Shown here: piece by piece, positions 1 to 64,000 of the stretch
Position numbering within the stretch: the stretch's first letter is position 1
How the letters are laid out: every line of letters starts with the position of its first letter
NCBI GenBank assembly: GCA_965656195.1
Contig: CBFHJL010000001.1
Coordinates: forward strand, 11,715-75,714
Length of the DNA stretch: 64,000 nt
Direction: 5' to 3'
From: Brumimicrobium sp.
Lineage (GTDB): Bacteria; Bacteroidota; Bacteroidia; Flavobacteriales_D; Crocinitomicaceae
Notes under the pieces: model-generated
What the model was told of the DNA's origin: nothing
The model's input: the letters and a program-made list of their open reading frames with translations, nothing else
Databases searched by the model: none
Translations under genes and position numbers: made by a program

Positions 1-133
1 AAGCAGAAATATGCTTAGTGAATTCAGGATTTACTTTGAATTCTCCTGGGTCATCATCGCTGCATCGTGTCGTTAATAATGATGTCGCTATAACTGAAAG
101 CGAGATTAGGGTAAGGCGAAATAGTTTATTCAT
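1..133 (-). CDS. 5' fragment of a lipoprotein running off the left edge; possibly alpha-2-macroglobulin (MG2) family
   Basis: Not in ORF track. ATG at 133, 8 nt after the stop of the upstream - strand gene; reads MNKLFRLTLISLSVIATSLLTTRC-SDDDPGEFKVNPEFTKHISA. Signal peptide, Cys and acidic SDDD; NPxFxxxISA resembles Bacteroidota A2M N-termini (recalled, unverified). Confidence 0.5.
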   Translation of the reverse strand, partial: MNKLFRLTLISLSVIATSLLTTRCSDDDPGEFKVNPEFTKHISA

Positions 134-141
134 AGGATTTA

Positions 142-1194
142 TTATTCTCTGTTTAACCAGTATTCTATTAATTGTTCAGTATTTTCTGCTTTTTGATCGA
201 CCAGTTTTTTAGGCTCTTCAAGACTGTGCAGCGTCCATTTATTGTCTGACTGAAAAGCAATGCCGTACATGTAATCTAAATTGATTATTTCATAATTATC
301 ATAAGCAGGGGTGTAGTAAATATGGCCTTCATCATCACTCAAGCCAACTTGATTGTCTTTCCAAAGGATAATAATTCGTTGATCGTCATTTCCAATGATG
401 CTGTCATAAGAGGTGTCAAGCGTTAATTTACTGCCTCCTATATCGTGAAATACTCCCCATTTTTTATCTTTCTTGCTTCTTACTTTGTAGAACTCATCCA
501 TATTTTCGAGTGGCTCAATCAGATCTACTTTGAGTTTTTTTCTAATTTCTTGGAAGTTAGGAACGAAGTTTAACGTCCAGATTGCTTGGTTAATATCGTT
601 CTTGTTTTCATATATAGGAGGTACAATGATTTTAATCTCAGATTCAGTGATCCCAATGACTCCCCATAATCCATCTTCTTGGACATAGAATTCCGCAATA
701 GGGTAGGCTTCTGAAAATCTATATCCTTTAGCATCTTTCATTTCTTGGATAAACCATTCTTTATTTTTCCATATGATTTTATCCCATGCGTCCTTTTTCC
801 TATTCTCTTTTTGGATGTATGTGTTACCGAAAACAATCTTTTCCTGACCTTTAAATTTTCCAAAGGTAATACCAGCTAGGCTGGAGGTCTCTGTGAAAAA
901 AGCGATCTCGTCAAGATCCTTCTTGTACACAAATTCTACCTCTCCGTAAAGCATTAGATTTTGCTTTCCATTTTTTCGTGTAATTCTAATTGGATAATCA
1001 ACGTCCATGAATTCGCTAATCTCGAATTCAATAGCATCAACAGCCGAAAGAAATTCACTTTTCTCCTCTTTATCCATACCTTGATATATGTTATATTCAA
1101 CATCATCAATGAAATAGGGTATGGTGTCTTGAGCATACGCAGAGTAACTCACTAGGAATAAGGCGGAAAGAATTAGTGAACGTATAAAAATCAT
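142..1194 (-). CDS. Secreted hypothetical protein with WG-like beta repeats
   Basis: Start moved to ATG 1194 (MIFIRSLILSALFLVSYSAYA|Q signal peptide). C-terminal half has repeated units DGLWGVIG..IIVPPIYE, KKWGVFH..LDTSYDSI, NQVGLSD..YTPAYDNY. Confidence 0.6.
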   Translation of the reverse strand: MIFIRSLILSALFLVSYSAYAQDTIPYFIDDVEYNIYQGMDKEEKSEFLSAVDAIEFEISEFMDVDYPIRITRKNGKQNLMLYGEVEFVYKKDLDEIAFFTETSSLAGITFGKFKGQEKIVFGNTYIQKENRKKDAWDKIIWKNKEWFIQEMKDAKGYRFSEAYPIAEFYVQEDGLWGVIGITESEIKIIVPPIYENKNDINQAIWTLNFVPNFQEIRKKLKVDLIEPLENMDEFYKVRSKKDKKWGVFHDIGGSKLTLDTSYDSIIGNDDQRIIILWKDNQVGLSDDEGHIYYTPAYDNYEIINLDYMYGIAFQSDNKWTLHSLEEPKKLVDQKAENTEQLIEYWLNRE

Positions 1195-1289
1195 GTTCCT
1201 AAAAGTACTCAGTTCCAGAAAAGTAGACGGGTACTTCGCTGTGTTAGTTATGAACAAGTATAAAGTAGTTATTCACGATTATAGAGAAA

Positions 1290-1694
1290 CTAATCGTCAG
1301 TTTTTGAAGCGCGAGACTTTCTATTGATTTCTTGCTGTGACTCTGAACTGCTCAATTCATGGGTGTCCATATTGTATTTTCCTTTAAGGTCATCTCTAAG
1401 GGACTTTTTCCACAACGGAACTCCAACGAAGTAAGAGGCTCTTCCAATAAGATGAGCGCCGATGGGTGCTGTAAGAAGAAGAAAGACAATTATGGCGACA
1501 GCCCTTGTTGTTATTGAGGTTTCCATATAGTGTAGCGCCATTCCTGCGAGTATCATGCCTACACCAAGCGTTGCTGCTTTCGTAGTGACAGATATGCGTA
1601 AGAAGAGATCAGGCATTCGTAATAGCCCAACTGCTGCCAGTAAAATAAATAAGGCTCCTAAAGAGATCAGTATGACAACAATAACATCATTCAT
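1290..1694 (-). CDS. mnhG: Na+/H+ antiporter subunit G
   Basis: GLLRMPDLFLRISVTTKAATLG and LLLTAPIGAH motifs; start set at ATG 1694, overlapping the mnhF stop. Confidence 0.92.
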   Translation of the reverse strand: MNDVIVVILISLGALFILLAAVGLLRMPDLFLRISVTTKAATLGVGMILAGMALHYMETSITTRAVAIIVFLLLTAPIGAHLIGRASYFVGVPLWKKSLRDDLKGKYNMDTHELSSSESQQEINRKSRASKTDD

Positions 1695-1962
1695 TTTTTT
1701 TACGTTTTTCGAGATAATATGAGAAGGCAACAGTACCAAGAAAAGCAATCAAAGCAAAGATCATAGCGATATCGAGAAAAGATTGTTGATCTGTAATTAT
1801 AGCATAAACAGCTATTGTAGATATACCAATGGTAATGAGCAAATCTAAAGCAACTACTCGATCAGATAGCGTTGGCCCCATCAAGAAACGAATAAAAACC
1901 AATAGGGCTGAAAAACTCAATATTGGTAAGATGATATATGTTAAATAGAGTTCTATCGTCAT
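1687..1962 (-). CDS. mnhF: Na+/H+ antiporter subunit F
   Basis: GPTLSDRVVALD motif, 3 TM, 91 aa, operon position. Confidence 0.93.
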   Translation of the reverse strand: MTIELYLTYIILPILSFSALLVFIRFLMGPTLSDRVVALDLLITIGISTIAVYAIITDQQSFLDIAMIFALIAFLGTVAFSYYLEKRKKNE

Positions 1963-2435
1963 CTCAATATGCTTAATATTCTTCGTTCGAACCCATGCTT
2001 TATTCCATCTATGAATTCGTCTTTGTCGTTAATGTACATCGCATGGATGTATAGCACCTTCTTGTCTTCAGAAATGTCTAAACTGAGGGTTCCTGGTGTT
2101 AAGGTGATTACGTTGGCTAAAAAGGTGATCTCTAAGTTAGTCTCGGCATCGAGTGGATACTCTATAATACCTGGAGTCATATAGAACTTTGGAGTGATAA
2201 CATCTGCAGCAACTTGTATGTTTGCTTTGATAAGTTCATAGATAAAGTAGAAAACAAAGCCAATCATTCTCGGTGCGATTCTAAAGTATTTTCTACTCCT
2301 TTGATTCCGACTTACGATCCAAAGTACTAAAAAGCTGAGCACAAAGCCGAAGATGAAGTTAGTTGTTGCAAGACTTCCCGTTAGAAAGACCCAAACAACT
2401 GTCAATAATATGTTTAGTAAGAATTGTACTTTCAT
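1959..2435 (-). CDS. mnhE: Na+/H+ antiporter subunit E
   Basis: LIKANIQVA, LANVITLTPGTLSLD motifs. Confidence 0.94.
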   Translation of the reverse strand: MKVQFLLNILLTVVWVFLTGSLATTNFIFGFVLSFLVLWIVSRNQRSRKYFRIAPRMIGFVFYFIYELIKANIQVAADVITPKFYMTPGIIEYPLDAETNLEITFLANVITLTPGTLSLDISEDKKVLYIHAMYINDKDEFIDGIKHGFERRILSILR

Positions 2436-3955
2436 GGTGTACCTTCTTTTGGTTGTATTACGGATTCTACATATTGCTCTGGGTGCATTAAATCACTTCC
2501 TATTCTTTCTGCTACTAATTGAATGTGTTCAGCGAAAATACTATAGTAGAGTATAACTAAAACTAACACCATTATTGGAACGATCATTGACGCTTTCTCT
2601 TTGAAATTAAACTCCTTAAAGTATTTTAGTTTCTCTAGTTTATCGGTTTTTCGAGCTTCTTTGGCGAAAATACTATTCCATACTTTGGCGATGATGACCA
2701 ACGTGATCAAACTTGCAAATATGAATACGATCAACATTGGAATAGAGTTCATTTGATAGCTGGCTCCAAATAGAGAAAGTTTCGGCCAGAAACCAGAGAG
2801 AGGAGGAATTCCAACCAAGGCAAACAACGGAACAGCAAACAATACGGAAAGTCTTGGATAGTCGTTCATTAATCCTCCCATGTTATAGAGTTTAGTGTTT
2901 CCAAATATGCGAAAGAAGACTCCTCCAATCATGAAAAGTGTTGCTTTCACAATGATGTCATGAAACATATAAAATACAGCTCCAATCAATGCGATTTCTG
3001 TGAATAGACTGAGTCCACCGATCATAAATCCAATATGGCAAATGATCAGGTAGGAAAATACACGAATCACATCTTTTTGGACTAATGCTCCAATGCCTCC
3101 AAAAAAGACTGTGAAACCTGCAATGACCATCAGTATGTCTTGATTTAGGCCTCCTAGTGGAAAAATTAAGGTAAATACTCTAATCAATGCATATACACCA
3201 ACTTTCGTGAGTAGTCCGCCAAATAGTGCTGATACCGCTGCTGGAGGTGTGTGATAGGAGGCAGGTAACCAAAGGTAAAGCGGGAATACTCCAGCCTTAA
3301 CCCCAAAACCTATCATGAAGACAAGAGAAATGGTTTGTATTAATCCTTTATTTTCTATCGTAGGTATGATTTGAGCAAGTTCCGCCATATTTAGTGACCC
3401 CGTAACTCCATAAAGCATTGCGATACCTGTTAGAAATACAATAGAGGATAGCATGTTTAGTGTAAAGTACTTGACTGCTCCTTCAATCTGTATTTTACGT
3501 CCTCCAATTGTCAAAAGCACAAAGGAGGAAATGATAATAACTTCAAACCAAACGTATAAATTGAATATATCGCCAGTCAAAAACGCTCCAGAAAGCCCCA
3601 TGATTAAGAAGTGAAAAATGGCGTAGTAACCAAATTTTACGCGTGCAGATACCATGTTTGAATTGGAGTAGATTGAAATTACAAAAGCGACAATGCTGGT
3701 GAGCAGAACTAAAGTGACTGCGAGTGTATCCCCAACTAAAGAGATTCCAAAAGGAGCTTCCCAGTTACCGAGTTGAATGACTTGAATTCCTTCACTCCAG
3801 ACTTGATTAAACAAAAGACCGGCGATTAGGATTGCTACAGCACTTCCGATGATGCTGATGATGCGTTGCACAGCTGGTTTTCTCCAAAAGAACAGCAGTA
3901 CAATGGCAATTAGTGCTTGCGCTATAATGGGCAATATGATCAAGTGTTCACTCAT
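2432..3955 (-). CDS. mnhD: Na+/H+ antiporter subunit D
   Basis: [38 protein letters not shown]; NuoM/N-like polytopic protein. Confidence 0.94.
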
Positions 3956-4305
3956 TCAATATCGTCTGTAGTGTTCATTGCGTCAATGTCGTCTGTTTGA
4001 ATGACTTTGTATGCCCTTTTAATAAGAACTATGGCAAAGGACTGAAGACCAAAGCTGATCACAATAGCTGTCAAAACTAAGGCTTGTGGAACCGGATCTG
4101 CATAAAGTCCTTCAAGGTGATGCGCTTCTTTAGCTATAATTGGAGGTTTTCCTTTAACGAGTCCTCCCATAAGGAAAATTAAAAGATTGACCCCATTTCC
4201 AAGAAGAACGATACCAATGATTAGCTTTACGAGACTTCGGCGCAAGATGAGGTATATTCCTCCTGCGTACAAAACTCCAGTCATAATTGCTAATAGTATT
4301 TCCAT
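3952..4305 (-). CDS. mnhC: Na+/H+ antiporter subunit C
   Basis: [17 protein letters not shown] motif. Confidence 0.95.
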
Positions 4306-4307
4306 TG

Positions 4308-4721
4308 CTACGCTTTTTCTGAAATTGTGAATATTATGGTTAGACTTACCCCTACGACAACTAAGTAAACTCCAGTGTCAAAAAATAATGCACTTCCTAT
4401 TTTGCCAATTACAGGAATTTCATTTGGATACCACAAACCAGTCATTACGGGTAGGTCTTGAAAAAGTAAAGGTGCAACAGCACTTGCAAAGGCAAGGAGA
4501 AGACCTACGGGAATCAAAAATCCTGGATGTATGCGCAGAAGGTATCGAGTTTTACTCAGTCCATTTGCAAAAGAGTGTACAATGAAAGCAATAGAGGCAA
4601 TAAGACCTCCGATAAAACCACCTCCGGGTAAATAGTGGCCACGCAACAATACAAACACTGAGAATAAGAGTAACAGCGGGAGTAGCGTTTTAGAAACAGT
4701 TGTGAATATTATGCTTTTCAT
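4308..4721 (-). CDS. mnhB: Na+/H+ antiporter subunit B
   Basis: [14 protein letters not shown] and FDTGVYLVV motifs. Confidence 0.95.
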
Positions 4722-4724
4722 GCT

Positions 4725-7031
4725 TTATTTCTCATATTTTTTAAGATACAATTTTAATAAGGCAAATACACCAATGGCAGCAATTGATAATACAATGATC
4801 TCAATCATAGTATCAAACCCTCTGAAATCAACAAGTATTACATTTACAACGTTTTTTCCCTTTGCAAGTTCATAGGCATTTTCTGCATAAAATTCTGTGG
4901 TGCGCTTGACTGGAGTTTCATTCATGATCTCAATAATCGTAAATGCGAGGAAGGTTCCGAATGTAGTCGCGATAATTCCATCTCTAATTCTGTTTGTGTT
5001 GTTGGAAAGCTTCAGATACTTCGGTAAACGATAGAGTACCAATACAAATAGAATGACAGTGAGTGTGTCAATGGAGAACTGTGTCATGGCAAGATCCGGA
5101 GCTCCATAGAACATGAATATAAAACATATTGAATATCCTAAAACCCCCATTCCTGCAATTGCGGATAATCTTGATCTTGTGAGCACCGTGTAGATTACTG
5201 AGACAAACATGATAATACAGATAATAATTTCGGAAACCTCCAATCCTTTGATGTCTTTTAAGCTTAAGAAAACCCTCGGGTTGATAAAAACATGGATCCC
5301 AAAAACTATAGTCAAAATAACGAGCATGATCATCACATACCTTCGTAGATAGCCATTCTGAAATATGCTCGTCAAAAAGAATGAAAATTTCTGGAAATAG
5401 TCTGTTCCTTTTAGTAAGATAGTTTTAGGGGCTATCCTATCTAGGTTTGAGATGGCTCGTACTTTTTTATGCGAAGTATTCCATAGGAAATAGAGTATAA
5501 GCCCACCGCCAATAGTAATGGCGCTTAATAACAAAACAATTGTGAAGCCATGCCATAGCTTTAGATGAGGGCTAGATCCAGAGCTCAATTGTTCGGAGAT
5601 TGATCCTGTGAATGAGGTTTCTATAATTCCAGGGAATAACCCGAAAAGAATTCCTGTGATTGCCAGAATTAATGGGGTGATCCAAAGAATGATATGAGGC
5701 TTTTTGACTGCTTCTGTCTTTGCTTTTGTTGGACCTAAGAAAGGACGTACACCAACCATGAATCCTGCGAAGACCATAAAAATATTAGTGATTACGGCAA
5801 TTGTGGTCAATACAGCTACTGAACCACCGTGAAGTGTCGCTTCATAGATTAGGTCTTTTCCCAGAAAACCAACACTCGGAGGTATACCAGCACTTGAAAT
5901 AGCGGCTAACATGCCGGCAATAAACAAAGGGAAGAGGAACTTTTTTAATCCACCGAGTTGTGTGATGTCACGAGTTCCTGTTTGATGATCAATTGTACCG
6001 GTGATCAAGAATAGAGATGCTTTGTATAATGCGTGGACGATTATAAATACAATGGCAGCTGTTAATGCAATAGGGGTTCCAATTCCAATGAGAAATATAA
6101 TGATTCCTAACGCCCCAATGGTTGAATAAGCCAATATTCCTTTGAGGTCTGTTCGAAATAGTGTGTGTAAGCCACCAAATAACATTGTAATAGATCCAAC
6201 TGTAATCAGAGTGGTATGGAAAACCTCATTTCCTGAAAAATGTGGGGAAAATCGAAGGAGTAAATAAATCCCCGCTTTGACCATCGTTGCTGAATGGAGG
6301 TAAGTAGAAACAGGGGTTGGTGCTTTCATTGCTCCAGGAAGCCAAAAATGAAATGGGAATTGCGCGGATTTCGTAAAGGCTGCTAAAAACAAAAAGACGA
6401 GTAAAATGGGTGTAAATGTACTTTCATTTAGTGCTTCTGGGGAGGATAGCATCTCTGATATCGAATAAGTTCCAGTTAACCCACCTGCCAAAACCCCAAA
6501 AGCTAGAAGACAAAGTCCACCAAATCCAGTTATACCAAGAGCAATGATTGCAGACTTTCGAGAGGTTCGTTCAGTATTTTTAAAGTTGATCAAAAAGAAA
6601 GAACTAATGCTGGTAAGTTCCCAAAAAACAAATAAGGTGATTAAATTGTCAGAGGTGACCAGGCCTAACATTGACCCCATGAATATGCTCAAGTAAATAT
6701 AAAACCTTGAAAGGTGCTTATGACCTCTTAGGTATTTCATTGTATACAAGAAGACGATACTTCCAATTCCTGTAATGAGCAGTGTAAATAAAGAAGATAG
6801 CGAATCTAGACGAAGGTCAAAGTTAACTCCAGCAGATGGAACCCACGAGGTGTGGTAATGAAAGATTACTCCTGATGAGGTGTCGCCTAGAAAACCTAAG
6901 AAGTAGATGAAAAGAGCTATAGGGAGTATTGAGGCAAACCACGGGATTCTTTGAAATGTCTTTTGTCCTATGCCAAATAATAGGATGGCAAATAGGAAAC
7001 TAGACAATATGACGAATAAGAGTGTCGACAT
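4725..7031 (-). CDS. mnhA: Na+/H+ antiporter subunit A
   Basis: FWELTSISSF, TKSAQFPFHFWLPGAMKAPTPVSTYLHSATMVKAG, GAPDLAMTQ, NVILVDFRGFDT. Confidence 0.95.
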   Translation of the reverse strand: MSTLLFVILSSFLFAILLFGIGQKTFQRIPWFASILPIALFIYFLGFLGDTSSGVIFHYHTSWVPSAGVNFDLRLDSLSSLFTLLITGIGSIVFLYTMKYLRGHKHLSRFYIYLSIFMGSMLGLVTSDNLITLFVFWELTSISSFFLINFKNTERTSRKSAIIALGITGFGGLCLLAFGVLAGGLTGTYSISEMLSSPEALNESTFTPILLVFLFLAAFTKSAQFPFHFWLPGAMKAPTPVSTYLHSATMVKAGIYLLLRFSPHFSGNEVFHTTLITVGSITMLFGGLHTLFRTDLKGILAYSTIGALGIIIFLIGIGTPIALTAAIVFIIVHALYKASLFLITGTIDHQTGTRDITQLGGLKKFLFPLFIAGMLAAISSAGIPPSVGFLGKDLIYEATLHGGSVAVLTTIAVITNIFMVFAGFMVGVRPFLGPTKAKTEAVKKPHIILWITPLILAITGILFGLFPGIIETSFTGSISEQLSSGSSPHLKLWHGFTIVLLLSAITIGGGLILYFLWNTSHKKVRAISNLDRIAPKTILLKGTDYFQKFSFFLTSIFQNGYLRRYVMIMLVILTIVFGIHVFINPRVFLSLKDIKGLEVSEIIICIIMFVSVIYTVLTRSRLSAIAGMGVLGYSICFIFMFYGAPDLAMTQFSIDTLTVILFVLVLYRLPKYLKLSNNTNRIRDGIIATTFGTFLAFTIIEIMNETPVKRTTEFYAENAYELAKGKNVVNVILVDFRGFDTMIEIIVLSIAAIGVFALLKLYLKKYEK

Positions 7032-7036
7032 GGTGG

Positions 7037-7044
7037 CAAAAATA
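7037..7044 (-). promoter_or_regulatory. -7 promoter box TATTTTTG, 5 nt upstream of the mnhA ATG
   Basis: Matches the Bacteroidota TAnnTTTG consensus. Confidence 0.55.
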
Positions 7045-7125
7045 CAAGTTTAATCGTGCAATGTCTAGTAATAACGGCATGAATACGATATTGTTCGTAT
7101 CAAAAAGCAGTGCAATTGATGATCT

Positions 7126-8442
7126 TTATTTTCTGCGTCTTTTCTTTTTGAAATTTTTGCGTTTTGCTTTGTCTCGCGGTCGAAAGTTCTCCTTCTTATT
7201 TTCTTTTTTCTTTTCCTGGAATTTTTCCCCTTCGCCAACAATGTGTGTTGGGTTAATAATAGAAGGTGCGTCATGAATATCTGGTTCAACTTCTTCTGGG
7301 ATCTTAGACTCACTTTTGGACACTTCTTCCGGGAAGTCGAGTGAGTTTATCTTAGCATCCATAAAAGATTGTATTCCAGTAAATAAACTTTCTTCTTCTA
7401 AAGTAACAAATGAAATAGATGTTCCGCGTTGTTCTGCACGACCTGTTCGTCCTATTCGGTGAATATATTGCTCTTTTTCGCTTGGTAAATCAAAGTTGAT
7501 TACGTGACTGACATTGTCGATATCTATACCTCTTGAAACAAGATCTGTAGCAACAATTCCTTTCAATTGATCAGACTTGAATTCTTGAACCATTCGCATT
7601 CTGAAGTTCTGAGACTTATTGCTATGAATCACCCCAAACTGTTCTGGGTAATCAGCTTCCAATCTATCGTGGAGAATATCTGCAAAACGTTTTGATTGCG
7701 CAAAAATGAAGCAACGCATTTCTGGGTTGGTATCAATGATGTGACGCAGTAAGTTGTACTTCGTATTGAAGTTCTCTGCACGATAGGCTGTTTGTTCAAT
7801 ATTTTCCAATGGAGTTCCTGAAGGTGCAGCAATAACATGTTCGCTTAATCCAAAGAAAGTATTGACGATTTCATCGACATCATCTGAAAGCGTTGCAGAA
7901 AATAGAAGATTCTGACGTTTTTCAGGCAATAGGTCAAAGATTCGCTGCAGTTGAGGGCGGAAACCGAGATTAAGCATTTCATCACACTCATCTACTACGA
8001 GCTTCTTGACCAGTTTTAAGCGTAAAATTCCAGTCATCGCTAAATCGTAGAATCTTCCCGGTGTTCCGACTAAAATATCGCAACCCGCATGAACAGCTTT
8101 CTTTTGCGTATTCATATTTGTTCCTCCGTAAACAGCTAATGTTTTAACGGAAAGATATTCGCTCAATTTATTGGATTCTTCTGCAACCTGGATAGCGAGT
8201 TCTCGAGTAGGAACGAGTATAACTACACGGGGCATTTTCTCTTCAGAGTATTTGAGATCTCTCAATATGGGGAGAAGATAGGCCAAGGTTTTTCCTGTAC
8301 CTGTTTGAGCTATACCTATAACGCTTTTTCCCGCTAAGACCTTTGGGATAGCTTTCTCTTGAATGGCTGTTGGCTCCGTGATATTCTGCTCATTCAGCGC
8401 AGTCATCAATTGTTTAGGAAGCTTTATATCTTCAAATCTCAT
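7126..8442 (-). CDS. DEAD/DExD-box RNA helicase with DECD motif II and Lys/Arg-rich tail
   Basis: Q-motif, AQTGTGKT, PTRELA, DECD, SAT, RGID, HRIGRTGR. Confidence 0.93.
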   Translation of the reverse strand: MRFEDIKLPKQLMTALNEQNITEPTAIQEKAIPKVLAGKSVIGIAQTGTGKTLAYLLPILRDLKYSEEKMPRVVILVPTRELAIQVAEESNKLSEYLSVKTLAVYGGTNMNTQKKAVHAGCDILVGTPGRFYDLAMTGILRLKLVKKLVVDECDEMLNLGFRPQLQRIFDLLPEKRQNLLFSATLSDDVDEIVNTFFGLSEHVIAAPSGTPLENIEQTAYRAENFNTKYNLLRHIIDTNPEMRCFIFAQSKRFADILHDRLEADYPEQFGVIHSNKSQNFRMRMVQEFKSDQLKGIVATDLVSRGIDIDNVSHVINFDLPSEKEQYIHRIGRTGRAEQRGTSISFVTLEEESLFTGIQSFMDAKINSLDFPEEVSKSESKIPEEVEPDIHDAPSIINPTHIVGEGEKFQEKKKENKKENFRPRDKAKRKNFKKKRRRK

Positions 8443-8444
8443 AA

Positions 8445-9008
8445 TTAGCGAATCACTTCTACGTTATTATTACTTCCAATTTTAATGATGGAAGAAGGTG
8501 AGGTCATAACCTCTTTTAATCGTTCGTTCAGGATCATGTCAACACCATCCTTAATTGATTGTTCTACGTTTTCAAACCCTGTAGGAGAAGGAGAGCCAGA
8601 AACATTAGCACTCGTTGATACCAGAGGACATCGTATTCCTTGAATCATACGTTGGCATGATCGGTCACTTGTAACACGAATACCTAAAGAGCCATCTTTT
8701 GCAAGTACTTCAGAGCTGATACCCATGGGTTGGTCATAAATGATTGTGGTAGGCTTTTCACTAAAGTCAATGATATCATAGCATACCTCAGGAACCTCTT
8801 TCACTGATCGTTCAAGCATCGCTACATTATTAACGAGTACAATAAACGACTTATCAACTGGTCTGTTCTTTAGCTCTTTTATGCGTTTTACAGCCTCATC
8901 ATTAGTTGACATGCAGCCCAATCCCCAAATCGTATCGGTTGGATAGAGGAGTGTTTTTCCCTCTCGCAGCCCAGCAATGGCTTCTTTTATATTTACAAAT
9001 TGTCCCAT
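8445..9008 (-). CDS. tsaC: L-threonylcarbamoyladenylate synthase (TsaC/YrdC/Sua5 family)
   Basis: PTDTIWGLGC, KxR..K, STSANVSG; start set at ATG 9008, 1 nt after the upstream stop. Confidence 0.88.
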   Translation of the reverse strand: MGQFVNIKEAIAGLREGKTLLYPTDTIWGLGCMSTNDEAVKRIKELKNRPVDKSFIVLVNNVAMLERSVKEVPEVCYDIIDFSEKPTTIIYDQPMGISSEVLAKDGSLGIRVTSDRSCQRMIQGIRCPLVSTSANVSGSPSPTGFENVEQSIKDGVDMILNERLKEVMTSPSSIIKIGSNNNVEVIR

Positions 9009-9009
9009 T

Positions 9010-9498
9010 TTATTCTGATCCATGAATGTGTACATCATTGTGACGTTCTTCTATTTCGTCCTTCACCTTTTTAATCGATCGGGTTAAAAGAAATATATCC
9101 TGAGATGCATGTCTGTTGAGCCATTTAAATCCATTCACATCATCATCGATTGCAATAGCCATGTGATAAAGCAATTCAAATCCATTCCTTTTAAGCCATG
9201 TTAAGGCTTGTGCATTTCCTTCGGATCCATTGATCATAGCCATAATATGAGGGTAGCCGTTTTCCATGAGCCAATCCCTAGCCTTATCCTTTAGTTTAAT
9301 GGCATGTGTAGCCATCACTAATTCTTCAAAGCCACTTTTGTACAAAAAATCCAATAAATCAGTATTGCCTTCAATTCCTTTTGCCCATGCCAAAATAATT
9401 TTCGGATGGTATTCGAAAGGCTTTACTTCAAGCTTACTAGGACGTTTCCCCTCTTTATCTCCCTTATACTTCTTTTTACGTCTGAAAAGACCTGCCAT
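9010..9498 (-). CDS. Hypothetical protein with four 25-aa helical repeats
   Basis: F51/W76/W101/W126 spaced exactly 25 aa; co-oriented and abutting tsaC. Confidence 0.75.
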   Translation of the reverse strand: MAGLFRRKKKYKGDKEGKRPSKLEVKPFEYHPKIILAWAKGIEGNTDLLDFLYKSGFEELVMATHAIKLKDKARDWLMENGYPHIMAMINGSEGNAQALTWLKRNGFELLYHMAIAIDDDVNGFKWLNRHASQDIFLLTRSIKKVKDEIEERHNDVHIHGSE

Positions 9499-9552
9499 AC
9501 TTGATTTTTTTGCGAAATTAGTGAATAATGCCGACGACTTTTAATAATACAG

Positions 9553-9560
9553 TAACTTTG
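9553..9560 (+). promoter_or_regulatory. -7 promoter box TAACTTTG
   Basis: Consensus match upstream of the thioesterase gene. Confidence 0.55.
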
Positions 9561-9577
9561 TTTTAAAATCAAGGGAA

Positions 9578-10000
9578 ATGCTAAAAAATGAATTGTTAGA
9601 GCGTTATAAACAAACGAATAAATTCAGAGATACATTGGGTATGCAACTCGGACCCATCGAGAAGGGCAGTGCAACGTACAGTTTAACTGTTCAAAAGAAG
9701 CATTTGGCTACACCGATAGCAGCTCATGGTGGAGTTGTGGCGGCTTTGGTAGATGCAACAATGGGTGTTACTGCTTTATCTGTTGTTGTGGAGAGTGACA
9801 GAGTTGTGAGTACCGTTGAACTCAAAGTCAATTATTTAAAACCTGTTCTAGAAGGAGACCAATTAAGGTGTGTAGGCGAGGTGCTAAATACCGGCAATCG
9901 TTTGATTTATGTGGAATGCAGTATTATTAATCAAAGAGAACAGTTGGTAGCAAGAGCAAATGGAACATTCAATGCTTACCCTGCTTCGAAGGCATTCTGA
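9578..10000 (+). CDS. PaaI-family hotdog-fold thioesterase
   Basis: AHGGVVAALVDATMG, STVELKVNYLKP. Confidence 0.9.
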   Translation: MLKNELLERYKQTNKFRDTLGMQLGPIEKGSATYSLTVQKKHLATPIAAHGGVVAALVDATMGVTALSVVVESDRVVSTVELKVNYLKPVLEGDQLRCVGEVLNTGNRLIYVECSIINQREQLVARANGTFNAYPASKAF

Positions 10001-10001
10001 T

Positions 10002-10607
10002 TTAATCTTCTTTTTTTACTTTTTCCCATGTTTCGAAAAGTTTCTCTTGCGTTGGTCTTCCTGGCTCAATCTCGCGAAGAGGTTCACATGGTTTTAATGT
10101 TGCGTAACATTCTCCCGGTAAAGCTTGATAAAGGGATGTGCCTTTTGTTTTCCAGGCAATCATATCATCGGAAACATCTTTGATCTTTTTCGCTGGATTC
10201 CCAACGATTAAGCTTCGTTTTGGGAACTCACTCTTTGCACTAACGAAGGATAGTGCGCCTACAATAGATTCTGCCCCAATAATACTATCATCCATAATCA
10301 CACTGTTCATTCCAATTAAAGAGTTCCTACCGATGGTGCCTCCGTGAATGATAGCCCCATGTCCAATATGAGCCGATTCTTCCAATGTTACTGTTGTTCC
10401 CGGAAACATGTGAATAGTACAATTCTCTTGTACGTTACAGCCATCTTTAATAATTATCTCACCCCAATCTCCTCTTATTGCAGCCCCTGGACCGACATAA
10501 ACATCTTTACCTATATGCACATTTCCAGTGACTGTTGCATTCGGATGTATAAAAGCCGTTTCGTTAATTACGGGCTTAAAGCCATTGAACTCAAAAATGT
10601 TTGACAT
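10002..10607 (-). CDS. PaaY/CaiE-like gamma-carbonic-anhydrase family hexapeptide-repeat protein
   Basis: GAAIRGDWG, NVQENCTIHMFPG, HIGHGAIIHG, LIGMNSVIMD. Confidence 0.85.
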   Translation of the reverse strand: MSNIFEFNGFKPVINETAFIHPNATVTGNVHIGKDVYVGPGAAIRGDWGEIIIKDGCNVQENCTIHMFPGTTVTLEESAHIGHGAIIHGGTIGRNSLIGMNSVIMDDSIIGAESIVGALSFVSAKSEFPKRSLIVGNPAKKIKDVSDDMIAWKTKGTSLYQALPGECYATLKPCEPLREIEPGRPTQEKLFETWEKVKKED

Positions 10608-10662
10608 TGTTTTTTATTTTTTTTGTACAACTTTTGTCCTCCTAAAACGTTAATAAGAAGCA

Positions 10663-11205
10663 ATGAGTTACTGCGAATTTACAAAAGATTTAGCTGAAGA
10701 TCATCCAGATAAAATTTATCATGATCAAGACTATGGTTTTCCGATTGATGATGATAATGAATTATTCGGGCGATTAATTCTAGAAATAAATCAGGCTGGA
10801 TTGAGTTGGTCAACAATTCTCAAGAAAGCAGATAATTTTAGAAGTGCGTATGATCAGTTTGATGTTGAAACAATTGCGAATTATGGTGATGATGATAAGC
10901 AGCGATTGCTATCTGATGCTGGGATAATTCGTAATAGACTTAAAGTGGATGCGGCAATTTATAACGCTGGAAGCGTTAAAGCTATTCAGTTGGAATATGG
11001 TTCTTTCAAGAATTGGTTGGATAAGCATAAATCATTATCTTTGGATAACTGGATTAAGTTGTTCAAAAATAACTTTAAGTTCACCGGTGGTGAAATAACT
11101 AGAGAATTTTTGATGAGCACGAGTTACTTGAAAGGAGCGCATGATGAAAATTGCTCAACATTTAAAAAAATAATAGAAAAACAACCTGTATGGGATCAAG
11201 ATTAA
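10663..11205 (+). CDS. tag: DNA-3-methyladenine glycosylase I
   Basis: YHDxDYG, LEINQAGLSWSTILKK, N-terminal Cys and C-terminal HxxxC Zn ligands. Confidence 0.92.
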   Translation: MSYCEFTKDLAEDHPDKIYHDQDYGFPIDDDNELFGRLILEINQAGLSWSTILKKADNFRSAYDQFDVETIANYGDDDKQRLLSDAGIIRNRLKVDAAIYNAGSVKAIQLEYGSFKNWLDKHKSLSLDNWIKLFKNNFKFTGGEITREFLMSTSYLKGAHDENCSTFKKIIEKQPVWDQD

Positions 11206-11846
11206 AAACTGTTTTATTCACTATGACATTTTGTTGTACTGCTTTAGTGCATGCGCAGTATAGTGCTGGTTTTGGGCTCAGTTCATTTCATGGAGCAAAC
11301 ACAGATATCAACCGTGTTGGATTTAATGCTTTTTTAGAAATGCCGAATTCAGATGTTCGGACTTCTTACTACAGAGCAACTTTTTTGATACCTCAACGGA
11401 GTGAAAGTAATACTCAAATAGATGCATTAGATTTTGGAACTCAGCCACAAAAAATCGATGCACGTGAAATAGCAAGAACATCATTTTTTTCTGTTGATGG
11501 TGGTCAAAGGGTATATTTCATAAATGATTACGATATTGGTTTTGCAGTTTACGGTGGTTTTCATCTTAGAGGTATACTTAGTTCATTTTCTCGTGAGTAT
11601 ATTCTTCCTGATTCTATTGCTGCCGAAGAGTACGATACTGAGCCTATACCCAGAGAGTTCTCGTTGTTGGTGTCTTTCGGGGCAAATGTTGGTGTGAAAT
11701 ACCAGCTGCCAACTAGAGGCGCGCTTAACCTAGATTTTACACTGGATGTTGTCTCCCGGATATTCGACCCACAGTTTATTCTTGGGCAAGAGATCTCTCC
11801 ATTATCTTTTTCTGTTAATCTTGCTTATCGTTTTGATTGGTACTAA
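11190..11846 (+). CDS. Outer-membrane beta-barrel domain protein
   Basis: Signal peptide ending VHA|Q; alternating beta pattern; C-terminal LAYRFDWY. Confidence 0.6.
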   Translation: MGSRLKTVLFTMTFCCTALVHAQYSAGFGLSSFHGANTDINRVGFNAFLEMPNSDVRTSYYRATFLIPQRSESNTQIDALDFGTQPQKIDAREIARTSFFSVDGGQRVYFINDYDIGFAVYGGFHLRGILSSFSREYILPDSIAAEEYDTEPIPREFSLLVSFGANVGVKYQLPTRGALNLDFTLDVVSRIFDPQFILGQEISPLSFSVNLAYRFDWY

Positions 11847-11849
11847 TTC

Positions 11850-12674
11850 ATGATAGTTGTAGAGAGCGGTGGTACAAAGTCCACCTGGGTTTATGAGGAT
11901 GCAGCGGGTGATTTGAAAAAATCTGTTCTTCTAGGACTGCATCCCCAAGAAATTACACCGCAAAAATCACAAGCTGTCAATGATCTAATTACACGAAATA
12001 ACTTGACGGGTAGAGAGGTGTACTTTTTTGGCGCAGGTTGCGAAAGTGAAAGTGGTAAAAAGATAATATCCAAGCTTCTTTTGGAGATTGGCCTCGTTCC
12101 TAAAATGATTGTATCTGACGTTGTTGGTGCTTGTATGGCTGTATTGGGTGGCGAGGATGGCGTTGCAGGTATCTTGGGTACGGGTGCTGTTGCTGCCTAT
12201 TATAAGAATAATGAAGTTCAGGAGATGGCTTCAGGTCGCGGCTTTATCCTTGGCGATGAAGGTAGTGGCTTTCATATTGGTAAAAAAATTACAATAGCAT
12301 GTCTGGACAACGCGTTGGCAGAATATCCTGATATTGAAGTTTTAATTCACAATTATTATGGTGGAAAAGACAAGATTGTCCATGCCTGCAGTGGTGCAAA
12401 CAGCAGATTTAAAATTGCTGGTCTTACCGAGGTGATTGCAGAGTACCGCACCAATCCAGTTATACATAAGGTGATTATTGAGAGTTTTCAAGATTTTGTT
12501 CAAAAAGCTATCTTACCCCTAAAACATGATGGACAAATCGGAATGGTAGGTAGTGTTGCGTTCTATTTTAAAAATGAACTTTCTAATGTATTGTCCAACA
12601 ATAATATAGAGTTAAAAAAAGTGGCTTTAGCTGCAGTCGATGATATTTATACGTTTATCGATAAAAAAATGTAA
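11850..12674 (+). CDS. BadF/BadG/BcrA/BcrD-family sugar kinase (N-acetylglucosamine kinase-like)
   Basis: ESGGTKSTW, ILGTGA, GFILGDEGSG, GSVAFYF. Confidence 0.85.
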   Translation: MIVVESGGTKSTWVYEDAAGDLKKSVLLGLHPQEITPQKSQAVNDLITRNNLTGREVYFFGAGCESESGKKIISKLLLEIGLVPKMIVSDVVGACMAVLGGEDGVAGILGTGAVAAYYKNNEVQEMASGRGFILGDEGSGFHIGKKITIACLDNALAEYPDIEVLIHNYYGGKDKIVHACSGANSRFKIAGLTEVIAEYRTNPVIHKVIIESFQDFVQKAILPLKHDGQIGMVGSVAFYFKNELSNVLSNNNIELKKVALAAVDDIYTFIDKKM

Positions 12675-12785
12675 TTGGTCTAAGTTTTATGTCTTGTTCA
12701 TCGAGAAACATACTTTTCTTTTGATGTTAAGGCCTTTCTAATTGGGAAAAAATTCTGATATTGTAGCTCTATTCGATTAGTTAAA

Positions 12786-13184
12786 ATGGAGAATTTAGAG
12801 CTAAAAGCTACGGCTAAAACGCCACAAGTACTATTCAATGCTCAGACAGGCGTTATGATTATCAAGGGTAGAGCGATTCCTTTAGAATCTGAAGACTTCT
12901 GGGGACCTGTACTGAAATGGTTCTACGCATATGCTACAGATCCTTTGAAGAAAACTAAGTTTGTTTTCGATATGGAGTACTTCAATATTTCCTCATCAAA
13001 ACAAATTTTATTCTTGTTACACAAGTTAAACGACATGATGGAAGTAGGTTTTGACCTTGATATTGATTGGAAATATCCAAAAGGTGATGTCGAAATGAGA
13101 GAAGCAGGTAATGATTTCTCTTGTATGGTAAATATTCCATTTAATTTCATTGAAAATGAGGAGTATATGGCAGAAGCTGTTTAA
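12786..13184 (+). CDS. SiaC / DUF1987 family STAS-like protein
   Basis: T.KTP.V.F, I.GRAIP, MEYFNISSSK, W.Y...D.EM.EAG.DF pattern. Confidence 0.85.
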   Translation: MENLELKATAKTPQVLFNAQTGVMIIKGRAIPLESEDFWGPVLKWFYAYATDPLKKTKFVFDMEYFNISSSKQILFLLHKLNDMMEVGFDLDIDWKYPKGDVEMREAGNDFSCMVNIPFNFIENEEYMAEAV

Positions 13185-14029
13185 TTGTTCCAATCATCAG
13201 GGACAATAAAACACACTTTTTTTGAATTTAATTTAACCATTTTAGGTTTACTTGAATTATCCCATTCCGCAGTTTCATGCTTTTTATAAGGTTCTTTTCG
13301 ATCAATACTTCCAAGCCAATCTGGACGATAAAGAATGGAATAATTGTTTTGTGATGCTTTTATCTGTTGATTAAAGAAGTAATGCAATGGTTCGTGATTC
13401 AAATAGTCACATGCTACTTGTTCATTCCAAAAGAACTGTCCTCGAAAGAGAAAATAGGATTCAATCAGCTCTTCTTTTATTCCGGGAATTGAGTTTAGAA
13501 GCAATTCGTGTTTTCCCAATGGAAGTTGATGTCCTTCAATTTTTGTTAGTTTTTTCTGTAAGTTATCTTTTCTTGAAGGACCAATCCAGTTTCGTGTTGT
13601 ATATGGATCGGAGTGAGGTAGCAATAGATAATATTTTACTGCTAATTCAATGTGAAGAATTCTATTGTTCCAGCGAATGACGAAATCTATTTCCCCAATG
13701 GTTGTTTTGTCTTCCGTAATTTGAAAGTTTTGAATCAGTAGTTCAACCTCGGCAAACGTTTGAAAAAAATAGGAAAGCAATGACTCTGCATAAAATCCCA
13801 ATCGATAGTTCTTTTTTCGATCTACAAAATGTTGAAGTTCTTCAGGCGAATTATCCAGAGATCGAAAGTAATCTGAAGCATGCTCCTCCCATTGGTCAAT
13901 GATATCCTTTGGAAAAAATGGAATGCTGAATTCTTTTGGACATGCTTTTAAAGGTGATGTTTTAAACAATAACCAATAAAGGTCCTGAACTTTTGTGTTC
14001 TGTAAAGAATTAAAGAAATCATAATTCAT
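13181..14029 (-). CDS. DUF1853 family protein (PD-(D/E)xK nuclease-like)
   Basis: RLGFYAE, TIGEIDF, HIELAVKYYL, WIGP..KDNL. Confidence 0.8.
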   Translation of the reverse strand: MNYDFFNSLQNTKVQDLYWLLFKTSPLKACPKEFSIPFFPKDIIDQWEEHASDYFRSLDNSPEELQHFVDRKKNYRLGFYAESLLSYFFQTFAEVELLIQNFQITEDKTTIGEIDFVIRWNNRILHIELAVKYYLLLPHSDPYTTRNWIGPSRKDNLQKKLTKIEGHQLPLGKHELLLNSIPGIKEELIESYFLFRGQFFWNEQVACDYLNHEPLHYFFNQQIKASQNNYSILYRPDWLGSIDRKEPYKKHETAEWDNSSKPKMVKLNSKKVCFIVPDDWNN

Positions 14030-14093
14030 ACCAACGAAATTAAATAAACAATGCGATTTTTGAGTAATATTTTGCCAATCATAGCTGAATTGG

Positions 14094-14101
14094 TATTTTT
14101 G
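14094..14101 (+). promoter_or_regulatory. -7 promoter box TATTTTTG
   Basis: Consensus match upstream of the 14130-15654 operon. Confidence 0.55.
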
Positions 14102-14129
14102 CCGAGATTAAATTGAATCAAATTAAAGT

Positions 14130-14384
14130 ATGAGAGTAATTGACGAGATCCCTCACGAAAGATTTAAGATCCAGATATTCAACTACAATTCGAAGTATAT
14201 TGTTAAGATTGAACTAGGTCAGTTTGAACAAAGTTATAAGATTGGGGAGATAGATGTAATGGGACTTGATGACGTTAAAGGCATGATTACTCAAGATTTT
14301 TTGAGTGGTTGTCTAAAGCGCTTTGTTACGATGCGTGAGGATTGGGAGTATTCATTTAGAAATAAGAACACTACAGCAAAATAG
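14130..14384 (+). CDS. Small conserved Bacteroidota hypothetical protein
   Basis: MRVIDEIPH..FKI.IF..N.KYIVKIE.GQFEQSYK pattern; operon position. Confidence 0.7.
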   Translation: MRVIDEIPHERFKIQIFNYNSKYIVKIELGQFEQSYKIGEIDVMGLDDVKGMITQDFLSGCLKRFVTMREDWEYSFRNKNTTAK

Positions 14385-14389
14385 AAAAT

Positions 14390-15070
14390 ATGAAAAAAAT
14401 TATTTTATTTACAGCAATCGCTTTCGGAGCGTCAGTAATATTCACTTCTTGTAATGGCGATGCAGGTGAAGATAATGCAACAAATACAACCGATAGTGAA
14501 GGTGATGTAAGCGTTTCTAAACGAGAAGTAGGGAACGATACTACAGGAGTGGCTATTGCGTACTACATTCAAGACAGTATTGCAAACAATTTCAATTTCT
14601 ATCGTGAGGTTGATTCTATGTTGAATGAAAAGCAAATGAAGTTTCAAAAGGAGCTTGAGTCTCGAATTCGATCTTACCAAGCGTATGAAGCAGACATTCA
14701 GCGTAGAATGAATAACAATGAAATTACTGGGTATCAGTTAGAGGATATTCAAAAGACCGCTGCACAAAAACAACAGTCTATTTCAAGATTTGAACAACAA
14801 AGAGGAGCAGCTTTACAGAAAGAGTCGATAGATTATCAAACGGCGATGATGAATAAGATTTCTGAAGCAGGTAAAGAGTTTTCTGAAAAGAATAATATCG
14901 ATATTCTCTTCTTTTATCAGAAAGGTGGACAAATTACATACATCGCTAATGCTTTTGATGTAACTGAACAATTTGTAGAATACCTGAACAAGAGAGAGGA
15001 CGAGTTGATGGCTGACTTTGATGAAAAGGTTGATGAAATTGAGAATAGTTCTGATAGCCTAGCAAAATAA
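14390..15070 (+). CDS. OmpH/Skp-family chaperone with a lipoprotein signal
   Basis: IAYYIQDSI, long coiled coil, NIDILF...ITYIANAFDVT; lipobox FTSC. Confidence 0.75.
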   Translation: MKKIILFTAIAFGASVIFTSCNGDAGEDNATNTTDSEGDVSVSKREVGNDTTGVAIAYYIQDSIANNFNFYREVDSMLNEKQMKFQKELESRIRSYQAYEADIQRRMNNNEITGYQLEDIQKTAAQKQQSISRFEQQRGAALQKESIDYQTAMMNKISEAGKEFSEKNNIDILFFYQKGGQITYIANAFDVTEQFVEYLNKREDELMADFDEKVDEIENSSDSLAK

Positions 15071-15096
15071 TAATTCAATCAATAGTTTTTTGAAGC

Positions 15097-15654
15097 ATGT
15101 ATATCGCAAAAGATAAAAGAGAATCGAATATCGCTGAGTATGTTATCTATATGTACCAGATGGAAGATATGGTTCGTGCTTACAGCTTTGACCTAGATGC
15201 GATACGAGAAAAGATTGTTCGTCCACAAGTTAAAAGTGCTTCGTTAGAAGAGGAGGCAGTTGCTTGGTACAAAGAGATGATTGATGAAATGAAGTCCCGC
15301 AAACTGGAGCGCAAAGGGCATATACATCGTATCGGAGAAATCATTACTGAGATGATTTACTTGCACAATACCCTGAAAGATGTAGTTGAAGATAAGAAAT
15401 ACATCGATTTGCTTGCAGCAGCTGAGCCAAATATAGAAGCCTTTAGAGAGAAAAGTGATATGAATAATCTACATTTAGTAGAGATTTGTTTCCAAGCCCT
15501 TTACATGAAGCTTTTGCTTAAATTACAAGGTAAAGAGATTGGGGCAGAGTCTGAAAAGGCATTCGATACCATGAGAATTTTATTGGCGTACTTAACGAAA
15601 GGGTATCACCAAATGAAAAAAGGTGATATGACTATGTTTGAGAAACACGCTTAA
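15097..15654 (+). CDS. DUF4924 family protein
   Basis: KRESNIAEYVIYMYQMEDMVRA N-terminus. Confidence 0.8.
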   Translation: MYIAKDKRESNIAEYVIYMYQMEDMVRAYSFDLDAIREKIVRPQVKSASLEEEAVAWYKEMIDEMKSRKLERKGHIHRIGEIITEMIYLHNTLKDVVEDKKYIDLLAAAEPNIEAFREKSDMNNLHLVEICFQALYMKLLLKLQGKEIGAESEKAFDTMRILLAYLTKGYHQMKKGDMTMFEKHA

Positions 15655-15655
15655 C

Positions 15656-16582
15656 TCACTGAGATGAGCGATAGCGCTGTTGGAATTTAGCTTTTTGTTC
15701 TTTTCTCAAACTATCCAAGTCCTCAGGTACTTCTCTTTTCCAACGTTTGTGTGACCAAATCCACCGTGATGGAGCTTCTTGAATGGCTTTCTCCAGATGT
15801 TGTGTATGTTGCTCAGTTATTTCTCCCCAGTCTAACTTCCTTGGTTCACGCGTAATCTCGACCAATTCCATTTCGTAAAATCCACGTTTAGGTCTATGAA
15901 TCGTAAAGTAAACAACCGCTTGATCGTATTCGTTTGCCAACATTTCTGGACCAAATACAACCCCAGTTTGTTGATTTAGAAATTTCATCCAGTAACATTT
16001 TAGTGAATCACCAGGAGACTGATCCGCCAGCACAAGTGTTGCGACACGTTCTGTATTGTTTTTATAGAATTCCTTCACAATTTTAGAATGTATGACCTTC
16101 ATCCCAAAACGCGATCTTTTTGCATTCAATTTTTCATCCCAGAATCCACTCGTTAAAGGCATTCCTATACCTACAGCCTTATGCTTAAATAAAAGATTCT
16201 GTGCCGTAATAAGCCATTCCCAGTTATTATAATGTCCCGAAACCAGTAATACGTCTTTTCCCGAATGGTATAAATCATCCATGATCTCGGGATTACGAAC
16301 CTTAAAGCGCTTGCGAAGTGCACGCTCTGAAATACTGAGATTTTTGGCTCCTTCAGCAAGTAGATTCGTGAGGTGTCGATAAAACATACGTTCAATCTTC
16401 TTTTTTTCTTTTGGAGTTCTATTAGGAAATGAATTGCTAATGTTCGTACGAACAACTTTTCTTCTGTAGGGAACAATTGTGATAAGTAGTAAATAGAAAA
16501 AGTCGGTAAATAAGTACATAACTGGAAGTGGCAGCAATGAAGCAGGGTAGATCAACAGATAATATGCAATCCAGCTTAACAT
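15656..16582 (-). CDS. Lipid A late acyltransferase (LpxL/HtrB family)
   Basis: GHYNNWE, LADQSP, QAPSRWIWSHKRWK; start set at ATG 16582 downstream of a -7 box (16595-16602). Confidence 0.88.
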   Translation of the reverse strand: MLSWIAYYLLIYPASLLPLPVMYLFTDFFYLLLITIVPYRRKVVRTNISNSFPNRTPKEKKKIERMFYRHLTNLLAEGAKNLSISERALRKRFKVRNPEIMDDLYHSGKDVLLVSGHYNNWEWLITAQNLLFKHKAVGIGMPLTSGFWDEKLNAKRSRFGMKVIHSKIVKEFYKNNTERVATLVLADQSPGDSLKCYWMKFLNQQTGVVFGPEMLANEYDQAVVYFTIHRPKRGFYEMELVEITREPRKLDWGEITEQHTQHLEKAIQEAPSRWIWSHKRWKREVPEDLDSLRKEQKAKFQQRYRSSQ

Positions 16583-16594
16583 GTAACTTTTTCT

Positions 16595-16602
16595 CAAAAG
16601 TA
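16595..16602 (-). promoter_or_regulatory. -7 promoter box TACTTTTG
   Basis: Consensus match; divergent partner box TATTTTTG at 16686-16693 (+). Confidence 0.5.
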
Positions 16603-16712
16603 GCTATTTTGGGGTAAATAATTGTTACAGATATTGAACCTTCTCTATTTCTTATGAATTAGATAAATCTTTGAAGTAAGAATATTATTTTTGGAATCTA
16701 AATTATTTATAC

Positions 16713-17777
16713 ATGGAAAAAGTCATTAGTGGTATTCAGCAAATGGGAATAGGTGTTCCTGATGTTCAAGAGATTTGGGCTTGGTACCGTAAATTCTTTG
16801 GTGTAGATGTGCGCATTTTTGAAGAAGCTGCTGACGCGCCCTTAATGATTGACTATACAGGAGGTAAGGTTCAGTCAAGAACAGCAACGCTTGCTCTATC
16901 CATGGAAGGAGGTGGTGGATTTGAAATCTGGCAATTTACAAGTAGACCCACTGAGCGACCGAAGTACGATGTATACTTGGGAGACTATGGATTATACATT
17001 TGTAGAATTAAGTCTCGTGATGTAAAAGCTTCCTTTGAATACATGAAGCAGAACGGAGCCAATATTCTGGGAGGACTTATGCAAACGCCACATGGAGAGC
17101 CTCATTTTTTCGTGAAAGATCCAAATGATAATATCTTCAATGTTGTTTTGGAGAAGACTACATTCAAAGAAACCAACTTTGAAGGTAAGACAGGTGGAGT
17201 GGCAGGTGCTATGATCGGAGTAAGTAATATCGAAAATGCAATGAAGCTCTATGCTGATATCTTGGGATATTCCAAAATAGAATACGATGAATCCGATGTG
17301 TTCGATTGCTTCAAAGAATTACCTCAAGGAGATAAAAAAGTAAGAAGAGTTTTATTGTCTCATCCTGAAAAGCGCCAAGGACCTTTTTCCCCTTTACTAG
17401 GTCCATCTAAAATTGAGTTGATTCAATCGCTTGATCGCGATGATTGTAAAAAGATCTTTAAGGATCGATATTGGGGAGACTGGGGATTCATACATTTATG
17501 TTACGACATCAGAGGAATGGAAGCACTGAAAAAAGAGTGCGAGCAAGCTGGGTTTCCATTTACTGTAGATAGCGGAGATACTTTTGATATGGGAGAGGCA
17601 GGAGGTCGCTTTTCATATGTTGAAGATCCAGATGGAGCTTTGATTGAGTTTGTGGAAACACATAAAGTTCCAATCATGAAGAAAATTGGTTGGTATTTGA
17701 ACTTAAAGAATCGGGATCCAAGGAAGTCTCTACCAAAATGGATGCTTAAAGCCATGGGGATGAACAGAGTGAAATAA
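16713..17777 (+). CDS. VOC/glyoxalase-family protein (tandem domains)
   Basis: IQQMGIGVPD, FEIWQF, IELIQ, HLCYD, YVEDPDGALIEFVE. Confidence 0.85.
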   Translation: MEKVISGIQQMGIGVPDVQEIWAWYRKFFGVDVRIFEEAADAPLMIDYTGGKVQSRTATLALSMEGGGGFEIWQFTSRPTERPKYDVYLGDYGLYICRIKSRDVKASFEYMKQNGANILGGLMQTPHGEPHFFVKDPNDNIFNVVLEKTTFKETNFEGKTGGVAGAMIGVSNIENAMKLYADILGYSKIEYDESDVFDCFKELPQGDKKVRRVLLSHPEKRQGPFSPLLGPSKIELIQSLDRDDCKKIFKDRYWGDWGFIHLCYDIRGMEALKKECEQAGFPFTVDSGDTFDMGEAGGRFSYVEDPDGALIEFVETHKVPIMKKIGWYLNLKNRDPRKSLPKWMLKAMGMNRVK

Positions 17778-17872
17778 TTTGCCTACAATACTTGAGTGGT
17801 TTGTTTTAATGATTGTACGGTAATAGAAGATGGTAATAAATTGCTAACTTTACATTTATAAAATTGTATCTA

Positions 17873-18943
17873 ATGAAGCATCTTTTATTTGCAGTACTTT
17901 CTATCGCTATTTTAGCTGGCTGTACAACAAAATTCAGTGTTAACGGGGAATATTCTGAAACTCCTATTGTTCACATGTTGTTAGATCCACATGACGAATT
18001 TCATTTCTTGAAACTCAACAAAACGTTTTTGGGAGATGGAAATGCTAATGATTTTGCTTTGGTAGCAGATTCTGCCTATTTTGATCAAGTTGACGCAACA
18101 ATCGAGGAATTGATAGATGGGACTACAGTTAGAAGTTGGACATTACAAGATACAATAATCGAAAATAAAGAGTCAGGATCATTCTATTACCCTGAACAAA
18201 AACTCTATTTCTTTCAAGCAGATGATCTGAATGAAGAAGCTACGTATAGGTTAAATATTGATATAGAAAATGGCAAGCATACCGTTCAGGGTGAAACTGA
18301 ATTGGTAAAAGGTATTAATATTACTTTTCCAAATGTAAATCAGCAATTGAATTTCGCTGAGGCTAATGTACCTCAAAATGGTTACAATACTCAGTCAATT
18401 GCTTTTTCAACGGGAATTGGTGGTGCTATTTATAAGGTTCAAGTTCGTTTTGATTATCGAGAAGTAAAGGCCTCTGGTAATGAGAATAAGTCTTTAACTT
18501 GGGATGTTGGAACTGTTCGAATCGCTGATTTAACAACTCCTACGCCTTCATTAGGTGCTAATGGAGAAGCATTTTATGAGTTTATAGCAAATCGAATTCA
18601 GCAAGACCCAACTGTTACGCGAAGAACGATTAGAGGTTTCGAACTAATTGTTACTGCAGGTTCCGAAGATCTTAATACTTATATGCTTACCAATGAACCG
18701 ACATCTTCGTTGGCGCAGAATCAGCCTACTTTCTCTAATGTAGATGGTGGTTTGGGTATTTTTTCGGCACGAACAACAGCTGCGCAGTATAAGCCATTTC
18801 AAAGCCCGGACAGTCCTAATATTCGTGGACTAAATGTTAATAGTACTAGAGAACTTTGCCAAGGACAATATACGGGTTCCTTGCTTTTTTGTAGCGATAA
18901 CACAAATGATATTGCGCAAAATTATCCTTTCGCTTGTAACTAA
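17873..18943 (+). CDS. DUF4249-like lipoprotein
   Basis: Lipobox LAGC; YPEQKLYFF, YRLNIDI, FSNVDGGLGIFSAR. Start set at ATG 17873. Confidence 0.7.
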   Translation: MKHLLFAVLSIAILAGCTTKFSVNGEYSETPIVHMLLDPHDEFHFLKLNKTFLGDGNANDFALVADSAYFDQVDATIEELIDGTTVRSWTLQDTIIENKESGSFYYPEQKLYFFQADDLNEEATYRLNIDIENGKHTVQGETELVKGINITFPNVNQQLNFAEANVPQNGYNTQSIAFSTGIGGAIYKVQVRFDYREVKASGNENKSLTWDVGTVRIADLTTPTPSLGANGEAFYEFIANRIQQDPTVTRRTIRGFELIVTAGSEDLNTYMLTNEPTSSLAQNQPTFSNVDGGLGIFSARTTAAQYKPFQSPDSPNIRGLNVNSTRELCQGQYTGSLLFCSDNTNDIAQNYPFACN

Positions 18944-19039
18944 TACTTTAAAGTTTTTTGAGCGCGATCACCCATTTAGAGCGCTTGGATTGTGGTGTTC
19001 ATCTATTGCTCCAGCAATAAATCCGAAAATAATTCGTAA

Positions 19040-19072
19040 TATAATGTAACGTGATATAAGTGTTGCGTTATA
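19040..19072 (+). other. 12-bp RNA hairpin with three G.U pairs upstream of the ECF sigma gene
   Basis: TATAATGTAACG (19040-19051) pairs with TGTTGCGTTATA (19061-19072); fully paired only on the + strand. Confidence 0.45.
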
Positions 19073-19132
19073 AATAAGAGACTATTGTCTGCAAGCAATG
19101 GTTTCGTTGAACCCCAAAAACCCAAGTTTACT

Positions 19133-19723
19133 ATGAGTCAGAGTCGAATAAACCCCGTTTATCATCATTCAGATAGGATGCTGAGTGACGAGCAAGAGCA
19201 AATCGCTCTTGCGAAAAGTGATCCTAGATATTTTGCTCCACTGTATGAGAAATACCACGAGCAGATTTTTAGATACATTGATCAGCGTATGGATGATCAA
19301 GACCTCGCGTACGATGTAACTTCACAAGTTTTTCTTAAGGCGATAAAAAATATTCACAAATTTGAATATAGAGGGGTTCCGCTAGGTTCATGGCTTTATA
19401 GAATAGCTAAGAGTGAATTAAATCAAGCCTTTAGAAATCGAAAAGCTAAACGAGCGATCAATATAGATAAAACGCATGTTGCTACTTTCATGGAAGTTTT
19501 TAGCGAGGAAGAAAATGATTTGAATCGTAAACGACTATTTAATGCTTTAGATCAGTTGAAGGATGTGGACTTGCAACTGATAGAATTACGCTACTTTGAA
19601 GATCGTCCATATCGTGAGATAGGGGAGATACTCGAAATCAAGGAGAATAATGCGAAAGTGAAAACTTTTAGAGCACTTGAAAAATTGAAACATCTATTTA
19701 CTAAAACCTACGGTAATGAGTAA
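19133..19723 (+). CDS. ECF RNA polymerase sigma factor
   Basis: FAPLYEKY, D..YDVTSQVFLKA, SWLYRIA, region 4 LRYFEDRPYREIGEIL..KENNAKVKTFRA; start set at ATG 19133. Confidence 0.93.
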   Translation: MSQSRINPVYHHSDRMLSDEQEQIALAKSDPRYFAPLYEKYHEQIFRYIDQRMDDQDLAYDVTSQVFLKAIKNIHKFEYRGVPLGSWLYRIAKSELNQAFRNRKAKRAINIDKTHVATFMEVFSEEENDLNRKRLFNALDQLKDVDLQLIELRYFEDRPYREIGEILEIKENNAKVKTFRALEKLKHLFTKTYGNE

Positions 19724-21398
19724 TCGTAAAATTAATTATAATCGTCCGGTACCATCTAGCGAAAAGGTAAAGGAACGTCAAAATTTTGATGACGTTCTGA
19801 ATCAAATCGCAACGGTACCTGCACCGTTTTTTAAGAGCATAGGTTTCTGGGGAGCTATTGGTTCCTCAGTAATCGCTTTTACTTTTCTAACCAACCAATA
19901 TTTTAATTCTGTAAAAGAGAAAAATGCCTATGAAGCAAACCCTACTTTAGCAATTCAGTCTAATGAATTACCTCAAGACACAAAGTGCATAAAACCAATC
20001 AATGATCGTGTAGATCATGAATTTGAAACTTTCGTAATTCAACCGAATAAGTCAAATACTATCTACGTAGAAGGAGGTGCTATAATATCCATTCCTGCAG
20101 ATGCATTTGTAACGGAAAGCAAAGAGGATATTATAATTAATGCCAGAGTATTTAGAGACAAATCAGAAGCCTATGTTGCTGGTGTTCCAATGGACTATGG
20201 TGATAGCGAGGCTTTTGAGTCTGCTGGAATGATAGAAATCAGAGGCAGTCAAAATGGAAAGAAGGTGGAGTTGAATGCTGATAAAGAGATTGAAGTCACT
20301 TTAGGCTTGCATAAGTCGCCTGAAGATTTTGATTTTTACGCCTTGGATGATCAAACAGGTGAATGGTCAGAATATGTTGCAGAAATGAAATCCATCGCTC
20401 AACAATTGCCAGAACAAAATGATTTGGTTGAAGCGTTAAAATCTGAATTGAATGAAGGTATAAAGCGTGTTGAGGCTGTAGAGAAGGAAATCTCAACGTT
20501 AACTACACCCAAGAAAGCAGATTATCATATCGCTGAGAACAAACAACAAGTGTTCGAACTGAAGTTTAATAAACACGAATTTCCGGAGCTAAGATCATTT
20601 GAACAGCTTCAGTTTGAGGCTAAGTGTAGCGCTCTTAAATATAGTGAGATTCTTGTTAAAACATGGACAGATGTTGATCTTCAGCAAACGAATAGAGGAG
20701 AGTATCAAGCTGAATTTTCAAATCGAAGTGGTGCGAAAATAGCTGTTGATGTTGTGCCGGTTGTAAGTGGTAAACAAGCTGATATAGCATTCAAAAGATA
20801 TTCATCTGAAAAGAAACGTATAGAGAATGAAAGACGCAAGAAACAAGAGGTGTTAGAAGGTCTATACGCTGAAAATAATGAAAGACAAGAAAGAATTAGC
20901 AGTCTCATTAGCCTGGATGAACGCAGAAATCAGGAGTTTTTGGATCGTCGTGCACAAGCTGATAATAAAGAGTTTGTTGAGAAAGTTGCAATGTTGAACG
21001 AGTTCTACAATGCTTCAGCTACATTCAGAACAAACAGATGGGGTGTTTTTAACTGTGATAAACCTGTTAAGTATCCTAGCGCTCCTTTGTCACCATATAC
21101 TTTTGCTTCAAACAATAATCCTGTGAAAGCTCGAGAAATTCATGTTTTTGATCTCGATAAAGATGTGCAATATAGGTATGGAACTCATAATCATCCATTG
21201 GCTTCAGCTGCTATTAATAATGGTGAAACTGTAATAATTGTTCAAGATCGAAATGGTAACATGGGGTATGCAAGAGTTCACTCAAGAAAAGAGATTCAGA
21301 ATCGAGTAATTAAGCTCATTCCTATAAATGCAAAGGAGGCAGATATGGAGTTCTTCAAATCATTATTGGATGAAGATAAGGAAAGAGTTAGGGCTTAG
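19716..21398 (+). CDS. Single-pass membrane protein, candidate anti-sigma factor
   Basis: 8-nt overlap with the sigma gene; about 38-aa cytoplasmic N-terminus, one hydrophobic helix, beta domain (FESAGMIEI), coiled coil, WGVFNCD motif. Confidence 0.65.
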   Translation: MSNRKINYNRPVPSSEKVKERQNFDDVLNQIATVPAPFFKSIGFWGAIGSSVIAFTFLTNQYFNSVKEKNAYEANPTLAIQSNELPQDTKCIKPINDRVDHEFETFVIQPNKSNTIYVEGGAIISIPADAFVTESKEDIIINARVFRDKSEAYVAGVPMDYGDSEAFESAGMIEIRGSQNGKKVELNADKEIEVTLGLHKSPEDFDFYALDDQTGEWSEYVAEMKSIAQQLPEQNDLVEALKSELNEGIKRVEAVEKEISTLTTPKKADYHIAENKQQVFELKFNKHEFPELRSFEQLQFEAKCSALKYSEILVKTWTDVDLQQTNRGEYQAEFSNRSGAKIAVDVVPVVSGKQADIAFKRYSSEKKRIENERRKKQEVLEGLYAENNERQERISSLISLDERRNQEFLDRRAQADNKEFVEKVAMLNEFYNASATFRTNRWGVFNCDKPVKYPSAPLSPYTFASNNNPVKAREIHVFDLDKDVQYRYGTHNHPLASAAINNGETVIIVQDRNGNMGYARVHSRKEIQNRVIKLIPINAKEADMEFFKSLLDEDKERVRA

Positions 21399-21786
21399 CT
21401 TTGTATTTATTTCGCTCTTTTGGATGTGTATAGGTCAAGTAGATCAAGTACACATTCAGAAAGAGTGGGGTGAAATGGATTTCGCTCCTAGAATAGCTGG
21501 TTACGTTGACGGTGATATTCCAATCAATAAAATTTGTGATGCAAGGGGGATATACATTGATAGAGGACTTAAGGTCATATCTTTTAAATTAGAATTGCAA
21601 TCGGGTAGGTACGACACTATTATTCGAATTAACGGAAATCAATTACCTGATAGCATCTGTGCTTTTATTCAATCTCAAGGTCCTGGAATGCATTATTACT
21701 TTACTAGAATTTGTGCTATGGATAGAGATGGATCTTTGAAACACCTTAGTCCCCTTCGTCTCTTTACTGTTCGAGAAGATGATTGA
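21370..21786 (+). CDS. Secreted protein resembling the GldM/PorM C-terminal (D4) domain
   Basis: Start set at ATG 21370 (signal peptide ending CIG|Q); GI.I...KVISF...INGNQL...I....G..YYF..I.A...DG..K.L.P pattern. Confidence 0.6.
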   Translation: MKIRKELGLSFVFISLFWMCIGQVDQVHIQKEWGEMDFAPRIAGYVDGDIPINKICDARGIYIDRGLKVISFKLELQSGRYDTIIRINGNQLPDSICAFIQSQGPGMHYYFTRICAMDRDGSLKHLSPLRLFTVREDD

Positions 21787-21874
21787 TGATTCATTTGTAA
21801 ATACTACCAACTAGAATTACAGTAATTCCCTTTAATTGCTTAGTTTTGTTGTCTTAAACTCAATCAATTATTTC

Positions 21875-22687
21875 ATGAAAATTTCTGTTTTTCTATCATT
21901 CGTTTTATTTGCATCAGCACTATCAGGACAAGTTACTTTATTACAAGAAAATTTTGACACACCTGGATTACCTGCCGGATGGGAGCGAATTGACAATGAT
22001 GGAAATACACCAGCAAATGATGTAAGCGAATATACCGACGCATGGATTTATAAAGAAGACCCGTTGAACGCAGGAAATGGAACTTTTTCCAGTACTTCAT
22101 TTTTTGATCCTATCGATCGCGCAGATCGTTGGTTGATCTCTCCTTCGATTACTTTGGGAGCCTCCGGAAACTTCATTTCTTGGAAAGGATTATCAAGTGA
22201 TGCTTCTTTTCCCGATTCATATAAGGTTGTTATTTCAACAACTACGAGTGATATAGTTGATTTTACAGATACTTTAGTGCTCATTGGTGCTGAATCTCCG
22301 GATTGGACCGAATACACCCTAGATCTTGAAGAATATGCGAGTGAAACAGTTTTTATAGCGTTTGTCAATACCACTTTTGATGGATTTAAATTATACCTTG
22401 ACAGTATTCACGTTAGAGAGCAAGATCCATTGAATGTTACAGAATTAGATAATGTTACAATAAGTTTGTATCCCAACCCTGCGACAAATGCTGTAAAAGT
22501 TCAAGCGAATCAAACGGTGACAGCATTATCTTTATTTTCAGCTCTTGGTCAGCGCGTCCATTTAATTGAAAACAACGCTACGAATTTGATAGAACTAGAA
22601 TTGTCTAACTTGCCTCAAGGAATATACTATGTGCATCTTAAACTAATCTCTGGAGAGATCATTAGGAAGAAGCTCATCAAAAGATAG
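21875..22687 (+). CDS. T9SS cargo with cleaved-adhesin (choice-of-anchor J) domain
   Basis: GWERIDNDG, DRWLISPSI, Y.V.IST, YLDSIHV; C-terminal LYPNPA...LPQGIYYV...KKLIK. Confidence 0.85.
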   Translation: MKISVFLSFVLFASALSGQVTLLQENFDTPGLPAGWERIDNDGNTPANDVSEYTDAWIYKEDPLNAGNGTFSSTSFFDPIDRADRWLISPSITLGASGNFISWKGLSSDASFPDSYKVVISTTTSDIVDFTDTLVLIGAESPDWTEYTLDLEEYASETVFIAFVNTTFDGFKLYLDSIHVREQDPLNVTELDNVTISLYPNPATNAVKVQANQTVTALSLFSALGQRVHLIENNATNLIELELSNLPQGIYYVHLKLISGEIIRKKLIKR

Positions 22688-22722
22688 CAGGGTTTTAGCA
22701 AAGAAGTAAATCGTATTAATCC

Positions 22723-23394
22723 CTACTGATCCTTGCCTTCTTTCTTTAATTGCATTAGAACAGAGAACGCAGCATCAATATCATCCGAGTGCACAACTAC
22801 GGTAAACTCATTCGATGTAGAAACCACTTCAACAATATTTATGCCTTCCCAAGCTAGGTGTTTAAGGATAAAATAATAGATTCCTGATATTTCTGTATTA
22901 ACTGTAGGAAGCTTGATTGTTATTGAAGCTAGATCTGCTGTATGCGATTTTAATTTTTCATCCTTAAAGACAACCTCTAGTTTTTCTTTAACTGATAAAC
23001 TTGTAATGATGGTTGACTCTCCCACACCATGACAGAATGTGTAAAACGGATCTTGTTCATCGTTGAGCAACTTCATCATTTCTGCTTGACGCAAAGTAAG
23101 GGTAGTGGAATTCTCGAAAGTGAAGTCTTCTAAATCACTTCGCACGAGGAAGTCACCTAATGTTCCCATAAAATTCTTAATCTTCAGGTTAATTCTATGG
23201 TAATACCCAGGAGACATTCTTTTAATAGACATAATGACCGCACCTTCTTTCACGGGTTTCTTAAGATGATCTTCAATCTCAGGTTTGATTTTACGTGCTA
23301 GTGCTGAAACGTTAATCAAGTTTTCTGTTAGAGCTTCTCTTAAAAAAGGGGAGCGATTAATGATTTCTTCTGTAACCTTTCCGATAGATGACAT
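22723..23394 (-). CDS. HTH plus ACT-domain protein (often annotated aspartate-kinase-like)
   Basis: N-terminal LINVSALARKIKPEI helix-turn-helix-like segment; C-terminal EGINIVEVVSTSNEFTVVV ACT; no kinase domain. Confidence 0.7.
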   Translation of the reverse strand: MSSIGKVTEEIINRSPFLREALTENLINVSALARKIKPEIEDHLKKPVKEGAVIMSIKRMSPGYYHRINLKIKNFMGTLGDFLVRSDLEDFTFENSTTLTLRQAEMMKLLNDEQDPFYTFCHGVGESTIITSLSVKEKLEVVFKDEKLKSHTADLASITIKLPTVNTEISGIYYFILKHLAWEGINIVEVVSTSNEFTVVVHSDDIDAAFSVLMQLKKEGKDQ

Positions 23395-23428
23395 TACGGT
23401 ATTATTTAATTGATTGTTGTATAATTAA

Positions 23429-23436
23429 CAAAAATA
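23429..23436 (-). promoter_or_regulatory. -7 promoter box TATTTTTG
   Basis: Consensus match upstream of the ACT gene. Confidence 0.5.
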
Positions 23437-23468
23437 ACTTTTTAATTCATACTAAGTGTAATTATGTT

Positions 23469-23506
23469 AAAAAAAAGGCGCTTCCTGTTATTTAGGAGCG
23501 CCTTTC
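23469..23506 (-). terminator. Intrinsic terminator after lolA
   Basis: - strand GAAAGGCGCTCCT-loop-AGGAAGCGCC followed by a T run. Confidence 0.8.
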
Positions 23507-23528
23507 TATATAATGTGTTTTGCTTTAA

Positions 23529-24167
23529 CTAGTCTCGTATCAACTGATATCCAGGGAATTTCTGAGGATTGTATACGAACTTCGCATCATCTACCTTCTT
23601 GTTTTTATCGAATTTACTGATTGTATATGTCATCGTACTACCATCCTTAGTTTTCATAATTGCCTTTTGAAGATCTTTTCCATCAACTCCAATGTATAGA
23701 ATGATTGTATGGTAGTTAACTTCAGCAGGATTGGTAGGGTATAAATTAATTTGATGAACCTTTTTACCGTTCATGGTAAGTTCCTTTGCATATTTACTTC
23801 TGAAGCCTTCTTCCCAAATGGTCATTAGCTTCTTCGGATTCATGCTTTCTTCATCTTCGTAATCCACATCACTTTGATACACAACCTTTTCTTCCTTTAC
23901 TACTGTCCAATTCTTCATTGCATTTGAAATCAATACGTTTTCACCGAGTGCAGCGTAATATTTTTCATCTTTTACATAGCCATACCCTTTCTGACTTGAA
24001 TTTTCACCTGTAGATGGGTTTTTTACATTCATTGTAAACTCAATGTAAAAAGAATTCATCGCTTTGATCTCTTTGGACATGTTGTTCAAGATCTTTTCTG
24101 ATTTTTCATCAGATTGAGCGAATGCTGCAGTTGTTATAAATACTAATGCAATTAATAAATATTTCAT
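23529..24167 (-). CDS. lolA: Outer-membrane lipoprotein carrier LolA family
   Basis: Signal peptide ending AFA|Q; follows ftsK as is typical; NPKKLMTIWEEGF, Y.L.P. Start set at ATG 24167. Confidence 0.75.
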   Translation of the reverse strand: MKYLLIALVFITTAAFAQSDEKSEKILNNMSKEIKAMNSFYIEFTMNVKNPSTGENSSQKGYGYVKDEKYYAALGENVLISNAMKNWTVVKEEKVVYQSDVDYEDEESMNPKKLMTIWEEGFRSKYAKELTMNGKKVHQINLYPTNPAEVNYHTIILYIGVDGKDLQKAIMKTKDGSTMTYTISKFDKNKKVDDAKFVYNPQKFPGYQLIRD

Positions 24168-24192
24168 TGTTCTTAATTTTGATTGCTTTAAC

Positions 24193-24207
24193 ACAGAAAC
24201 TGTGCCA
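24193..24207 (-). promoter_or_regulatory. Possible sigma-54 -24/-12 element TGGCACAGTTTCTGT (overlaps -7 box TAGTTTTG at 24206-24213)
   Basis: TGGCAC-N5-CTGT spacing upstream of lolA. Confidence 0.35.
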
Positions 24208-24269
24208 AAACTAGTTATTTTCTATGGGTCAAAAGTGAAATTAACAACTATATAACGATTTGTCTTAAC

Positions 24270-26738
24270 CTATAAAAGTCCCTTAGAGTCTAAGTATTCG
24301 TCTAGCGCTACAAGATCTGGAACAAGCACCTCTCTGGCTTTACTTCCTTTGAAAGGTCCTATGATGTTATGCGCTTCGAGTTGATCAACAATTCTTCCTG
24401 CCCTATTGTAGCCTAATTTTAATTTACGCTGCAACAAACTAGCAGACCCCTGTTGATGCGTCACAATGATTCGAGCAGCTTCGGCAAAGTTAGCATCTAG
24501 TTCATCAAGATCATCACTTCCTGAACCTCCTTCACTGCTTTCACCAACATATTCTGGAAGAGCAAGTGCTTCGGGATAGGCTCTTTGATTTCCAATAAAG
24601 TCACAGATTTCTTCAACCTCCGGAGTATCAACAAATCCACACTGTAGACGAATAACATCATTTCCGGTTGAGATTAACATATCCCCTTTACCAATAAGCT
24701 GGTCAGCGCCGGAAGAATCAAGAATAGTTCTTGAATCTACCTTAGAAAGCACTCTAAAGGCAATTCGAGCTGGAAAGTTCGCCTTAATCATACCTGTAAT
24801 TACATTTACGGAAGGTCTTTGAGTGGCTACAATTAAATGGATACCAATTGCTCGAGCAAGTTGGGCTAATCGAGCAATAGGGTGTTCTACCTCTTTACCA
24901 GCCGTCATAATCAAATCTGCAAACTCATCAATTAAGACAACAATATATGGCATGTACCTGTGACCTTTTTCTGGATTCAGTTTCCTTTGTACAAATTTAT
25001 TATTGTATTCCTTTATATTCCTAGTTTGTGCTTGCTTTAGGAGTTCATATCGATCATCCATTTCAACACAAAGTGAGTTCAAGGTGTTTACAACTTTAGA
25101 GGTATCGGTAATGATTGGCTCTTCTTCATCGGGAAGTTTAGCAAGGAAGTGGCGTTCAATTTTATTGAATAGTGTTAATTCCACCTTTTTTGGATCGATC
25201 AATACGAATTTCACCTGCGAAGGGTGCTTTTTGTAGAGCATTGAAACGAGAATAGCATTCAGTCCAACTGATTTACCTTGACCTGTTGCACCTGCTACTA
25301 ATAGGTGAGGCATTTTTACTAAATCAAATGTAAATGTTTCATTAGTAATTGTTTTACCAAGAACAACGGGCAGCTCAAAGTCTGAATTTTGGAACTTCTC
25401 TGAAGCGATCAAAGAACGCATACTTACGATTTCAGGCTTGCTATTCGGAACCTCAATCCCTATGGTCCCCTTTCCTGGTATCGGAGCGATAATACGTATT
25501 CCAAGTGCTGCTAAACTTAATGCGATGTCATCCTCTAGATTCTTGATTTTCGAGATACGAACTCCAGGAGCTGGAACTATTTCATATAAGGTGACGGTAG
25601 GACCAATTGTTGCCTTAATTTTGGAAATCTCGATTTTGTAATTGGACAATGTTTCAACAATCTTATCTTTATTAGACTCAAGTTCCTCTTTGCTAACACC
25701 TGTTTTGCTTGTGTCAAATTTTTGAAGCAAGTCAATAGGAGGTAAGGTGTAATTTGCTAGATCTAATTTAGGATCATACTCTCCAAAGTCTTCTACTTTT
25801 TTATTTACATCGTCATCAGATAGTTCTTTTTCCTCTTCAGCTACTTCTACTGAAAATTCATCATCTTCGTCATTTGTCTCTTCTGCCACTTCAGATTCCT
25901 GGAATTCAGTTTCAAGTTCTAAACTGGACTCTTCGCTTTCCTTTTCTTTTTCTTCCTCCTCATCTTCTGTTTCGTCTTCAAATTGGACTTCAACAGGTTC
26001 TTTTTCTTCTTCTATTTCTTCATCTTCAATGGTGTTTACAATTTTTATGTCCTCCATCGAGTTTTTCAACTCTTCTGCTTCTTCTTCCGTGTTTTTACCA
26101 AAATACTTATCAAATAGCGCCTTGAAATCAGGGTTGAATAGCGCAACGATAGCTATAAATAAAGTTACGAGCACAAGCAGTACAGCTCCAAATTCTCCTA
26201 AAACTGATGAGAGCCAAATGTGCATAGAATGCCCAAATACTCCTCCTAGGTAGTGAATATCAGTAGAAAACAGCCCTAAAAATATTGACGTCCAGAGGAT
26301 ACCAATGAACGTTACTATATACGTTTGTTTCAGGGGTAATAAGCGTATGTTTACCAATAATCGCATTCCGGTTATGAAGCATAACATGCTGAACGCAAAA
26401 GAAGCAATTCCAAACCAGCTATAGATAAAAAGGTGAGAGGTCCAAGCTCCAAACTTACCAAGCCAGTTACTCACTTCCGCAGATGTATCACCAAAAATAA
26501 ACTCAAAGAATCCTTTGTCAATGATTAGGTTTTGATCTTGTTTCCATGTGAACAAATACGAAACAAACGCTATGAACAGATAGACCGAGAGCAAAAGAAG
26601 TATAGTTCCAGTAATAGATTTGGTCTTACGACGATCTACTTTACCATAAAACTGATCTAATGAAAATTTCTTACTGCTCTTTTTCGTCGATCGTTTCTTT
26701 TTCTTGTCTTTCTCTTTGAGAACGTTTCCTTTTGCCAT
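24270..26738 (-). CDS. ftsK: DNA translocase FtsK
   Basis: N-terminal 4TM region, acidic linker, HLLVAGATGQGKS, IDEFADL, ATQRPSV, gamma domain LLQRKLKLGYNRAGR. Confidence 0.96.
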   Translation of the reverse strand: MAKGNVLKEKDKKKKRSTKKSSKKFSLDQFYGKVDRRKTKSITGTILLLLSVYLFIAFVSYLFTWKQDQNLIIDKGFFEFIFGDTSAEVSNWLGKFGAWTSHLFIYSWFGIASFAFSMLCFITGMRLLVNIRLLPLKQTYIVTFIGILWTSIFLGLFSTDIHYLGGVFGHSMHIWLSSVLGEFGAVLLVLVTLFIAIVALFNPDFKALFDKYFGKNTEEEAEELKNSMEDIKIVNTIEDEEIEEEKEPVEVQFEDETEDEEEEKEKESEESSLELETEFQESEVAEETNDEDDEFSVEVAEEEKELSDDDVNKKVEDFGEYDPKLDLANYTLPPIDLLQKFDTSKTGVSKEELESNKDKIVETLSNYKIEISKIKATIGPTVTLYEIVPAPGVRISKIKNLEDDIALSLAALGIRIIAPIPGKGTIGIEVPNSKPEIVSMRSLIASEKFQNSDFELPVVLGKTITNETFTFDLVKMPHLLVAGATGQGKSVGLNAILVSMLYKKHPSQVKFVLIDPKKVELTLFNKIERHFLAKLPDEEEPIITDTSKVVNTLNSLCVEMDDRYELLKQAQTRNIKEYNNKFVQRKLNPEKGHRYMPYIVVLIDEFADLIMTAGKEVEHPIARLAQLARAIGIHLIVATQRPSVNVITGMIKANFPARIAFRVLSKVDSRTILDSSGADQLIGKGDMLISTGNDVIRLQCGFVDTPEVEEICDFIGNQRAYPEALALPEYVGESSEGGSGSDDLDELDANFAEAARIIVTHQQGSASLLQRKLKLGYNRAGRIVDQLEAHNIIGPFKGSKAREVLVPDLVALDEYLDSKGLL

Positions 26739-26821
26739 GTTCTAACCCAATTATTGTACGAATATAGGTATAGATTTCATTGTTAAAGTAGTTTTAAAAA
26801 CCGTGTTTCCACACATTAATG

Positions 26822-27454
26822 TTAGTTCTCTTGCAACATTTCCATGAATTCATCGAGCGTAATAATTTCATGATCCGATGGAATACCAAAATAATCCCGC
26901 GGAATAGGTTTCTGCTCAAACTCTATTAACTCGTACGTTATCCAAATACCATTTGAATGGATGCTGTATTTTACGGGTAAACCAGGTATTCCTTCTAATG
27001 CGTTTGAATACTTAGAAGAAACTTCAGGAAGATAGTTCACCATAAAAGTGGTGTCTTGATCATTATCAGTTATCATAACTCTTCGGGCCTCCTGTCCTGC
27101 AATAATATCAGTACCCATCTTATTTTTATAGGTGTACTTGTCATTGTTTTTGATGCTATCAGTTATCGTTTGAATGGCAACGCTCTTAACTCCTAGATCC
27201 ATTAGGATATAAGCTCTATTCTTGGGAATATGTTTGATGTAAAGTTGCTTTCCAATAGGTGTGTAACTATCAATGCGCAACATTGAATCCATCATATAAA
27301 TAATTTGATAATTAGAACTATCTTGAGCAGAAGGGTTGCTGATTGAAGAGGTTATCTTGTAAATCATTTTACCTTGAAAATCTTCATTATGTTCTTTAGG
27401 TAATCCACAAGAAAATATTGAAATTGAGATAATTATAAATGTAAATAGACGCAT
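26822..27454 (-). CDS. Lipoprotein, GLPGLI/DUF4412-like
   Basis: Lipobox IFSC; I.G..A..V, GIPGLPVKY, F.IP.D motifs. Confidence 0.55.
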   Translation of the reverse strand: MRLFTFIIISISIFSCGLPKEHNEDFQGKMIYKITSSISNPSAQDSSNYQIIYMMDSMLRIDSYTPIGKQLYIKHIPKNRAYILMDLGVKSVAIQTITDSIKNNDKYTYKNKMGTDIIAGQEARRVMITDNDQDTTFMVNYLPEVSSKYSNALEGIPGLPVKYSIHSNGIWITYELIEFEQKPIPRDYFGIPSDHEIITLDEFMEMLQEN

Positions 27455-27568
27455 TGATTTATTTTTTGGTAATAACGTTTAATTCAATAATCGGTTACTA
27501 AATTAATATTTTAGTTTACCCAACTATGAATCGATTATTGAAAACAAAGTTCATGCTATTGATTTTTG

Positions 27569-27576
27569 TATTTTTG
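27569..27576 (+). promoter_or_regulatory. -7 promoter box TATTTTTG
   Basis: Consensus match upstream of arginase. Confidence 0.55.
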
Positions 27577-27610
27577 CTGCTCAATAGTTGAATTAAAATA
27601 GTACATAAAT

Positions 27611-28570
27611 ATGTCAAACTCGATTGCTTACATCATTAATGAGTCTGAAATTTCTGCAGGAACTAGAGGGGCTAGTCTAGGTCCTGGTGCAATGCGCGTT
27701 GTGGATCACAATAGAAAGGAGTTTCTTTTTGGTAAATATCCAAATACTTTTATCCAAACTGAGAATCACCTTTTGGATCAGCCTACTGATTTGGTATGGG
27801 GGAAACGAGCAGATGGATTGGCTAAAATCTATGACCGAGTAGCTGAAGCTGTTAAAGAAAGCAGGGGGAATTTTGATTTCACGTTGGTAATCGCGGCTGA
27901 TCATGGATCGGCTGGAGGAACGATCGCTGGATTAAAGATGGCTAACCCTGCTCATCGACTTGGAGTGCTGTGGATTGATGCTCATGGAGATCTTCATACA
28001 CCATATACAACTCCTTCGGGAAATATGCATGGAATGCCTTTGGCAACCGCCTTAAATGAAGATAATCTTGAATCTAAACAAAATGATCCGAAAGATGAAA
28101 CAGTTCGTTTTTGGAATCAGATGAAAAATGTTGGTGGTATTGCTCCGAAAATAGAAGCAGATGACCTCGCGTTCATTGGTTTGAGAGATTTAGAGACTCC
28201 GGAGATTGAGTTGATGGAGCGAAAAGGAATTAAAAATATTGCCGTTAAGGAACTCAGGGAAGTTGGTGTTCAGTCAATTATAGATAGGTTAGAGAAGAAA
28301 TTTTCAGATTGTGATGAGATTTATTTGTCATTTGACGTAGATTCAATGGATCCAAATATAGTTTCTCATGGAACAGGGACTCCTGTAGACGATGGTTTGT
28401 CTCCAGAGGAGTCAAGATCTTTACTTACACACTTTGCAAATCATCCTAAGGTGAAATGTATTGAGTTTGTTGAAGTTAACCCTTGTTTGGATGAGAAAAC
28501 GAATCGTATGGCGGAAGTTGCATATGATTTAATGAAAGATGTTGTAGAAACTGCTGAGAAGAAAGCGTAG
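27611..28570 (+). CDS. rocF: Arginase
   Basis: DHG, WIDAHGD, SGNMHGMP, SFDVDSMDP, EVNP. Confidence 0.9.
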   Translation: MSNSIAYIINESEISAGTRGASLGPGAMRVVDHNRKEFLFGKYPNTFIQTENHLLDQPTDLVWGKRADGLAKIYDRVAEAVKESRGNFDFTLVIAADHGSAGGTIAGLKMANPAHRLGVLWIDAHGDLHTPYTTPSGNMHGMPLATALNEDNLESKQNDPKDETVRFWNQMKNVGGIAPKIEADDLAFIGLRDLETPEIELMERKGIKNIAVKELREVGVQSIIDRLEKKFSDCDEIYLSFDVDSMDPNIVSHGTGTPVDDGLSPEESRSLLTHFANHPKVKCIEFVEVNPCLDEKTNRMAEVAYDLMKDVVETAEKKA

Positions 28571-28579
28571 ATAGAAGTA

Positions 28580-30475
28580 ATGGAAGAGAAAATAAAGCAG
28601 TTATTGCTAAATAATGCACAAGAAATCTTCGGAGAAGATATTAATGAAGGTCTTGTGCAATTTCAAAAAACTAGAAAGGACGTTAACGGAGATATGACAC
28701 TCGTAACTTTTCCTTTCGTTAAGATGTTGAAGACTTCACCTGAAAAGGCGGGAGAAAAAATTGGGGAATACCTAAAAGAACATGTCTTAGAAATAGAAGA
28801 TTTTGATGTCGTAAAGGGCTTTTTAAATCTAGTTTTGACTGACCGCTATTGGATGGATGTTTTGGATTCAATTCATGAAGACCAAGAGTTTGGGTATGCA
28901 AAAGAGATGTCAGGAAAAACCTCCATGGTAGAATATTCATCTCCGAATACAAACAAGCCTTTACATCTTGGTCACCTAAGAAATAACTTCTTAGGTTACA
29001 GTGTTGCTGAGATTTTAAAAGCAAATGGTGACGCCGTAATCAAAACACAGATAATTAATGATCGTGGAATTCATATCTGTAAGAGTATGGTGGCATGGCA
29101 GCAATATGCTCCAGTTGATGAAAGTGGGAATCGCGAAACGCCAAAGACTACCAAGATAAAAGGAGATCATTTTGTAGGGAAATATTACATAGAGTTCGAC
29201 AAACAAGTAACGAAGCAAGGCTATGAGCTAGCGCTTTACTGGAAGGAGAATTACTATGAAGCGTGTGGGCAAGAGATCGGAGAAAAGCTTGAAGGATTAT
29301 TCAATGCATACGACGCAGCAGAAGATGAAAAAAGTAAGACTAAGATATACAGGAAAATTGCTGGTTTAGCAGCGGATAAGACTGAACTCACTCAAGCAGC
29401 GAAGGATATGTTGGTGAAGTGGGAAGCTCGTGATCCAGAGACTTATTTATTGTGGAATACAATGAACGGTTGGGTATATGAAGGCTTTGATAAGACCTAT
29501 GAGAGAATGGGTGTGGATTTCGATAAGCTGTATTACGAGTCAGATACTTTTTTGATCGGAAAAGATATTGTTGAAGAAGGTCTGAAAAAAGAGGTCTTTT
29601 ACAAAAAAGATGATGGCTCAGTATGGGTTGATCTGACAGAAGATGGTCTAGATGAGAAGTTGGTGTTGCGTGCAGATGGAACTGCTGTTTACATGACTCA
29701 AGATATCGGTACAGCTATCGATAGATTTAAAGATTATCCGTCGCTCGATCGAATTATATATACCGTTGGTAATGAACAAGATTATCATTTTCAAGTGCTG
29801 TTCTTGATTCTTAAAAAGTTAGGGTATGACTGGGCTAAGCAATGTTATCATTTGTCTTATGGGATGGTTGATCTACCAGATGGAAAGATGAAATCTCGTG
29901 AGGGAAGAGTCGTAGATGCCGATGACTTAATGGAAGAGGTCGTTAAAATGGCAAAGGAGAGTACGCAAGAACGTGGGCATCTCGAGGGAATGGAAGATCA
30001 ACAGAGAGAAGAGCTTTATGAAATGATTGGTTTAGGTGGGTTGAAATATTATCTGCTTAAAGTCGATCCGCATAAGCGAATGAAATTCAATCCTGATGAA
30101 TCGATAGAATTAAATGGAAACACAGGGCCATTTATACAATATGCGCATGCAAGAATTCAATCTTTATTGAGTAAAGTGAGTGTGAATAATGATGTTGAAG
30201 TGAATATCAACGCCCCTGAAAAAGAGATTATCAAACTATTGGCTGAATATCCAATGATCATTAAGGAGGCAGGGATCAACTATAGTCCAGCTTTAATTGC
30301 AAATTACATATTTGATTTAGTGAAATCATTTAATTCATTTTATCAATCGTATAGCGTGATGAATGAAACAGATGAGTCTTTGAAGAACGCACGTATTATT
30401 ATCAGTGAAAACGTGGGGAAGGTGATTAATTCCTCAATGCGTTTGTTAGGTATTAATGTTCCAAATAGAATGTAG
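28580..30475 (+). CDS. argS: Arginine--tRNA ligase
   Basis: SSPNTNKPLHLGHLRN, GKMKSREG, GNTGPFIQYAHAR. Confidence 0.97.
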   Translation: MEEKIKQLLLNNAQEIFGEDINEGLVQFQKTRKDVNGDMTLVTFPFVKMLKTSPEKAGEKIGEYLKEHVLEIEDFDVVKGFLNLVLTDRYWMDVLDSIHEDQEFGYAKEMSGKTSMVEYSSPNTNKPLHLGHLRNNFLGYSVAEILKANGDAVIKTQIINDRGIHICKSMVAWQQYAPVDESGNRETPKTTKIKGDHFVGKYYIEFDKQVTKQGYELALYWKENYYEACGQEIGEKLEGLFNAYDAAEDEKSKTKIYRKIAGLAADKTELTQAAKDMLVKWEARDPETYLLWNTMNGWVYEGFDKTYERMGVDFDKLYYESDTFLIGKDIVEEGLKKEVFYKKDDGSVWVDLTEDGLDEKLVLRADGTAVYMTQDIGTAIDRFKDYPSLDRIIYTVGNEQDYHFQVLFLILKKLGYDWAKQCYHLSYGMVDLPDGKMKSREGRVVDADDLMEEVVKMAKESTQERGHLEGMEDQQREELYEMIGLGGLKYYLLKVDPHKRMKFNPDESIELNGNTGPFIQYAHARIQSLLSKVSVNNDVEVNINAPEKEIIKLLAEYPMIIKEAGINYSPALIANYIFDLVKSFNSFYQSYSVMNETDESLKNARIIISENVGKVINSSMRLLGINVPNRM

Positions 30476-30480
30476 AAACG

Positions 30481-31635
30481 ATGAATATTATTCTCCACGA
30501 TCTAGACAATCATTTAAGTTTTGCTCCAATGACGCTCACGAGACCTGTAGGCAATCTACGAATGGGCCTCTGGACAAATGATGAAAGATGGTTAAACTAT
30601 ATCAAAGATGCTAGCGTATCGTATGCGACAGAGGATTATCTTCAAGATAAATTTCCATGTCACAAAACGGGAGATAATTTTTGGGTCAATGCATCCATCA
30701 TTCCTGATGAAGAGATAGCAAAAGCGGTCAAAGAGTTGCAAATTAATCAGGCTTTATTTATCAATGGAGTTTTTGTAGCCTTACATTCAGAAGAATTCAA
30801 TCCTGATAATGCATATAGAGTAGATCTAGATAAGGAGGATTTAATCCATATTGAGAAACGCTGGCATATTTACCAGAAGAACAAAGAGGCAATTTGTAAA
30901 GATTTCGAATCAGTTAAGTCAGGAAGAGAAGGGTTCGATTGTAGTGAGACCAATACAATTATTGGACCTAGAGAGAATTTATTCATTGATGAAGGTGCAA
31001 GTGTGGAAGGTGCAATAATTAATGTGTCAACGGGTCCTGTTTATATTGGTAAACATGCAGAAGTTATGGAAGGAAGCGTTATTCGTGGACCTTTTGCAAT
31101 GGCTAACAATTCTGTACTGAAACTTTCTACAAAAGTATATGGTCCAACTTCAATTGGCACGTATTGTAAAGTTGGTGGTGAAGTAAATAATGTTGTTTTT
31201 CAAGCGTATTCGAATAAAGGTCACGATGGTTTTTTAGGAAACTCAGTAGTAGGCGAATGGTGCAACCTAGGTGCTGATACGAACAGTTCAAACTTAAAAA
31301 ACAATTACGGGAATGTTAAAACGTATAATTTCGAAACAGAAGCTATAGAACAGACTGATGTTCAATTTATGGGCTTGTTCATGGGGGATCATTCGAAAAC
31401 AGGTATTAATACAATGTTGAATACCGCCACAGTAATTGGAGTTTCTAGTACAATATTTTCTTCTGGCTTTCCTCCTAAATATATTCCTCATTTTTCTTGG
31501 GGAGGTCAAGTAGGTGATCCCGTTTATTCTTTTGACAGAGCCATTGAGGCAGCAAATAACATGATGAACAGAAGAGGAAAGGAGGTGACCCCTGCAGATC
31601 GAAAGATTTTCGAAAAACTGTTCCCTGAAGTTTAG
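30481..31635 (+). CDS. Bacteroidota GlmU-like sugar nucleotidyltransferase/acetyltransferase
   Basis: PMTLTRPVGNLRMG, hexapeptide repeats, NKGHDGFLGNS, WCNLGADTN. Confidence 0.85.
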   Translation: MNIILHDLDNHLSFAPMTLTRPVGNLRMGLWTNDERWLNYIKDASVSYATEDYLQDKFPCHKTGDNFWVNASIIPDEEIAKAVKELQINQALFINGVFVALHSEEFNPDNAYRVDLDKEDLIHIEKRWHIYQKNKEAICKDFESVKSGREGFDCSETNTIIGPRENLFIDEGASVEGAIINVSTGPVYIGKHAEVMEGSVIRGPFAMANNSVLKLSTKVYGPTSIGTYCKVGGEVNNVVFQAYSNKGHDGFLGNSVVGEWCNLGADTNSSNLKNNYGNVKTYNFETEAIEQTDVQFMGLFMGDHSKTGINTMLNTATVIGVSSTIFSSGFPPKYIPHFSWGGQVGDPVYSFDRAIEAANNMMNRRGKEVTPADRKIFEKLFPEV

Positions 31636-31686
31636 GCTTATTAAGTTGTAGTATTAAAATCAGACAATTTTTCCGATGAATTGATA

Positions 31687-31701
31687 TGGCACGCCAATTG
31701 T
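31687..31701 (+). promoter_or_regulatory. Possible sigma-54 -24/-12 element TGGCACGCCAATTGT upstream of lon
   Basis: TGGCAC-N5-TTG spacing; no canonical TAnnTTTG box seen in this intergenic region. Confidence 0.45.
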
Positions 31702-31797
31702 CATTTATTCAATGTGCATGAAACGAATATGGTTTTGTGCTGTTATAGCATTAAGAAATACGTAGAACTGACAGTTTGACGCAAAAGCGCAATAGAT

Positions 31798-34251
31798 ATG
31801 AATGACATTTTTGACGATAGTTTATTTGAATTGAACGGAGAGATGGGAGGTGAGCCAGACTCAGAATTTATACCATTGATTACACAAGAGGAGGAAGATA
31901 AGATGCAGAACGCAGATTATCCTTCAGATGTTCCGATCTTACCTCTTAGAAATAATGTTCTTTTTCCAGGAGTTGTAATCCCTATCACTGTTGGACGTGA
32001 TAAGTCGATTAAGTTAGTACAACATGCGAATGATAAAGATAAAATCATAGGTGTTGTATCACAAAAGGATCAAGAAATAGAAGAGCCTGAATTTAAAGAT
32101 CTTCACAGCGTGGGTACAATAGCTCAAATTGTAAGGATGCTTAAAATGCCTGATGGCAGTACAACTGTTATTATTCAGGGTAAACGTCGTTTCCAATTGA
32201 AAGAAATGACACAGGAGGAGCCTTTCTTAAGAGCTACAATAGAATTGTGTAAGGAAGAGAAGGCGCCGAAGAGGAGTAAAGAGTTTACAGCGATTATTCA
32301 ATCAATGAAAGAGTTATCCTTGAAAATTATCAAGGATTCTCCAAGCATCCCTACTGAAGCTCAATTTGCCATAAAGAATATTGAAAGTTCTTCGTTTTTG
32401 ATCAATTTCATTTCTTCGAATATGAATGCAAATGTTGCGAAAAAGCAAGAGATGCTTGAGGAGATGGAGCTGAAGAAAAGAGCAATGAACGTTCTAGAGC
32501 ATTTAACACTCGAAGCTCAACAGTTAGAAATGCGCAACGAGATCCAAGGCCGCGTTAAGACAGATATTGATAAGCAGCAGCGAGAGTATTTCTTGCATCA
32601 GCAGATGAAAACTATTCAAGAAGAATTGGGTGGTAGTCCTCAAGAGCAGGATGTTAAGGATATGCGAGAGCGTACTAAAAAGAAGAAGTGGAGTAAGGAT
32701 GTTGAAAAACTCTTTACAAAGGAACTGACTCGTCTAGAAAGAATGAATCCTCAAGGAGCAGAGTATACGGTTCAACTCAATTATCTTGATCTTTTGCTGG
32801 AACTCCCTTGGAATGAGTTTTCTAAAGATAATCTAGACCTGAAAAGAGCTGAGAAAGTTCTAGAACGAGACCATTACGGGTTAGAAAAGGTTAAGAAAAG
32901 AATTCTGGAGTATTTAGCAGTGTTAAAGCTAAAGAAGGATATGAAATCTCCGATATTATGTTTTTATGGACCTCCGGGAGTTGGTAAAACATCTTTGGGT
33001 AAGTCTATCGCTGAAGCTCTAGGTAGAGAATATATCAGAATGTCTTTAGGTGGTGTGCATGATGAAAGTGAGATCCGTGGTCACCGTAAAACGTATATCG
33101 GGGCAATGCCTGGCAGAATTATACAGAATCTGAAAAAAGCGGGATCTTCTAATCCTGTATTTGTTTTGGATGAAGTAGATAAGCTAGGAAGATCAAACCA
33201 TGGAGATCCATCAAGTGCTCTTTTAGAAGTTTTAGACCCAGCTCAAAATGATGAATTTTACGATAATTATATCGAAACAGAGTATGATTTGTCTAAAGTA
33301 CTATTTATTGCAACAGCTAATGATCTGTCCACGATTCAGGGGCCGCTAAGAGATCGTATGGAGATTATCGAGGTGAATGGATATACTGTTGAAGAAAAGG
33401 TTGAAATTGCTAAGCGACACTTGCTTCCTGATCAAATTAAGAATCATGGGATCAAAAAATCAGATATCTCAATCGGTAAACCTGTACTTGAAAAACTAAT
33501 CGAGGAATATACACATGAATCCGGAGTTCGTGGATTGAATAAAATGGTTGCGAAACTGGTACGAAATAGAGCTCGTCAAATTGCTATGGAGCAAGATTTT
33601 GAGAAAAAGATTATTAAAGAAGAATTAAAAGAAATTATAGGCCCGGGACGCTCCAAAACGAAATATTCCAACAACGAGGTTGCTGGATTGGTCACCGGTT
33701 TAGCGTGGACTTCAATGGGAGGAGATATATTGTTTATTGAGTCTTCTCTAGCGAAAGGAAAGGGTAAATTGACCTTAACGGGTAATCTTGGAGATGTGAT
33801 GAAGGAGTCTGCAACGATCGCTCTGCAGTTTTTGAAGGCAAATTCTGATTGGTTGGATCTCGATCAAAATGTATTTAATAAGTACGATGTACATATGCAT
33901 GTTCCAGAAGGAGCAACTCCAAAAGATGGACCTTCTGCAGGTATTACAATGCTTACATCACTGGCATCTCTTTTTACGCAGCGCAAAGTGAAGAAATATC
34001 TCGCTATGACAGGAGAGATTACGCTAAGAGGAGAGGTTCTTCCTGTTGGAGGAATAAAAGAAAAGATTTTGGCGGCTAAAAGAGCAGATATTAAGGAAAT
34101 CATACTCTGCGAAAAGAATAAACAAGACATCGAGGAGATTAAAGAAGATTATTTGAAAGGACTGAAGTTCCATTACGTATCTCAAATGAGAGAAGTTTTA
34201 GATATAGCACTGACTAAACAGCGTGTAAAGGAACCAAAGGAAATCAATTAA
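31798..34251 (+). CDS. lon: ATP-dependent protease La
   Basis: GPPGVGKTS, PKDGPSAG catalytic Ser, GGIKEK Lys. Confidence 0.98.
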   Translation: MNDIFDDSLFELNGEMGGEPDSEFIPLITQEEEDKMQNADYPSDVPILPLRNNVLFPGVVIPITVGRDKSIKLVQHANDKDKIIGVVSQKDQEIEEPEFKDLHSVGTIAQIVRMLKMPDGSTTVIIQGKRRFQLKEMTQEEPFLRATIELCKEEKAPKRSKEFTAIIQSMKELSLKIIKDSPSIPTEAQFAIKNIESSSFLINFISSNMNANVAKKQEMLEEMELKKRAMNVLEHLTLEAQQLEMRNEIQGRVKTDIDKQQREYFLHQQMKTIQEELGGSPQEQDVKDMRERTKKKKWSKDVEKLFTKELTRLERMNPQGAEYTVQLNYLDLLLELPWNEFSKDNLDLKRAEKVLERDHYGLEKVKKRILEYLAVLKLKKDMKSPILCFYGPPGVGKTSLGKSIAEALGREYIRMSLGGVHDESEIRGHRKTYIGAMPGRIIQNLKKAGSSNPVFVLDEVDKLGRSNHGDPSSALLEVLDPAQNDEFYDNYIETEYDLSKVLFIATANDLSTIQGPLRDRMEIIEVNGYTVEEKVEIAKRHLLPDQIKNHGIKKSDISIGKPVLEKLIEEYTHESGVRGLNKMVAKLVRNRARQIAMEQDFEKKIIKEELKEIIGPGRSKTKYSNNEVAGLVTGLAWTSMGGDILFIESSLAKGKGKLTLTGNLGDVMKESATIALQFLKANSDWLDLDQNVFNKYDVHMHVPEGATPKDGPSAGITMLTSLASLFTQRKVKKYLAMTGEITLRGEVLPVGGIKEKILAAKRADIKEIILCEKNKQDIEEIKEDYLKGLKFHYVSQMREVLDIALTKQRVKEPKEIN

Positions 34252-34272
34252 GCGATGAGTTGACTTTAGAAT

Positions 34273-34299
34273 AGGGCGGAATATTTTCGCCCTTTTTTT
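34273..34299 (+). terminator. Intrinsic terminator after lon
   Basis: AGGGCGGA-ATATT-TTCGCCCT then a T run. Confidence 0.8.
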
Positions 34300-34348
34300 A
34301 TTCTTCCGACTAAACTTTAATACCTAATTTTGCATTGATTGATCAATT

Positions 34349-35575
34349 ATGAAATTCAAAGATTATAAGATTGCTAAATGCATAAAGTCATCTGTTGATA
34401 AGCTTGGCTGGAAGCGTCCTACGGATATACAGTTCAAAGCAATACAGCCCATCTTAAACGGTGAAGATGTATTAGCGATAGCACAGACGGGAACAGGTAA
34501 AACAGCAAGTTTTGTAATACCTACACTGAATGCAATTTATAGTGAATTGTCTACGGGTGCAGATCATTATACTAAATGTTTAGTGATGGTTCCAACGAGA
34601 GAGTTGGCTGTTCAGATCGCAGAGGTATTTGAAAAAGTAGGAACTGAAACGGGTGCGAGAATCCAGGCAATTATTGGTGGAGTAGAACAAGACGCTCAGA
34701 TCAATGCCTTGAAAGAAGGTGTTGACGTTGTTATTTCAACACCAGGGAGGTTATTCGACCTATGTTCTCAAGGTTATTTAAAATTAGATCGTCTAAATAC
34801 TTTAGTATTAGATGAGGCTGATCATATGTTGGACCTTGGATTTATTAAGGATATTCGCGACTTAATGCGACACGTTCCTCAAAAGAGACAAACATTGTTT
34901 TTCTCCGCAACCATCGATAAGAATATTAAGAAAGTCGCATATGACTTAGTAAGAAATGCGATCAGGATACAAATCTCTCCAAAGAATCCTGTTTCAAAGA
35001 ATATCTTTCATACTGTTGTGGATGTAGAAATGGATGATAAGCGATTCTTTCTTGAAAATGTAGTTAAGGAAAATGAGGATAAGAAAATCTTAGTTTTTGT
35101 GCGCACCCAAGTAAGAGCTGAAAGAGTAGTGAAAGCAATGGAGAGGGCAGGGATCGAGTCAGATACGATTCATGGAGGTGTTGAGCAAGATAAACGCTTT
35201 GAGCTCTTCGAAGCATTTAAGTCAGGAGAGCTTCAATTATTGATCACTACTGATGTTGCTGCAAGAGGAATTGATATTCCAGGTGTTCATGCCGTAATCA
35301 ATTATGACCTTCCAGAACAGCCGGAGAACTATGTACACAGAGTGGGTAGAACAGGAAGAGGAAAAGAGAAGGGTTGGGCGATCGCATTCTGCAGTGAACA
35401 CGAAAAACCATTTTTAGAAGCAATAGAATCCTACACAGGACATCCAATTGAAAAATACGAATTAGATAAACGAGATTACTCTGCTATTATCGAAGATGCC
35501 GATGATGGTACAGATGATTGGAGGTCTCTAATGGAGGAAGAGGAAAAGCGATCAGAAAATAGAAATGAATGGTAG
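34349..35575 (+). CDS. DEAD-box RNA helicase (RhlE-like) with acidic tail
   Basis: AQTGTGKT, DEAD, SAT, ARGID, HRVGRTGR; -7 box TAATTTTG at 34325-34332. Confidence 0.93.
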   Translation: MKFKDYKIAKCIKSSVDKLGWKRPTDIQFKAIQPILNGEDVLAIAQTGTGKTASFVIPTLNAIYSELSTGADHYTKCLVMVPTRELAVQIAEVFEKVGTETGARIQAIIGGVEQDAQINALKEGVDVVISTPGRLFDLCSQGYLKLDRLNTLVLDEADHMLDLGFIKDIRDLMRHVPQKRQTLFFSATIDKNIKKVAYDLVRNAIRIQISPKNPVSKNIFHTVVDVEMDDKRFFLENVVKENEDKKILVFVRTQVRAERVVKAMERAGIESDTIHGGVEQDKRFELFEAFKSGELQLLITTDVAARGIDIPGVHAVINYDLPEQPENYVHRVGRTGRGKEKGWAIAFCSEHEKPFLEAIESYTGHPIEKYELDKRDYSAIIEDADDGTDDWRSLMEEEEKRSENRNEW

Positions 35576-35634
35576 TGAACGAGAGAAGTCTACTGTTCTA
35601 CCGTTAATATTTCTATTTTCTCTCATTTAAGCAT

Positions 35635-35642
35635 TACATTTG
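35635..35642 (+). promoter_or_regulatory. -7 promoter box TACATTTG, 4 nt upstream of the rimO ATG
   Basis: Consensus match. Confidence 0.6.
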
Positions 35643-35646
35643 CAGC

Positions 35647-36960
35647 ATGAAAACGAAAACGCTCAAGAAGAACAAGGTTAATGTAGTAACATTGGGATGT
35701 TCAAAGAATCTTTTTGATTCAGAAGTGATGATGGCGCAGCTAAAAGCGAATAAGTTTGAAGTTGAGCACGAGGCGAAACAAGATGATTCTGAAATAGTAA
35801 TCATAAATACTTGTGGTTTCATTGATAATGCAAAGCAAGAATCTATCGATACGATTTTGCGCTATGCAGAAGCCAAAAAAGAAGGGCAGGTTGAGAAAGT
35901 TTACGTTTCTGGATGTTTGTCAGAGCGTTATAAGTCAGAGTTAGAAACTGAAATTCCCGAAGTCGATGCTTATTTTGGAACGCGTGATCTTCCTCGCTTA
36001 TTAAAAACATTAAAGGCAGACTACAAACATGAATTGGTGGGTGAGCGTTTATTGACGACTCCTTCGCATTATGCATATTTTAAGATTGCAGAGGGGTGTG
36101 ATAGACCATGTTCATTCTGCGCAATTCCCTTGATGAGAGGAGGTCATAGATCAACACCGATAGAAGACTTGGTGAAACAAGCTGAGAGTTTGGCTGCCCA
36201 AGGAGTAAAGGAGCTTATGCTTATTGCTCAAGATCTTACTTATTATGGTTTAGACCTTTATAAAAAGAGAAATCTTGCAGAACTGATAGATCGTTTATCT
36301 GACGTTGAAGGAATAGAATGGATCCGTTTGCATTATGCTTTTCCTACAGGATTCCCAATGGATGTCTTGGATGTAATGAAGAACAGATCGAATGTTTGTA
36401 ATTATCTTGATATGCCTCTACAACATGGTTCAACGCGTATGTTGAAGGCCATGAGAAGAGGGACTACTAGACAGAAAACTGAGCAGTTAATTACGGATAT
36501 ACGTAACGTTGTTCCAGATATAGCGATAAGAACTACTTTGATTGCTGGTTATCCTGGAGAAACTGAAGCGGACTTCCAGGAGATGTATGACTGGGTTGAA
36601 AAAACACGGTTTGAGCGCCTCGGGATTTTTACGTATTCGCATGAAGAAAATACGCATGCTTATAATTTTGCTGACGATGTTCCAGATAAATTGAAGAAAG
36701 AGCGTGCCGATTCGATTATGGAGTTACAGTCTGGTATTAGCTATGACTTAAATCAAAAACATATCGGTCAAACCAGAAAAGTTTTATTCGATAGAATAGA
36801 AGGGGATTATTTCATAGGAAGAACAGAGTATGATTCACCTGAGGTAGATAATGAAGTCTTGGTGAAAAAATCCGATGGATACGTTCGTATAGGTGATTTT
36901 GCGAATGTTGAAATAACAAAAGCGGATCATTACGATCTATATGGTAAGTTGATTGATTGA
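35647..36960 (+). CDS. rimO: Ribosomal protein S12 methylthiotransferase
   Basis: TLGCSKN, INTCGFI, EGCDRPCSFC, DSPEVD TRAM region. Confidence 0.96.
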   Translation: MKTKTLKKNKVNVVTLGCSKNLFDSEVMMAQLKANKFEVEHEAKQDDSEIVIINTCGFIDNAKQESIDTILRYAEAKKEGQVEKVYVSGCLSERYKSELETEIPEVDAYFGTRDLPRLLKTLKADYKHELVGERLLTTPSHYAYFKIAEGCDRPCSFCAIPLMRGGHRSTPIEDLVKQAESLAAQGVKELMLIAQDLTYYGLDLYKKRNLAELIDRLSDVEGIEWIRLHYAFPTGFPMDVLDVMKNRSNVCNYLDMPLQHGSTRMLKAMRRGTTRQKTEQLITDIRNVVPDIAIRTTLIAGYPGETEADFQEMYDWVEKTRFERLGIFTYSHEENTHAYNFADDVPDKLKKERADSIMELQSGISYDLNQKHIGQTRKVLFDRIEGDYFIGRTEYDSPEVDNEVLVKKSDGYVRIGDFANVEITKADHYDLYGKLID

Positions 36961-37072
36961 TTTCAATCACACATAACGTTTCTCACAATATTATATTGCC
37001 TCTCATCATAATAGATGATTAAATAGTAATTAATTTGTTTATATTTGAACAAATAATTTAAAAAAATCTATT

Positions 37073-37804
37073 ATGAAAAAACTTTACACATTGGCGGTTG
37101 CCACTTTATTAGCTGGAGCGTCTTTTGCTCAGGTTGACGTTGAAATTGAGTTGGTTTCACCAACATCGGGATCGTCAGAAGCACCAGGAGTTATCTCTCT
37201 TGAATTTAATATTCTTAATAATGGTCCTGATGACATCGTAGAAGGAGATACTATTTATTTTGGTGCTCTTAGAGGAACTGACCTTGTTGATAGTGATGGA
37301 ACTCTTAACTCTGTTAATGGTATCATAATTCCTACAGGATTTGGTAACATCGCTTCTGGTGGTAGCATTCCTTGGGCTGCAATTTCTGCTGCAGTAGGAG
37401 GATCATTCGATGTTGATTGTTCTGGTTTGACAACTCAAACTTCTGTATGTGCCTATTTAGCTGGTATCGGTTCAGACGCGTTAACGCAAGCTGGTGATGA
37501 TGAAGATCCAGTTTTTGATAATAATACAGATTGTTTCACAGTAGATCCTGCTTTGGCTAATATAGTAGAGCTTGATTTTACTGACGCTGTTGACGTATCT
37601 TTTACTGCAACTGAAATTCAGATTTCTTCTGAATTGAATCAAGAACTGAACTACTCTGTAGTTTCAATTACTGGTCAGGTAGTTGCTTCAGGTTCATTAA
37701 CTGATTTTACAACTGTTTCTACTGAAGATTGGAACCGTGGTTTATACATCGTTCGTGTTGAAGGAGCTAATGAAGTAACTTCTACAAAAGTGATCGTTCA
37801 ATAA
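37073..37804 (+). CDS. Small acidic T9SS cargo protein (Ig/CARDB-like plus CTD)
   Basis: Signal peptide ending SFA|Q; NNGPD, D..FDNN; C-terminal WNRGLYIVRV...TKVIVQ; -7 box TATATTTG at 37040-37047. Confidence 0.75.
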   Translation: MKKLYTLAVATLLAGASFAQVDVEIELVSPTSGSSEAPGVISLEFNILNNGPDDIVEGDTIYFGALRGTDLVDSDGTLNSVNGIIIPTGFGNIASGGSIPWAAISAAVGGSFDVDCSGLTTQTSVCAYLAGIGSDALTQAGDDEDPVFDNNTDCFTVDPALANIVELDFTDAVDVSFTATEIQISSELNQELNYSVVSITGQVVASGSLTDFTTVSTEDWNRGLYIVRVEGANEVTSTKVIVQ

Positions 37805-37823
37805 GAATTGCGTCTTTATATTC

Positions 37824-37855
37824 AAAAGCGGTACTCTTGGAGTACCGCTTTTTTT
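37824..37855. terminator. Bidirectional intrinsic terminator
   Basis: Perfect stem AAAAGCGGTACTC-TTG-GAGTACCGCTTTT between convergent genes. Confidence 0.88.
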
Positions 37856-40799
37856 ATTCCTCATTATATCTTGGATCACCGATATAATTGAGTTTTTTAC
37901 TGTGAATAACTTCAAGTGAATAATATCCAAATTCTTCAGTAACTCTTCCATTGATCTGGTATATTCCTCTTCCCTGAAAAGGGAATTTTCTGATGGTTGG
38001 AGGGAAGTGAACCGATTCGAAAAAGTTCCCCCAATAATCTATAAATGTGCCAAAGCACATGTGTTCATTTCTATTGGTCTTTGTATTCTTGATAGAAACG
38101 AGATAGCCATACATTTTAATTTTCCGTCCAGCATATTCATTAAACAAAGTAGCACGAATAGTAGGTTTAACCGGTTCTTGAAGCAATAGAAAGGGGTTGC
38201 ATAAGGGAAAGTCCAATAGCTCCATTTCTTCAAAAGCTTGCTCTAATTTATCTACAGGGAGATTCGGAAATGTGAAGTCCTTATTCTTTTGCTCAAATAA
38301 TTCAGGCTGCTTATCAGTCCTAGTATTGGTCTTGTAAAACAAGTGTACGCGCCATTTTAATTGTTGTTTTTCGCTGGAAATTTTTCGGAATGCTCCGATG
38401 CGTATAAGTAGCAGTACATTCTCGATAGAGAGGTAGGTCCCTTTCAATAACTCTTCAAGTGAAGTAAAAGCTCCATTTACTTCACGATACTGTAATAGCT
38501 TGTAGATATCTTTGCTACCAATACCATTAATTAGGTTGAATCCAAGATAGATGGTATTTCCTTCTACGATCGTCTGCCAATGACTCTTTTGAATGCAGGG
38601 AGGTTCTATTTCAGCACCTTTTCTTTTGGCTTCATGAATGTAGAATTCTGTTCGGTAATACCCTCCAAAATTATTGATGGTGGCAACCATATATTCGATG
38701 GGGAAATAGGCTTTTAAGTATAAACTTTGGAAGCTTTCTACTGCATAAGAAGCGGAGTGACCTTTTGAAAAAGCATAGCCTGCAAAACTCTCAATTTGTT
38801 TCCATATGGTCTCGGTTACCTGCTCTCCATATCCTATTTGTGAGCAGTTCTTAAAGAATTTTTGCTTGATCACTTGAAATTCTTTTCGAGATCGATATTT
38901 ACCAGACATTCCTCTTCTTAAAACATCCGCTTCGTCCAGAGTAAGGCCGGCAAAAAGGTGAGCTACTTTGATCACATCTTCTTGGTAAACCATAACACCA
39001 TAAGTTTCGGGCATGATTTTCAAGAGTTCAGGGTGCGCAGTTTTTCTGCGTTCTTTGCTTTTGTGTCTGAGTATATATTCTCTCATCATTCCTGAATCAG
39101 AAACCCCAGGTCTAATAATAGAGCTGGCAGCAACGAGTTCAAGATATGTGCTCGTTTTTAGTTTTTTCATTAACTGTCGCATAGCGGGAGATTCAACGTA
39201 GAAACAACCCATTGCCTCACCGTTCTGAAGCAATGCGCAAACATTTGGATCTTCTTTGAAATGTGTCACATCATGTATGTCATGAATCTTCTTTTCTGGT
39301 TGATTGTATTTTATGATTTCAATGCTTTCGTGAATCTTGCTTAGTCCACGTTGACTTAAAATATCAAACTTGTACAATCCAACATCCTCAGCTTCTAGCA
39401 TAGAAAACTGTGTCGTGGGAAATCCTTTTGGTGGTAGAAATGTCGCGCTGAACCATGTTGTCGGTTTTTCACTAATAATTATTCCTCCTGAATGAACACT
39501 GAGGTGAGAGGGGAGTCCTTCTATGTAACTACTGTATTTGAGCACGAGTTGACTCATTTCATCAAGTTGGGTTATGTTATATTTTCCACGACTTAATACA
39601 TCAATATCTGATTTTGGAAGCCCGAAGACCTTACCTAGCTCACGAACAGTGGCTCTGAATTTAAATGTATTATATGTGCATAGTAATGCCGCGTTAGGAA
39701 ATCGTTTGAAAATATATTGTATAACCTCGTCACGCTCTTTCCATGAGAAATCAATGTCAAAGTCTGGAGGGTTTTTACGATATACATTGATGAAGCGCTC
39801 AAAGTAAAGATCAAGCTCCAATGGGTCAACATCTGTTATGCCGAGTAAATAGGCGACAATACTGTTAGCTCCGCTGCCTCGTCCTACATGAAAATATCCT
39901 TTTGAGGTAGCGTAGTTGATGATGTCCCAAGTCACCAGAAAGTAAGCGAGATAATCCTTTTTCTCGATCACATCAATTTCACGATGGATACGATCTTTAA
40001 TGACTTGGTTAACGGTAGGGTATCTTTTTGGTAATCCTTGCTGGCATAATGATTCAATTAGCTGCTTGTCCTGTGATTTTGATCCAGTGTATGTTTGAAT
40101 ATTTTGAGCTTCAACTTCATCTCCAAAACTGAAATTGACATGGCAAGACTCCATCAGATTCTCTGTACGTGTTATAATTTCAGGGAAATCCCTATAAAAA
40201 TCATAAAGTTCTTTTTTTGAAATAAAATGATCTCGCTCTTGAGCTTGCTCTTTGGTAGGTAGCTTAGATAGCAAACAATTCTTATCTATTGCACGCAAGA
40301 GCCTGTGAGCATTAAATTCTCTTTTGTTCTCAAATGTCATCGTTTGCAGAATGACCATTTTGTTCATGTTACTTTTTTGATCATTATTCAATTTATTCAC
40401 TTGAGACGGACGAATGCCAAGGTATTCATCATTTCTGTAGACTCTAGGAGCGTTCTTTAGCGGGTATACAGCTATACAGTTAGGTAAATACTCTGTACGA
40501 TCTGGGAATGGTAGGTTTTCATGGAGATGATGGGATATATAGGTGTTGATTTCGTGAAAACCCCGATTGTTTTTAGCAATTAGTATGTATTTCTGATCTA
40601 TTCCGTTTCTTATATCTGCGCCTGCTATGATCTTTGTATCAATTTCTTGTGATAACTTAATAGAACTTAGTATAGCAGTTGTACTGTTAATGTCGGTAAT
40701 AGCTACTTTTTCATATCTATTGTATTTTGCCCATTCTAGAATCCAGCGAATTGACTTCACTCCATATTTTATGCTGTATTTTGAATGTATATTAATCAT
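37854..40799 (-). CDS. dnaE2: DnaE2-type error-prone DNA polymerase III alpha subunit
   Basis: PHP N-terminus (H.KYS), GRGSGANS, PPDFDIDF, KFDILSQRGL, YAFSKGHSASY, OB fold; 981 aa, shorter than replicative DnaE. Confidence 0.88.
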   Translation of the reverse strand: MINIHSKYSIKYGVKSIRWILEWAKYNRYEKVAITDINSTTAILSSIKLSQEIDTKIIAGADIRNGIDQKYILIAKNNRGFHEINTYISHHLHENLPFPDRTEYLPNCIAVYPLKNAPRVYRNDEYLGIRPSQVNKLNNDQKSNMNKMVILQTMTFENKREFNAHRLLRAIDKNCLLSKLPTKEQAQERDHFISKKELYDFYRDFPEIITRTENLMESCHVNFSFGDEVEAQNIQTYTGSKSQDKQLIESLCQQGLPKRYPTVNQVIKDRIHREIDVIEKKDYLAYFLVTWDIINYATSKGYFHVGRGSGANSIVAYLLGITDVDPLELDLYFERFINVYRKNPPDFDIDFSWKERDEVIQYIFKRFPNAALLCTYNTFKFRATVRELGKVFGLPKSDIDVLSRGKYNITQLDEMSQLVLKYSSYIEGLPSHLSVHSGGIIISEKPTTWFSATFLPPKGFPTTQFSMLEAEDVGLYKFDILSQRGLSKIHESIEIIKYNQPEKKIHDIHDVTHFKEDPNVCALLQNGEAMGCFYVESPAMRQLMKKLKTSTYLELVAASSIIRPGVSDSGMMREYILRHKSKERRKTAHPELLKIMPETYGVMVYQEDVIKVAHLFAGLTLDEADVLRRGMSGKYRSRKEFQVIKQKFFKNCSQIGYGEQVTETIWKQIESFAGYAFSKGHSASYAVESFQSLYLKAYFPIEYMVATINNFGGYYRTEFYIHEAKRKGAEIEPPCIQKSHWQTIVEGNTIYLGFNLINGIGSKDIYKLLQYREVNGAFTSLEELLKGTYLSIENVLLLIRIGAFRKISSEKQQLKWRVHLFYKTNTRTDKQPELFEQKNKDFTFPNLPVDKLEQAFEEMELLDFPLCNPFLLLQEPVKPTIRATLFNEYAGRKIKMYGYLVSIKNTKTNRNEHMCFGTFIDYWGNFFESVHFPPTIRKFPFQGRGIYQINGRVTEEFGYYSLEVIHSKKLNYIGDPRYNEE

Positions 40800-40810
40800 T
40801 TCTCTAGATT

Positions 40811-40818
40811 CAAAATTA
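40811..40818 (-). promoter_or_regulatory. -7 promoter box TAATTTTG for dnaE2
   Basis: Consensus match 11 nt upstream of the ATG; overlapped by the first operator box. Confidence 0.6.
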
Positions 40819-40851
40819 ATTATTAATCATTATAATGATTAATAATTAATC
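40814..40851. promoter_or_regulatory. Tandem operator: AATTA-N5-TAATC plus GATTA-N5-TAATC, forming a perfect 36-bp palindrome (40815-40850)
   Basis: ATTAATTATTAATCATTA|TAATGATTAATAATTAAT read directly. Confidence 0.75.
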
Positions 40852-40972
40852 AAAATAAAACAAGTAATACCTCAGGTGACTGTTTTACAGTTTCTTGAAA
40901 AAATCAAAAGAATAAAACGTATAATGGTTATATTTAAAGTGTTGTAGCTATTCAAATAATATATATTCTACT

Positions 40973-42313
40973 ATGATCATTGATATTCCGCATAATAAGA
41001 AAGCAAGAGTTGTTATCATCGGAGGAGGGTTCGGAGGTATTCAGCTTGCTAAGACGTTGAAGAACAAAGATGTTCAGGTTGTGATCATTGATAAGAATAA
41101 TTACCATACTTTTCAGCCGTTGTTGTATCAAGTAGCTACTTCAGTTTTAGAATCTGAATCGATTGCTTACCCCATCCGAAAGATCTTTAAAAAAGCCAAG
41201 AATGTCTTTTTCCGATTAGGAGAGGTGACGAAGATTGACCCAAAAGAAAATAAAGTTTACCTGGATAATGATGAGTTATCGTATGATCATTTGGTGATTG
41301 CTACTGGTGCACAAACGAATTTCTTTGGTAATGACGGTTTGATTGTTAACTCGATGCCGATGAAGAGTATCATAGAGGCACTTGATCTTCGCTCGATGAT
41401 TTTAAATAATTTTGAGAAGGCCTTGCGGAATTCTAATGAGCGAAAGCGAAAGGGGATGATGAATTTTGTAATCGCAGGTGCTGGCCCAACGGGTGTTGAA
41501 TTAGCCGGAGCAATGGGGGAGTTGAAGTTGCATGTACTTCCGCATGATTACCCTGAGTTGGATTTCAGTCAGATGAATGTCTACCTTGTGCAGAGTGGTA
41601 GTAGGGTATTACCGATGTTAAGTGAAAAGAGTAGTGAAAAAGCAAAGCGCTATTTAGAAAAGTTAGGCGTTAACGTAGTTTTAAATACGAGAGTATTGGA
41701 CGTGTCCGGAGATTATGTTCAGACCTCTACGGAAGAAGATATTATTGCACGAACGTTGATTTGGACGGCCGGAGTTGAAGGAAACCCTGTTGGAGGTCTT
41801 GGAAAAGAAGCGATTGTTCGTGGAAATCGAGTAGCAGTGGATGAGTTTAATCGTGTTAAAGGGTATGACAATATTTATGCGCTTGGTGATGTAGCGTCAA
41901 TGTCAACAGAAGAACATCCCAATGGTCATCCCATGATTGCTCCACCAGCTATGCAGCAAGGAGTAAATTTGGGTAAGAACATTCTCCGCTCTCAGAAAGG
42001 TCAGCCAATGAAACCATTTCAATATAAAGACAAAGGCGCCATGGCTACTGTAGGTAAGAATAAGGCCCTTGTGGAAATGGGTAAATTCCGTAGCGGTGGA
42101 ACGTTTGCCTGGTTTGTGTGGATGGGAGTTCACCTCATGGCGCTTGTTGGGTTCAGAAATAGAATCATTACACTCTTTAACTGGACGAAGAATTATTTTA
42201 GTTCCGATAGAGGGATGCGTTTAATGATCTCAAAGTATGATCCAGGAGATGAACGTCGTAAGAAGAAGCAACAAATGAAAAAGCGCCACCTTGCTCAAAT
42301 GGAGAAGGACTAA
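40973..42313 (+). CDS. ndh: Type II NADH dehydrogenase (NAD(P)/FAD oxidoreductase)
   Basis: IIGGGFGG, FQPLLYQVA, GAGPTGVELAG, YKDKGAMATVG. Confidence 0.9.
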   Translation: MIIDIPHNKKARVVIIGGGFGGIQLAKTLKNKDVQVVIIDKNNYHTFQPLLYQVATSVLESESIAYPIRKIFKKAKNVFFRLGEVTKIDPKENKVYLDNDELSYDHLVIATGAQTNFFGNDGLIVNSMPMKSIIEALDLRSMILNNFEKALRNSNERKRKGMMNFVIAGAGPTGVELAGAMGELKLHVLPHDYPELDFSQMNVYLVQSGSRVLPMLSEKSSEKAKRYLEKLGVNVVLNTRVLDVSGDYVQTSTEEDIIARTLIWTAGVEGNPVGGLGKEAIVRGNRVAVDEFNRVKGYDNIYALGDVASMSTEEHPNGHPMIAPPAMQQGVNLGKNILRSQKGQPMKPFQYKDKGAMATVGKNKALVEMGKFRSGGTFAWFVWMGVHLMALVGFRNRIITLFNWTKNYFSSDRGMRLMISKYDPGDERRKKKQQMKKRHLAQMEKD

Positions 42314-43197
42314 GGTATAGCCCTTACTGCATCTGATAGATGTTGAAATTTAAACTTGAAGTTTTCTTTTTCAAGATTTTCAGGAAGTACCCATCGACTT
42401 TTCAAGACAAGCTCTGTTTCTGTTCTAATCACAAAAGCACCTACTGCTAAAAGACATCTAGGGATAGGAATATACCAGTTTCTACCGTGAAACTCCCTTA
42501 CCCATTGCATGAGTTTCTCGTTGTCACTTGGGTTCGGAGAAGTGCAGTTATAGATTGCTTTTGGATTTTCACTATTCTCTATATGTCTTATTATTCTATA
42601 TAGATCTTCTATATGTATCCAACTGAATTTTTGGGATCCTTTACCTTGTGGACCTCCAAAACCAAATTTTGCTAACATCTTTAAAGGAGTAAAAGCACTT
42701 CCGTCTCCAAGTACAATTGCAGTTCTAATAGCCACTTGTTGTACGTTTTTGTGTTTTTTAGCGAAGAAAGCTGACTCCCATGTTCTTGCGACGTGAACGG
42801 AAAAACCGGTTCCTATCTCACCATTTTGCTCTGTCATTGGTCGATCTTCAGCATGTCGATAAATTGTTGCTGTGCTAGAGTTGATCCACTTTTTTGGTGG
42901 ATGCTCACATTCTTTAATGATTTCATGTAGCCTGAGTGTTGTCCAAGTTCTTGATGTTAGCACTTTCCATTTGTTGCGATAGGTATATCTACAATCAACT
43001 GATTTCCCACTTAAATTCACAAGTACCTCAGCGTTGTTGAGTGAATCTATAAGTCCTTCTGTGTCCTTCCAGCTCACTTTTCCCGTCCCGCTTTTTCTAG
43101 AGATTGTGATAACTTCATAACCTAACTCTATGTATCTTTCTTTAAGATAACTTCCGATAAAACCAGTGCCTCCCGCTATGACTATTTTATTTTTCAT
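42310..43197 (-). CDS. TIGR01777/YfcH-family NAD-dependent epimerase-like protein
   Basis: IAGGTGFIG, NLSGKSV, SWIHIED, SRWVLP..L...F.F. Confidence 0.88.
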   Translation of the reverse strand: MKNKIVIAGGTGFIGSYLKERYIELGYEVITISRKSGTGKVSWKDTEGLIDSLNNAEVLVNLSGKSVDCRYTYRNKWKVLTSRTWTTLRLHEIIKECEHPPKKWINSSTATIYRHAEDRPMTEQNGEIGTGFSVHVARTWESAFFAKKHKNVQQVAIRTAIVLGDGSAFTPLKMLAKFGFGGPQGKGSQKFSWIHIEDLYRIIRHIENSENPKAIYNCTSPNPSDNEKLMQWVREFHGRNWYIPIPRCLLAVGAFVIRTETELVLKSRWVLPENLEKENFKFKFQHLSDAVRAIP

Positions 43198-43561
43198 GAT
43201 CTACTTTTTTAAATTCATTAATTGTGATGATTAGATACCCTATCGCCATAATAATTCCAGCAAAGAACATGATCGCAAGGTAAAGGAATAGCAATTCTCT
43301 AAGTAAGATTGTAAGCAAACCTAATATAGCTAATGAAACTAAGCTTATCGTATATCCGGTTGGGTTTGAATTGTTCTTCAACCTTCTATTTAAGTGAAGC
43401 AAATAGCTTAAAAGTTGTACTCCTCCTAATCCAAAGAAGAAGAGAAGGAATGAAGCTCCACAATACATTGGCAGAAATAGGAATGAAATCGAAAGTGCTA
43501 GAATTGTAGCCTGTATAAAGATTTCGACCTTGAGCAGTGTTCTTAAATTTTTAGTTTTCAT
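43187..43561 (-). CDS. Small 4-TM membrane protein (paralog of 63093-63467)
   Basis: Hydrophobic; KVEIFIQAT, GLGGVQLLSYLLH, YLIITINEF. Confidence 0.7.
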   Translation of the reverse strand: MKTKNLRTLLKVEIFIQATILALSISFLFLPMYCGASFLLFFFGLGGVQLLSYLLHLNRRLKNNSNPTGYTISLVSLAILGLLTILLRELLFLYLAIMFFAGIIMAIGYLIITINEFKKVDHEK

Positions 43562-43577
43562 ATTTATATTTTTAAAG

Positions 43578-43595
43578 TTTCAGAAATTATTGAAA
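43578..43595. promoter_or_regulatory. Operator candidate TTTCA-N8-TGAAA
   Basis: TTTCAGAAATTATTGAAA; second copy at 44148-44165. Confidence 0.6.
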
Positions 43596-43612
43596 GTTTG
43601 AATTAAATTTTT

Positions 43613-44116
43613 TTATTTCACTAATTTGAATAGGGTAGCATAGATCCAATTTTCATCAGATCGACTGAATTTGTCTAGTAATCCGTCAACTTTACCTGAA
43701 AATGAATGAATATCTTTCGTTATTTTTTGAAAAGCTAGTGCATCCTTACTGTCATCGAACTTTTCTGTAGATAATTGCTGCATGATCTGAGTTACTGGTT
43801 CTATTTCACGTTTTCTTCTTTCTCTTGCAATTGATCGAGCAACTTTGTTGATGTCTTTTTCGGCTTTGAAAAACTCTTTTCTTTCACCGATGTGATGTTC
43901 TTTATATACCAATCCCCAGTCTTGTAAAGCTCTAAGATTCATATTCGCATTCCCTCTGGAGATTTGAAGTCTTTCCATAGCCTCTTCAGTTGTAAGTGCA
44001 TCTGGCGAAATCAATAATAGCGCGTGTATTTGTGCCATGGTCTTGTTTATTCCCCAACTCGAACCAAGTTGTGCCCAGTGTTGTATAAATGCGCTTTGTG
44101 CTTCTTTTAATTCCAT
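43613..44116 (-). CDS. GbsR/MarR-family transcriptional regulator
   Basis: FIQHWAQLGSSWGINKTMAQIHALL, SRGNANMNLRAL.DWGLV; start set at ATG 44116 after -7 box TATCTTTG (44123-44130). Confidence 0.9.
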   Translation of the reverse strand: MELKEAQSAFIQHWAQLGSSWGINKTMAQIHALLLISPDALTTEEAMERLQISRGNANMNLRALQDWGLVYKEHHIGERKEFFKAEKDINKVARSIARERRKREIEPVTQIMQQLSTEKFDDSKDALAFQKITKDIHSFSGKVDGLLDKFSRSDENWIYATLFKLVK

Positions 44117-44145
44117 CTTCAACAAAGATATATACTTATTTCTAA

Positions 44146-44167
44146 ACTTTCAAAAATAATTGAAAGT
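44146..44167. promoter_or_regulatory. Operator candidate ACTTTCAA-N6-TTGAAAGT
   Basis: Palindrome over the upstream promoter region of the regulator gene. Confidence 0.65.
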
Positions 44168-44221
44168 ATTTGCGTTTTATTTTTCATTTATCTGATTATT
44201 AAATATTTAAAATACTTGATG

Positions 44222-45439
44222 TTACACCCTTCGATTCGCCAATAATACAGGTGGTTCTCCATTGAAAGGATTCGTTCTTCCTATGGTTCTGGCTGTTAAA
44301 CCTGCTGCACGCATTACGCTTCGATCGCCAAACCGATTACGGATATTATCCATAGCCTGATATAAATCGCTCTGTCGTGTATCATCTGTAAATAAGTTGA
44401 TCTGATGACTACCGCTCACAAGGTGACTCAGTCGTATTCCGATCAAGCGAATTCGAACCCTTCGGTTATAAATCTTATCAAAAAGCTCTAATACCAATGG
44501 AATGATCTCGTGATCGGCAGCTGTATAAGGAATCTTTTTTTGTAGTGTTTTCGTCTGAAAATCTGAATAACGTACTTTGACAGTTACACAGGCACAAACC
44601 TTATTTGCTCTTCGCAATTGAAAGGCTAAGTTTTCTCCCATTGCGGATAGAATTCCTTTTACTTTTAAAATGTCAATTGTATCACGATCAAAAGTGCGTT
44701 CTGTGGAAATCGATTTGCGTTCACTGTGTTGAATAACAGGTGAGGGGTCTATACCATGCGCTTTCTTCCAGATCATACGTCCATTCTTACCAAATACTTG
44801 TTCTAGTAGTTCAACAGGCATCTCTTGAAGGGTGTAGATCTTTTTTACACCTAGTCCGCAGAAGGTTTGGTACGTTTTTAATCCTACAGAAGGGATTTTT
44901 CGTATGGATAGTGGTGCAAGAAATGGTCGTTCAGTTCCATAATTTACATTGATTGCATTATTAGGTTTGGCTTCTCCCGTAGCGATCTTGGAAACCGTTT
45001 TGTTTTCTGATAACCCGAATGAAATGGGTAGTCCGGATTCTCTAATGATCTTTTCTCTCAATTCATCAGCGTATTGTTTACAGCCGAAAAAACGATCCAT
45101 CCCTGTGAAATCGAGATAGAATTCATCGATTGAACTCTTCTCATATACAGGAGCTGATTCGCGGATAATCTCTGTGACAATTCTTGAGTATTTAGTGTAG
45201 GTAGATGAATTACCTTTAATTACAATAGCATCAGGACATCGTTGCAGTGCCATTTTCATAGGCATAGCAGAATGAACACCGAATTTACGAGCTTCATAAC
45301 TACATGATGCTACAACACCGCGATCGCTGGTTCCTCCAATCAGTATAGGTTTGTTGTTTAATCGACTGTCGAGTAGACGTTCACATGAGACAAAAAAAGT
45401 GTCCAAATCCATATGGACAATAGCGCGTTCCTTTTGCAT
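44222..45439 (-). CDS. dinB: DNA polymerase IV (Y family)
   Basis: HMDLDTFFVS, GVVASCSYEAR, SIDEFYLD; start set at ATG 45439. Confidence 0.95.
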   Translation of the reverse strand: MQKERAIVHMDLDTFFVSCERLLDSRLNNKPILIGGTSDRGVVASCSYEARKFGVHSAMPMKMALQRCPDAIVIKGNSSTYTKYSRIVTEIIRESAPVYEKSSIDEFYLDFTGMDRFFGCKQYADELREKIIRESGLPISFGLSENKTVSKIATGEAKPNNAINVNYGTERPFLAPLSIRKIPSVGLKTYQTFCGLGVKKIYTLQEMPVELLEQVFGKNGRMIWKKAHGIDPSPVIQHSERKSISTERTFDRDTIDILKVKGILSAMGENLAFQLRRANKVCACVTVKVRYSDFQTKTLQKKIPYTAADHEIIPLVLELFDKIYNRRVRIRLIGIRLSHLVSGSHQINLFTDDTRQSDLYQAMDNIRNRFGDRSVMRAAGLTARTIGRTNPFNGEPPVLLANRRV

Positions 45440-45508
45440 AACTAAGCATTTACAGGTTAAAAAAATGACAATTGGAACTGCATATCGAATTGCTCCTTTC
45501 GGATAGAA

Positions 45509-45516
45509 CAAAGATA
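45509..45516 (-). promoter_or_regulatory. -7 promoter box TATCTTTG for dinB
   Basis: Consensus match; operator boxes begin 16 bp further upstream. Confidence 0.6.
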
Positions 45517-45532
45517 GGTTAAGTTTTAAAAA

Positions 45533-45570
45533 GATTAAAATATAATCAATGAAAAGATTATTAAATAATC
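45533..45570. promoter_or_regulatory. Tandem operator: two perfect GATTA-N5-TAATC boxes
   Basis: GATTAAAATATAATC (45533-45547), 8-bp spacer, GATTATTAAATAATC (45556-45570). Confidence 0.75.
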
Positions 45571-45771
45571 ATTTTAATGTAATCAATTAGCTGGTGCATT
45601 AAACATTAAAAACAGGTTCATGGTGATAGTATAATTTACTGAATGCAAATAATGTAAAAGGAACATTTTTTCTTGACTAAATAGCAATAGAACTGTTATT
45701 TTGAACTAAATAGTGGAGTGATTGAATCAAAAAGTTGGTTAATAATAGCATCGACGTAAATTTGACGAGAA

Positions 45772-46173
45772 ATGGGAATAGTATTGCTTCCAGTCTACTT
45801 GCTAGCCTTTCTAGTATGGGTTTTTGCTTTGATTTTTTTTCTTTTAAGAACTTCTGATGGGCATATGGCGAAATGGTGGAGTATACCTATTGGGATATTG
45901 ATTTCTCTGTTTCTATATGTTTTATTACTTTATTCTTGGTCACTTCAAGATGAAGTATGGGGGTTACAATCATATTTTAGCATACCAATGATTCATATTG
46001 TCTTTCCAGGTCTTGTTGGATTAGCTGGGATATATATACCTAAGCACAGAGTGTTTTGGAATGTAATAGGTTTCTCCTTTTGCTTTGCAGCTATAATCCC
46101 GCCTTTTGTATATTTATTCGCACCTTATTTATTGGATGCAGATACCTTCGTTAATATTAGGCTAACCTATTAA
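45772..46173 (+). CDS. Hypothetical 4-TM membrane protein
   Basis: Hydrophobic ORF with -7 box TAAATTTG at 45757-45764. Confidence 0.7.
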   Translation: MGIVLLPVYLLAFLVWVFALIFFLLRTSDGHMAKWWSIPIGILISLFLYVLLLYSWSLQDEVWGLQSYFSIPMIHIVFPGLVGLAGIYIPKHRVFWNVIGFSFCFAAIIPPFVYLFAPYLLDADTFVNIRLTY

Positions 46174-46174
46174 C

Positions 46175-46204
46175 AAAAAAAACTGCCCACCTTTCGATGA
46201 GCAG
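46175..46204 (-). terminator. Intrinsic terminator after lpdA
   Basis: - strand CTGCTCATC-GAAA-GGTGGGCAG then a T run. Confidence 0.82.
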
Positions 46205-46231
46205 CTGTATTTTATTCTAAATTCCAAACTT

Positions 46232-47623
46232 CTACAAATGTATAACCTCGTCATACGCTGCAGCCGCCGCTTCCATAACAGCTTCTGACATTGTAGGGTG
46301 AGGGTGAACAGTCTTGATCAATTCATGACCTGTTGTTTCAAGTTTACGAACAGCTACAATCTCAGCGATCATTTCTGTAACGTTAGCCCCAATCATATGA
46401 CCTCCTAATAACTCACCGTATTTCGCATCAAAGATTAATTTAACAAACCCTTCTTTTGCTCCAGCAGCGCTAGCTTTACCTGATGCAGAGAATGGGAATT
46501 TACCTATCTTGAGATCATAACCAGCTTCTTTAGCCGCTTTTTCTGTCATTCCTACAGAAGCTACTTCAGGAGAGCAATACGTACATCCTGGGATATTGTT
46601 ATAATCAATTGGATCTGGGTTATGACCAGCGATTTTCTCTACACATGTAATTCCTTCAGCACTTGCTACATGAGCCAATGCTTGACCAGGAACACAATCA
46701 CCAATCGCATAGTATCCAGGGATATTCGTTTGGTAGTAATCATTAACCATGATCTTACCTTTATCTGTAGCGATACCAACATCCTCAAGTCCGATACCTT
46801 CTATGTTTGCTTCAATTCCAACAGCAGAAAGAACAGTATCACATTCGATAATTTCTTCTCCTTTCTTTGTCTTAACCGTAACCTTACATCCTTTCCCTCC
46901 TGTATCAACTTTCTCAACAGAAGAATCAGTCATGATCTTGATTCCTTTTTTCTTGAAGTTTTTCGCTAATTCCTTTGATACATCTGTGTCTTCAACGGGG
47001 ACGATGCTCGGAAGGTACTCAACGATTGTTACTTCTGTACCAATTGAGTTATAGAAGTAAGCAAACTCAACACCAATTGCACCAGAACCAACTACAACCA
47101 TTTTCTTCGGTTGCTTTTTTAATGTCATTGCTTCACGGTAACCAATTACTTTCTCACCATCCTGGGGAAGATTAGGGAGCTGTCTAGAACGCGCTCCTGT
47201 TGCAATGATCACTCCTTTATCTGCTTGATGTGTTTCTTTCTTGCCATTTGCATCCGTTACTTCTACTTTTTTTCCAGCAAGTATTTTACCTGTTCCAGAA
47301 AGAACATCGATCTTATTCTTTTTCATTAAGAATTGAACGCCTTTACTCATTCCTTCCGCTACATTACGACTTCTTTTCACCATTCCGTCAAAATTTACTT
47401 TACTGTCTTTAACAGTAATGCCGTAATCCTCCGCGTGAGATAAGTATTCAAATACATTTGCACTTTTCAATAGCGCTTTTGTTGGAATACATCCCCAGTT
47501 CAAACAAACACCACCTAATGATTCCTTTTCAACCACAGCAGTTTTTAATCCTAACTGAGAAGCACGGATCGCAGTAACATATCCTCCTGGTCCACTTCCT
47601 ACAACTATAATATCGTAACTCAT
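46232..47623 (-). CDS. lpdA: Dihydrolipoyl dehydrogenase
   Basis: GSGPGGY, GGVCLNWGCIPTK, HPHPTMSE. Confidence 0.97.
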   Translation of the reverse strand: MSYDIIVVGSGPGGYVTAIRASQLGLKTAVVEKESLGGVCLNWGCIPTKALLKSANVFEYLSHAEDYGITVKDSKVNFDGMVKRSRNVAEGMSKGVQFLMKKNKIDVLSGTGKILAGKKVEVTDANGKKETHQADKGVIIATGARSRQLPNLPQDGEKVIGYREAMTLKKQPKKMVVVGSGAIGVEFAYFYNSIGTEVTIVEYLPSIVPVEDTDVSKELAKNFKKKGIKIMTDSSVEKVDTGGKGCKVTVKTKKGEEIIECDTVLSAVGIEANIEGIGLEDVGIATDKGKIMVNDYYQTNIPGYYAIGDCVPGQALAHVASAEGITCVEKIAGHNPDPIDYNNIPGCTYCSPEVASVGMTEKAAKEAGYDLKIGKFPFSASGKASAAGAKEGFVKLIFDAKYGELLGGHMIGANVTEMIAEIVAVRKLETTGHELIKTVHPHPTMSEAVMEAAAAAYDEVIHL

Positions 47624-47706
47624 ATTCTTTGATTTTCTAAATTTCGTGTGACGAAGTTAATGAAAAGAAGGGTAAAATAGGGGAGAGAATTGGAATATTT
47701 TAAAGC

Positions 47707-47736
47707 AAAAAAAGGCACGTGATTAACGTGCCTTTT
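47707..47736. terminator. Intrinsic terminator after the 740-aa T9SS cargo gene
   Basis: AAAAGGCACGT-GATTA-ACGTGCCTTTT; longer T run on the - strand. Confidence 0.85.
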
Positions 47737-47757
47737 AAATATCTACTAGTAAAACTG

Positions 47758-49980
47758 TTATTCTATTACAAGTCGACTTGAATGAACATGATTATTAGTT
47801 ATTATCTGAACATTATATACATTGCTAGGAAGTTCACCTGTTTTAATCATGTGAGAATTGGTCCCTTTCTCAAAATAGGTTTTTGTTTGATATACTTCTT
47901 TCCCCATCATATCAAAGATGGAAATAGTGTAGAAATCATCCTCGGGAAAATTAAATATTAAATTAACCTTGTCTTTAGCAGGATTAGGGATGCAAACGAT
48001 TGAAGATTCTATAGAAACTCTATTTACAGATTCTATGGCAGAAAATTCCTCTACACCATCAAAATCAACAATTCTTAATTTGTAGTAGTTTATGCCACTT
48101 TCTGGAGAGTTATCAACGAAAGAATAGTAATTTGTAGATGTAGCATTTCCAGCACCTTGAATCGTTCCAATAGACTCGAAATGCTTATCGTCTGAAGACC
48201 TTAATACTTCAAAGAAGTCGTTATCTCTTTCCGATGCTGTAGCCCATCTTAGTACAACTGATTCGTCTAAATTCTCTGCTGTGAAATTTAATAAATCTAC
48301 TGAAAGCGGACAGGTTACTTCAAAGGTAGCTGTAGCTGTAGAGCCACAAGCATCAGTTACATCGGCTGTGAAAATATCCCCAGTGGTAAAGCCACTAACG
48401 TCAATAGTTGGTGTCGATTCACCAGTACTCCAATTATAAGTGTATCCTGGTACTCCATATTCTGGAGTAGGATCTAAAGTAGTCGTAACACCTCCAGCAC
48501 AGCTAGACGCTATTAAAGATGTAGATCCATTTCCTGTAGAACTGTTCCCAAGTGTTTCTATCGTTCTACCTTGAACAGTGACGCTCCACGCATCAAGTGA
48601 AACACATAGTGAATTATTCCAATTACAATTGTCGTAAACACCAAACAACTGTGTGCACCCAGAAGCTCGATTAATATTAAGATCAAAAGACAGCGTCTGA
48701 TTTGAGCAGGAAGGGGCGTAGCATTGAGCTAAGGATTGAGTTCCAGCCGAATTAAAAGGTAGCGCTGGTGTCCACGTTCCTGGAGTATTGCATCCTAAGC
48801 ATTGCCAGCTATTACCTGGGCTAGGTGAAAGCCCGCCGCAAGAGCTTTCTAACTCTACTTGAGCCTCCGCCATAAAGCAAGGATAGTAAAAACCGTAAAA
48901 ATCCCAGTAAATGCATTCCTGAGTATACACATTCCAAGTAGCTGATACATCCCATGGTGTTGAACCTCCAGGAAATAATACATTTATATTGTTTGAACAT
49001 TCAGCAGGTGCTTCAACAGATCCGGAAATCCCTCCGAATACTGGTCCTACCGCAGTTACCAGAGGATCGATGATTAGTGGGTATACTACGTTAGAATTGT
49101 GTAAAAATGACGAGTCTAATTCAAAGCTCAATTGACTGCCGTTAATCTCATATTCATGAGTCCAACCTTCTTTAATTCCCGAAAAGTCGTAAGATCGTAC
49201 TTTCCCGATTTTAGCACATTCCTGCTCCGTTAGAGTATTTATGATAGAAATAAATGGTAGGTTAGAGGTTACTGTATCTGTGATTTCGAAGTGACTAGGC
49301 ATTTGAAAATAATCGCTGAATTTTATGCGCTTGTAATCAGATTCGGAATTAAAAACAAATTCGGATTTAATAGCTCCTTTTTTGAATTGTATTCTAAAGT
49401 CAATGTCCGGAAACAAATTGGTAATGTAGATTGCTTCGTTTCCTACTTTGACATCAGACCAATTTGCTTCATAACTCACGACACCTCCGTTCATAAGTTC
49501 CGCTGTCATAGAGTAGTTATTAAATATTATCTCCTCAGCATTAATTTTTATCGAAGTAACCCCTTCACTAATGTTAACAGAAGTTGGGAAAGGTTGGTTG
49601 AGAGCTGAATAGACATTGTTACTTTCTTTTTCAAGTAAGGATGATATTGCGATCCAGTCATTATCTCTTTTGAAGTTGATAGGCGTTGCTGACTTTTGGA
49701 TGTAAAAAAAGTTCGGATTATCTAAATCCACATAATATCTCTTGTATGCGTTTCGTTTACTCAGATCTTCAACTACATTTTTGCCATAGGGCTTGTCAAA
49801 TGGTAAGATGCCAAATTCCGGATGATCAAAAAGAGTGTCAGGATTATATTTCTCCCCAAATTTTAATTCATATTCGGGCCTTTCAATATAGGTGTAATCA
49901 ATGGAATTACCTTTTAATCCGTTTTGACTATAAGTTAGGTTAACGAAAAGTACGAAAAGTAATAGTAGTTTATCTTTCAT
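47758..49980 (-). CDS. Modular T9SS cargo: N-terminal beta domain, Cys-rich core, SprB-like repeat, Ig domain, CTD
   Basis: Signal peptide ending TYS|Q; GVPGYTYNWSTG; PLSVDLLNF...W.TASE.DN..F; CIPNPA...NVYNV. Confidence 0.8.
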   Translation of the reverse strand: MKDKLLLLFVLFVNLTYSQNGLKGNSIDYTYIERPEYELKFGEKYNPDTLFDHPEFGILPFDKPYGKNVVEDLSKRNAYKRYYVDLDNPNFFYIQKSATPINFKRDNDWIAISSLLEKESNNVYSALNQPFPTSVNISEGVTSIKINAEEIIFNNYSMTAELMNGGVVSYEANWSDVKVGNEAIYITNLFPDIDFRIQFKKGAIKSEFVFNSESDYKRIKFSDYFQMPSHFEITDTVTSNLPFISIINTLTEQECAKIGKVRSYDFSGIKEGWTHEYEINGSQLSFELDSSFLHNSNVVYPLIIDPLVTAVGPVFGGISGSVEAPAECSNNINVLFPGGSTPWDVSATWNVYTQECIYWDFYGFYYPCFMAEAQVELESSCGGLSPSPGNSWQCLGCNTPGTWTPALPFNSAGTQSLAQCYAPSCSNQTLSFDLNINRASGCTQLFGVYDNCNWNNSLCVSLDAWSVTVQGRTIETLGNSSTGNGSTSLIASSCAGGVTTTLDPTPEYGVPGYTYNWSTGESTPTIDVSGFTTGDIFTADVTDACGSTATATFEVTCPLSVDLLNFTAENLDESVVLRWATASERDNDFFEVLRSSDDKHFESIGTIQGAGNATSTNYYSFVDNSPESGINYYKLRIVDFDGVEEFSAIESVNRVSIESSIVCIPNPAKDKVNLIFNFPEDDFYTISIFDMMGKEVYQTKTYFEKGTNSHMIKTGELPSNVYNVQIITNNHVHSSRLVIE

Positions 49981-50332
49981 AATTCTTCAGTATATAGATA
50001 CGAATATACAGTGTGTCTGAAGAGTATCAAAAACATGGATGTGGTCATTCATCTATTTTGTCAAAATACTGACAATAATGATAAGTTTGGATATGTAAAG
50101 TGTAGCAATACAGTTGTTTATGTCTCCATTTATAATCATTAAAATATTAACATATAGCTAGATTTTATTTAAAAATCACACTAAAAACGCACTGAAATAA
50201 ACTTATAAATTTCAACATGCTTTGCCTTGACAAAGCCTACTGAAAATTTCACGTTTTATTTCTGATTAACGTTAAGATTAATTTTAGAACAATGAGCTTT
50301 CATTTCAAATGAAAATTCATCAACTTTGACCT

Positions 50333-52081
50333 ATGAAATATTATCTATCAATACCCGCTCCGCAACAACAGTATATTCATTTTAAGACACGTTTTAAATC
50401 GCACAAGAAGCAAACTGTACTGAAGTTTCCTGCGTGGCGGCCGGGAAGATATCAATTAGGGGATTTTGCAAAAAATGTAAATCATTTCAACGTATTTACG
50501 AATGATGGCAAGCCACTTGGTTATACAAAAGTAGATAAGAATACCTGGATAATCGAAAATGGTGACACTACTGAATTTACAGTTCAATATAGCTATTATG
50601 CTCACGAACTAAATGCTGGATCTAGTTTCTTGGATGAATCTCAACTTTACGTAAACCCTGTAAACTGTTTTCTTTTCAATCCTGATGAGTATAACGATGA
50701 AATTCAGGTTTCACTTGATGTTCCGCAGCATTGGGAGGTGGCAAACCCTCTCGAGACTAAAAACAATAGGTTTACTGCAAAGAATTATGATGAGTTGGCG
50801 GATAGTCCATTTATCTGTTCGGCGGACTTACAAATGTCATCTTACGAGGTGAATGGCATTACTTTTAAAATATGGTTTAATGGAATAGTGAAACCTGATT
50901 GGGAATTGATTATTAGCGATTTTACCAAGTTCACAGAGAAGCAATTAGAAATGTTCATTGAGTTTCCAGTGAAGGAATACCACTTTCTATTTCAAATTCT
51001 ACCGTATAAAACATACCATGGAGTAGAGCATGAAAAGTGTACCGTAATCACTATTGGACCAAGCTACGATGTATTTAAAGATTATTACACTGAATTGTTA
51101 GGAGTTAGCTCGCATGAACTTTATCATACCTGGAATATCAAGTCTATACGTCCTGCTGAAATGATGCCTTATGATTTCACGAAAGAGAATTATTCTGAAC
51201 TTGGCTACATTGCAGAGGGAGTAACAACCTACATGGGAGACCTTATGTTATATAAGTCTGGTGTGTTCGGTCTTAAGCAGTACATCAAAGAAATGAATGC
51301 TCAATTGCAGCGGCATTTCGATAATTTTGGACGATTCAATTATTCTGTTGCTCAATCTTCTCATGATACTTGGCTGGATGGATATGAACTAGGTGCTCCT
51401 GGAAGAAAAGTTTCTATCTATACTGAAGGGTGCTTACTCGCCTTTATTCTTGATATCCACATATTAAAAGCTACCAAAAACAAGAAAAATTTGGATAACG
51501 TGATGCGTAGTCTCTATTTTGATTTTGGAAAAGAAGGGAAAGGTATCACTGAACAGGATTATCAAGCTGCTATAGAGAATGTAACTGGAGATTCTTTTCA
51601 ATGGTATTTTGATGATTACGTGAATGGTACAAATTCATACAATTCTCTTTTGGTTGATTGCTTTGAATATATTGGTTTGATACTTCAGCACGAACCCGTT
51701 AAGGATGCTGCAGCGGCTTACCTTGGTGCTAGAACAATTGTGAAAGATGGGAAAACAGAAATTCATTCCCTTTACCCAGGTGGAGCCATGGACATTGCTG
51801 GCGTAATGATCGGTGATGAAGTCGTAGGAATTAATGGAGTTGCAGTGAATGGAGATTTTCCGAAATGGGTTGACTATTTCATGGAAGACGAGAAAGTGTT
51901 ATCCATCAAACGAAAGGGGCAAGTTAAAACATTAGTAGTTCCTCAAACGAATAGACCGTATTATCAGCGCTACTATTTGGAGGTTGTTGAGAAACCTGAT
52001 AAAAATCAAATCAATGGGTTTGATGGGTGGAGAAGTGCTCCGTTAGGAGATCGAGGACATGCTAAGATAACATTAGATTAA
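50333..52081 (+). CDS. M61 glycyl aminopeptidase with PDZ domain
   Basis: PAWRPGRY, GVEH, SHELYHTWN (HExxH), AEGVTTY, PDZ segment GVMIGDEVVGING. Confidence 0.92.
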   Translation: MKYYLSIPAPQQQYIHFKTRFKSHKKQTVLKFPAWRPGRYQLGDFAKNVNHFNVFTNDGKPLGYTKVDKNTWIIENGDTTEFTVQYSYYAHELNAGSSFLDESQLYVNPVNCFLFNPDEYNDEIQVSLDVPQHWEVANPLETKNNRFTAKNYDELADSPFICSADLQMSSYEVNGITFKIWFNGIVKPDWELIISDFTKFTEKQLEMFIEFPVKEYHFLFQILPYKTYHGVEHEKCTVITIGPSYDVFKDYYTELLGVSSHELYHTWNIKSIRPAEMMPYDFTKENYSELGYIAEGVTTYMGDLMLYKSGVFGLKQYIKEMNAQLQRHFDNFGRFNYSVAQSSHDTWLDGYELGAPGRKVSIYTEGCLLAFILDIHILKATKNKKNLDNVMRSLYFDFGKEGKGITEQDYQAAIENVTGDSFQWYFDDYVNGTNSYNSLLVDCFEYIGLILQHEPVKDAAAAYLGARTIVKDGKTEIHSLYPGGAMDIAGVMIGDEVVGINGVAVNGDFPKWVDYFMEDEKVLSIKRKGQVKTLVVPQTNRPYYQRYYLEVVEKPDKNQINGFDGWRSAPLGDRGHAKITLD

Positions 52082-52154
52082 GCATACTTTCTGCTCTTTA
52101 AGTAAATAGGAGGAAACGACTAAAAGCAATTCTTGTTTTTATTGTAATTAACTC

Positions 52155-52586
52155 TTAGATTATCCCCAGTGTAGGCAGTTGTTTAACATTGTGATAAGTT
52201 AATGTTGCTATAATACATTTCTTTAATTCACGCGTTGGAATTTCATCTTCCATGTGAAATACAACAGCTCGGTTCCCTTCAAATTTAAAGGTGTTTTTGT
52301 AAACCAACCTGAAAGTCTCAACTAATCGACTGGTGCACTTAAAATACATTGCATATTGATCTGGTGTTTTTGATTTCCAATCCATTCTGAGCGTGCTTCC
52401 ATATTTTGTAATGTAACTCGGCTCACCCCACTTTAGTGTTTCTTCTATCGCTGTGACCTCCTCAAGTTCTTTGGCTGTTTCTAATATCAACTCTCTCAGT
52501 CCTAACATTCTCTTTCGAACTTTATCAGGGTAATTGGCGAAAACCAATTCAACTTTGCTGTCTGACCTCACCTCAATATGTTTCAT
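52155..52586 (-). CDS. DUF1801 (YdhG-like) family protein
   Basis: LRELI.E, ETLKWGEPSY, YFKCTSRLVETF, FEGNRA. Confidence 0.85.
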   Translation of the reverse strand: MKHIEVRSDSKVELVFANYPDKVRKRMLGLRELILETAKELEEVTAIEETLKWGEPSYITKYGSTLRMDWKSKTPDQYAMYFKCTSRLVETFRLVYKNTFKFEGNRAVVFHMEDEIPTRELKKCIIATLTYHNVKQLPTLGII

Positions 52587-52597
52587 TCGCCTTATTA

Positions 52598-53671
52598 TTA
52601 AGTAATAATTTCGAGAAGCTTTGTGATATCCTCTTTCGTTTGGTCCGCATGTAAACTAATACGAATACAACTACTTCCTTCAGGAACAGTAGGAGGGAAG
52701 ATGGTTTTTACACCAACCCCGTTCTTTAAACAAGACTGTTCGATATACTTTAATTCATCAATATCTCTAGATGTGAAAATCTTTATAGGTGAACTCGGAT
52801 CACTCTTAAAATCACATTTGTCAAAAAAGCTATTGAACATTGCGATGACAGAATGTAAGCGCTTAGTTCGTTCAGCAATCAAATCGTCCTTTAACAACTG
52901 AATAGATCGATGAATTACAGATTGCGGTAATGCCGTCGTATAAATGAATGATCGTGCAAAGTTGATTAAATAATCCTTGGTTGTTTGGCTGCAAGTAACA
53001 GCTGCTCCATGAGATCCAAAGGCTTTTCCTAAAGTAAACATTGTTATAAACGGATTGATACCAAGTGAATGACAGATGCCTTTTCCGTTAGTGCCAAATG
53101 TGCCACCGCTATGTGCTTCATCTACAATTAAATAAGCTTTGTACTGACTGCATAATTCTTCGACTTCTTTGACTTTACCGAATGTTCCGTCCATTGAAAA
53201 AAGTCCCTCTGTAATTACAAAACACGTCTTGTCCTTGTTGTTCTCAAGTTTAATTTTGAGATCATCTATATTGTTATGTTTGAATCGAATACCTTTTGCC
53301 AAAGAAAGTCGAATTCCATCTTTTATGCTTGCATGTGATAATTCGTCGAATAGAATGATATCATCTTTTTTCGGAATACTGGATAATACACCAACATTTG
53401 CAGTGTAACCACTATTGAAAAGCAGTGCTGACTCCTGTTTGAAAAAAGTAGCGATTTGATCTTCTAGTGATTCGTGTTCCTTAGTGTTTCCAGCAATAAG
53501 CCTTGAGCTTCCGGGAGCTTCACTGAGATTACTTTTAGTCGGGAAATTCGCTAATGAAAGATAATCATTTGAATAGAAATCAATGTCACATTCATCAATA
53601 CGCAATGACCTCAATATGCCAGATTGCTCTCGTTGATCGAGTTGACGCTTCATTGATTCTTCCAGCGACAT
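52598..53671 (-). CDS. bioF: 8-amino-7-oxononanoate synthase
   Basis: FYSNDYL, FNSGYTAN, EGLFSMDG, VDEAHS, TLGKAFG, IRISLH. Confidence 0.88.
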   Translation of the reverse strand: MSLEESMKRQLDQREQSGILRSLRIDECDIDFYSNDYLSLANFPTKSNLSEAPGSSRLIAGNTKEHESLEDQIATFFKQESALLFNSGYTANVGVLSSIPKKDDIILFDELSHASIKDGIRLSLAKGIRFKHNNIDDLKIKLENNKDKTCFVITEGLFSMDGTFGKVKEVEELCSQYKAYLIVDEAHSGGTFGTNGKGICHSLGINPFITMFTLGKAFGSHGAAVTCSQTTKDYLINFARSFIYTTALPQSVIHRSIQLLKDDLIAERTKRLHSVIAMFNSFFDKCDFKSDPSSPIKIFTSRDIDELKYIEQSCLKNGVGVKTIFPPTVPEGSSCIRISLHADQTKEDITKLLEIIT

Positions 53672-53692
53672 AACTTCTATTGTAAAGAGGGA

Positions 53693-54790
53693 TTACTTTG
53701 CAGAAACAACTTTTCTTGGAGAAAATTCACCACGTTCTTTACGAGCTTCTGCTAATTCTTTTTCACGAGCAGCAGCTTTTTTCTTTTTCTCTTCGATGAT
53801 TGCATCTGGTTTACTTTCGGGCCTTTCTCCATCTGCAAAAGCAGCTTTTGGTTTCAATCCAAGAATGTCGAACAGTTCCTTATCCTCATTGAACTCAGGG
53901 TTCGGAGTAGTGAGAAGCTTATCACCAGCAAATATTGAACTTGCTCCAGCCATAAAGCACATTGCCTGTCCTTCTTTTGACATAGATGTTCTTCCTGCTG
54001 ATAATCGAACTACTGACTCAGGAAATAGAATGCGAGTTGTAGCAACCATTCTCACCATTTCCCAGATTTCGACTGGTTTTTGATCTTCCATTGGAGTTCC
54101 TTCCACGGCAACTAATGCATTGATCGGAATCGATTCTGGTGGAGTATCCATCTTCATATACGACATGAGCAGCCCCATTCGGTCTTCAACAGATTCTCCC
54201 ATTCCAATGATTCCGCCTGAACATACTGAGATCCCAGCATTTTTAGCATTATCAATAGTCTTTAAACGGTCCTCATACTCGCGTGTTGAAATGACATCAT
54301 CGTAATAGTCTTCACTAGTATCCAAGTTATGATTATAAGCGTATAAACCTGCATTTTTCAAACGCTCAGCTTGGCTATCTGTCATCATTCCGAGTGTGCA
54401 ACAAACCTCCATATCTAGATTGTTTACTGCCTGTACCATCTGAATAACATTGTCGAAGTCGCGATTGTCACGAATATTTCTCCAAGCGGCACCCATACAT
54501 AATCGAGAAGAGCCATTTGCTTTAGCGTTTTTAGCTTGCTCAACAACCGTTTCAACACTCATTAGTTTATGTGTATCAACATCAGTGTGGTAACGAGCTG
54601 CTTGTGGACAATAACCACAATCTTCAGGGCATCCTCCTGTTTTTATGCTCAAAAGAGAACTCATCTGAACTTCATTTGGATCATGATGCTCACGGTGAAT
54701 TGTTGCTGCTTGATACATCAACTCCAACAGCGGAGTATTATAAAGCTTTACTAAATCTTCTTTGGTTTTGTATGCTGGATTCACTTTCAT
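53693..54790 (-). CDS. bioB: Biotin synthase
   Basis: KTGGCPEDCGYCPQ, YNHNLDT, CSGGIIGMGE, VRLSAGR; start set at ATG 54790 after -7 box TATATTTG (54810-54817). Confidence 0.96.
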   Translation of the reverse strand: MKVNPAYKTKEDLVKLYNTPLLELMYQAATIHREHHDPNEVQMSSLLSIKTGGCPEDCGYCPQAARYHTDVDTHKLMSVETVVEQAKNAKANGSSRLCMGAAWRNIRDNRDFDNVIQMVQAVNNLDMEVCCTLGMMTDSQAERLKNAGLYAYNHNLDTSEDYYDDVISTREYEDRLKTIDNAKNAGISVCSGGIIGMGESVEDRMGLLMSYMKMDTPPESIPINALVAVEGTPMEDQKPVEIWEMVRMVATTRILFPESVVRLSAGRTSMSKEGQAMCFMAGASSIFAGDKLLTTPNPEFNEDKELFDILGLKPKAAFADGERPESKPDAIIEEKKKKAAAREKELAEARKERGEFSPRKVVSAK

Positions 54791-54886
54791 ATTCAACTAT
54801 TTCTTAAAACAAATATAAGGGACTCATTAGAACCCTCGACTAAAAATTAGAATTTTCTATTGACAATTTACCGTTCAGAACTAAGG

Positions 54887-55636
54887 TTAAAGATATATCT
54901 GAATACCCATATTGAATCCTAACGCGTAGGGTCTTCTTATATATGGTGATTGACTATCATAATTATTAGATAGTTGTCTTCTGGCTTCAACCTGGGCGTA
55001 AATTCCGTAATTCTCATTGAACTGTATCTTCGTACCTAAAGAACCAATAGCATCGACAACGAAAAAATTAAATCCATCACGTTCTATGGATGTAATGTCA
55101 CTTTCCTGGTTATTAATATCAATTACGGTTTCTATTTTCTCCATCGAGACAAAAGCTTTGGGCATTATTCCAATTCCCCCAAAAAAAGAAATTTCTTCTC
55201 CATATTCATAGGATAACCGAATAGGGAATGAGATGTGTCTGTAAGTATTTATATATCTGTACACTGAATCTATTTCCGTGGATTCAAAACTGTAGGACTC
55301 TCTGTTTCTTGTAAACCCTAGTCCAATTTGAAGTTGAAGATTATTGTTGAGATCATTTCTTACACCGGCTTCAAAAGAGCTTACCCATTCACCGATTTCG
55401 TTTTCTCTTTCGCCCAAAGGGTCACCGAAGATACCATCATTTTCCTGAAGAGTTCTATAGGTGAAAGAAGGGCTAAAACCAGCATAAATCTCAATACCAG
55501 ACTTGTATGAAGGAAGGCTATGTTCTGACTCTTCCTGTTTTTCTTTCTTTTTATTTTGTCCTTGATCATTTGTTATGATCTGAGCAGAAAGACTAAATGT
55601 GACTATGAACGTTATGAGCAATAGTAAAAACTTCAT
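54887..55636 (-). CDS. Outer-membrane beta-barrel (PorT-like) domain protein
   Basis: Signal peptide ending LSA|Q; HISFPIRL.Y, C-terminal LGFNMGIQIYL. Confidence 0.65.
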   Translation of the reverse strand: MKFLLLLITFIVTFSLSAQIITNDQGQNKKKEKQEESEHSLPSYKSGIEIYAGFSPSFTYRTLQENDGIFGDPLGERENEIGEWVSSFEAGVRNDLNNNLQLQIGLGFTRNRESYSFESTEIDSVYRYINTYRHISFPIRLSYEYGEEISFFGGIGIMPKAFVSMEKIETVIDINNQESDITSIERDGFNFFVVDAIGSLGTKIQFNENYGIYAQVEARRQLSNNYDSQSPYIRRPYALGFNMGIQIYL

Positions 55637-55734
55637 GTTAATTTTTTAGAATATCAATTTGCAATCCGCACAAAACGATTAATTTTAGCTAACTTAAAAG
55701 TTATACTTAAACAATCAAACACAAAAGTACTGAT

Positions 55735-58647
55735 ATGTCAGCTTCAAAAGGTAAAAAAAAGAAATCATTGATTAAACGGATCTTTAAATACTTGGTAATA
55801 CTCCTTGTAGTGATCATTACTTCGTTGATACTTATTCCAATCTTTTTCAAAGATGAACTGAAACAACTGGCACTTGATGAGGCGAATAAAATGTTGAATG
55901 CCACAGTTGAAGTGGATGATTTTGACCTAACTTTTATATCCACTTTTCCTGATATGACACTTTCTTTCGATGGGGTCAGAATAACGGGGCAAGATAACTT
56001 TGATGGTATCAAGCTGGTTGACCTTAAAAGATTAGAAACTGAATTAGGTTTCTGGAGTGTTATAGATATGGAGAACATTGAAGTGCGTTCCATTAAACTG
56101 ATTGAACCTAAGATTCATGTTAAAGTTTTAGAAAACGGTCTTTCCAATTATGATATTATGAAAACCTCTGAGGAGTTAGCTGCTGAAGAGGTGGATACAA
56201 CTTCGTCAGCTTTTAAACTTGGTCTAAATCACTATGAGATTGAAAAGGGACATATTGTGTATGAAGACCAACTTTTCCCGATGTATGCTGAGATTGTAAA
56301 CCTTAATCATAAAGGTACTGGTGATTTAACGGCAGAGGTAATTGATTTTTCTACTACAACTACAATGGATCAATTGACGTATGAAATGGACGGAATTTCC
56401 TACCTGTCATCAGTAAAAACTGACCTTGACATGGACTTAAAAATGACGTTCACAGATGAAAGCAGTCGATTCGAATTGAAAGAGAATAAACTTTCATTGA
56501 ATACTTTAACTACTTCTTTTGACGGTTATTATGAAATGTTTGAGGGATATGATGACATGGATTTAACCCTGAATGCGGAAAAAACAAGCTTCAAAGATCT
56601 TCTTTCGTTAATTCCTGCTTTCTATTATACCGGGTACGAAAGTATGGTAGCATCTGGAGAGATGAGTTTAAACGGGTTTGTAAAAGGACAAATGGATGCC
56701 TCAAACCTTCCTGCTTTTGATTTTGGTACTAGAATCACAGGGGCTTCGATCAATTATCCAGATATGCCTTCATCTATTGACAATATTGCTGTTGTTGCAG
56801 GAGCTAAGTTTCCTGGAGGTTCAAGCATGGATGCAATTACTGTCGCTGTCGATCAGTTCAAAGCTGCATTTGTCGGAAATACAATTGACGCTAATTTCTA
56901 TATGAGTAATCCAATGACAGATCCTTATATGCGATCTAAAGTTTTAGCGAATGTTGATCTTTCTACTTTAGGAAAGGTAATTCCATTAGGTGAGAATGAA
57001 GAGTACAACGGTAAATTGACATCAGATCTTAAAGTGGACGGTAGATTGTCTACACTTGAGAAAGAGGAATATGAGAAATTCAATGCGGAAGGTTCGTTAA
57101 GACTTGAGAAGTTCCATTATGATTCGGATGATCTTCCTGCAGCGGTGGATGTAGAAGATATGTTATTCGAGTTTTCTCCACAAAAGTTGAACCTTGCTAA
57201 TTTAAAAGGTAAAATGGGAGCAAGTGACTTTACGATGAGTGGGGATGTCGAGAACTACATGGCCTATGCTTTCAATGAAGGAGACTTAAAAGGAACTTTT
57301 GATTACCATTCAGACGTTTTAAATATCGATGAGATCATGCCGGCATCCGAGGAGGCTCCTGCACAGGGTGAATCCGCAGAGGAATCAACTGGTGAATCTG
57401 CAAGCGCATCATCTTCGGAAAGTGAAGAACCGATTTTGATTCCTGCAAATATTGATTTCACGATGACCACAACCGTTGATGAATTGATTTATGATGGATT
57501 AGATGTGAAGAAGATCAATGGAATGGTTTATTTAAGAAATGAAGAAGCTGTACTGGAAAATCTTTCCATGAATACGATGGGAGGAGAAGTTGGTTTAAGT
57601 GGAAAGTACAATACGCAAAACCACTCAAAACCAATGATGGATTTTGCATATAGTTTAAAGTCTGTTGATATTAATGCATTGGCAACAAACTTCCTTACGA
57701 TTGAGAAACTAGCTCCAATTGCTAAACATGCTCAAGGTAAGATTACATCTGATTTCAAAATGTCAAGTGAAGTCACTCCATCGTTTGAGCCTGTTTACAG
57801 TTCACTGAATGGTGACGGAACCTTATTTACAGATATGGTTAAGCTTGAAGGTTACAAGCCATTAGATAAGTTAGCAGAGGCGACTAAGATCAATAAGTTA
57901 AGTGATCAAACATTGGAAAATATTAGAGCTTCTTTTGCATTTGAAGATGGAAAAGTTCGAGTGAAGCCGTTCAAGATCAAACTAGCAAAGAATATCGCGA
58001 CTGAAGTGAGTGGAACAACATCTTTCTTACAAGAAATCGATTATAAATTGGAGATGAATATTCCTAAGGAAGAAATCCCAGGAGAAGTGATGAAACTTGC
58101 TGAGCAAGCAATCAAAAAAGTAAAAAATATCCCTGGCTTTGAAATGAAAGAGCTTCCAGCGGAGATCCCGGTAACTGCTTTCGTAACGAATACCATAAAA
58201 GATCCAAAGATCAAGACGAACATGAAAGAAAAGATCATGGAGCTGGCTGGAGACGTAAAAGGTGATATCAAAGATATGATCGACGATAAAGTTGAAGAGA
58301 TCAAGGATACAGTAAAACAAGTTGTCGATGATAAGATCGAAGAAGGAAAAGAAGAGCTTCAAAAGCGCAAACAAAAAATTCTTGATGATGCACAAATGCA
58401 AGCGGATAAGATTAAGTCTGAAGCTAAAAAGTTAGCAGACCAAACTAGAGCAGAGGGTGAGAAGAATGCTCAGAAATTGATCGATGAAGCTGGAAATAAT
58501 CCACTCAAGAAGAAAGCGGCAGAACTTAGTGCGAAAAAGTTACGTGAACAAGCAGAAGATAAGGCTCAGAAAATTGAAAATGAAGCGAATACAAGAGCTG
58601 ATAAGATTATGGCTGAAGCTAGAAAGAAATCGGATGCATTGGAATAA
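55735..58647 (+). CDS. AsmA-family protein with helical repeat C-terminus
   Basis: N-terminal TM anchor, repeated beta-taco segments, C-terminal A..I..EA repeats. Confidence 0.85.
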   Translation: MSASKGKKKKSLIKRIFKYLVILLVVIITSLILIPIFFKDELKQLALDEANKMLNATVEVDDFDLTFISTFPDMTLSFDGVRITGQDNFDGIKLVDLKRLETELGFWSVIDMENIEVRSIKLIEPKIHVKVLENGLSNYDIMKTSEELAAEEVDTTSSAFKLGLNHYEIEKGHIVYEDQLFPMYAEIVNLNHKGTGDLTAEVIDFSTTTTMDQLTYEMDGISYLSSVKTDLDMDLKMTFTDESSRFELKENKLSLNTLTTSFDGYYEMFEGYDDMDLTLNAEKTSFKDLLSLIPAFYYTGYESMVASGEMSLNGFVKGQMDASNLPAFDFGTRITGASINYPDMPSSIDNIAVVAGAKFPGGSSMDAITVAVDQFKAAFVGNTIDANFYMSNPMTDPYMRSKVLANVDLSTLGKVIPLGENEEYNGKLTSDLKVDGRLSTLEKEEYEKFNAEGSLRLEKFHYDSDDLPAAVDVEDMLFEFSPQKLNLANLKGKMGASDFTMSGDVENYMAYAFNEGDLKGTFDYHSDVLNIDEIMPASEEAPAQGESAEESTGESASASSSESEEPILIPANIDFTMTTTVDELIYDGLDVKKINGMVYLRNEEAVLENLSMNTMGGEVGLSGKYNTQNHSKPMMDFAYSLKSVDINALATNFLTIEKLAPIAKHAQGKITSDFKMSSEVTPSFEPVYSSLNGDGTLFTDMVKLEGYKPLDKLAEATKINKLSDQTLENIRASFAFEDGKVRVKPFKIKLAKNIATEVSGTTSFLQEIDYKLEMNIPKEEIPGEVMKLAEQAIKKVKNIPGFEMKELPAEIPVTAFVTNTIKDPKIKTNMKEKIMELAGDVKGDIKDMIDDKVEEIKDTVKQVVDDKIEEGKEELQKRKQKILDDAQMQADKIKSEAKKLADQTRAEGEKNAQKLIDEAGNNPLKKKAAELSAKKLREQAEDKAQKIENEANTRADKIMAEARKKSDALE

Positions 58648-58669
58648 AGAACTGATTAATCTAAATTTT

Positions 58670-58700
58670 AAGACCTCAGTTAATTTCTGAGGTCTTTTTT
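58670..58700 (+). terminator. Intrinsic terminator after asmA
   Basis: AAGACCTCAG-loop-CTGAGGTCTT then a T run. Confidence 0.85.
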
Positions 58701-58712
58701 ATTTCTACAAAT

Positions 58713-59072
58713 ATGAAAGGTCTAATCTTAGGGATTTTAAAAGTAATTTCGATGATTGAAGAATTAAGAGGATATAGTTATAGGTTCGCAAGTCTCTATC
58801 TTTTAATGTTCTTAGGACCAATACTGCCTGGTATGATTTATTATTCATCTAGTGAGAATGGTGTTTTTGATGCTTTCATGTTTTACTTTATCTTTTATTT
58901 TACTACTACTTTGATTCTGGTTTTTACTCTTATGAAAAAGAGTCAATCCATAGACACCAAGGATTATATAGGTATGACATCTGACCTTGCATTTTCACGA
59001 TTAATACTAGCTATGTTTATATATGGAGGGTTACATTTTGGTCTTTTCAATGCAATCTATTTTCTGCTGTAA
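58713..59072 (+). CDS. Hypothetical membrane protein
   Basis: Three hydrophobic segments; no motif recognised. Confidence 0.55.
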   Translation: MKGLILGILKVISMIEELRGYSYRFASLYLLMFLGPILPGMIYYSSSENGVFDAFMFYFIFYFTTTLILVFTLMKKSQSIDTKDYIGMTSDLAFSRLILAMFIYGGLHFGLFNAIYFLL

Positions 59073-59219
59073 TAATCATTTTTCGTTATTACTTAATATC
59101 TCTTGATCCAGCACCTTCCAAGCCCACTTCCATTAATCCATCACCCAAATCACAACTATTTCACAACAATCGTTATCTTAGCAATCCTTAAATCAAGAAT
59201 ATAAAAAACGAGAAGAAAC

Positions 59220-60632
59220 GTGATAGATAAGATTAAGTTTGGGACCGATGGCTGGAGAGCAATAATCGGAGATACATATACGATAAACAACGTAGCGAGA
59301 GTAGCGGAAGCATCTGCAAAGTGGGTGATGAGAGAAAACCCTAATGCAGCGAGTATTATAATTGGTCACGATTGCAGATTTAACGGACCATTATTCATGG
59401 ATGTTGCGATCAAGGTATTCGTTGATGCAGGTATCAAAGTATACTATGCTGAAGGCTTTGTCTCTACGCCGATGGTGTCAATGGGAGCAAACACGTACAA
59501 TTGTGATTTAGGAGTGGTGTTGACTGCTTCGCATAATCCTCCTTCGTATGGCGGATATAAATTGAAATCAAAAGAAGGTGGACCGTTATCTCCAGAGAAA
59601 GTGCAGGAGGTAGAGGATATGATTGAAGATCAGCCAAAGGCTGGAATTCGTGACATCGACTTATCAGATGCATCGGACAGAGGTTTGATCGTTAAGGTTG
59701 ACCTAGAGAAAGAATATATCGATGCAGTTAAGAAAAGCTTCGATATTGATGCGATAAAGAATTCAGGAATGCGTTTGGCGTATGATGCTATGTATGGTGC
59801 AGGTCAGAATGTACTGAAGCAATTGTTCCCGAAAATGGATTTCTTGCATTGTGATTTCAATCCTGGTTTTATGGGGCAAGCTCCTGAGCCAATAGCTAAG
59901 AACCTCCAGGAACTTGAGGCTTTTATCAAGAAAGAAGGAAATATAGAATCTGCACTTGCTACAGATGGTGATGCAGATAGAATAGGGTTATACAACAAGA
60001 AAGGAGAGTTTGTAGATTCACACCATATCATTCTTTTATTGATTCACTATTTAGTGAAATACAAAGGAATGTCTGGAAAAGTAGTTACTGCATTCAGTTG
60101 TACGCCTAAGATCGAGAAAATGTGTGAGCATTATGGTTTAGAGCACCAAACTGTAAAGATCGGGTTCAAGCATGTTGCGGGAATTATGATCACAGAGGAT
60201 GTGCTGCTCGGTGGAGAAGAATCTGGTGGTATTGCTACCAAAGGACATATTCCTGAAAGAGATGGCATTTGGATGGGAATGATCGTCTGGGAATTCATGG
60301 CGAAATCTGGTAAGTCGCTTGAAGAATTGATCAACGAAGTGTACGAAATTGTAGGTGAATTCAAATTCGAGAGAAGCGATTTACATATCAATGAACAGTT
60401 GAAGCAAGAAATAATAGTGAATTGTAAATCAGATAAATACACTTCTTTCGGTGATTACGAAGTTCAACGTGTAGAAACGATAGATGGATTCAAATTTCAC
60501 TTTCCAAATGACCGATGGGTGATGATTCGTCCTTCTGGAACGGAGCCAGTATTGAGAGTCTATGCTGAGGCGCCAACTATTGAAGAAGTTCGTACAATAT
60601 TAGCGCAAACTGAGCAAGAGATTAAAAAGTAA
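59220..60632 (+). CDS. Phosphoglucomutase/phosphomannomutase family
   Basis: FGTDGWR, TASHNP, DGDADR, GEESGG, RPSGTEP; GTG start. Confidence 0.93.
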
Positions 60633-60637
60633 AAGTA

Positions 60638-61708
60638 ATGGCAGGAAATAGCTACGGAAAAACGTTTGTGTTGACCACTTTTGGTGAGTCGCACGGTGCG
60701 GCACTCGGAGGAGTGATCGAAGGCGTTCCTGCAAACATTAAAATTAACCTTGAGGAAGTTCAAAAGGAACTCGATCGCAGAAAGCCTGGCCAATCTGCAA
60801 TCGTAACACAACGGAAAGAAGGTGATGAAGTAGAGTTTCTATCTGGATTATTCGATGGTAAAACAACAGGCACACCAATTGGGTTTACGATTCGAAATGC
60901 CAATCAAAAGTCCAAAGATTACGATCATATAAAAGATAAGTACCGACCTTCCCATGCAGATTTCACGTATGACAAGAAATACGAGAATAGAGACTATAGA
61001 GGTGGAGGGCGTTCAAGCGCACGAGAAACTGTTTGTAGAGTAGTCGCTGGAGCAGTAGCGAAGCAAATACTTGCACAAAAGGGAATCGTAGTTGATGCAT
61101 TTGTTTCTGCCGTTGGAGAGATTGTATTAAATGAGAATTTGGCAACCATTGAGCTTCCAAGACAAGAGAATATCGTTCGATGTCCTGATTCAGATGTAGC
61201 AGAAAAGATGATTGACTATCTGAAAGCTGTTCGAAAAGAAGGTGACACTGTGGGTGGAGTGATTTCTTGCCGGGTTCAAGGCGTCCCAGTTGGATTGGGA
61301 GAACCTGTTTTCGATAAGCTTCATGCTGATCTTGGAAAGGGATTACTTTCAATCAATGCAGTTAAAGGCTTTGAATTTGGAAGTGGATTCGAAGGTGCTA
61401 AAATGCGTGGCAGTCAGCACAATGATGAATTCAATACAGACGGTACAACCAAAACGAATTTCAGCGGTGGAGTGCAAGGCGGAATTTCTAATGGCGCAAT
61501 GATTACGATGCGGATAGCATTTAAACCTATTGCTACCTTGATGAGAGACCAGAAAAGTATCGATAATAAAGGTAATGAGGTCACTGTTGAAGGTAAAGGT
61601 AGACACGATCCATGCGTGGTTCCAAGAGCAGTTCCTATTGTTGAATCTATGGTAGCCATAACTATTCTTGATCATTTATTAAGAAATCAAACGACACATC
61701 TAGCATAA
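60638..61708 (+). CDS. aroC: Chorismate synthase
   Basis: [27 protein letters not shown]. Confidence 0.97.
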
Positions 61709-63096
61709 TGACAAAAAAGAACAAAAAGAAGAAATTAGCACTTCATTGGAAGATTTTAATTGGAATGTTTGCCGGCGTTTTGTTTAGCTTGGTTTTGGTT
61801 AGTACTTCTTGGGGTTCTGATATGATAACGCATAAAGTAGGAGGTAAGGATGTAGAAATTTCTCGAGCGGCACTTTTTGTTAAGAATTGGATTAAACCAT
61901 TTGGTAACATGTTTATCAATGCGCTTAAACTAATTGCAGTCCCATTAATTCTAGCTTCTTTGATCAAAGGTGTATCCGATCTGAAAGATATATCAAAGCT
62001 TTCTAAAATGGGTTTAAGAACTATTCTGACCTACATTACTACAACTGTATTAGCCGTATCCATTGGTTTGGTTATTGTAAATATGATCAATCCTGGAAAA
62101 TCTATTTCAGAAGAGACCCGGAATGATTTGATAGAGAGCTACAGTGGTGATGCTGACTCTAAAATAAAAGATGCTGAAAAACAAAAAGAGTCTGGTCCTC
62201 TGCAAGCATTGGAAGATTTAATTCCAAGCAATATATTTGGGGCTGCTTCTAATAATGGCAATATGCTTCAAGTGATTGTGTTCGCCATCTTTTTTGGAAT
62301 TGGATTGATTCTTATTCCGGCTGATAAGTCAACACCAGTAAAAGCATTTTTCGATGGTTTCAATGAAGTAATTCTAAAGCTAATAGATTTAATAATGCTT
62401 GCAGCTCCCATTGGAGTTTTTGCGTTATTAGCGGGATTAGTGGTAGAATCGCCTAGTCAGGATCTGTTCGTTGCTTTACTCTGGTACGCCGTGAGCGTAG
62501 TGATAGGCTTACTGCTTATGATTGTTTTGTATACTTTGATCGTCTATATTTTTACGGGAAAGAATCCAAAATATTTTTTAGGTGGAATTGCTCCTGCACA
62601 GCTGTTAGCTTTTAGTACAAGTTCTTCAGCGGCAACACTTCCTGTTACGATGGAAAGAGTAGAAGAACATTTAGGTGTCAAAGAAGAAGTTACAAGTTTC
62701 GTTTTGCCAATTGGTGCTACAATTAACATGGATGGAACAAGTTTGTATCAAGCCGTTGCAGCTATTTTCATTGCTCAAGCATTTGGGATGGACCTTTCGA
62801 TGTCAGCTCAATTGGGTATTGTAGCTACGGCAACATTAGCAAGTATTGGTTCTGCAGCGGTTCCTGGTGCCGGAATGGTAATGCTTGTAATTGTTTTGGC
62901 TCAAGCTGGAATTCCGGAGGCTGGATTGGCATTGATCTTTGCAATTGATCGTCCGCTGGATATGTTGCGCACAACTGTAAATGTTACTGGTGATGCAGCA
63001 GTTTCTATGCTCATTGGTAAGTCGCTTGGTAAACTTGGTGAACCAGAAATAAAAGATTGGGATGATAATTATCAGCCAGCTGACACGGACTCATGA
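61708..63096 (+). CDS. Dicarboxylate/amino acid:cation symporter (DAACS/GltP)
   Basis: AFSTSSSAATLP, GATINMDGT, IDRPLDMLRT. Confidence 0.93.
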   Translation: MTKKNKKKKLALHWKILIGMFAGVLFSLVLVSTSWGSDMITHKVGGKDVEISRAALFVKNWIKPFGNMFINALKLIAVPLILASLIKGVSDLKDISKLSKMGLRTILTYITTTVLAVSIGLVIVNMINPGKSISEETRNDLIESYSGDADSKIKDAEKQKESGPLQALEDLIPSNIFGAASNNGNMLQVIVFAIFFGIGLILIPADKSTPVKAFFDGFNEVILKLIDLIMLAAPIGVFALLAGLVVESPSQDLFVALLWYAVSVVIGLLLMIVLYTLIVYIFTGKNPKYFLGGIAPAQLLAFSTSSSAATLPVTMERVEEHLGVKEEVTSFVLPIGATINMDGTSLYQAVAAIFIAQAFGMDLSMSAQLGIVATATLASIGSAAVPGAGMVMLVIVLAQAGIPEAGLALIFAIDRPLDMLRTTVNVTGDAAVSMLIGKSLGKLGEPEIKDWDDNYQPADTDS

Positions 63097-63467
63097 GAGG
63101 TTTGAAATTAATAGATATTGTACTTCAGGGAACGGCTCTAATGATAGGGTTGATGTTTCTATTCGTATTTGGAGGTTCGGGGTATCTATATTGGATTAAT
63201 ATCGGAATTTTAGGCTGGATTGTAATCAGTTCGATATTACACTTTTTAATTGCTAAAAAGCTGAGTACTGGCAGAATAATCTATATTTCGATATACGGTC
63301 TGTCAATTCTTATAGGTGTTATTGCTCATTTCTCGGAAGTAAGTTTTGGAAGAATAAATTTCTATCTTCAACCCCTGTCTTATCTATTCATCCTATTCTA
63401 CTTAGTACTATCGATTACGGAGTATCAGGAATATAGAATTCCTAAAGAGGACACATTAGACTTTTAA
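63093..63467 (+). CDS. Small 4-TM membrane protein (paralog of 43187-43561)
   Basis: KLIDIVLQGT, GILGWIVISSILH, YLVLSITEY; 4-nt overlap with the symporter gene. Confidence 0.7.
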   Translation: MRGLKLIDIVLQGTALMIGLMFLFVFGGSGYLYWINIGILGWIVISSILHFLIAKKLSTGRIIYISIYGLSILIGVIAHFSEVSFGRINFYLQPLSYLFILFYLVLSITEYQEYRIPKEDTLDF

Positions 63468-64000
63468 AGAGCAAATTCTCCTGTGTAACTCATTTCATCT
63501 TTATCTCTTTTACGTTGGAGCATTTTCTTAATTTGCTGATAGTCCAAAAAGTAAACGACTCTTAAAGAAATACTATTGAGTTGATCTGCCTGAAGCGTTC
63601 TTTCAAGATTATTAAGGAATTCAATCTGTGATTCACTGTCTGTTGTGAAGATGTTATTCTTCCACACTAAGTTTAACTCACTGGCTGGTGAGAAGATCCA
63701 TCTGTATACCATGTCTATACTAAACGCATTGAAGCTAGTGTTATATTTAGGAGTACCATCATAGGTTGTTTCATCAATAGATACATCACTTAACGAACCA
63801 TCCAAATTGAGTTCGAAAAAATTGTCGTAATTCACAGTTGACCAATAGTGCCTTAGTCTCATTGTAACTCCTGACTTATTATTGATTGTATACCTAAAGT
63901 CAACTGTGTTGGTTGTAGTTATAACATCTCGCTCCCCGAAAATAGGACCTTCACTGTTTGGTTGATTTCCGATGAATGGAATGGCATAGCCCTGTTGGTT
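63464..64000 (-). CDS. 3' part of a DUF5916-like outer-membrane protein entering from the right edge
   Basis: Frame is open to the window end (NQQGYAIPF..IFGERDV.T..NT..F.YT); NFNAF-like FNAFSIDMVYRW.F.P.SEL.LVWK, SLRVVYFLD. Confidence 0.75.
   Translation of the reverse strand, partial: NQQGYAIPFIGNQPNSEGPIFGERDVITTTNTVDFRYTINNKSGVTMRLRHYWSTVNYDNFFELNLDGSLSDVSIDETTYDGTPKYNTSFNAFSIDMVYRWIFSPASELNLVWKNNIFTTDSESQIEFLNNLERTLQADQLNSISLRVVYFLDYQQIKKMLQRKRDKDEMSYTGEFAL

Follow-up and report, generated by a model that had tools for sequence, protein, structure and literature searches.

The window (the whole 64-kb stretch of DNA analysed here, from Brumimicrobium sp.) harbours an operon of three successive, overlapping forward-strand genes, encoding an ECF sigma factor (19133..19723), a 560-aa anti-sigma-like membrane protein (19716..21398, with an 8-nt overlap with the sigma stop) and a small secreted protein of 138 aa (21370..21786). 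The sigma factor matches Sigma70_r2 (E 1.4e-11), Sigma70_r4_2 (E 1.5e-10) and TIGR02937 (82.3 bits against a cut-off of 42.9) and carries sigma-2 and sigma-4 regions only, as an ECF factor does. Alignment places its true start at the ATG in the conserved ACTATGAGT, and a TTG at 19085 falls in the leader. Across the related loci detected by tblastn, the sigma factor is 60-100% identical.

Upstream of the sigma gene lies an ECF-type promoter-like motif, TGTAACG-N13-GCGTTAT (19045..19071, forward strand), which is the sole match to TGTAAC-N14-18-GTTAT in the window; its TGTAAC and TTAT do not vary across 8 loci, among them the distant operon variants L020 and L022. As judged from this conservation, the motif is probably an autoregulated sigma promoter with the pattern TGTAAC-N15/16-CGTTAT. 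The 5' end of the sigma leader forms a conserved hairpin with the loop CTGCAA (19079..19104, forward strand), for which RNAalifold gives 10 pairs, 7 of them with compensatory changes among 8 loci; a search of Rfam with 18900-22000 returned no family, the hairpin included. Terminator prediction over 18800-22800 returned none. Among the sequencing runs in which this locus was found, all are DNA metagenomes and none is an RNA run.

The membrane protein and the neighbouring genes

The 560-aa protein consists of a conserved cytoplasmic N-module of ~45 aa, one transmembrane helix (about residues 41-67) and a periplasmic region of ~490 aa, for which AlphaFold (AF2) predicts a beta-sandwich, a long coiled coil and a C-terminal beta domain (pLDDT 79 overall, 40-55 in the N-module). 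A single-pass membrane protein directly 3' of the sigma gene is an arrangement kept in all loci. Searches of Pfam and NCBIfam assigned the protein to no family, including the anti-sigma families (zf-HC2, RskA or any other curated anti-sigma domain), and its fused homologues (described below) likewise matched no anti-sigma family. The N-module is a new sequence family, and a word-index search with it alone found near relatives only. Gene order and conservation suggest that this module binds the sigma factor. Foldseek of the 560-aa model against the PDB gave nothing at E<=1e-3, the best match being a weak, ZU5-like one to UNC5b (E 0.04). A hidden D4-like domain (the distal domain of GldM/PorM, see below) within this protein was considered and rejected, given an hhalign probability of 0.2% and the lack of any PorM, PorN or PorK fold match.

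Downstream of the small gene, a T9SS type-A cargo gene (21875..22687, forward strand) encodes a choice-of-anchor J/cleaved-adhesin protein with a C-terminal sorting domain (Por_Secre_tail E 1.8e-12, TIGR04183 2.7e-11, choice-of-anchor J 1.5e-20, Cleaved_Adhesin 2.8e-10). This gene is conserved 3' of the small gene only in a Brumimicrobium/Fluviicola-like clade; outside that clade its position is occupied by a DUF6089 beta-barrel gene, and it is missing from fused and other split architectures. In front of it, 27 nt upstream of the cargo ATG, is TAGTTTTG (21841..21848, forward strand), conserved as TTAG(T/C)TTTG in the window, L012, L001 and L004. It matches TAnnTTTG, which we take to be the Bacteroidota housekeeping -7 promoter element; the cargo gene thus seems to possess a housekeeping-type promoter element of its own, and no sigma-type promoter motif was found before it. 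A second ECF-type promoter-like motif, GTAAC-N15-CGTT (27474..27498, reverse strand), lies ~20 nt upstream of the start of a reverse-strand gene for a 210-aa DUF4412 lipoprotein (26822..27454; DUF4412 E 2.9e-5, 24.4 bits against a cut-off of 21.6), and is kept in position and orientation in the window, L001, L004, L005, L013 and L014. Because of this upstream motif, the DUF4412 gene is a candidate member of the regulon.

Likeness of the small protein to the distal domain of GldM/PorM

The translation of 21370-21786 begins MKIRKELGLSFVFISLFWMCIGQVDQ and contains the peptide quoted in an earlier sequence-only reading of this DNA. A longer alternative with an ATG at 21328 is possible, and all homologues start at the position equivalent to 21370. 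The open reading frame is not a chance one, because the protein has 11 close cluster representatives, and a library of 1.8 billion proteins yields 112 representatives at E<=1e-3. The protein comprises a Sec signal peptide (residues 1-22) followed by a single domain of ~100 aa (~36-138). Its signal peptide, already pointed out in the sequence-only reading, has a basic n-region and a hydrophobic core (Kyte-Doolittle 2.3 over 12 residues), with Q23 as the predicted +1 residue; a small residue followed by Q occurs there in 60 of the 65 stand-alone relatives. The same reading had described a 29-nt overlap with the anti-sigma candidate and a T9SS adhesin gene next in line, both of which were found as described (the overlap being 21370-21398, and the adhesin the cargo gene above). 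Identity as a lipoprotein was rejected, the lipobox being absent and C20 not conserved. Of the 121 relatives, 89 have the equivalents of both C56 and C97, 29 have neither and 3 have one alone, a pattern from which a C56-C97 disulfide appears probable.

The sequence-only reading had also noticed, by eye, a resemblance to the D4 domain of GldM/PorM, and had proposed a structural and profile comparison as the check. This resemblance is real: the fold and the sequence profile of the 138-aa protein derive from the distal D4 of the GldM/PorM motor arm, as seen in Foldseek, in a domain profile and in the Pfam matches of relatives. The AF2 model (pLDDT 85-91 over residues 40-138) is a single beta-sandwich with one helix, and in Foldseek against the PDB ranks 1-6 are all C-terminal chains of PorM (D3-D4 or D2-D4) at E 5.2e-6 to 5.5e-5 and probability 1.0, aligned over 95-98 columns with an rmsd of 2.0-2.4 Å. 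GldM (6ey4) follows at rank 9, and the next unrelated matches reach a TM of at most 0.28. The protein thereby has the three-dimensional fold of D4.

At the level of sequence, a trimmed, more diverse domain profile (A5) was needed for the match; searched against 177,635 PDB sequences, its five best matches were PorM (E 0.0022-0.0035) and GldM (E 0.1), with the alignment falling on D4, in the ~70 residues at the C-terminus of either protein. A profile of close homologues (A1) gave no match in the PDB, and a full-length profile of 59 sequences gave weak PorM matches (E 0.3). Against Pfam GldM_4th (PF12080), the window protein reaches 13.6 bits (E 0.11), under the gathering threshold of 24.6, and a search of NCBIfam, including GldM/PorM TIGR03517, returned no match. 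Nevertheless, GldM_4th is the only Pfam family that recurs among the relatives (9 of 59 stand-alone, best E 1.4e-7; 11 of 50 fused), and, among relatives reached by phmmer from the window protein, P0087 scores 27.2 bits, above the gathering cut-off, and P0063 21.4 bits. One protein (P0078, 1123 aa, 5 stretches) was left out as a spurious match, with Ig-like and other repeat domains.

The likeness to D4 of PorM/GldM (6EY5, 6EY6, 7CMG, 6EY4; PF12080) thus comprises the same fold over ~98 residues, profile-level sequence homology across the whole domain and a periplasmic location of both. Apart from this domain, the proteins differ: GldM/PorM (~515 aa) have an N-terminal transmembrane helix that inserts in the GldL/PorL ring, a helical D1 and an Ig-like D2-D3 arm, whereas the 138-aa protein lacks all of these and carries its own signal peptide. 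Furthermore, GldM/PorM are encoded in the gldK-gldL-gldM-gldN (porKLMN) operon, which is not where the D4-like gene lies, here or in the related loci; unlike GldM/PorM D4, it is always accompanied by an ECF sigma factor in the loci read. The cysteine pair and an N-terminal PxIAG..G.IP motif are specific to the D4-like family, whose members vary in the loop that corresponds to the PorN-contacting part of PorM (around S460).

Gene order, fusions and the proposed sigma switch

Co-occurrence of the D4-like gene with the ECF pair, on which the sequence-only reading had staked its proposal, held in all contexts with readable upstream DNA: an ECF ortholog and the anti-sigma-like N-terminal/TM module are present in 12 of 12 such relative contexts, as well as in the window. 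The order sigma, ~560-aa protein, D4-like protein is found in L001-L010 and L012-L014, and the overlap of the latter two genes is kept at 23-29 nt in relatives, as would be expected for translational coupling. In the variants L020 and L022 the sigma gene is followed by a homologue of the 560-aa protein (E 2.5e-50 and 2.2e-73, respectively) and then by a D4-like protein. In L011, L015/16 and L018/19, fused proteins stand directly after the orthologous sigma (60% identity). Overall, 50 of 121 representative clusters have the D4-like domain joined to the N-terminal/TM module by a linker of ~98 aa rich in E/K/S/T/P; by architecture, the domain is free in 65 representatives, fused in 50 and accompanied by an extra domain in 5. 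In hhalign, the N-module of the fused D4 proteins matches its counterpart in the 560-aa protein at a probability of 99.8% (E 1.8e-27), and at least 4 switches between the free and fused states are forced by the tree. The idea that the 560-aa and 138-aa frames are joined by a programmed frameshift was rejected, since all free-form relatives have a conserved start, a signal peptide and a Q at +1 of their own. The narrow-alignment search for related loci returned 3 genomes.

Some variants carry further genes. The L022 operon encodes a 291-aa lipoprotein matching GldJ (E 4.6e-22) and GldK/PorK (E 4.9e-17), and L017 has an FGE-sulfatase gene upstream of the D4-like gene. Like GldK/GldJ, known from the gliding track (PMC12635249, PMC12421860), the L022 protein combines an N-terminal lipobox with the FGE-sulfatase fold and has GldJ/GldK as its best matches; with its gene beside the D4-like gene, the contact of GldK/N with GldM is echoed in miniature. 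It differs in length (291 aa against about 460-560 aa) and its scores are far below the equivalog cut-offs. Such mini GldJ/GldK-like lipoproteins are present only in some variant operons and are absent from that of the window.

On balance, the 138-aa protein probably serves a three-part ECF sigma switch as its ligand-binding subunit in the periplasm. The cytoplasmic N-module would hold the sigma factor at the membrane, and the D4-like domain, whether free as here or tethered as in relatives, would bind the periplasmic part of the 560-aa protein and recognise a ligand, itself a protein, close to the outer membrane. When this ligand changes, the anti-sigma would be inactivated and would release the sigma factor, which would then transcribe its own operon from TGTAAC-N15/16-CGTTAT and probably also the nearby DUF4412 lipoprotein gene. 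Of the roles of sensor, decoy and clutch offered in the sequence-only reading, that of a sensor linked to the ECF switch is strongly favoured over the other two, because 50 of the 121 clusters have the domain covalently attached to the N-terminal/TM module of the anti-sigma.

This covalent tie also bears on the possibility that the D4-like protein is an output of the sigma factor instead of its input, that is, a sigma-controlled envelope product with no signalling role, such as a periplasmic adaptor or chaperone that delivers a client, be it the adjacent T9SS cargo or some other protein, to the secretion machinery. The gene does lie in the sigma transcription unit, the 18800-22800 region being free of predicted terminators, a T9SS cargo gene is next in one clade, and binding of T9SS C-terminal domains by PorM D4 has been reported (bioRxiv 10.1101/483123). 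A domain that shares one polypeptide with an anti-sigma N-module and membrane anchor is, however, unlike a diffusible adaptor, and the cargo gene, with its own -7 box, does not accompany the fused and other split architectures; a pure output role is accordingly quite improbable.

Still less probable is a free D4 that competes with GldM for the GldN/GldK ring and thereby brakes or uncouples secretion and gliding while the sigma factor is active. In fold, the protein is a homologue of the domain by which PorM docks onto PorN (PMC5790014, PMC12421860), and, since its operon appears to be autoregulated, its induction would go along with that of the sigma factor. Nevertheless, the loop corresponding to the PorM contact region is variable, the family disulfide pair and PxIAG..G.IP motif set it apart from GldM/PorM D4, and the fused homologues are tethered to the inner membrane within the anti-sigma protein, which fits sensing better.

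That the small gene is a functionless remnant of a broken-up fused anti-sigma gene, as the interconversion of fused and split forms on the tree and the overlap with the upstream neighbour might suggest, is barely credible, given that 65 representative clusters, at identities as low as ~25%, retain the free form with an intact signal peptide, Q at +1, near-invariant P40/G48/I114 and co-varying cysteines, that the overlap is conserved, and that the free-form genes in the loci read here show no frameshifts, stops or relaxed selection.

If the D4-like protein is the ligand-binding subunit of the switch, its ligand may tentatively be sought among track or ring proteins of the GldK/GldJ/GldN type and T9SS cargo that has not been secreted. 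These are the likeliest candidates because PorM D4 binds PorN by itself (PMC5790014; PMC12421860), because T9SS C-terminal domains bind D2-D3 and D4 of PorM (bioRxiv 10.1101/483123), and because a mini GldJ/GldK-like lipoprotein occurs in some variant operons; an unrelated envelope protein is a possible ligand as well. A link of the D4-like protein to the status of the T9SS or of gliding is plausible, on the basis of the fold homology, the GldJ/K-like lipoprotein in variants and the adjoining cargo gene. A bolder version, which we regard as rather unlikely, is that the D4-like head, free or on its tether of ~100 residues, docks on the GldK/GldN/GldJ ring or track close to the outer membrane in the manner of GldM D4, so that the ECF switch reads whether the machine is assembled, occupied or jammed. 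If true, it would amount to a machine-status checkpoint made from a copied piece of the T9SS/gliding machine, to which variant operons would bring their own mini GldJ/K-like docking lipoprotein.

Known signalling systems and significance for Bacteroidota

ECF systems with a separate periplasmic partner include CnrH/CnrY/CnrX of Cupriavidus and sigmaE/RseA/RseB of E. coli. The present module resembles them in its three components: besides the sigma factor, there is an anti-sigma-like protein that crosses the membrane once and has a short cytoplasmic segment presumed to bind sigma (the N-module, similar to CnrY in length), and there is a periplasmic protein exported on its own. On this analogy the 138-aa protein would bind the anti-sigma and set its state. 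We infer such a CnrX/RseB-type role because the overlap of 23-29 nt is conserved and fusion to the anti-sigma anchor is repeated. Nevertheless, the 138-aa protein is unrelated to CnrX and RseB in sequence and in fold, and the module differs from both systems in the ~490-aa periplasmic region of its anti-sigma and in the fusion of the partner to the anti-sigma in relatives.

To our knowledge, the sole ECF link to the monitoring of T9SS or gliding to have been studied is PorXY-SigP in P. gingivalis. The PorXY-SigP-PorA pathway ties an ECF sigma factor to the T9SS, with a T9SS C-terminal-domain protein among the participants in the signalling (PMC7712824). Both it and the present module employ a Bacteroidota ECF sigma factor, the T9SS link of the latter being hypothetical; PorXY-SigP-PorA, in contrast, uses the two-component PorXY instead of a membrane anti-sigma and contains no GldM-derived domain. 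A full-text literature search for GldM together with anti-sigma and ECF returned no paper. The signalling module is an uncharacterised one, and it is distributed across uncultured Bacteroidota, in Brumimicrobium/Fluviicola-like and unassigned metagenome contigs.

The means by which Bacteroidota monitor their envelope and their type IX secretion/gliding apparatus are poorly understood, and the fusions of a D4-like domain to an anti-sigma protein point to undescribed envelope sensing in this phylum. The proposed sensor head is a copy of the tip of the motor arm, to which some versions add a copy of a track lipoprotein; the fold of GldM D4 therefore has a second life outside the motor. With its small secreted domain, its promoter motif and its natural fused and split versions, the module offers a testable handle on the question of whether cells sense the status of the T9SS.

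The D4-like gene and its fold

The D4-like gene spans 138 codons at 21370-21786 (+), and its translation contains the peptide quoted in the sequence-only reading. An in-frame ATG is present further upstream at 21328, and a start equivalent to 21370 is found in all 11 of the 11 close homologues. The N-terminus (MKIRKELGLSFVFISLFWMCIG) combines a basic n-region with a hydrophobic core and is followed by Q, the typical first residue of Bacteroidota signal peptidase I substrates, at the position where such a product is expected to start; a small residue plus Q occurs there in 60 of 65 stand-alone relatives, while no lipobox was found in the N-terminus. The protein is exported. Among genomes, the locus is matched most closely by a MAG of Brumimicrobium sp. 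(92% identity); it also occurs in metagenomes from marine plankton, exclusively in DNA runs.

Four agreeing lines of evidence assign to this protein both the fold and the homology of D4, the distal domain of GldM/PorM, and the similarity previously noticed by eye is real. Against Pfam GldM_4th, the protein itself reaches 13.6 bits (E 0.11), short of the gathering cut-off of 24.6 bits. Its AlphaFold2 model, built on an alignment of homologues, has pLDDT 85-91 across residues 40-138, and in a Foldseek search of the PDB, C-terminal chains of PorM (6EY6, 7CMG, 6EY5) fill ranks 1-6 with probability 1.0 and E from 5.2e-6 to 5.5e-5 (rmsd 2.0-2.4 Å over 95-98 aligned columns) and GldM (6EY4) stands at rank 9, the next unrelated matches being poor Ig or FN3 folds (TM <=0.28). 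When 1.8 billion representatives were searched exhaustively with phmmer, 112 relatives emerged. GldM_4th is the sole recurrent Pfam family among them, matching 9 of the 59 stand-alone proteins (best E 1.4e-7) and 11 of the 50 fused ones, and any other family matches at most two members; one relative, P0087, passes the Pfam threshold with 27.2 bits. Furthermore, a profile of the domain alone, made from 40 diverse members and run against 177,635 PDB sequences, has only PorM (E 0.0022-0.0035) and GldM (E 0.1) among its five best matches, with the alignment falling on their last ~70 residues, that is, D4.

Identity with GldM was considered and rejected, as the protein is devoid of a TM helix and of D1-D3 and is encoded outside a gldKLMN operon. 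The family is marked by a near-invariant PxIAG..G.IP motif preceding the core. Its other mark is a cysteine pair, C56 and C97: of 121 relatives, 89 have the two residues, 29 have neither and 3 have a single one, a pattern such as a disulfide pair would give.

Free, fused and third forms at the ECF switch

The link of the D4-like domain to an ECF switch is the main new result. In the window, the ECF sigma gene (19133-19723, +) is overlapped by 8 nt by the gene of a 560-aa anti-sigma-like membrane protein (19716-21398, +), whose stop lies 29 nt inside the D4-like gene, as had been claimed. Genomic context was examined for 13 different relatives of the D4-like protein. In the free form (a stand-alone secreted protein), the order sigma, ~560-aa protein, D4-like gene is kept wherever upstream DNA is readable (related loci L001-L010 and L012-L014), with overlaps of 23-29 nt between the latter two genes; the co-occurrence with the ECF pair in other genomes is thereby upheld. 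The same order is retained at loci with differing flanking genes and at L009, where the D4-like homologue shares just 30% identity.

About half of the family is fused: in these proteins of 240-280 aa, the D4-like domain is C-terminal to an N-terminus of the form MxKxKxxLDRxPLSSxYIxSKQDFxxV...P.WKS.WFYG and a TM helix; the linker between helix and domain measures 74-122 residues (median 98) and abounds in E, K, S, T and P. This N-terminus is homologous to that of the 560-aa protein (hhalign probability 99.8%, E 1.8e-27, residues 1-78). Fused genes lie directly 3' of an orthologous sigma gene (about 60% identical) at L011, L015/16 and L018/19, and fused L011 shares its upstream genes with free-form L005. 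A third form consists of a signal peptide, the D4-like domain and, after it, an additional domain of ~125 aa; it too comes after sigma and a homologue of the 560-aa protein (L020, hhalign E 2.5e-50; L022, hmmsearch E 2.2e-73). The 121 representatives comprise 65 free, 50 fused and 5 third-form proteins and one fragment, and well-supported branches of a maximum-likelihood tree of the D4-like domain require four or more changes between the fused and free states. Such repeated fusion and fission is classical evidence of two parts working together physically.

The model of the 560-aa protein (pLDDT 79) runs from a low-confidence cytoplasmic segment and a TM helix to a beta-sandwich (residues about 100-226, with a near-invariant AFESAGMIEIRG motif), a helix with small beta units, a coiled coil of ~60 residues (352-414) and a closing C-terminal beta domain. 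No Pfam or NCBIfam model matches it, no PDB fold matches it significantly (the best being a weak ZU5-like match of the beta-sandwich to UNC5b, E 0.04), and no hidden D4-like domain was found within it. Its family counts 73 cluster representatives, and those with a source name are all labelled hypothetical protein.

Promoters and neighbouring genes

An ECF-type promoter-like motif is conserved 5' of sigma: TGTAAC-N15/16-(CG)TTAT occurs in 8 of 8 sigma loci with TGTAAC and TTAT invariant, and its full form has a single copy in the window (19045-19071). The 5' end predicted for the sigma mRNA carries a conserved hairpin of 10 pairs with an invariant CTGCAA loop (19079-19104, +), followed by a conserved AACCCCAAAAACC stretch; 7 of the 10 pairs show compensatory changes across 8 loci, Rfam has no match for the hairpin, and its possible roles are those of a leader RNA element or an operator. 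The looser pattern GTAAC-N14-19-CGTT is observed 6 times in the window (1.2 expected). One such motif, GTAAC-N15-CGTT at 27474-27498 (-), lies about 20 nt ahead of a DUF4412 lipoprotein gene start (gene 26822-27454, -), is preceded by a conserved ATATTAA and keeps its place and orientation in five other loci; the same sigma factor probably targets this gene as well. Another match (10646-10671, -) lies 39 nt upstream of a 201-aa gene (10002-10607, -).

The T9SS adhesin reported after the D4-like gene is indeed a T9SS type-A cargo (21875-22687, +; Por_Secre_tail 1.8e-12, choice-of-anchor J 1.5e-20, Cleaved_Adhesin 2.8e-10), with ATG 21875 as its probable start. The sigma-type GTAAC...CGTT motif is absent before it. 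The conserved TAGTTTTG at 21841-21848 (+), 27 nt before this ATG, has the conserved form TTAG(T/C)TTTG, which matches the Bacteroidota housekeeping -7 element, TAnnTTTG. This box suggests that the cargo gene has its own housekeeping promoter and makes its listed TTG start (21836) unlikely. In other architectures (the fused one and one distant split locus), a DUF6089 beta-barrel gene takes the place of the cargo gene. DUF6089/OMP beta-barrel genes ending in GGRYKF lie 3' of the D4-like gene at L011 (6913-7848), L015 (1808-2647) and L009 (1299-2246). Given its own -7 box and this replacement elsewhere, the cargo gene is weak evidence for a T9SS connection.

Apart from these genes, a 291-aa lipoprotein is encoded at L022 (7147-8022, +) between the homologue of the 560-aa gene and the D4-like gene, overlapping the latter by 22 nt. 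It passes Pfam FGE-sulfatase, and in NCBIfam it is closest to GldJ (E 4.6e-22), GldJ_short (2.7e-17) and GldK/PorK (4.9e-17), each time falling well short of the equivalog cut-off. A partial gene 5' of the D4-like gene at L017 (1-396, +) also matches FGE-sulfatase (E 7.9e-10). The GldM tip engages a ring/track formed by GldK, GldJ and GldN (PMC12635249, PMC12421860); these lipoproteins raise, without proving it, the idea that D4-like heads may dock on FGE-fold lipoproteins.

A probable signalling subunit and its possible ligand

We favour, with fair confidence, the reading of the D4-like protein as a signalling subunit. The ~45-aa cytoplasmic N-terminus of the 560-aa protein would act as a short anti-sigma segment, CnrY-like in length, while the D4-like protein would bind the periplasmic region of its partner and serve as the ligand-recognising head of the switch. 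A change in ligand would inactivate the anti-sigma, and the freed sigma would transcribe the operon that encodes it and, probably, the DUF4412 gene as well. That the D4-like protein is instead a sigma-controlled output or adaptor appears improbable. A decoy or clutch on the motor is a more doubtful role still. The gene is a real, conserved feature, and its being non-functional debris can hardly be entertained.

As regards the ligand, PorM D4 alone binds PorN (PMC5790014, PMC12421860), and T9SS C-terminal domains bind PorM D2-D3 and D4 (bioRxiv 10.1101/483123). For the signalling subunit, a ligand from the T9SS or gliding machinery, either a GldK/J/N-like protein or unsecreted cargo, is a tentative proposal, with the odds somewhat against it; the ~100-residue tether of fused relatives is long enough for the head to reach the outer-membrane side of the periplasm. 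The proposed logic resembles that of three-component ECF systems (CnrYXH, RseA/RseB), and the theme that of PorXY-SigP-PorA (PMC7712824). In fold, the D4-like protein is a homologue of GldM D4, yet it falls outside the GldM protein family, the anti-sigma part belongs to no described family, and a full-text literature search returned no paper joining GldM with anti-sigma and ECF. The module is an ECF sigma/anti-sigma system whose proposed sensor head derives from the T9SS motor, and for which a role in reporting T9SS status is only a candidate reading.

Follow-up and report, generated by a model that had tools for sequence, protein, structure and literature searches.

Which protein acts on the two tandem pairs of GATTA-N5-TAATC boxes that lie upstream of the mutagenic polymerase genes dnaE2 and dinB in a 64,000-nucleotide stretch of Brumimicrobium sp. 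DNA (hereafter called the window)? A preliminary description of this stretch proposed that the boxes represent an SOS-type operator of possibly undescribed specificity, recognized in tandem by a phage-CI-like repressor. The boxes are located exactly where that description placed them, three being perfect and one carrying a single mismatch (Table 1), and a scan of the 64 kb for pairs confirms that the dnaE2 and dinB pairs share a 23-bp period with an 8-bp gap.

Table 1 Coordinates of target genes, putative promoter elements and operator boxes in the window
Feature	Position	Strand	Description
dnaE2-like error-prone DNA polymerase III alpha homologue, 981 aa	37854-40799	-	Pfam DNA_pol3_alpha, finger, HHH_6, PHP; NCBIfam DnaE-type matches
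Putative dnaE2 -7 element	40811-40818	-	TAATTTTG; consensus TAnnTTTG; overlaps proximal box
dnaE2 operator, proximal box, one mismatch	40814-40828	.	forward AATTAATTATTAATC; gene strand GATTAATAATTAATT, last base C to T
dnaE2 operator, distal box, perfect palindromic half-sites	40837-40851	.	GATTAATAATTAATC; TTTG precedes on gene strand
dinB, DNA polymerase IV/Bacteroidetes 'PolY2'-type Y-family polymerase, 405 aa from ATG at 45439	44222-45439	-	Pfam IMS, IMS_C, IMS_HHH_1
Putative dinB -7 element	45509-45516	-	TATCTTTG; by consensus; begins 16 bp downstream of proximal box
dinB operator, proximal box, perfect	45533-45547	.	GATTAAAATATAATC; over -33 region of dinB promoter
dinB operator, distal box, perfect	45556-45570	.	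GATTATTAAATAATC

Three perfect boxes are observed in the window where 0.24 would be expected by chance, and three or more occur in none of 100 shuffles of its sequence. One-mismatch single boxes show no enrichment (9 observed versus 4.9 expected), and therefore the signal resides in perfect boxes and in the way they are paired. The remaining one-mismatch singles, at positions 283, 26523, 37017, 45156 and 49905, occur at chance frequency and were placed outside the system. Only the two pairs in Table 1 combine a 23-bp period with three or fewer total mismatches in the 64 kb, and both reside at translesion polymerase genes. The claim that there is no further perfect copy holds for the entire window, which also has no third pair.

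The 981-residue DnaE-type polymerase is shorter than the replicative DnaE and is therefore DnaE2-like, and the dinB product scores 279.7 bits on NCBIfam NF002677 (cut-off 256). Putative -7 elements were assigned by their match to the Bacteroidota consensus TAnnTTTG. At dnaE2, this element is located 11 bp (40800-40810) upstream of the ATG, and the T found at the mismatch of the proximal box completes it. At dinB, the interval between the -7 element and the proximal box is such that the box sits over the -33 region. On the gene strand, the boxes thus overlap each promoter as first suggested, at the -7 element for dnaE2 and at the -33 region for dinB. Each of the four sites is a palindromic dyad whose half-sites are 5 bp apart, located within the promoter region of a translesion polymerase gene. 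An Rfam search of positions 40000-46500 returned no match. Separately, matches to the window sequence were seen in marine plankton metagenome (DNA) runs only.

The closest related locus, L077, is 74-79% identical to the window at the nucleotide level (amino-acid identity of 95% for DinB and 78% for DnaE2) and retains both pairs, with the DNA upstream of the boxes having diverged. Both dinB boxes are perfect in L077, and its dnaE2 pair comprises a perfect box at L077:2976 and a box at L077:2999 that carries the same C-to-T mismatch as the window. The -7 elements are also kept, that of dinB as TACCTTTG, and the operator occupies the same promoter position in L077, L005 and L206. In both the window and L077, dinB and dnaE2 are parted by unrelated genes, and a separate operator pair is present at each. 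That each gene kept or acquired a full pair after the operon was split argues for continuing selection. These observations bear on the idea that the operators are relics, persisting as promoter sequence only after this lineage lost its repressor. Regulon shrinkage and regulator loss are reported in some clades (PMC8565304), and the stretches searched for this lineage yielded no regulator, but we consider this scenario very improbable because all four boxes (three of them perfect) are kept in the window and L077 despite the divergence of the surrounding intergenic DNA.

The same comparison weighs on a second proposal, wherein a MarR/HTH-type protein (43613-44125, - strand) autoregulates a dinB-marR operon via the boxes. 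The MarR-like gene is on the same strand as dinB and 96 bp downstream of it, its product has weak MarR_2/HTH_20 matches (E = 7.6e-7), and MarR proteins bind palindromes as dimers. However, the segment spanning 42313-44221, which carries a yfcH-like gene, a membrane protein gene and the MarR-like gene, is missing in L077, where both operator pairs are kept, and so we ruled this gene out as the regulator. Moreover, the same boxes precede dnaE2 with no MarR-like gene nearby, and no MarR-like homologue is located beside the motif in the 120 genome matches listed (see below), which leaves the proposal with next to no probability. The small open reading frames at 43187-43561 and 45772-46173, which have no family match, were also rejected as regulators, as both encode hydrophobic membrane proteins.

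A scan for the perfect pair in 185,579 species genomes (596 Gb) yielded at least 120 matches, versus at most about 20 expected from base composition, and 118 of the 120 matches listed carry a Bacteroidota label. Gene neighbourhoods of 8 kb were examined at the pair loci. Among the matches listed, the pair is flanked by a DinB gene in 94 of 120 and by a gene for an HTH_3 + Peptidase_S24 repressor of roughly 270 amino acids in 93 of 120, and it lies between divergent repressor and dinB genes in 79. The dnaE2 gene is usually downstream of dinB (following it on the same strand in about 70 of the 120 listed) and is directly beside the pair in 9, and SRAP genes are near the pair in two listed instances. 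A prediction of the preliminary description was realized in part: an S24 repressor gene is indeed a frequent partner of the pair, whereas the anticipated recA-type genes are not, as no recA, uvrA or similar SOS genes are present beside the pairs in the 8-kb neighbourhoods of the matches listed. The regulon in the loci examined consists mostly of the repressor gene, dinB and dnaE2. The recurrence of the same pairs between LexA-like repressor and polymerase genes, in a set of at least 118 listed Bacteroidota matches, therefore points to a damage-response operator.

At the 93 repressor loci among the matches listed, the repressor gene starts roughly 10-12 bp from the pair, and in 89 of these the TAnnTTTG sequence of its own promoter overlaps the first G of the operator. 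This overlap indicates that the S24 repressor would be autoregulated through the GATTA pair in these relatives. Most loci were picked by the motif itself, such that half-site perfection at these loci is circular; the loci independent of motif selection are the L077 dnaE2 pair and three metagenome loci only. When chosen by protein homology alone, three of three loci carry the pair, with five of six boxes being perfect.

Among the matches listed when gaps of 0-30 bp are allowed between boxes, a link to dinB, dnaE2 or the repressor gene is seen only for pairs with the 8-bp gap and a small number with a 9-bp gap, and isolated perfect boxes occur near the chance level (3 in 878 kb versus 1.9 expected). 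Tandem arrangement of the boxes is fixed, as the preliminary description had supposed. Each pair in the window and L077 offers two adjacent candidate dimer sites at fixed helical phasing (23-bp period), an arrangement from which we infer cooperative dimer-dimer binding. The fixed 8-bp spacing also disfavours the view that the boxes are AT-rich palindromes that arose by chance, or promoter features of a generic kind to which no dedicated protein binds. This view draws on the AT-rich composition of the window (37% GC), the overlap of the boxes with -7 and -33 promoter elements and the unenriched one-mismatch singles. It is scarcely credible in light of the shuffling result, the conservation in L077 and the occurrence of at least 118 listed pairs in one phylum, where their neighbours belong to the same three gene families.

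The regulators of these relatives carry the Pfam domains HTH_3 and Peptidase_S24 and align with the Data S5 family alignment of a previous study (PMC8565304). By domain content and alignment, this regulator is a member of the family that Sánchez-Osuna et al. 2021 (PMC8565304) named 'non-canonical LexA', which, along with the frequent placement of its gene beside the pair, supports the original proposal of a phage-CI-like S24 repressor. The subgroup comprises 6,873 protein clusters (90% identity) at E <= 1e-10. The regulator of the relatives has an invariant Ala-Gly (KAKAGY; A114-G115), Ser (GDSM; S152) and Lys (K191), and the recognition-helix region of GATTA-type regulators reads KRSTLSGYENG. 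Half-sites vary in a graded manner from GATTA to GACTA and then GTTAA. Family representative P0271 has a single GTTAA-N5-TTAAC, and P0277 has GATGA...TAATC adjoining thrS. Context look-ups for P0125, P0128, P0249 and P0137 revealed no boxes, and P0122 (locus L241) is the one family representative among those looked up in which the repressor is linked to GATTA/GACTA boxes.

The window itself has no S24 repressor gene detectable by tblastn, for which 93 regulators and 150 family representatives served as queries, and no HTH_3 or S24 domain was revealed when its mid-sized open reading frames were scanned with Pfam, in agreement with the first reading of the sequence. The same queries had no match in the locus stretches of L005, L024, L066, L077, L095 and L206, and a scan of viral contigs uncovered only distant relatives with 33-45% identity. 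We therefore extrapolate the link to an S24 repressor from other Bacteroidota to this marine Flavobacteriales lineage. These search results would also be expected if the boxes were bound by a different transcription factor in this lineage, wherein the likeness to the Bacteroidales S24 operator would reflect shared ancestry or convergence, as would the finding that P0249 and P0137, which are related family members from marine metagenomes, have neither upstream boxes nor an S24 Pfam match. We judge a different factor to be unlikely, although less so than the alternatives considered above. About 100 genomes that have the S24 gene beside the operator (among the matches listed) share the half-sites, the 5-bp spacer, the 8-bp gap and the targets with the window. 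Furthermore, L241, whose DinB and DnaE2 are intermediate in similarity between those of the Flavobacteriales relatives and those of the S24-repressor-bearing group, has a repressor gene adjoining dinB-dnaE2 together with a GATTA/GACTA pair. Finally, 'L2'-type homologues with no recognized motif are listed in the related Flavobacteriales Fluviicola and Owenweeksia (PMC8565304).

The best explanation, to which we assign a probability of roughly 0.85, is that each pair is the operator of a non-canonical LexA with an N-terminal HTH_3 domain and a C-terminal S24 self-cleaving peptidase, whose gene is located outside the window. One repressor dimer would occupy each 15-bp GATTA-N5-TAATC dyad; the centres of the two dimers would be 23 bp apart, and their binding would probably be cooperative, as for lambda CI at OR1-OR2. 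At dnaE2 the dimer pair would occlude the -7 element together with the start site, and at dinB the -33 region, thereby blocking RNA polymerase. When DNA is damaged, RecA filaments would induce the repressor to cleave itself at the conserved Ala-Gly bond, and departure of the cleaved protein would allow expression of both halves of the PolY2(DinB)-DnaE2 mutagenesis cassette. Most relatives have one operator pair in common for the repressor gene and a divergent, single dinB-dnaE2 operon, and in the lineage of the window the cassette has been split with each gene keeping its own pair. Repressor binding, cooperativity, cleavage and damage induction at GATTA operators are predicted features.

With somewhat less assurance, we favour a broader interpretation in which GATTA-N5-TAATC-N8-GATTA-N5-TAATC constitutes a third major operator class of Bacteroidota non-canonical LexA. 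In this scheme, a distinct subfamily with the KRSTLSGYENG signature would bind only as a dimer pair, like lambda CI, and would govern a minimal SOS regulon made up of the repressor and the PolY2-DnaE2 mutasome in environmental Bacteroidales, Marinilabiliales-type groups and some marine Flavobacteriales, in which none of the described motifs had provided the regulator with a recognized site.

These predictions assign a site with a fixed-spacing architecture to a very large repressor subgroup among those that had no recognized site, and make it possible to predict damage-inducible mutagenesis in Bacteroidota that are abundant in the sea, in sediments and in digesters. They also add a clear example of a CI-like repressor whose half-site has changed, and an example of an operator kept or re-created on both halves of a split mutagenesis operon. 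The operator prediction is directly testable in culturable motif carriers, Putridiphycobacter roseus SM1701 being one of them.

A description of the Bacteroidota SOS system appeared only in 2021 and comprised two main motifs, and many regulators were left without a recognized site (PMC8565304). Three motifs were validated in that study, namely GGA-N5-TCC, CTAA-N5-TTAG and TTAC-N5-GTAA (PMC8565304), and the GATTA box differs in sequence from each of them. It is absent from the motif sets, site lists and tables of that publication, apart from one incidental dyad in Table S10 (ATTA-N5-TAAT, Flavobacteriaceae bacterium 10Alg115) that was not treated as a motif (PMC8565304), and we found no later description of a GATTA-N5-TAATC operator in the literature. 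Both outcomes favour the specificity being undescribed, as originally suggested. In the window, CTAA-N5-TTAG and TGGA-N5-TCCA occur about as often as expected by chance, and none is close to dinB or dnaE2. The half-site is unlike the described motifs and therefore represents a new variant within a known repressor family. Judged from these comparisons, the GATTA-N5-TAATC pairs are a real SOS-type operator.

Among the closest known systems is the CTAA-N5-TTAG operator of 'L2'-type non-canonical LexA (Pseudopedobacter/P. actiniarum WP_025606010.1, EMSA-validated), which is likewise an inverted repeat with a 5-bp AT-rich spacer. Its sites, too, lie at genes for translesion polymerases and at the gene of its own repressor, with several per promoter (PMC8565304), and its HTH_3 + S24 regulator belongs to the same family, with 48% identity to the GATTA-type protein in the C-terminal domain. 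In contrast, the GATTA operator has a GATTA half-site (extended T-GATTA), a dyad of 15 bp rather than 13 bp, a pair with a fixed 8-bp gap and a small regulon in the loci examined. The helix signature also differs, as representatives with the CTAA signature, whose motif assignment is inferred, carry KRS(L/V)(L/I)GAYEEGRA. The GGA-N5-TCC operator of Flavobacteriaceae (Salegentibacter agarivorans WP_075324850.1) is from the same class (Flavobacteriia), has the same 5-bp spacer and likewise controls dinB, often in an operon with dnaE2, but the sequences are unrelated and the regulators are only 33% identical in the C-terminal domain. The TTAC-N5-GTAA site of an Elizabethkingia anophelis paralogue (EMSA-validated; Fig. 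8 and Table S10 of PMC8565304) is a precedent for a changed half-site in a preserved dyad-N5-dyad layout, although its half-site is another one and it is a single site in a single clade. Relative to the putative PolY2-DnaE2 mutasome of Bacteroidetes (Timinskas & Venclovas 2019, PMC6511836), the window and L077 differ in that the two genes are separate.

LexA homologues have not been reported in the Bacteroidota phylum (PMC8565304). The canonical LexA SOS box (a clade-typical motif such as CTGT-N8-ACAG or GAAC-N4-GTTC) is ruled out here, as the motif differs and the regulators associated with the pairs carry HTH_3 rather than the winged-helix LexA_DNA_bind domain. Adjacent dimer sites of lambda CI are 23-24 bp apart centre to centre. 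At OR1-OR2 and OR2-OR3, lambda CI likewise combines a CI-like HTH with an S24 C-terminal domain and acts at sites that overlap divergent promoters, including its own. Lambda sites are 17 bp long and mutually non-identical, and their cooperativity is demonstrated, whereas that of the GATTA pairs is predicted. Moreover, the lambda operator serves a prophage switch, whereas the GATTA operator would control chromosomal repair polymerases.

Perfect GATTA-N5-TAATC boxes in the window number exactly three, those of the preliminary description, compared with 0.24 predicted by shuffling, and none of 100 shuffles gave three. Rescanning also returned the single-mismatch box, although such boxes alone show no enrichment in the window (9 versus 4.9 expected). 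Together, the four boxes make up the two pairs originally noticed, both with a 23-bp period (8-bp gap), and when all periods of 15-35 bp were scanned, no other pair in the window at that period had a total of three mismatches or less. Two known motifs, CTAA-N5-TTAG and TGGA-N5-TCCA, occur in the window at chance level. Gene calls and NCBIfam agree with the gene identities first given: the dinB score exceeds the equivalog cut-off for DNA polymerase IV, and the DnaE-type polymerase is shorter than the usual replicative DnaE and is therefore DnaE2-like.

Putative promoter elements in the window were assigned by the TAnnTTTG/TTTG consensus. Upstream of dnaE2, the gene strand reads TTTG-ATTAATTATTAATC-ATTATAAT-GATTAATAATTAAT-TTTG, with 11 nt (40800-40810) between this stretch and the ATG. 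The proximal box ends in T instead of C, and with this base the sequence also forms a perfect Bacteroidota -7 element (TAATTTTG). At dinB, the proximal box lies 16 bp upstream of the start of the -7 element TATCTTTG and therefore covers the -33 region. Consensus matching thus bears out the proposed placement of the boxes on both promoters.

The preliminary description had anticipated that a genome-wide scan would lead to an S24 repressor gene. The exact pair (20 specified bases) was scanned in 185,579 bacterial and archaeal species, one genome each (596 Gb), which gave at least 120 matches, compared with 0.5 to roughly 20 predicted by base composition for the whole collection. Among the matches listed, 118 of 120 records carry a Bacteroidota label; MAGs of environmental 'Bacteroidales' make up the majority (Prolixibacteraceae, Marinilabiliaceae, Rikenellaceae, Lentimicrobium and Salinivirgaceae), and several are Flavobacteriales, including the isolate Putridiphycobacter roseus. 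Genes beside each of the 120 listed pairs were called and then clustered. A DinB homolog flanks the pair in 94 of these loci, and the anticipated gene, encoding a protein of about 270 aa with HTH_3 and Peptidase_S24 domains, starts about 10-12 bp from the pair in 93; the two are divergently transcribed in 79. DnaE2 lies immediately beside the pair in nine listed loci, and dnaE2 is downstream of dinB on the same strand in about 70. The usual layout is thus a repressor gene, the operator pair and then an oppositely transcribed dinB-dnaE2 operon.

The consensus of 93 repressor-dinB intergenic regions is ...T-GATTATATTGTAATC-A.AA.aTT-GATTAAtTTcTAATC-AAA.aTA.... In 89 of 93 loci the final base of a repressor-strand TAnnTTTG is the operator's first G, which places the predicted repressor transcription start inside its own operator, and an exact TAnnTTTG for dinB falls within the inter-box gap in 17 of 94. 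The pair is 4-12 bp from the ATG of stand-alone dnaE2 genes in Bacteroidales and just upstream of the -7 element in the Flavobacteriales group. A protein bound at the pair would occlude the promoter in every layout seen.

Rarer neighbours encode SRAP (two loci, L013 and L146; L-numbers denote loci fetched for comparison), a ParE/GyrB-like protein (L095), ComM (L106) and a small zinc-ribbon protein, and a YhcG nuclease gene adjoins the pair in L100. These genes are candidate additional regulon members. In L015, an extra operator-like pair precedes the gene for an 89-aa zinc-ribbon protein (MEKFNRFCQSCGMPM...). The repressor-dinB interval repeatedly carries insertions next to the operator, namely small genes encoding 23S rRNA-intervening-sequence (four-helix-bundle) proteins (L003, L044, L064, L085, L130, L141, L194 and L264).

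Half-sites in motif-fetched loci are perfect by construction, and four other observations escape that circularity. The closest relative, Flavobacteriales bacterium UBA2104 (L077; DinB 95% and DnaE2 78% identical in protein, DNA 74-79% identical), was fetched via its dinB pair. Its dnaE2 promoter, outside this selection, carries a perfect box and GATTAATATTTAATT at the 23-bp period, and shares the mismatch and the -7 element with the window; at both promoters, the sequences have diverged upstream of the boxes. Protein homology was the sole basis for choosing three regulator loci from JGI metagenomes, and each has a pair directly upstream with an 8-bp gap (five of six boxes perfect, the remaining one GACTA). 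When gaps of 0-30 bp were permitted in a metagenome scan, 8 bp was the most frequent among the matches listed; of these, only pairs with 8-bp and a few with 9-bp gaps adjoined DinB, regulator, DnaE2 or SRAP, and those with other gaps are either simple repeats or a REP-like palindrome with no relation to the operator. Finally, 878 kb of fetched loci hold three perfect boxes outside the selected pairs (1.9 expected), one in the L077 dnaE2 pair and one in the further L015 pair. Pairs therefore account for essentially all of the boxes, with linked gaps of 8 bp and rarely 9 bp among the matches listed, in keeping with the tandem arrangement first suggested. Statistics and conservation rule out a chance origin.

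An unrelated palindromic repeat of about 58 bp (gcaacctacaGATTATTCACTAATCTGCTAGCAGATTAGTGAATAATCtgtaggttgc), whose match to the pattern is coincidental, is present on many metagenome contigs (including L133, L144, L157, L167, L178, L183 and L188) and looks REP/MITE-type. Separately, a 37-nt block of the dinB 5′ leader is 100% identical in L077, where nearby leader DNA differs. Within it are a TCC-GAAA-GGA hairpin and a short upstream ORF (MQFQL...); it gives no Rfam match, and its conservation does not extend to the more distant relatives L095, L024, L206 and L005.

The regulator shows no variation at Ala-Gly (KAKAGY), Ser (GDSMLP) and Lys. The full length of its C-terminal domain fits the alignment that Sánchez-Osuna et al. 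2021 give for the family (PMC8565304, Data S5), with 48% identity to the P. actiniarum protein, which binds CTAA, and 33% to the S. agarivorans protein, which binds GGA. A regulator profile search returned 6,873 clusters at E <= 1e-10, some named 'LexA family transcriptional regulator' by NCBI, and many different recognition-helix sequences occur across the wider family (50% clustering). The half-site varies together with this helix, and in the dinB promoter of Draconibacterium orientale (Data S4), 8 bp separate GACTAAATTATAGTC from a second, imperfect dyad. The repressor genes of a freshwater subgroup (a 119-member cluster) lie upstream of thrS-infC-rpmI-rplT, not beside dinB, and are themselves preceded by only a degenerate box.

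Features of the window and of comparison loci
Sequence	Feature	Coordinates	Strand	Remarks
Window	DnaE-type polymerase, 981 aa	37854-40799	(-)	
Window	One-mismatch box	40814-40828		dnaE2 side, proximal
Window	Perfect GATTA-N5-TAATC box	40837-40851		dnaE2 side
Window	Extra segment, ~1.9 kb	42313-44221		
Window	DNA polymerase IV (dinB)	44222-45439	(-)	
Window	dinB leader block ATCCGAAAGGAGCAATTCGATATGCAGTTCCAATTGT	45468-45504	(-)	
Window	Perfect GATTA-N5-TAATC box	45533-45547		dinB side, proximal
Window	Perfect GATTA-N5-TAATC box	45556-45570		dinB side, distal
L015	Operator-like pair	5016-5053		One mismatch, 9-bp gap
93 loci	GATTA pairs			Helix KRSTLSGYENG
L241	GATTA box + GACTA box (GACTACAATATAGTC)	5892-5929		Helix KRTTLNNYENG; 8-bp gap
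L247	Single GTTAA-N5-TTAAC	2100-2125		Helix KRSTINSYENG
L243-L246	Degenerate GATGATATTTTAATC box	4929-4960		Helix NRSTYSGYENE

The window sequence occurs in marine plankton metagenome runs. A single operator pair precedes a single dinB-dnaE2 operon in L005, L024 and L095, and a single dnaE2-dinB operon in L066. In the window and L077, an NDH-2 gene separates the two polymerase genes and each has its own pair, which argues for selection keeping both under the same control. Three further genes between them in the window are absent from L077 (window 40973-44125 compared with L077:1470-1475); this extra segment encodes a yfcH-like oxidoreductase, a membrane protein and a MarR-like regulator. The MarR-like gene, downstream of dinB, was rejected as the regulator, being absent from L077 and all other loci.

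No repressor gene adjoins the operator in the window, L077, L005, L024, L095 or L066. Searches of the window and the fetched Flavobacteriales loci with the regulator and family representatives did not find the repressor of this lineage, confirming that the window holds no S24 repressor gene; this negative result is the weakest point of the case. A different factor might bind the boxes here, or they might be relic operators whose repressor has been lost; both explanations are disfavoured, because the layout and targets match those of repressor-linked loci and all four boxes are retained. Neighbours, conservation and spacing instead support the initial reading of an SOS-type operator for an S24 repressor, and sequence comparison predicts that the pair serves a large subgroup of the known non-canonical LexA family of Bacteroidota.

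The suggestion that the boxes differ from the known motifs and may be undescribed also stands: GATTA-N5-TAATC is not in the site sets of PMC8565304, whose Table S10 lists, with dozens of unrelated palindromes, a single ATTA-N5-TAAT dyad that is incidental, and no later paper describing it was found in the literature searched, which leaves out most subscription journals. The tree in PMC8565304 includes Marinilabiliales-type genomes with two 'L2' homologs, and Fluviicola and Owenweeksia with 'L2' but without a recognised motif. The pair at fixed spacing is distinctive and the operator belongs to a known kind of system rather than a new one, and its target genes correspond to the 'PolY2 + DnaE2' putative mutasome that Timinskas and Venclovas (PMC6511836) described in Bacteroidetes.

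Follow-up and report, generated by a model that had tools for sequence, protein, structure and literature searches.

A perfect palindrome at a Brumimicrobium dnaE2 promoter as probable tandem SOS operators of a non-canonical LexA

The promoter of a dnaE2-type polymerase gene of Brumimicrobium sp. carries a perfect 36-bp palindrome, which very probably represents two tandem SOS operators, each of its boxes presumably being bound by a dimer of a non-canonical LexA (ncLexA), a repressor with a CI-like HTH_3 domain and an S24 peptidase domain. Comparison with related sequences indicates that the conserved units are two boxes of the form GATTA-N5-TAATC and the spacing between them, and not the palindrome as a whole. 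The locus lies in a 64,000-nucleotide stretch, hereafter the window, and is in itself a piece of ordinary biology, an SOS box on an SOS gene. Since error-prone polymerases are what drives mutagenesis after damage, their repression matters for bacterial adaptation. For Bacteroidota, a description of the SOS system dates only from 2021; it comprised two validated motifs and one variant, and left several lineages with a regulator but without a known binding site (PMC8565304). The two-box operator described here would fill this gap for Crocinitomicaceae.

The palindrome and the two-box layout in the window

The features at the dnaE2 promoter are as follows.

37854..40799, minus strand: dnaE2-type polymerase (DnaE family, 981 aa), ATG at 40799; putative regulated gene
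40811..40818, minus strand: putative -7 promoter element, TAATTTTG, fits TAnnTTTG
40814..40828, minus strand: dnaE2 proximal box, AATTAATTATTAATC on the plus strand and GATTAATAATTAATT on the minus strand
40815..40850, no strand: perfect palindrome, ATTAATTATTAATCATTA followed by TAATGATTAATAATTAAT
40829..40836, no strand: inter-box spacer of 8 bp, ATTATAAT
40837..40851, minus strand: dnaE2 distal box, perfect GATTA-N5-TAATC, GATTAATAATTAATC on the plus strand and GATTAATTATTAATC on the minus strand
40973-42313, plus strand: NDH-2-like gene (ndh), divergent from dnaE2

The palindrome consists of two 18-nt arms (40815-40832 and 40833-40850), which are 100% complementary and meet without a spacer, exactly as a reading of the sequence alone had described it; the symmetry stops at 40814 (A) and 40851 (C). 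An arm of this length is far beyond chance. In 200 simulated sequences, the longest spacerless arm was 11 (100 Markov-1 sequences of window composition) or 13 (100 AT-rich sequences of 64 kb, modelled on intergenic DNA with 24% G+C), and the next longest spacerless palindrome in the real window has an arm of 7, as compared with 18 at dnaE2.

The same sequence-only reading had raised the concern that the palindrome might be a fold-back product of the assembly. In three separate marine-plankton runs, Logan contigs extend over it from either side and do not differ from the window sequence, and its flanks are two unrelated genes which are not mirror images of each other. Moreover, an independently assembled Brumimicrobium MAG (L001), whose DnaE2 is 95% identical, has the same ndh-palindrome-dnaE2 order, with a single, uncompensated A-to-G substitution in one arm. 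Given the differing flank genes, the independent MAG and the contigs of three runs, a fold-back artefact is very unlikely, and the palindrome can be regarded as genuine. The Logan contigs break inside it, at 40821, 40844 and 40847; de Bruijn assemblers break at palindromes. In run X1, the Logan word depth doubles across the palindrome (about 26 versus 12, window 40803-40864), and a separate 33-nt contig spans 40818-40850, both of which are to be expected of k-mers present on both strands and not of a change in copy number. A search of 40300-46200 with Rfam covariance models gave no match at E <= 1; since, in addition, both likely transcription starts are downstream of the site, a role of the palindrome at the RNA level is unlikely.

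The palindrome contains the two 15-bp boxes, 8 bp apart, that had been proposed from the sequence, at 40814-40828 and 40837-40851, which places their centres 23 bp from each other. The distal box fits GATTA-N5-TAATC perfectly, and the proximal one has a single mismatch, at the outermost position. The 8-bp spacer is itself palindromic at dnaE2, which is not so in other operators. The -7 promoter consensus of Bacteroidetes is TAnnTTTG, and the putative element TAATTTTG, located 11 nt upstream of the ATG, conforms to it and overlaps both the proximal box and the palindrome, in agreement with the previous -7 call; it is kept in L001. The dnaE2 leader would then be only about 5-7 nt long. A scan with the sigma-70 consensus flagged a central TATAAT, which was set aside, since Bacteroidota promoters use -33/-7 elements. 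No RNA-seq runs containing the dnaE2 locus were found. The intergenic region is indeed divergent and common to dnaE2 and ndh, as had been noted, and the likely -7 element of ndh, TATATTTA at 40929-40936, is about 80 bp beyond the palindrome. Because of this distance co-regulation is not indicated, and control of ndh by the palindrome site is probably absent.

The window was searched for ATTA-N5-TAAT and then for GATTA-N5-TAATC. It contains three perfect GATTA-N5-TAATC boxes, as compared with 0.24 expected and at most two in any of 100 shuffles. All three sit in the promoters of dnaE2 and of dinB, and the fourth box of these promoters has one mismatch. The layout at dinB, with an 8-bp gap and 23 bp from start to start, is the same as that at dnaE2.

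44222..45439, minus strand: dinB (DNA polymerase IV, Y-family), start corrected to ATG 45439; second putative regulated gene
45509..45516, minus strand: putative dinB -7 element, TATCTTTG, 16 nt downstream of the proximal box
45533..45547, minus strand: dinB proximal box, perfect GATTA-N5-TAATC, GATTATATTTTAATC on the minus strand
45556..45570, minus strand: dinB distal box, perfect GATTA-N5-TAATC, GATTATTTAATAATC on the minus strand

The dinB start given in the list of open reading frames, TTG 45511, falls inside the putative -7 element; the true start is almost certainly ATG 45439 (MQKERAIVHMDLD...), with a leader of about 60 nt. Boxes with one mismatch that stand alone are found in the window at the rate expected by chance (9 observed, 4.9 expected), and therefore they were not counted as sites. 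The only other intergenic near-match in the window is such a box (GATTAAATAGTAATT, 37017-37031), 42 bp upstream of a gene for a T9SS-sorted protein (37073-37804); it is unpaired and compatible with chance. The motif is AT-rich, and TAAT/ATTA strings are frequent in AT-rich intergenic DNA, which counts against the operator reading. Elsewhere in the window, three open reading frames, 55735-58647 (970 aa), 50333-52081 (582 aa) and 19716-21398 (560 aa), had no NCBIfam match at E <= 1e-10, and the longest of them overlaps a 128-aa open reading frame on the opposite strand.

Recurrence of the boxes and the repressors linked to them

To follow the boxes in related genomes, 80 genome loci (1.05 Mb) were fetched by DnaE2 homology alone, ignoring the motif. 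The closest relatives of the window are Brumimicrobium, Fluviicola, Lishizhenia and other Crocinitomicaceae (Flavobacteriales). The dinB and dnaE2 genes adjoin in nearly all of these loci, mostly as a dinB-to-dnaE2 operon, and pairs of GATTA-N5-TAATC boxes, 22-24 bp from start to start, are present upstream of dinB/dnaE2 in about 15-16 of them (L001-L008, L010-L012, L015, L039, L059, L061). Of 21 perfect boxes in the fetched 1.05 Mb, 20 are inside those promoter regions. In dinB-first loci a TAnnTTTG element follows the second box after 6-9 nt, and in most related loci the proximal box has one mismatch, as at dnaE2 in the window. Other lineages carry at the same position pairs of TGGA-N5-TCCA, 19 bp apart, CTAA-N5-TTAG boxes, or a CTAC-N5-GTAG variant, the last often with a divergent HTH-S24 gene. 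Of these three types, the TGGA and CTAA boxes correspond to published ncLexA operators (PMC8565304).

The CTAC-N5-GTAG sequence was seen upstream of dnaE2 in Winogradskyella, Algibacter and related Flavobacteriaceae (L014, L016, L022-L024, L031, L041, L044, L047, L056, L057), in most cases flanked by dnaE2 and a divergent HTH-S24 repressor gene, and seems to be a further variant of the CTAA-N5-TTAG box known from the literature. A conserved TTGTT (…ttgttGATTA…) abuts the distal box of many Crocinitomicaceae dinB operators (L002, L003, L008, L010, L011, L015, L039) and is missing from both operators of the window; it may be part of a longer site or of the promoter. Small genes for four-helix-bundle proteins of the 23S rRNA intervening-sequence type also recur beside or inside the dinB/dnaE2/repressor cluster, for example at 5514-5864 of L002, and they adjoin the operator in L083, L087, L114, L115, L157 and L166.

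Metagenome contigs were scanned for GATTA-N5-TAATC-N7-9-GATTA-N5-TAATC, which gave 120 loci. In 58 of them the pattern is located in the promoters of SOS genes, every one of which points away from the site: 30 are divergent ncLexA/dinB pairs, 13 have ncLexA alone, 11 dinB alone, and 4 dnaE2. The gap between the boxes is 8 nt in 47 of these 58 loci, and at 43 metagenome loci the two-box site is directly upstream of a gene for an HTH_3 + S24 repressor. At one extra locus a gene for an SOS-response-associated peptidase adjoins the site. The remaining 62 loci are unrelated (a 38-bp palindromic repeat from coral metagenomes and several tandem repeats) and were left out of the operator statistics. 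Thus, the inference from the sequence that the palindrome is a site for two repressor dimers gains strong comparative support, since the boxes and their spacing recur at dinB in the window, at dinB/dnaE2 in related genomes, and at the promoters of LexA-like repressor genes.

The 38-bp repeat is itself a perfect palindrome, GATTATTCACTAATCTGCTAGCAGATTAGTGAATAATC, nearly identical on about two dozen contigs, many from one metagenome family (L084, L088, L098, L103, L109-L112, L117-L120, L127, L130, L132, L134, L137, L140, L163, L174, L186, L190, L194, L200). No SOS gene is near it, and its match to the two-box pattern is coincidental; it resembles a dispersed repeat or a mobile-element end.

The repressors encoded next to the boxes have an HTH_3 domain (PF01381) and a Peptidase_S24 domain with the Ala-Gly cleavage site, the serine in a GDSM motif, and the lysine. 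They form a distinct clade, with 60-69% identity within it, 33-41% identity to the CTAA/CTAC-type repressors and 24-31% to those of the GGA type. At E <= 1e-20, over 7,000 homologues of these repressors are present in the database, and NCBI already names some of them "LexA family transcriptional regulator". The GATTA-N5-TAATC motif would assign a predicted operator to a large environmental Bacteroidota repressor clade previously without one, and the SOS regulons of that clade would become predictable from sequence. The closest homologues (P0015, P0031, P0052, P0063, P0105) are annotated as Bacteroidales or Bacteroidia MAGs. In complete genomes, the 2021 survey found both repressor groups absent from the order Bacteroidales (PMC8565304); either the environmental lineages differ in this respect or the taxonomy labels of the MAGs are coarse.

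The window itself contains no HTH-S24 gene, as judged by tblastn with the L024 repressor and by a search for the GDSM motif, and none was found in a contig that extends the window by about 2.8 kb (L201). From its relatives we infer that this genome carries the repressor gene elsewhere. Fluviicola taffensis, of the same family, has one such regulator and no recognised motif in the 2021 survey (PMC8565304). WP_013688318.1 of its strain DSM 16823 is an example of a Crocinitomicaceae repressor. The first homologue search with a box-linked repressor was filled by close relatives labelled Bacteroidales and returned zero Crocinitomicaceae sequences, and the Crocinitomicaceae clade was reached via representatives at 50% identity and a second homologue search, with proteins annotated as Crocinitomicaceae and Flavobacteriales. 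It is the nearest relative, the sister, of the box-linked clade (39-48% identity, versus 35-39% to the CTAA/CTAC types). Both clades have the recognition-helix signature RST(L/Y)SGYENxVAxP, whereas the CTAA/CTAC-type repressors have RS(L/I)(I/V)GAYEEGRSEP, and this appears to be a clean case of a recognition helix and an operator changing together.

The neighbourhood of the Crocinitomicaceae repressor gene (L202-L210) comprises nadE, a WG-repeat gene, a 257-aa gene, the repressor gene and thrS-infC-rpmI-rplT; the gene thus has conserved housekeeping neighbours and does not adjoin dinB. Two of three lineages show in the promoter of this gene a box with a single mismatch (at -70/-72), a degenerate second box 8 nt beyond it and, further on, a -7 element; in the third lineage the best box has two mismatches. 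The imperfect boxes at the repressor's promoter, as well as the lack of a repressor gene in the window, count against the operator reading. LexA systems usually have a weaker site on the repressor's own gene.

The whole-site symmetry and alternative readings

The operator reading leaves one property of the dnaE2 site unexplained. Besides the boxes there are nine free position pairs, five between the N5 spacers and four in the 8-bp gap, and at dnaE2 all nine are complementary, as compared with two of nine in the dinB operator of the window and two to six of nine in 44 distinct other SOS-linked operators. With the mean rate per pair in these 44 operators (about 0.37), the chance of nine out of nine, given two boxes, is about 1e-4. 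In the sequences compared, the perfect symmetry is specific to one lineage, being present in the window and broken in L001. A split of dnaE2 from dinB by an insert of about 3.4 kb (window 40800-45511) is likewise confined to this lineage, the window and L001. The insert contains a MarR-like gene (43613-44125), a gene for a 124-aa membrane protein, a yfcH-like oxidoreductase gene and the divergent NDH-2 gene, while the next relative, L012, and most other relatives retain the dinB-to-dnaE2 operon. After the split, each polymerase gene of the window has its own two-box operator. We favour a recent origin of the dnaE2 operator, which may have arisen, once dnaE2 and dinB were separated, by inverted duplication or template switch of one half. 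The 36-bp symmetry would then most likely be a by-product of the lineage-specific origin of the operator, and is probably not a functional requirement.

A stronger claim, that the symmetry is non-incidental, having come from a single inverted duplication or template switch of a half-site or being maintained for control by a hairpin or cruciform, seems to us unlikely; if true, a hairpin or cruciform formed in single-stranded DNA at stalled forks or under supercoiling stress would add a repressor-independent control to an error-prone polymerase gene. It is still less probable, to the point of being very improbable, that the spacerless palindrome is itself the functional element, extruding a cruciform under negative supercoiling and acting as a supercoiling or stress switch on dnaE2, with or without the repressor. 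The sequence-only reading had mentioned cruciform extrusion in passing, and physically it is possible: the hairpin predicted for single-stranded DNA has -11.2 kcal/mol (z = -5.5 versus shuffles), the palindrome is AT-rich, which favours extrusion, and the nine-of-nine symmetry is hardly expected by chance. However, a selected function of this kind finds no support in the comparison, as the substitution in one arm of L001 is uncompensated, neither the dinB operator nor any of the 44 others exceeds six complementary free pairs, and what is conserved across genomes is the dyads and their spacing. Additionally, with 18 bp the arms are on the short side for in vivo extrusion.

That the boxes are operators for some other factor, either the MarR-like regulator encoded at 43613-44125 (minus strand) or another regulator unrelated to SOS, is improbable as well, if slightly less so than the cruciform switch. 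The gene for this MarR_2/HTH protein immediately follows dinB on the same strand, short palindromes are among the targets of MarR-type dimers as well, and the HTH-S24 repressor proposed as the binder is not encoded in the window. The MarR-like neighbour was nevertheless rejected as the regulator, since it has zero homologues in the 80 related dinB/dnaE2 loci, including those which carry the boxes. Moreover, the gene that recurs beside the boxes is that of the HTH-S24 repressor (43 loci), and the genes under the boxes are the classic SOS core. Least probable of all, to the point of being hardly credible, is a palindrome without function, whether created by fold-back in the assembly or arisen by chance or neutrally in AT-rich sequence. 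The breaks of the Logan contigs within the palindrome are what could be cited in its favour, but contigs of three runs enter it from both sides without differences, the flanking genes are unlike, the layout is repeated in the independent MAG, no simulated arm exceeded 13, as against 18 here, and the motif recurs at orthologous promoters.

Proposed regulation and comparison with known systems

In the tandem-operator reading, one repressor dimer would bind each GATTA-N5-TAATC box. With the proximal box overlapping the putative -7 element and the distal one occupying the stretch upstream of it, two bound dimers would exclude RNA polymerase from the dnaE2 promoter. DNA damage would activate RecA, the repressor would then cleave itself under RecA stimulation, and the promoter thus freed would allow synthesis of the error-prone polymerase. 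The dinB gene of the window, with its identical two-box layout, would be under the control of the same repressor and likewise expressed after damage. Repressor binding, cooperative action of two dimers, repression and induction by damage are inferred here from sequence comparison. Pairwise cooperativity of the dimers is a reasonable guess, based on the spacing of about 23 bp, which resembles that of λ CI operators, and on the CI-like DNA-binding domains.

The closest known relatives of these sites are the operators of the Bacteroidetes non-canonical LexA proteins, published as GGA-N5-TCC, CTAA-N5-TTAG and the variant TTAC-N5-GTAA, the first two of which were validated by EMSA and mitomycin C induction (Sanchez-Osuna et al. 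2021, PMC8565304). As in those operators, a dyad, a 5-bp spacer and a dyad form a palindrome, which here occurs twice at dnaE2 and twice at dinB. Similarly, the sites are in the promoters of error-prone polymerase genes of the SOS core in related genomes and of repressor genes, there are often at least two of them per promoter, and the regulator linked to them combines a CI-like HTH with an S24 peptidase. The dyad, however, is GATTA/TAATC, with five specified bases per half, and differs from the validated motifs; the boxes have a period of 22-24 bp, versus 19 bp for the GGA type; and the GATTA-linked repressors stand apart as a clade of their own, whose recognition helix differs. Thus, by its sequence features the two-box operator is a variant of the Bacteroidetes non-canonical LexA SOS box and not an instance of a described motif. 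The 2021 study predicted further diverged dyad-N5-dyad variants, and its Table S10 contains only one unvalidated ATTA-TTGTT-TAAT candidate, from one other genome (PMC8565304). GATTA-N5-TAATC seems to be new as a recognition sequence, and a literature search found no later description of it.

The sites differ both in motif and in spacer from the box of canonical LexA proteins with the winged-helix domain PF01726 (CTGT-N8-ACAG in the E. coli type, or its clade equivalents). Canonical boxes of this type control the imuA-imuB-dnaE2 mutagenesis cassette, and the logic proposed here is the same: a self-cleaving repressor would hold dinB and dnaE2 off until DNA is damaged. In contrast to canonical LexA, the DNA-binding domain of the linked regulators is a CI-like HTH_3 and not the winged helix LexA_DNA_bind, and unlike the cassette, the window has no imuA and has as Y-family partner a DinB which retains its catalytic residues.

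The layout can also be compared with that of phage operators and of structural palindromes. At OR1-OR2, λ CI binds with pairwise cooperativity to 17-bp sites that are 23-24 bp apart, centre to centre. Here, too, a regulator of the CI-type HTH and S24 architecture would act on two palindromic sites 23 bp apart over a promoter, and this λ-like arrangement suggests cooperative binding by two dimers; the differences are that the sites are 15 bp and not 17 bp long, and that they belong to a chromosomal SOS regulon and not to a phage switch. With cruciform-forming palindromes the dnaE2 site has in common a perfect, AT-rich and spacerless inverted repeat with a predicted stable hairpin, but its arms are short (18 bp), and its symmetry is conserved neither in relatives nor in similar operators.
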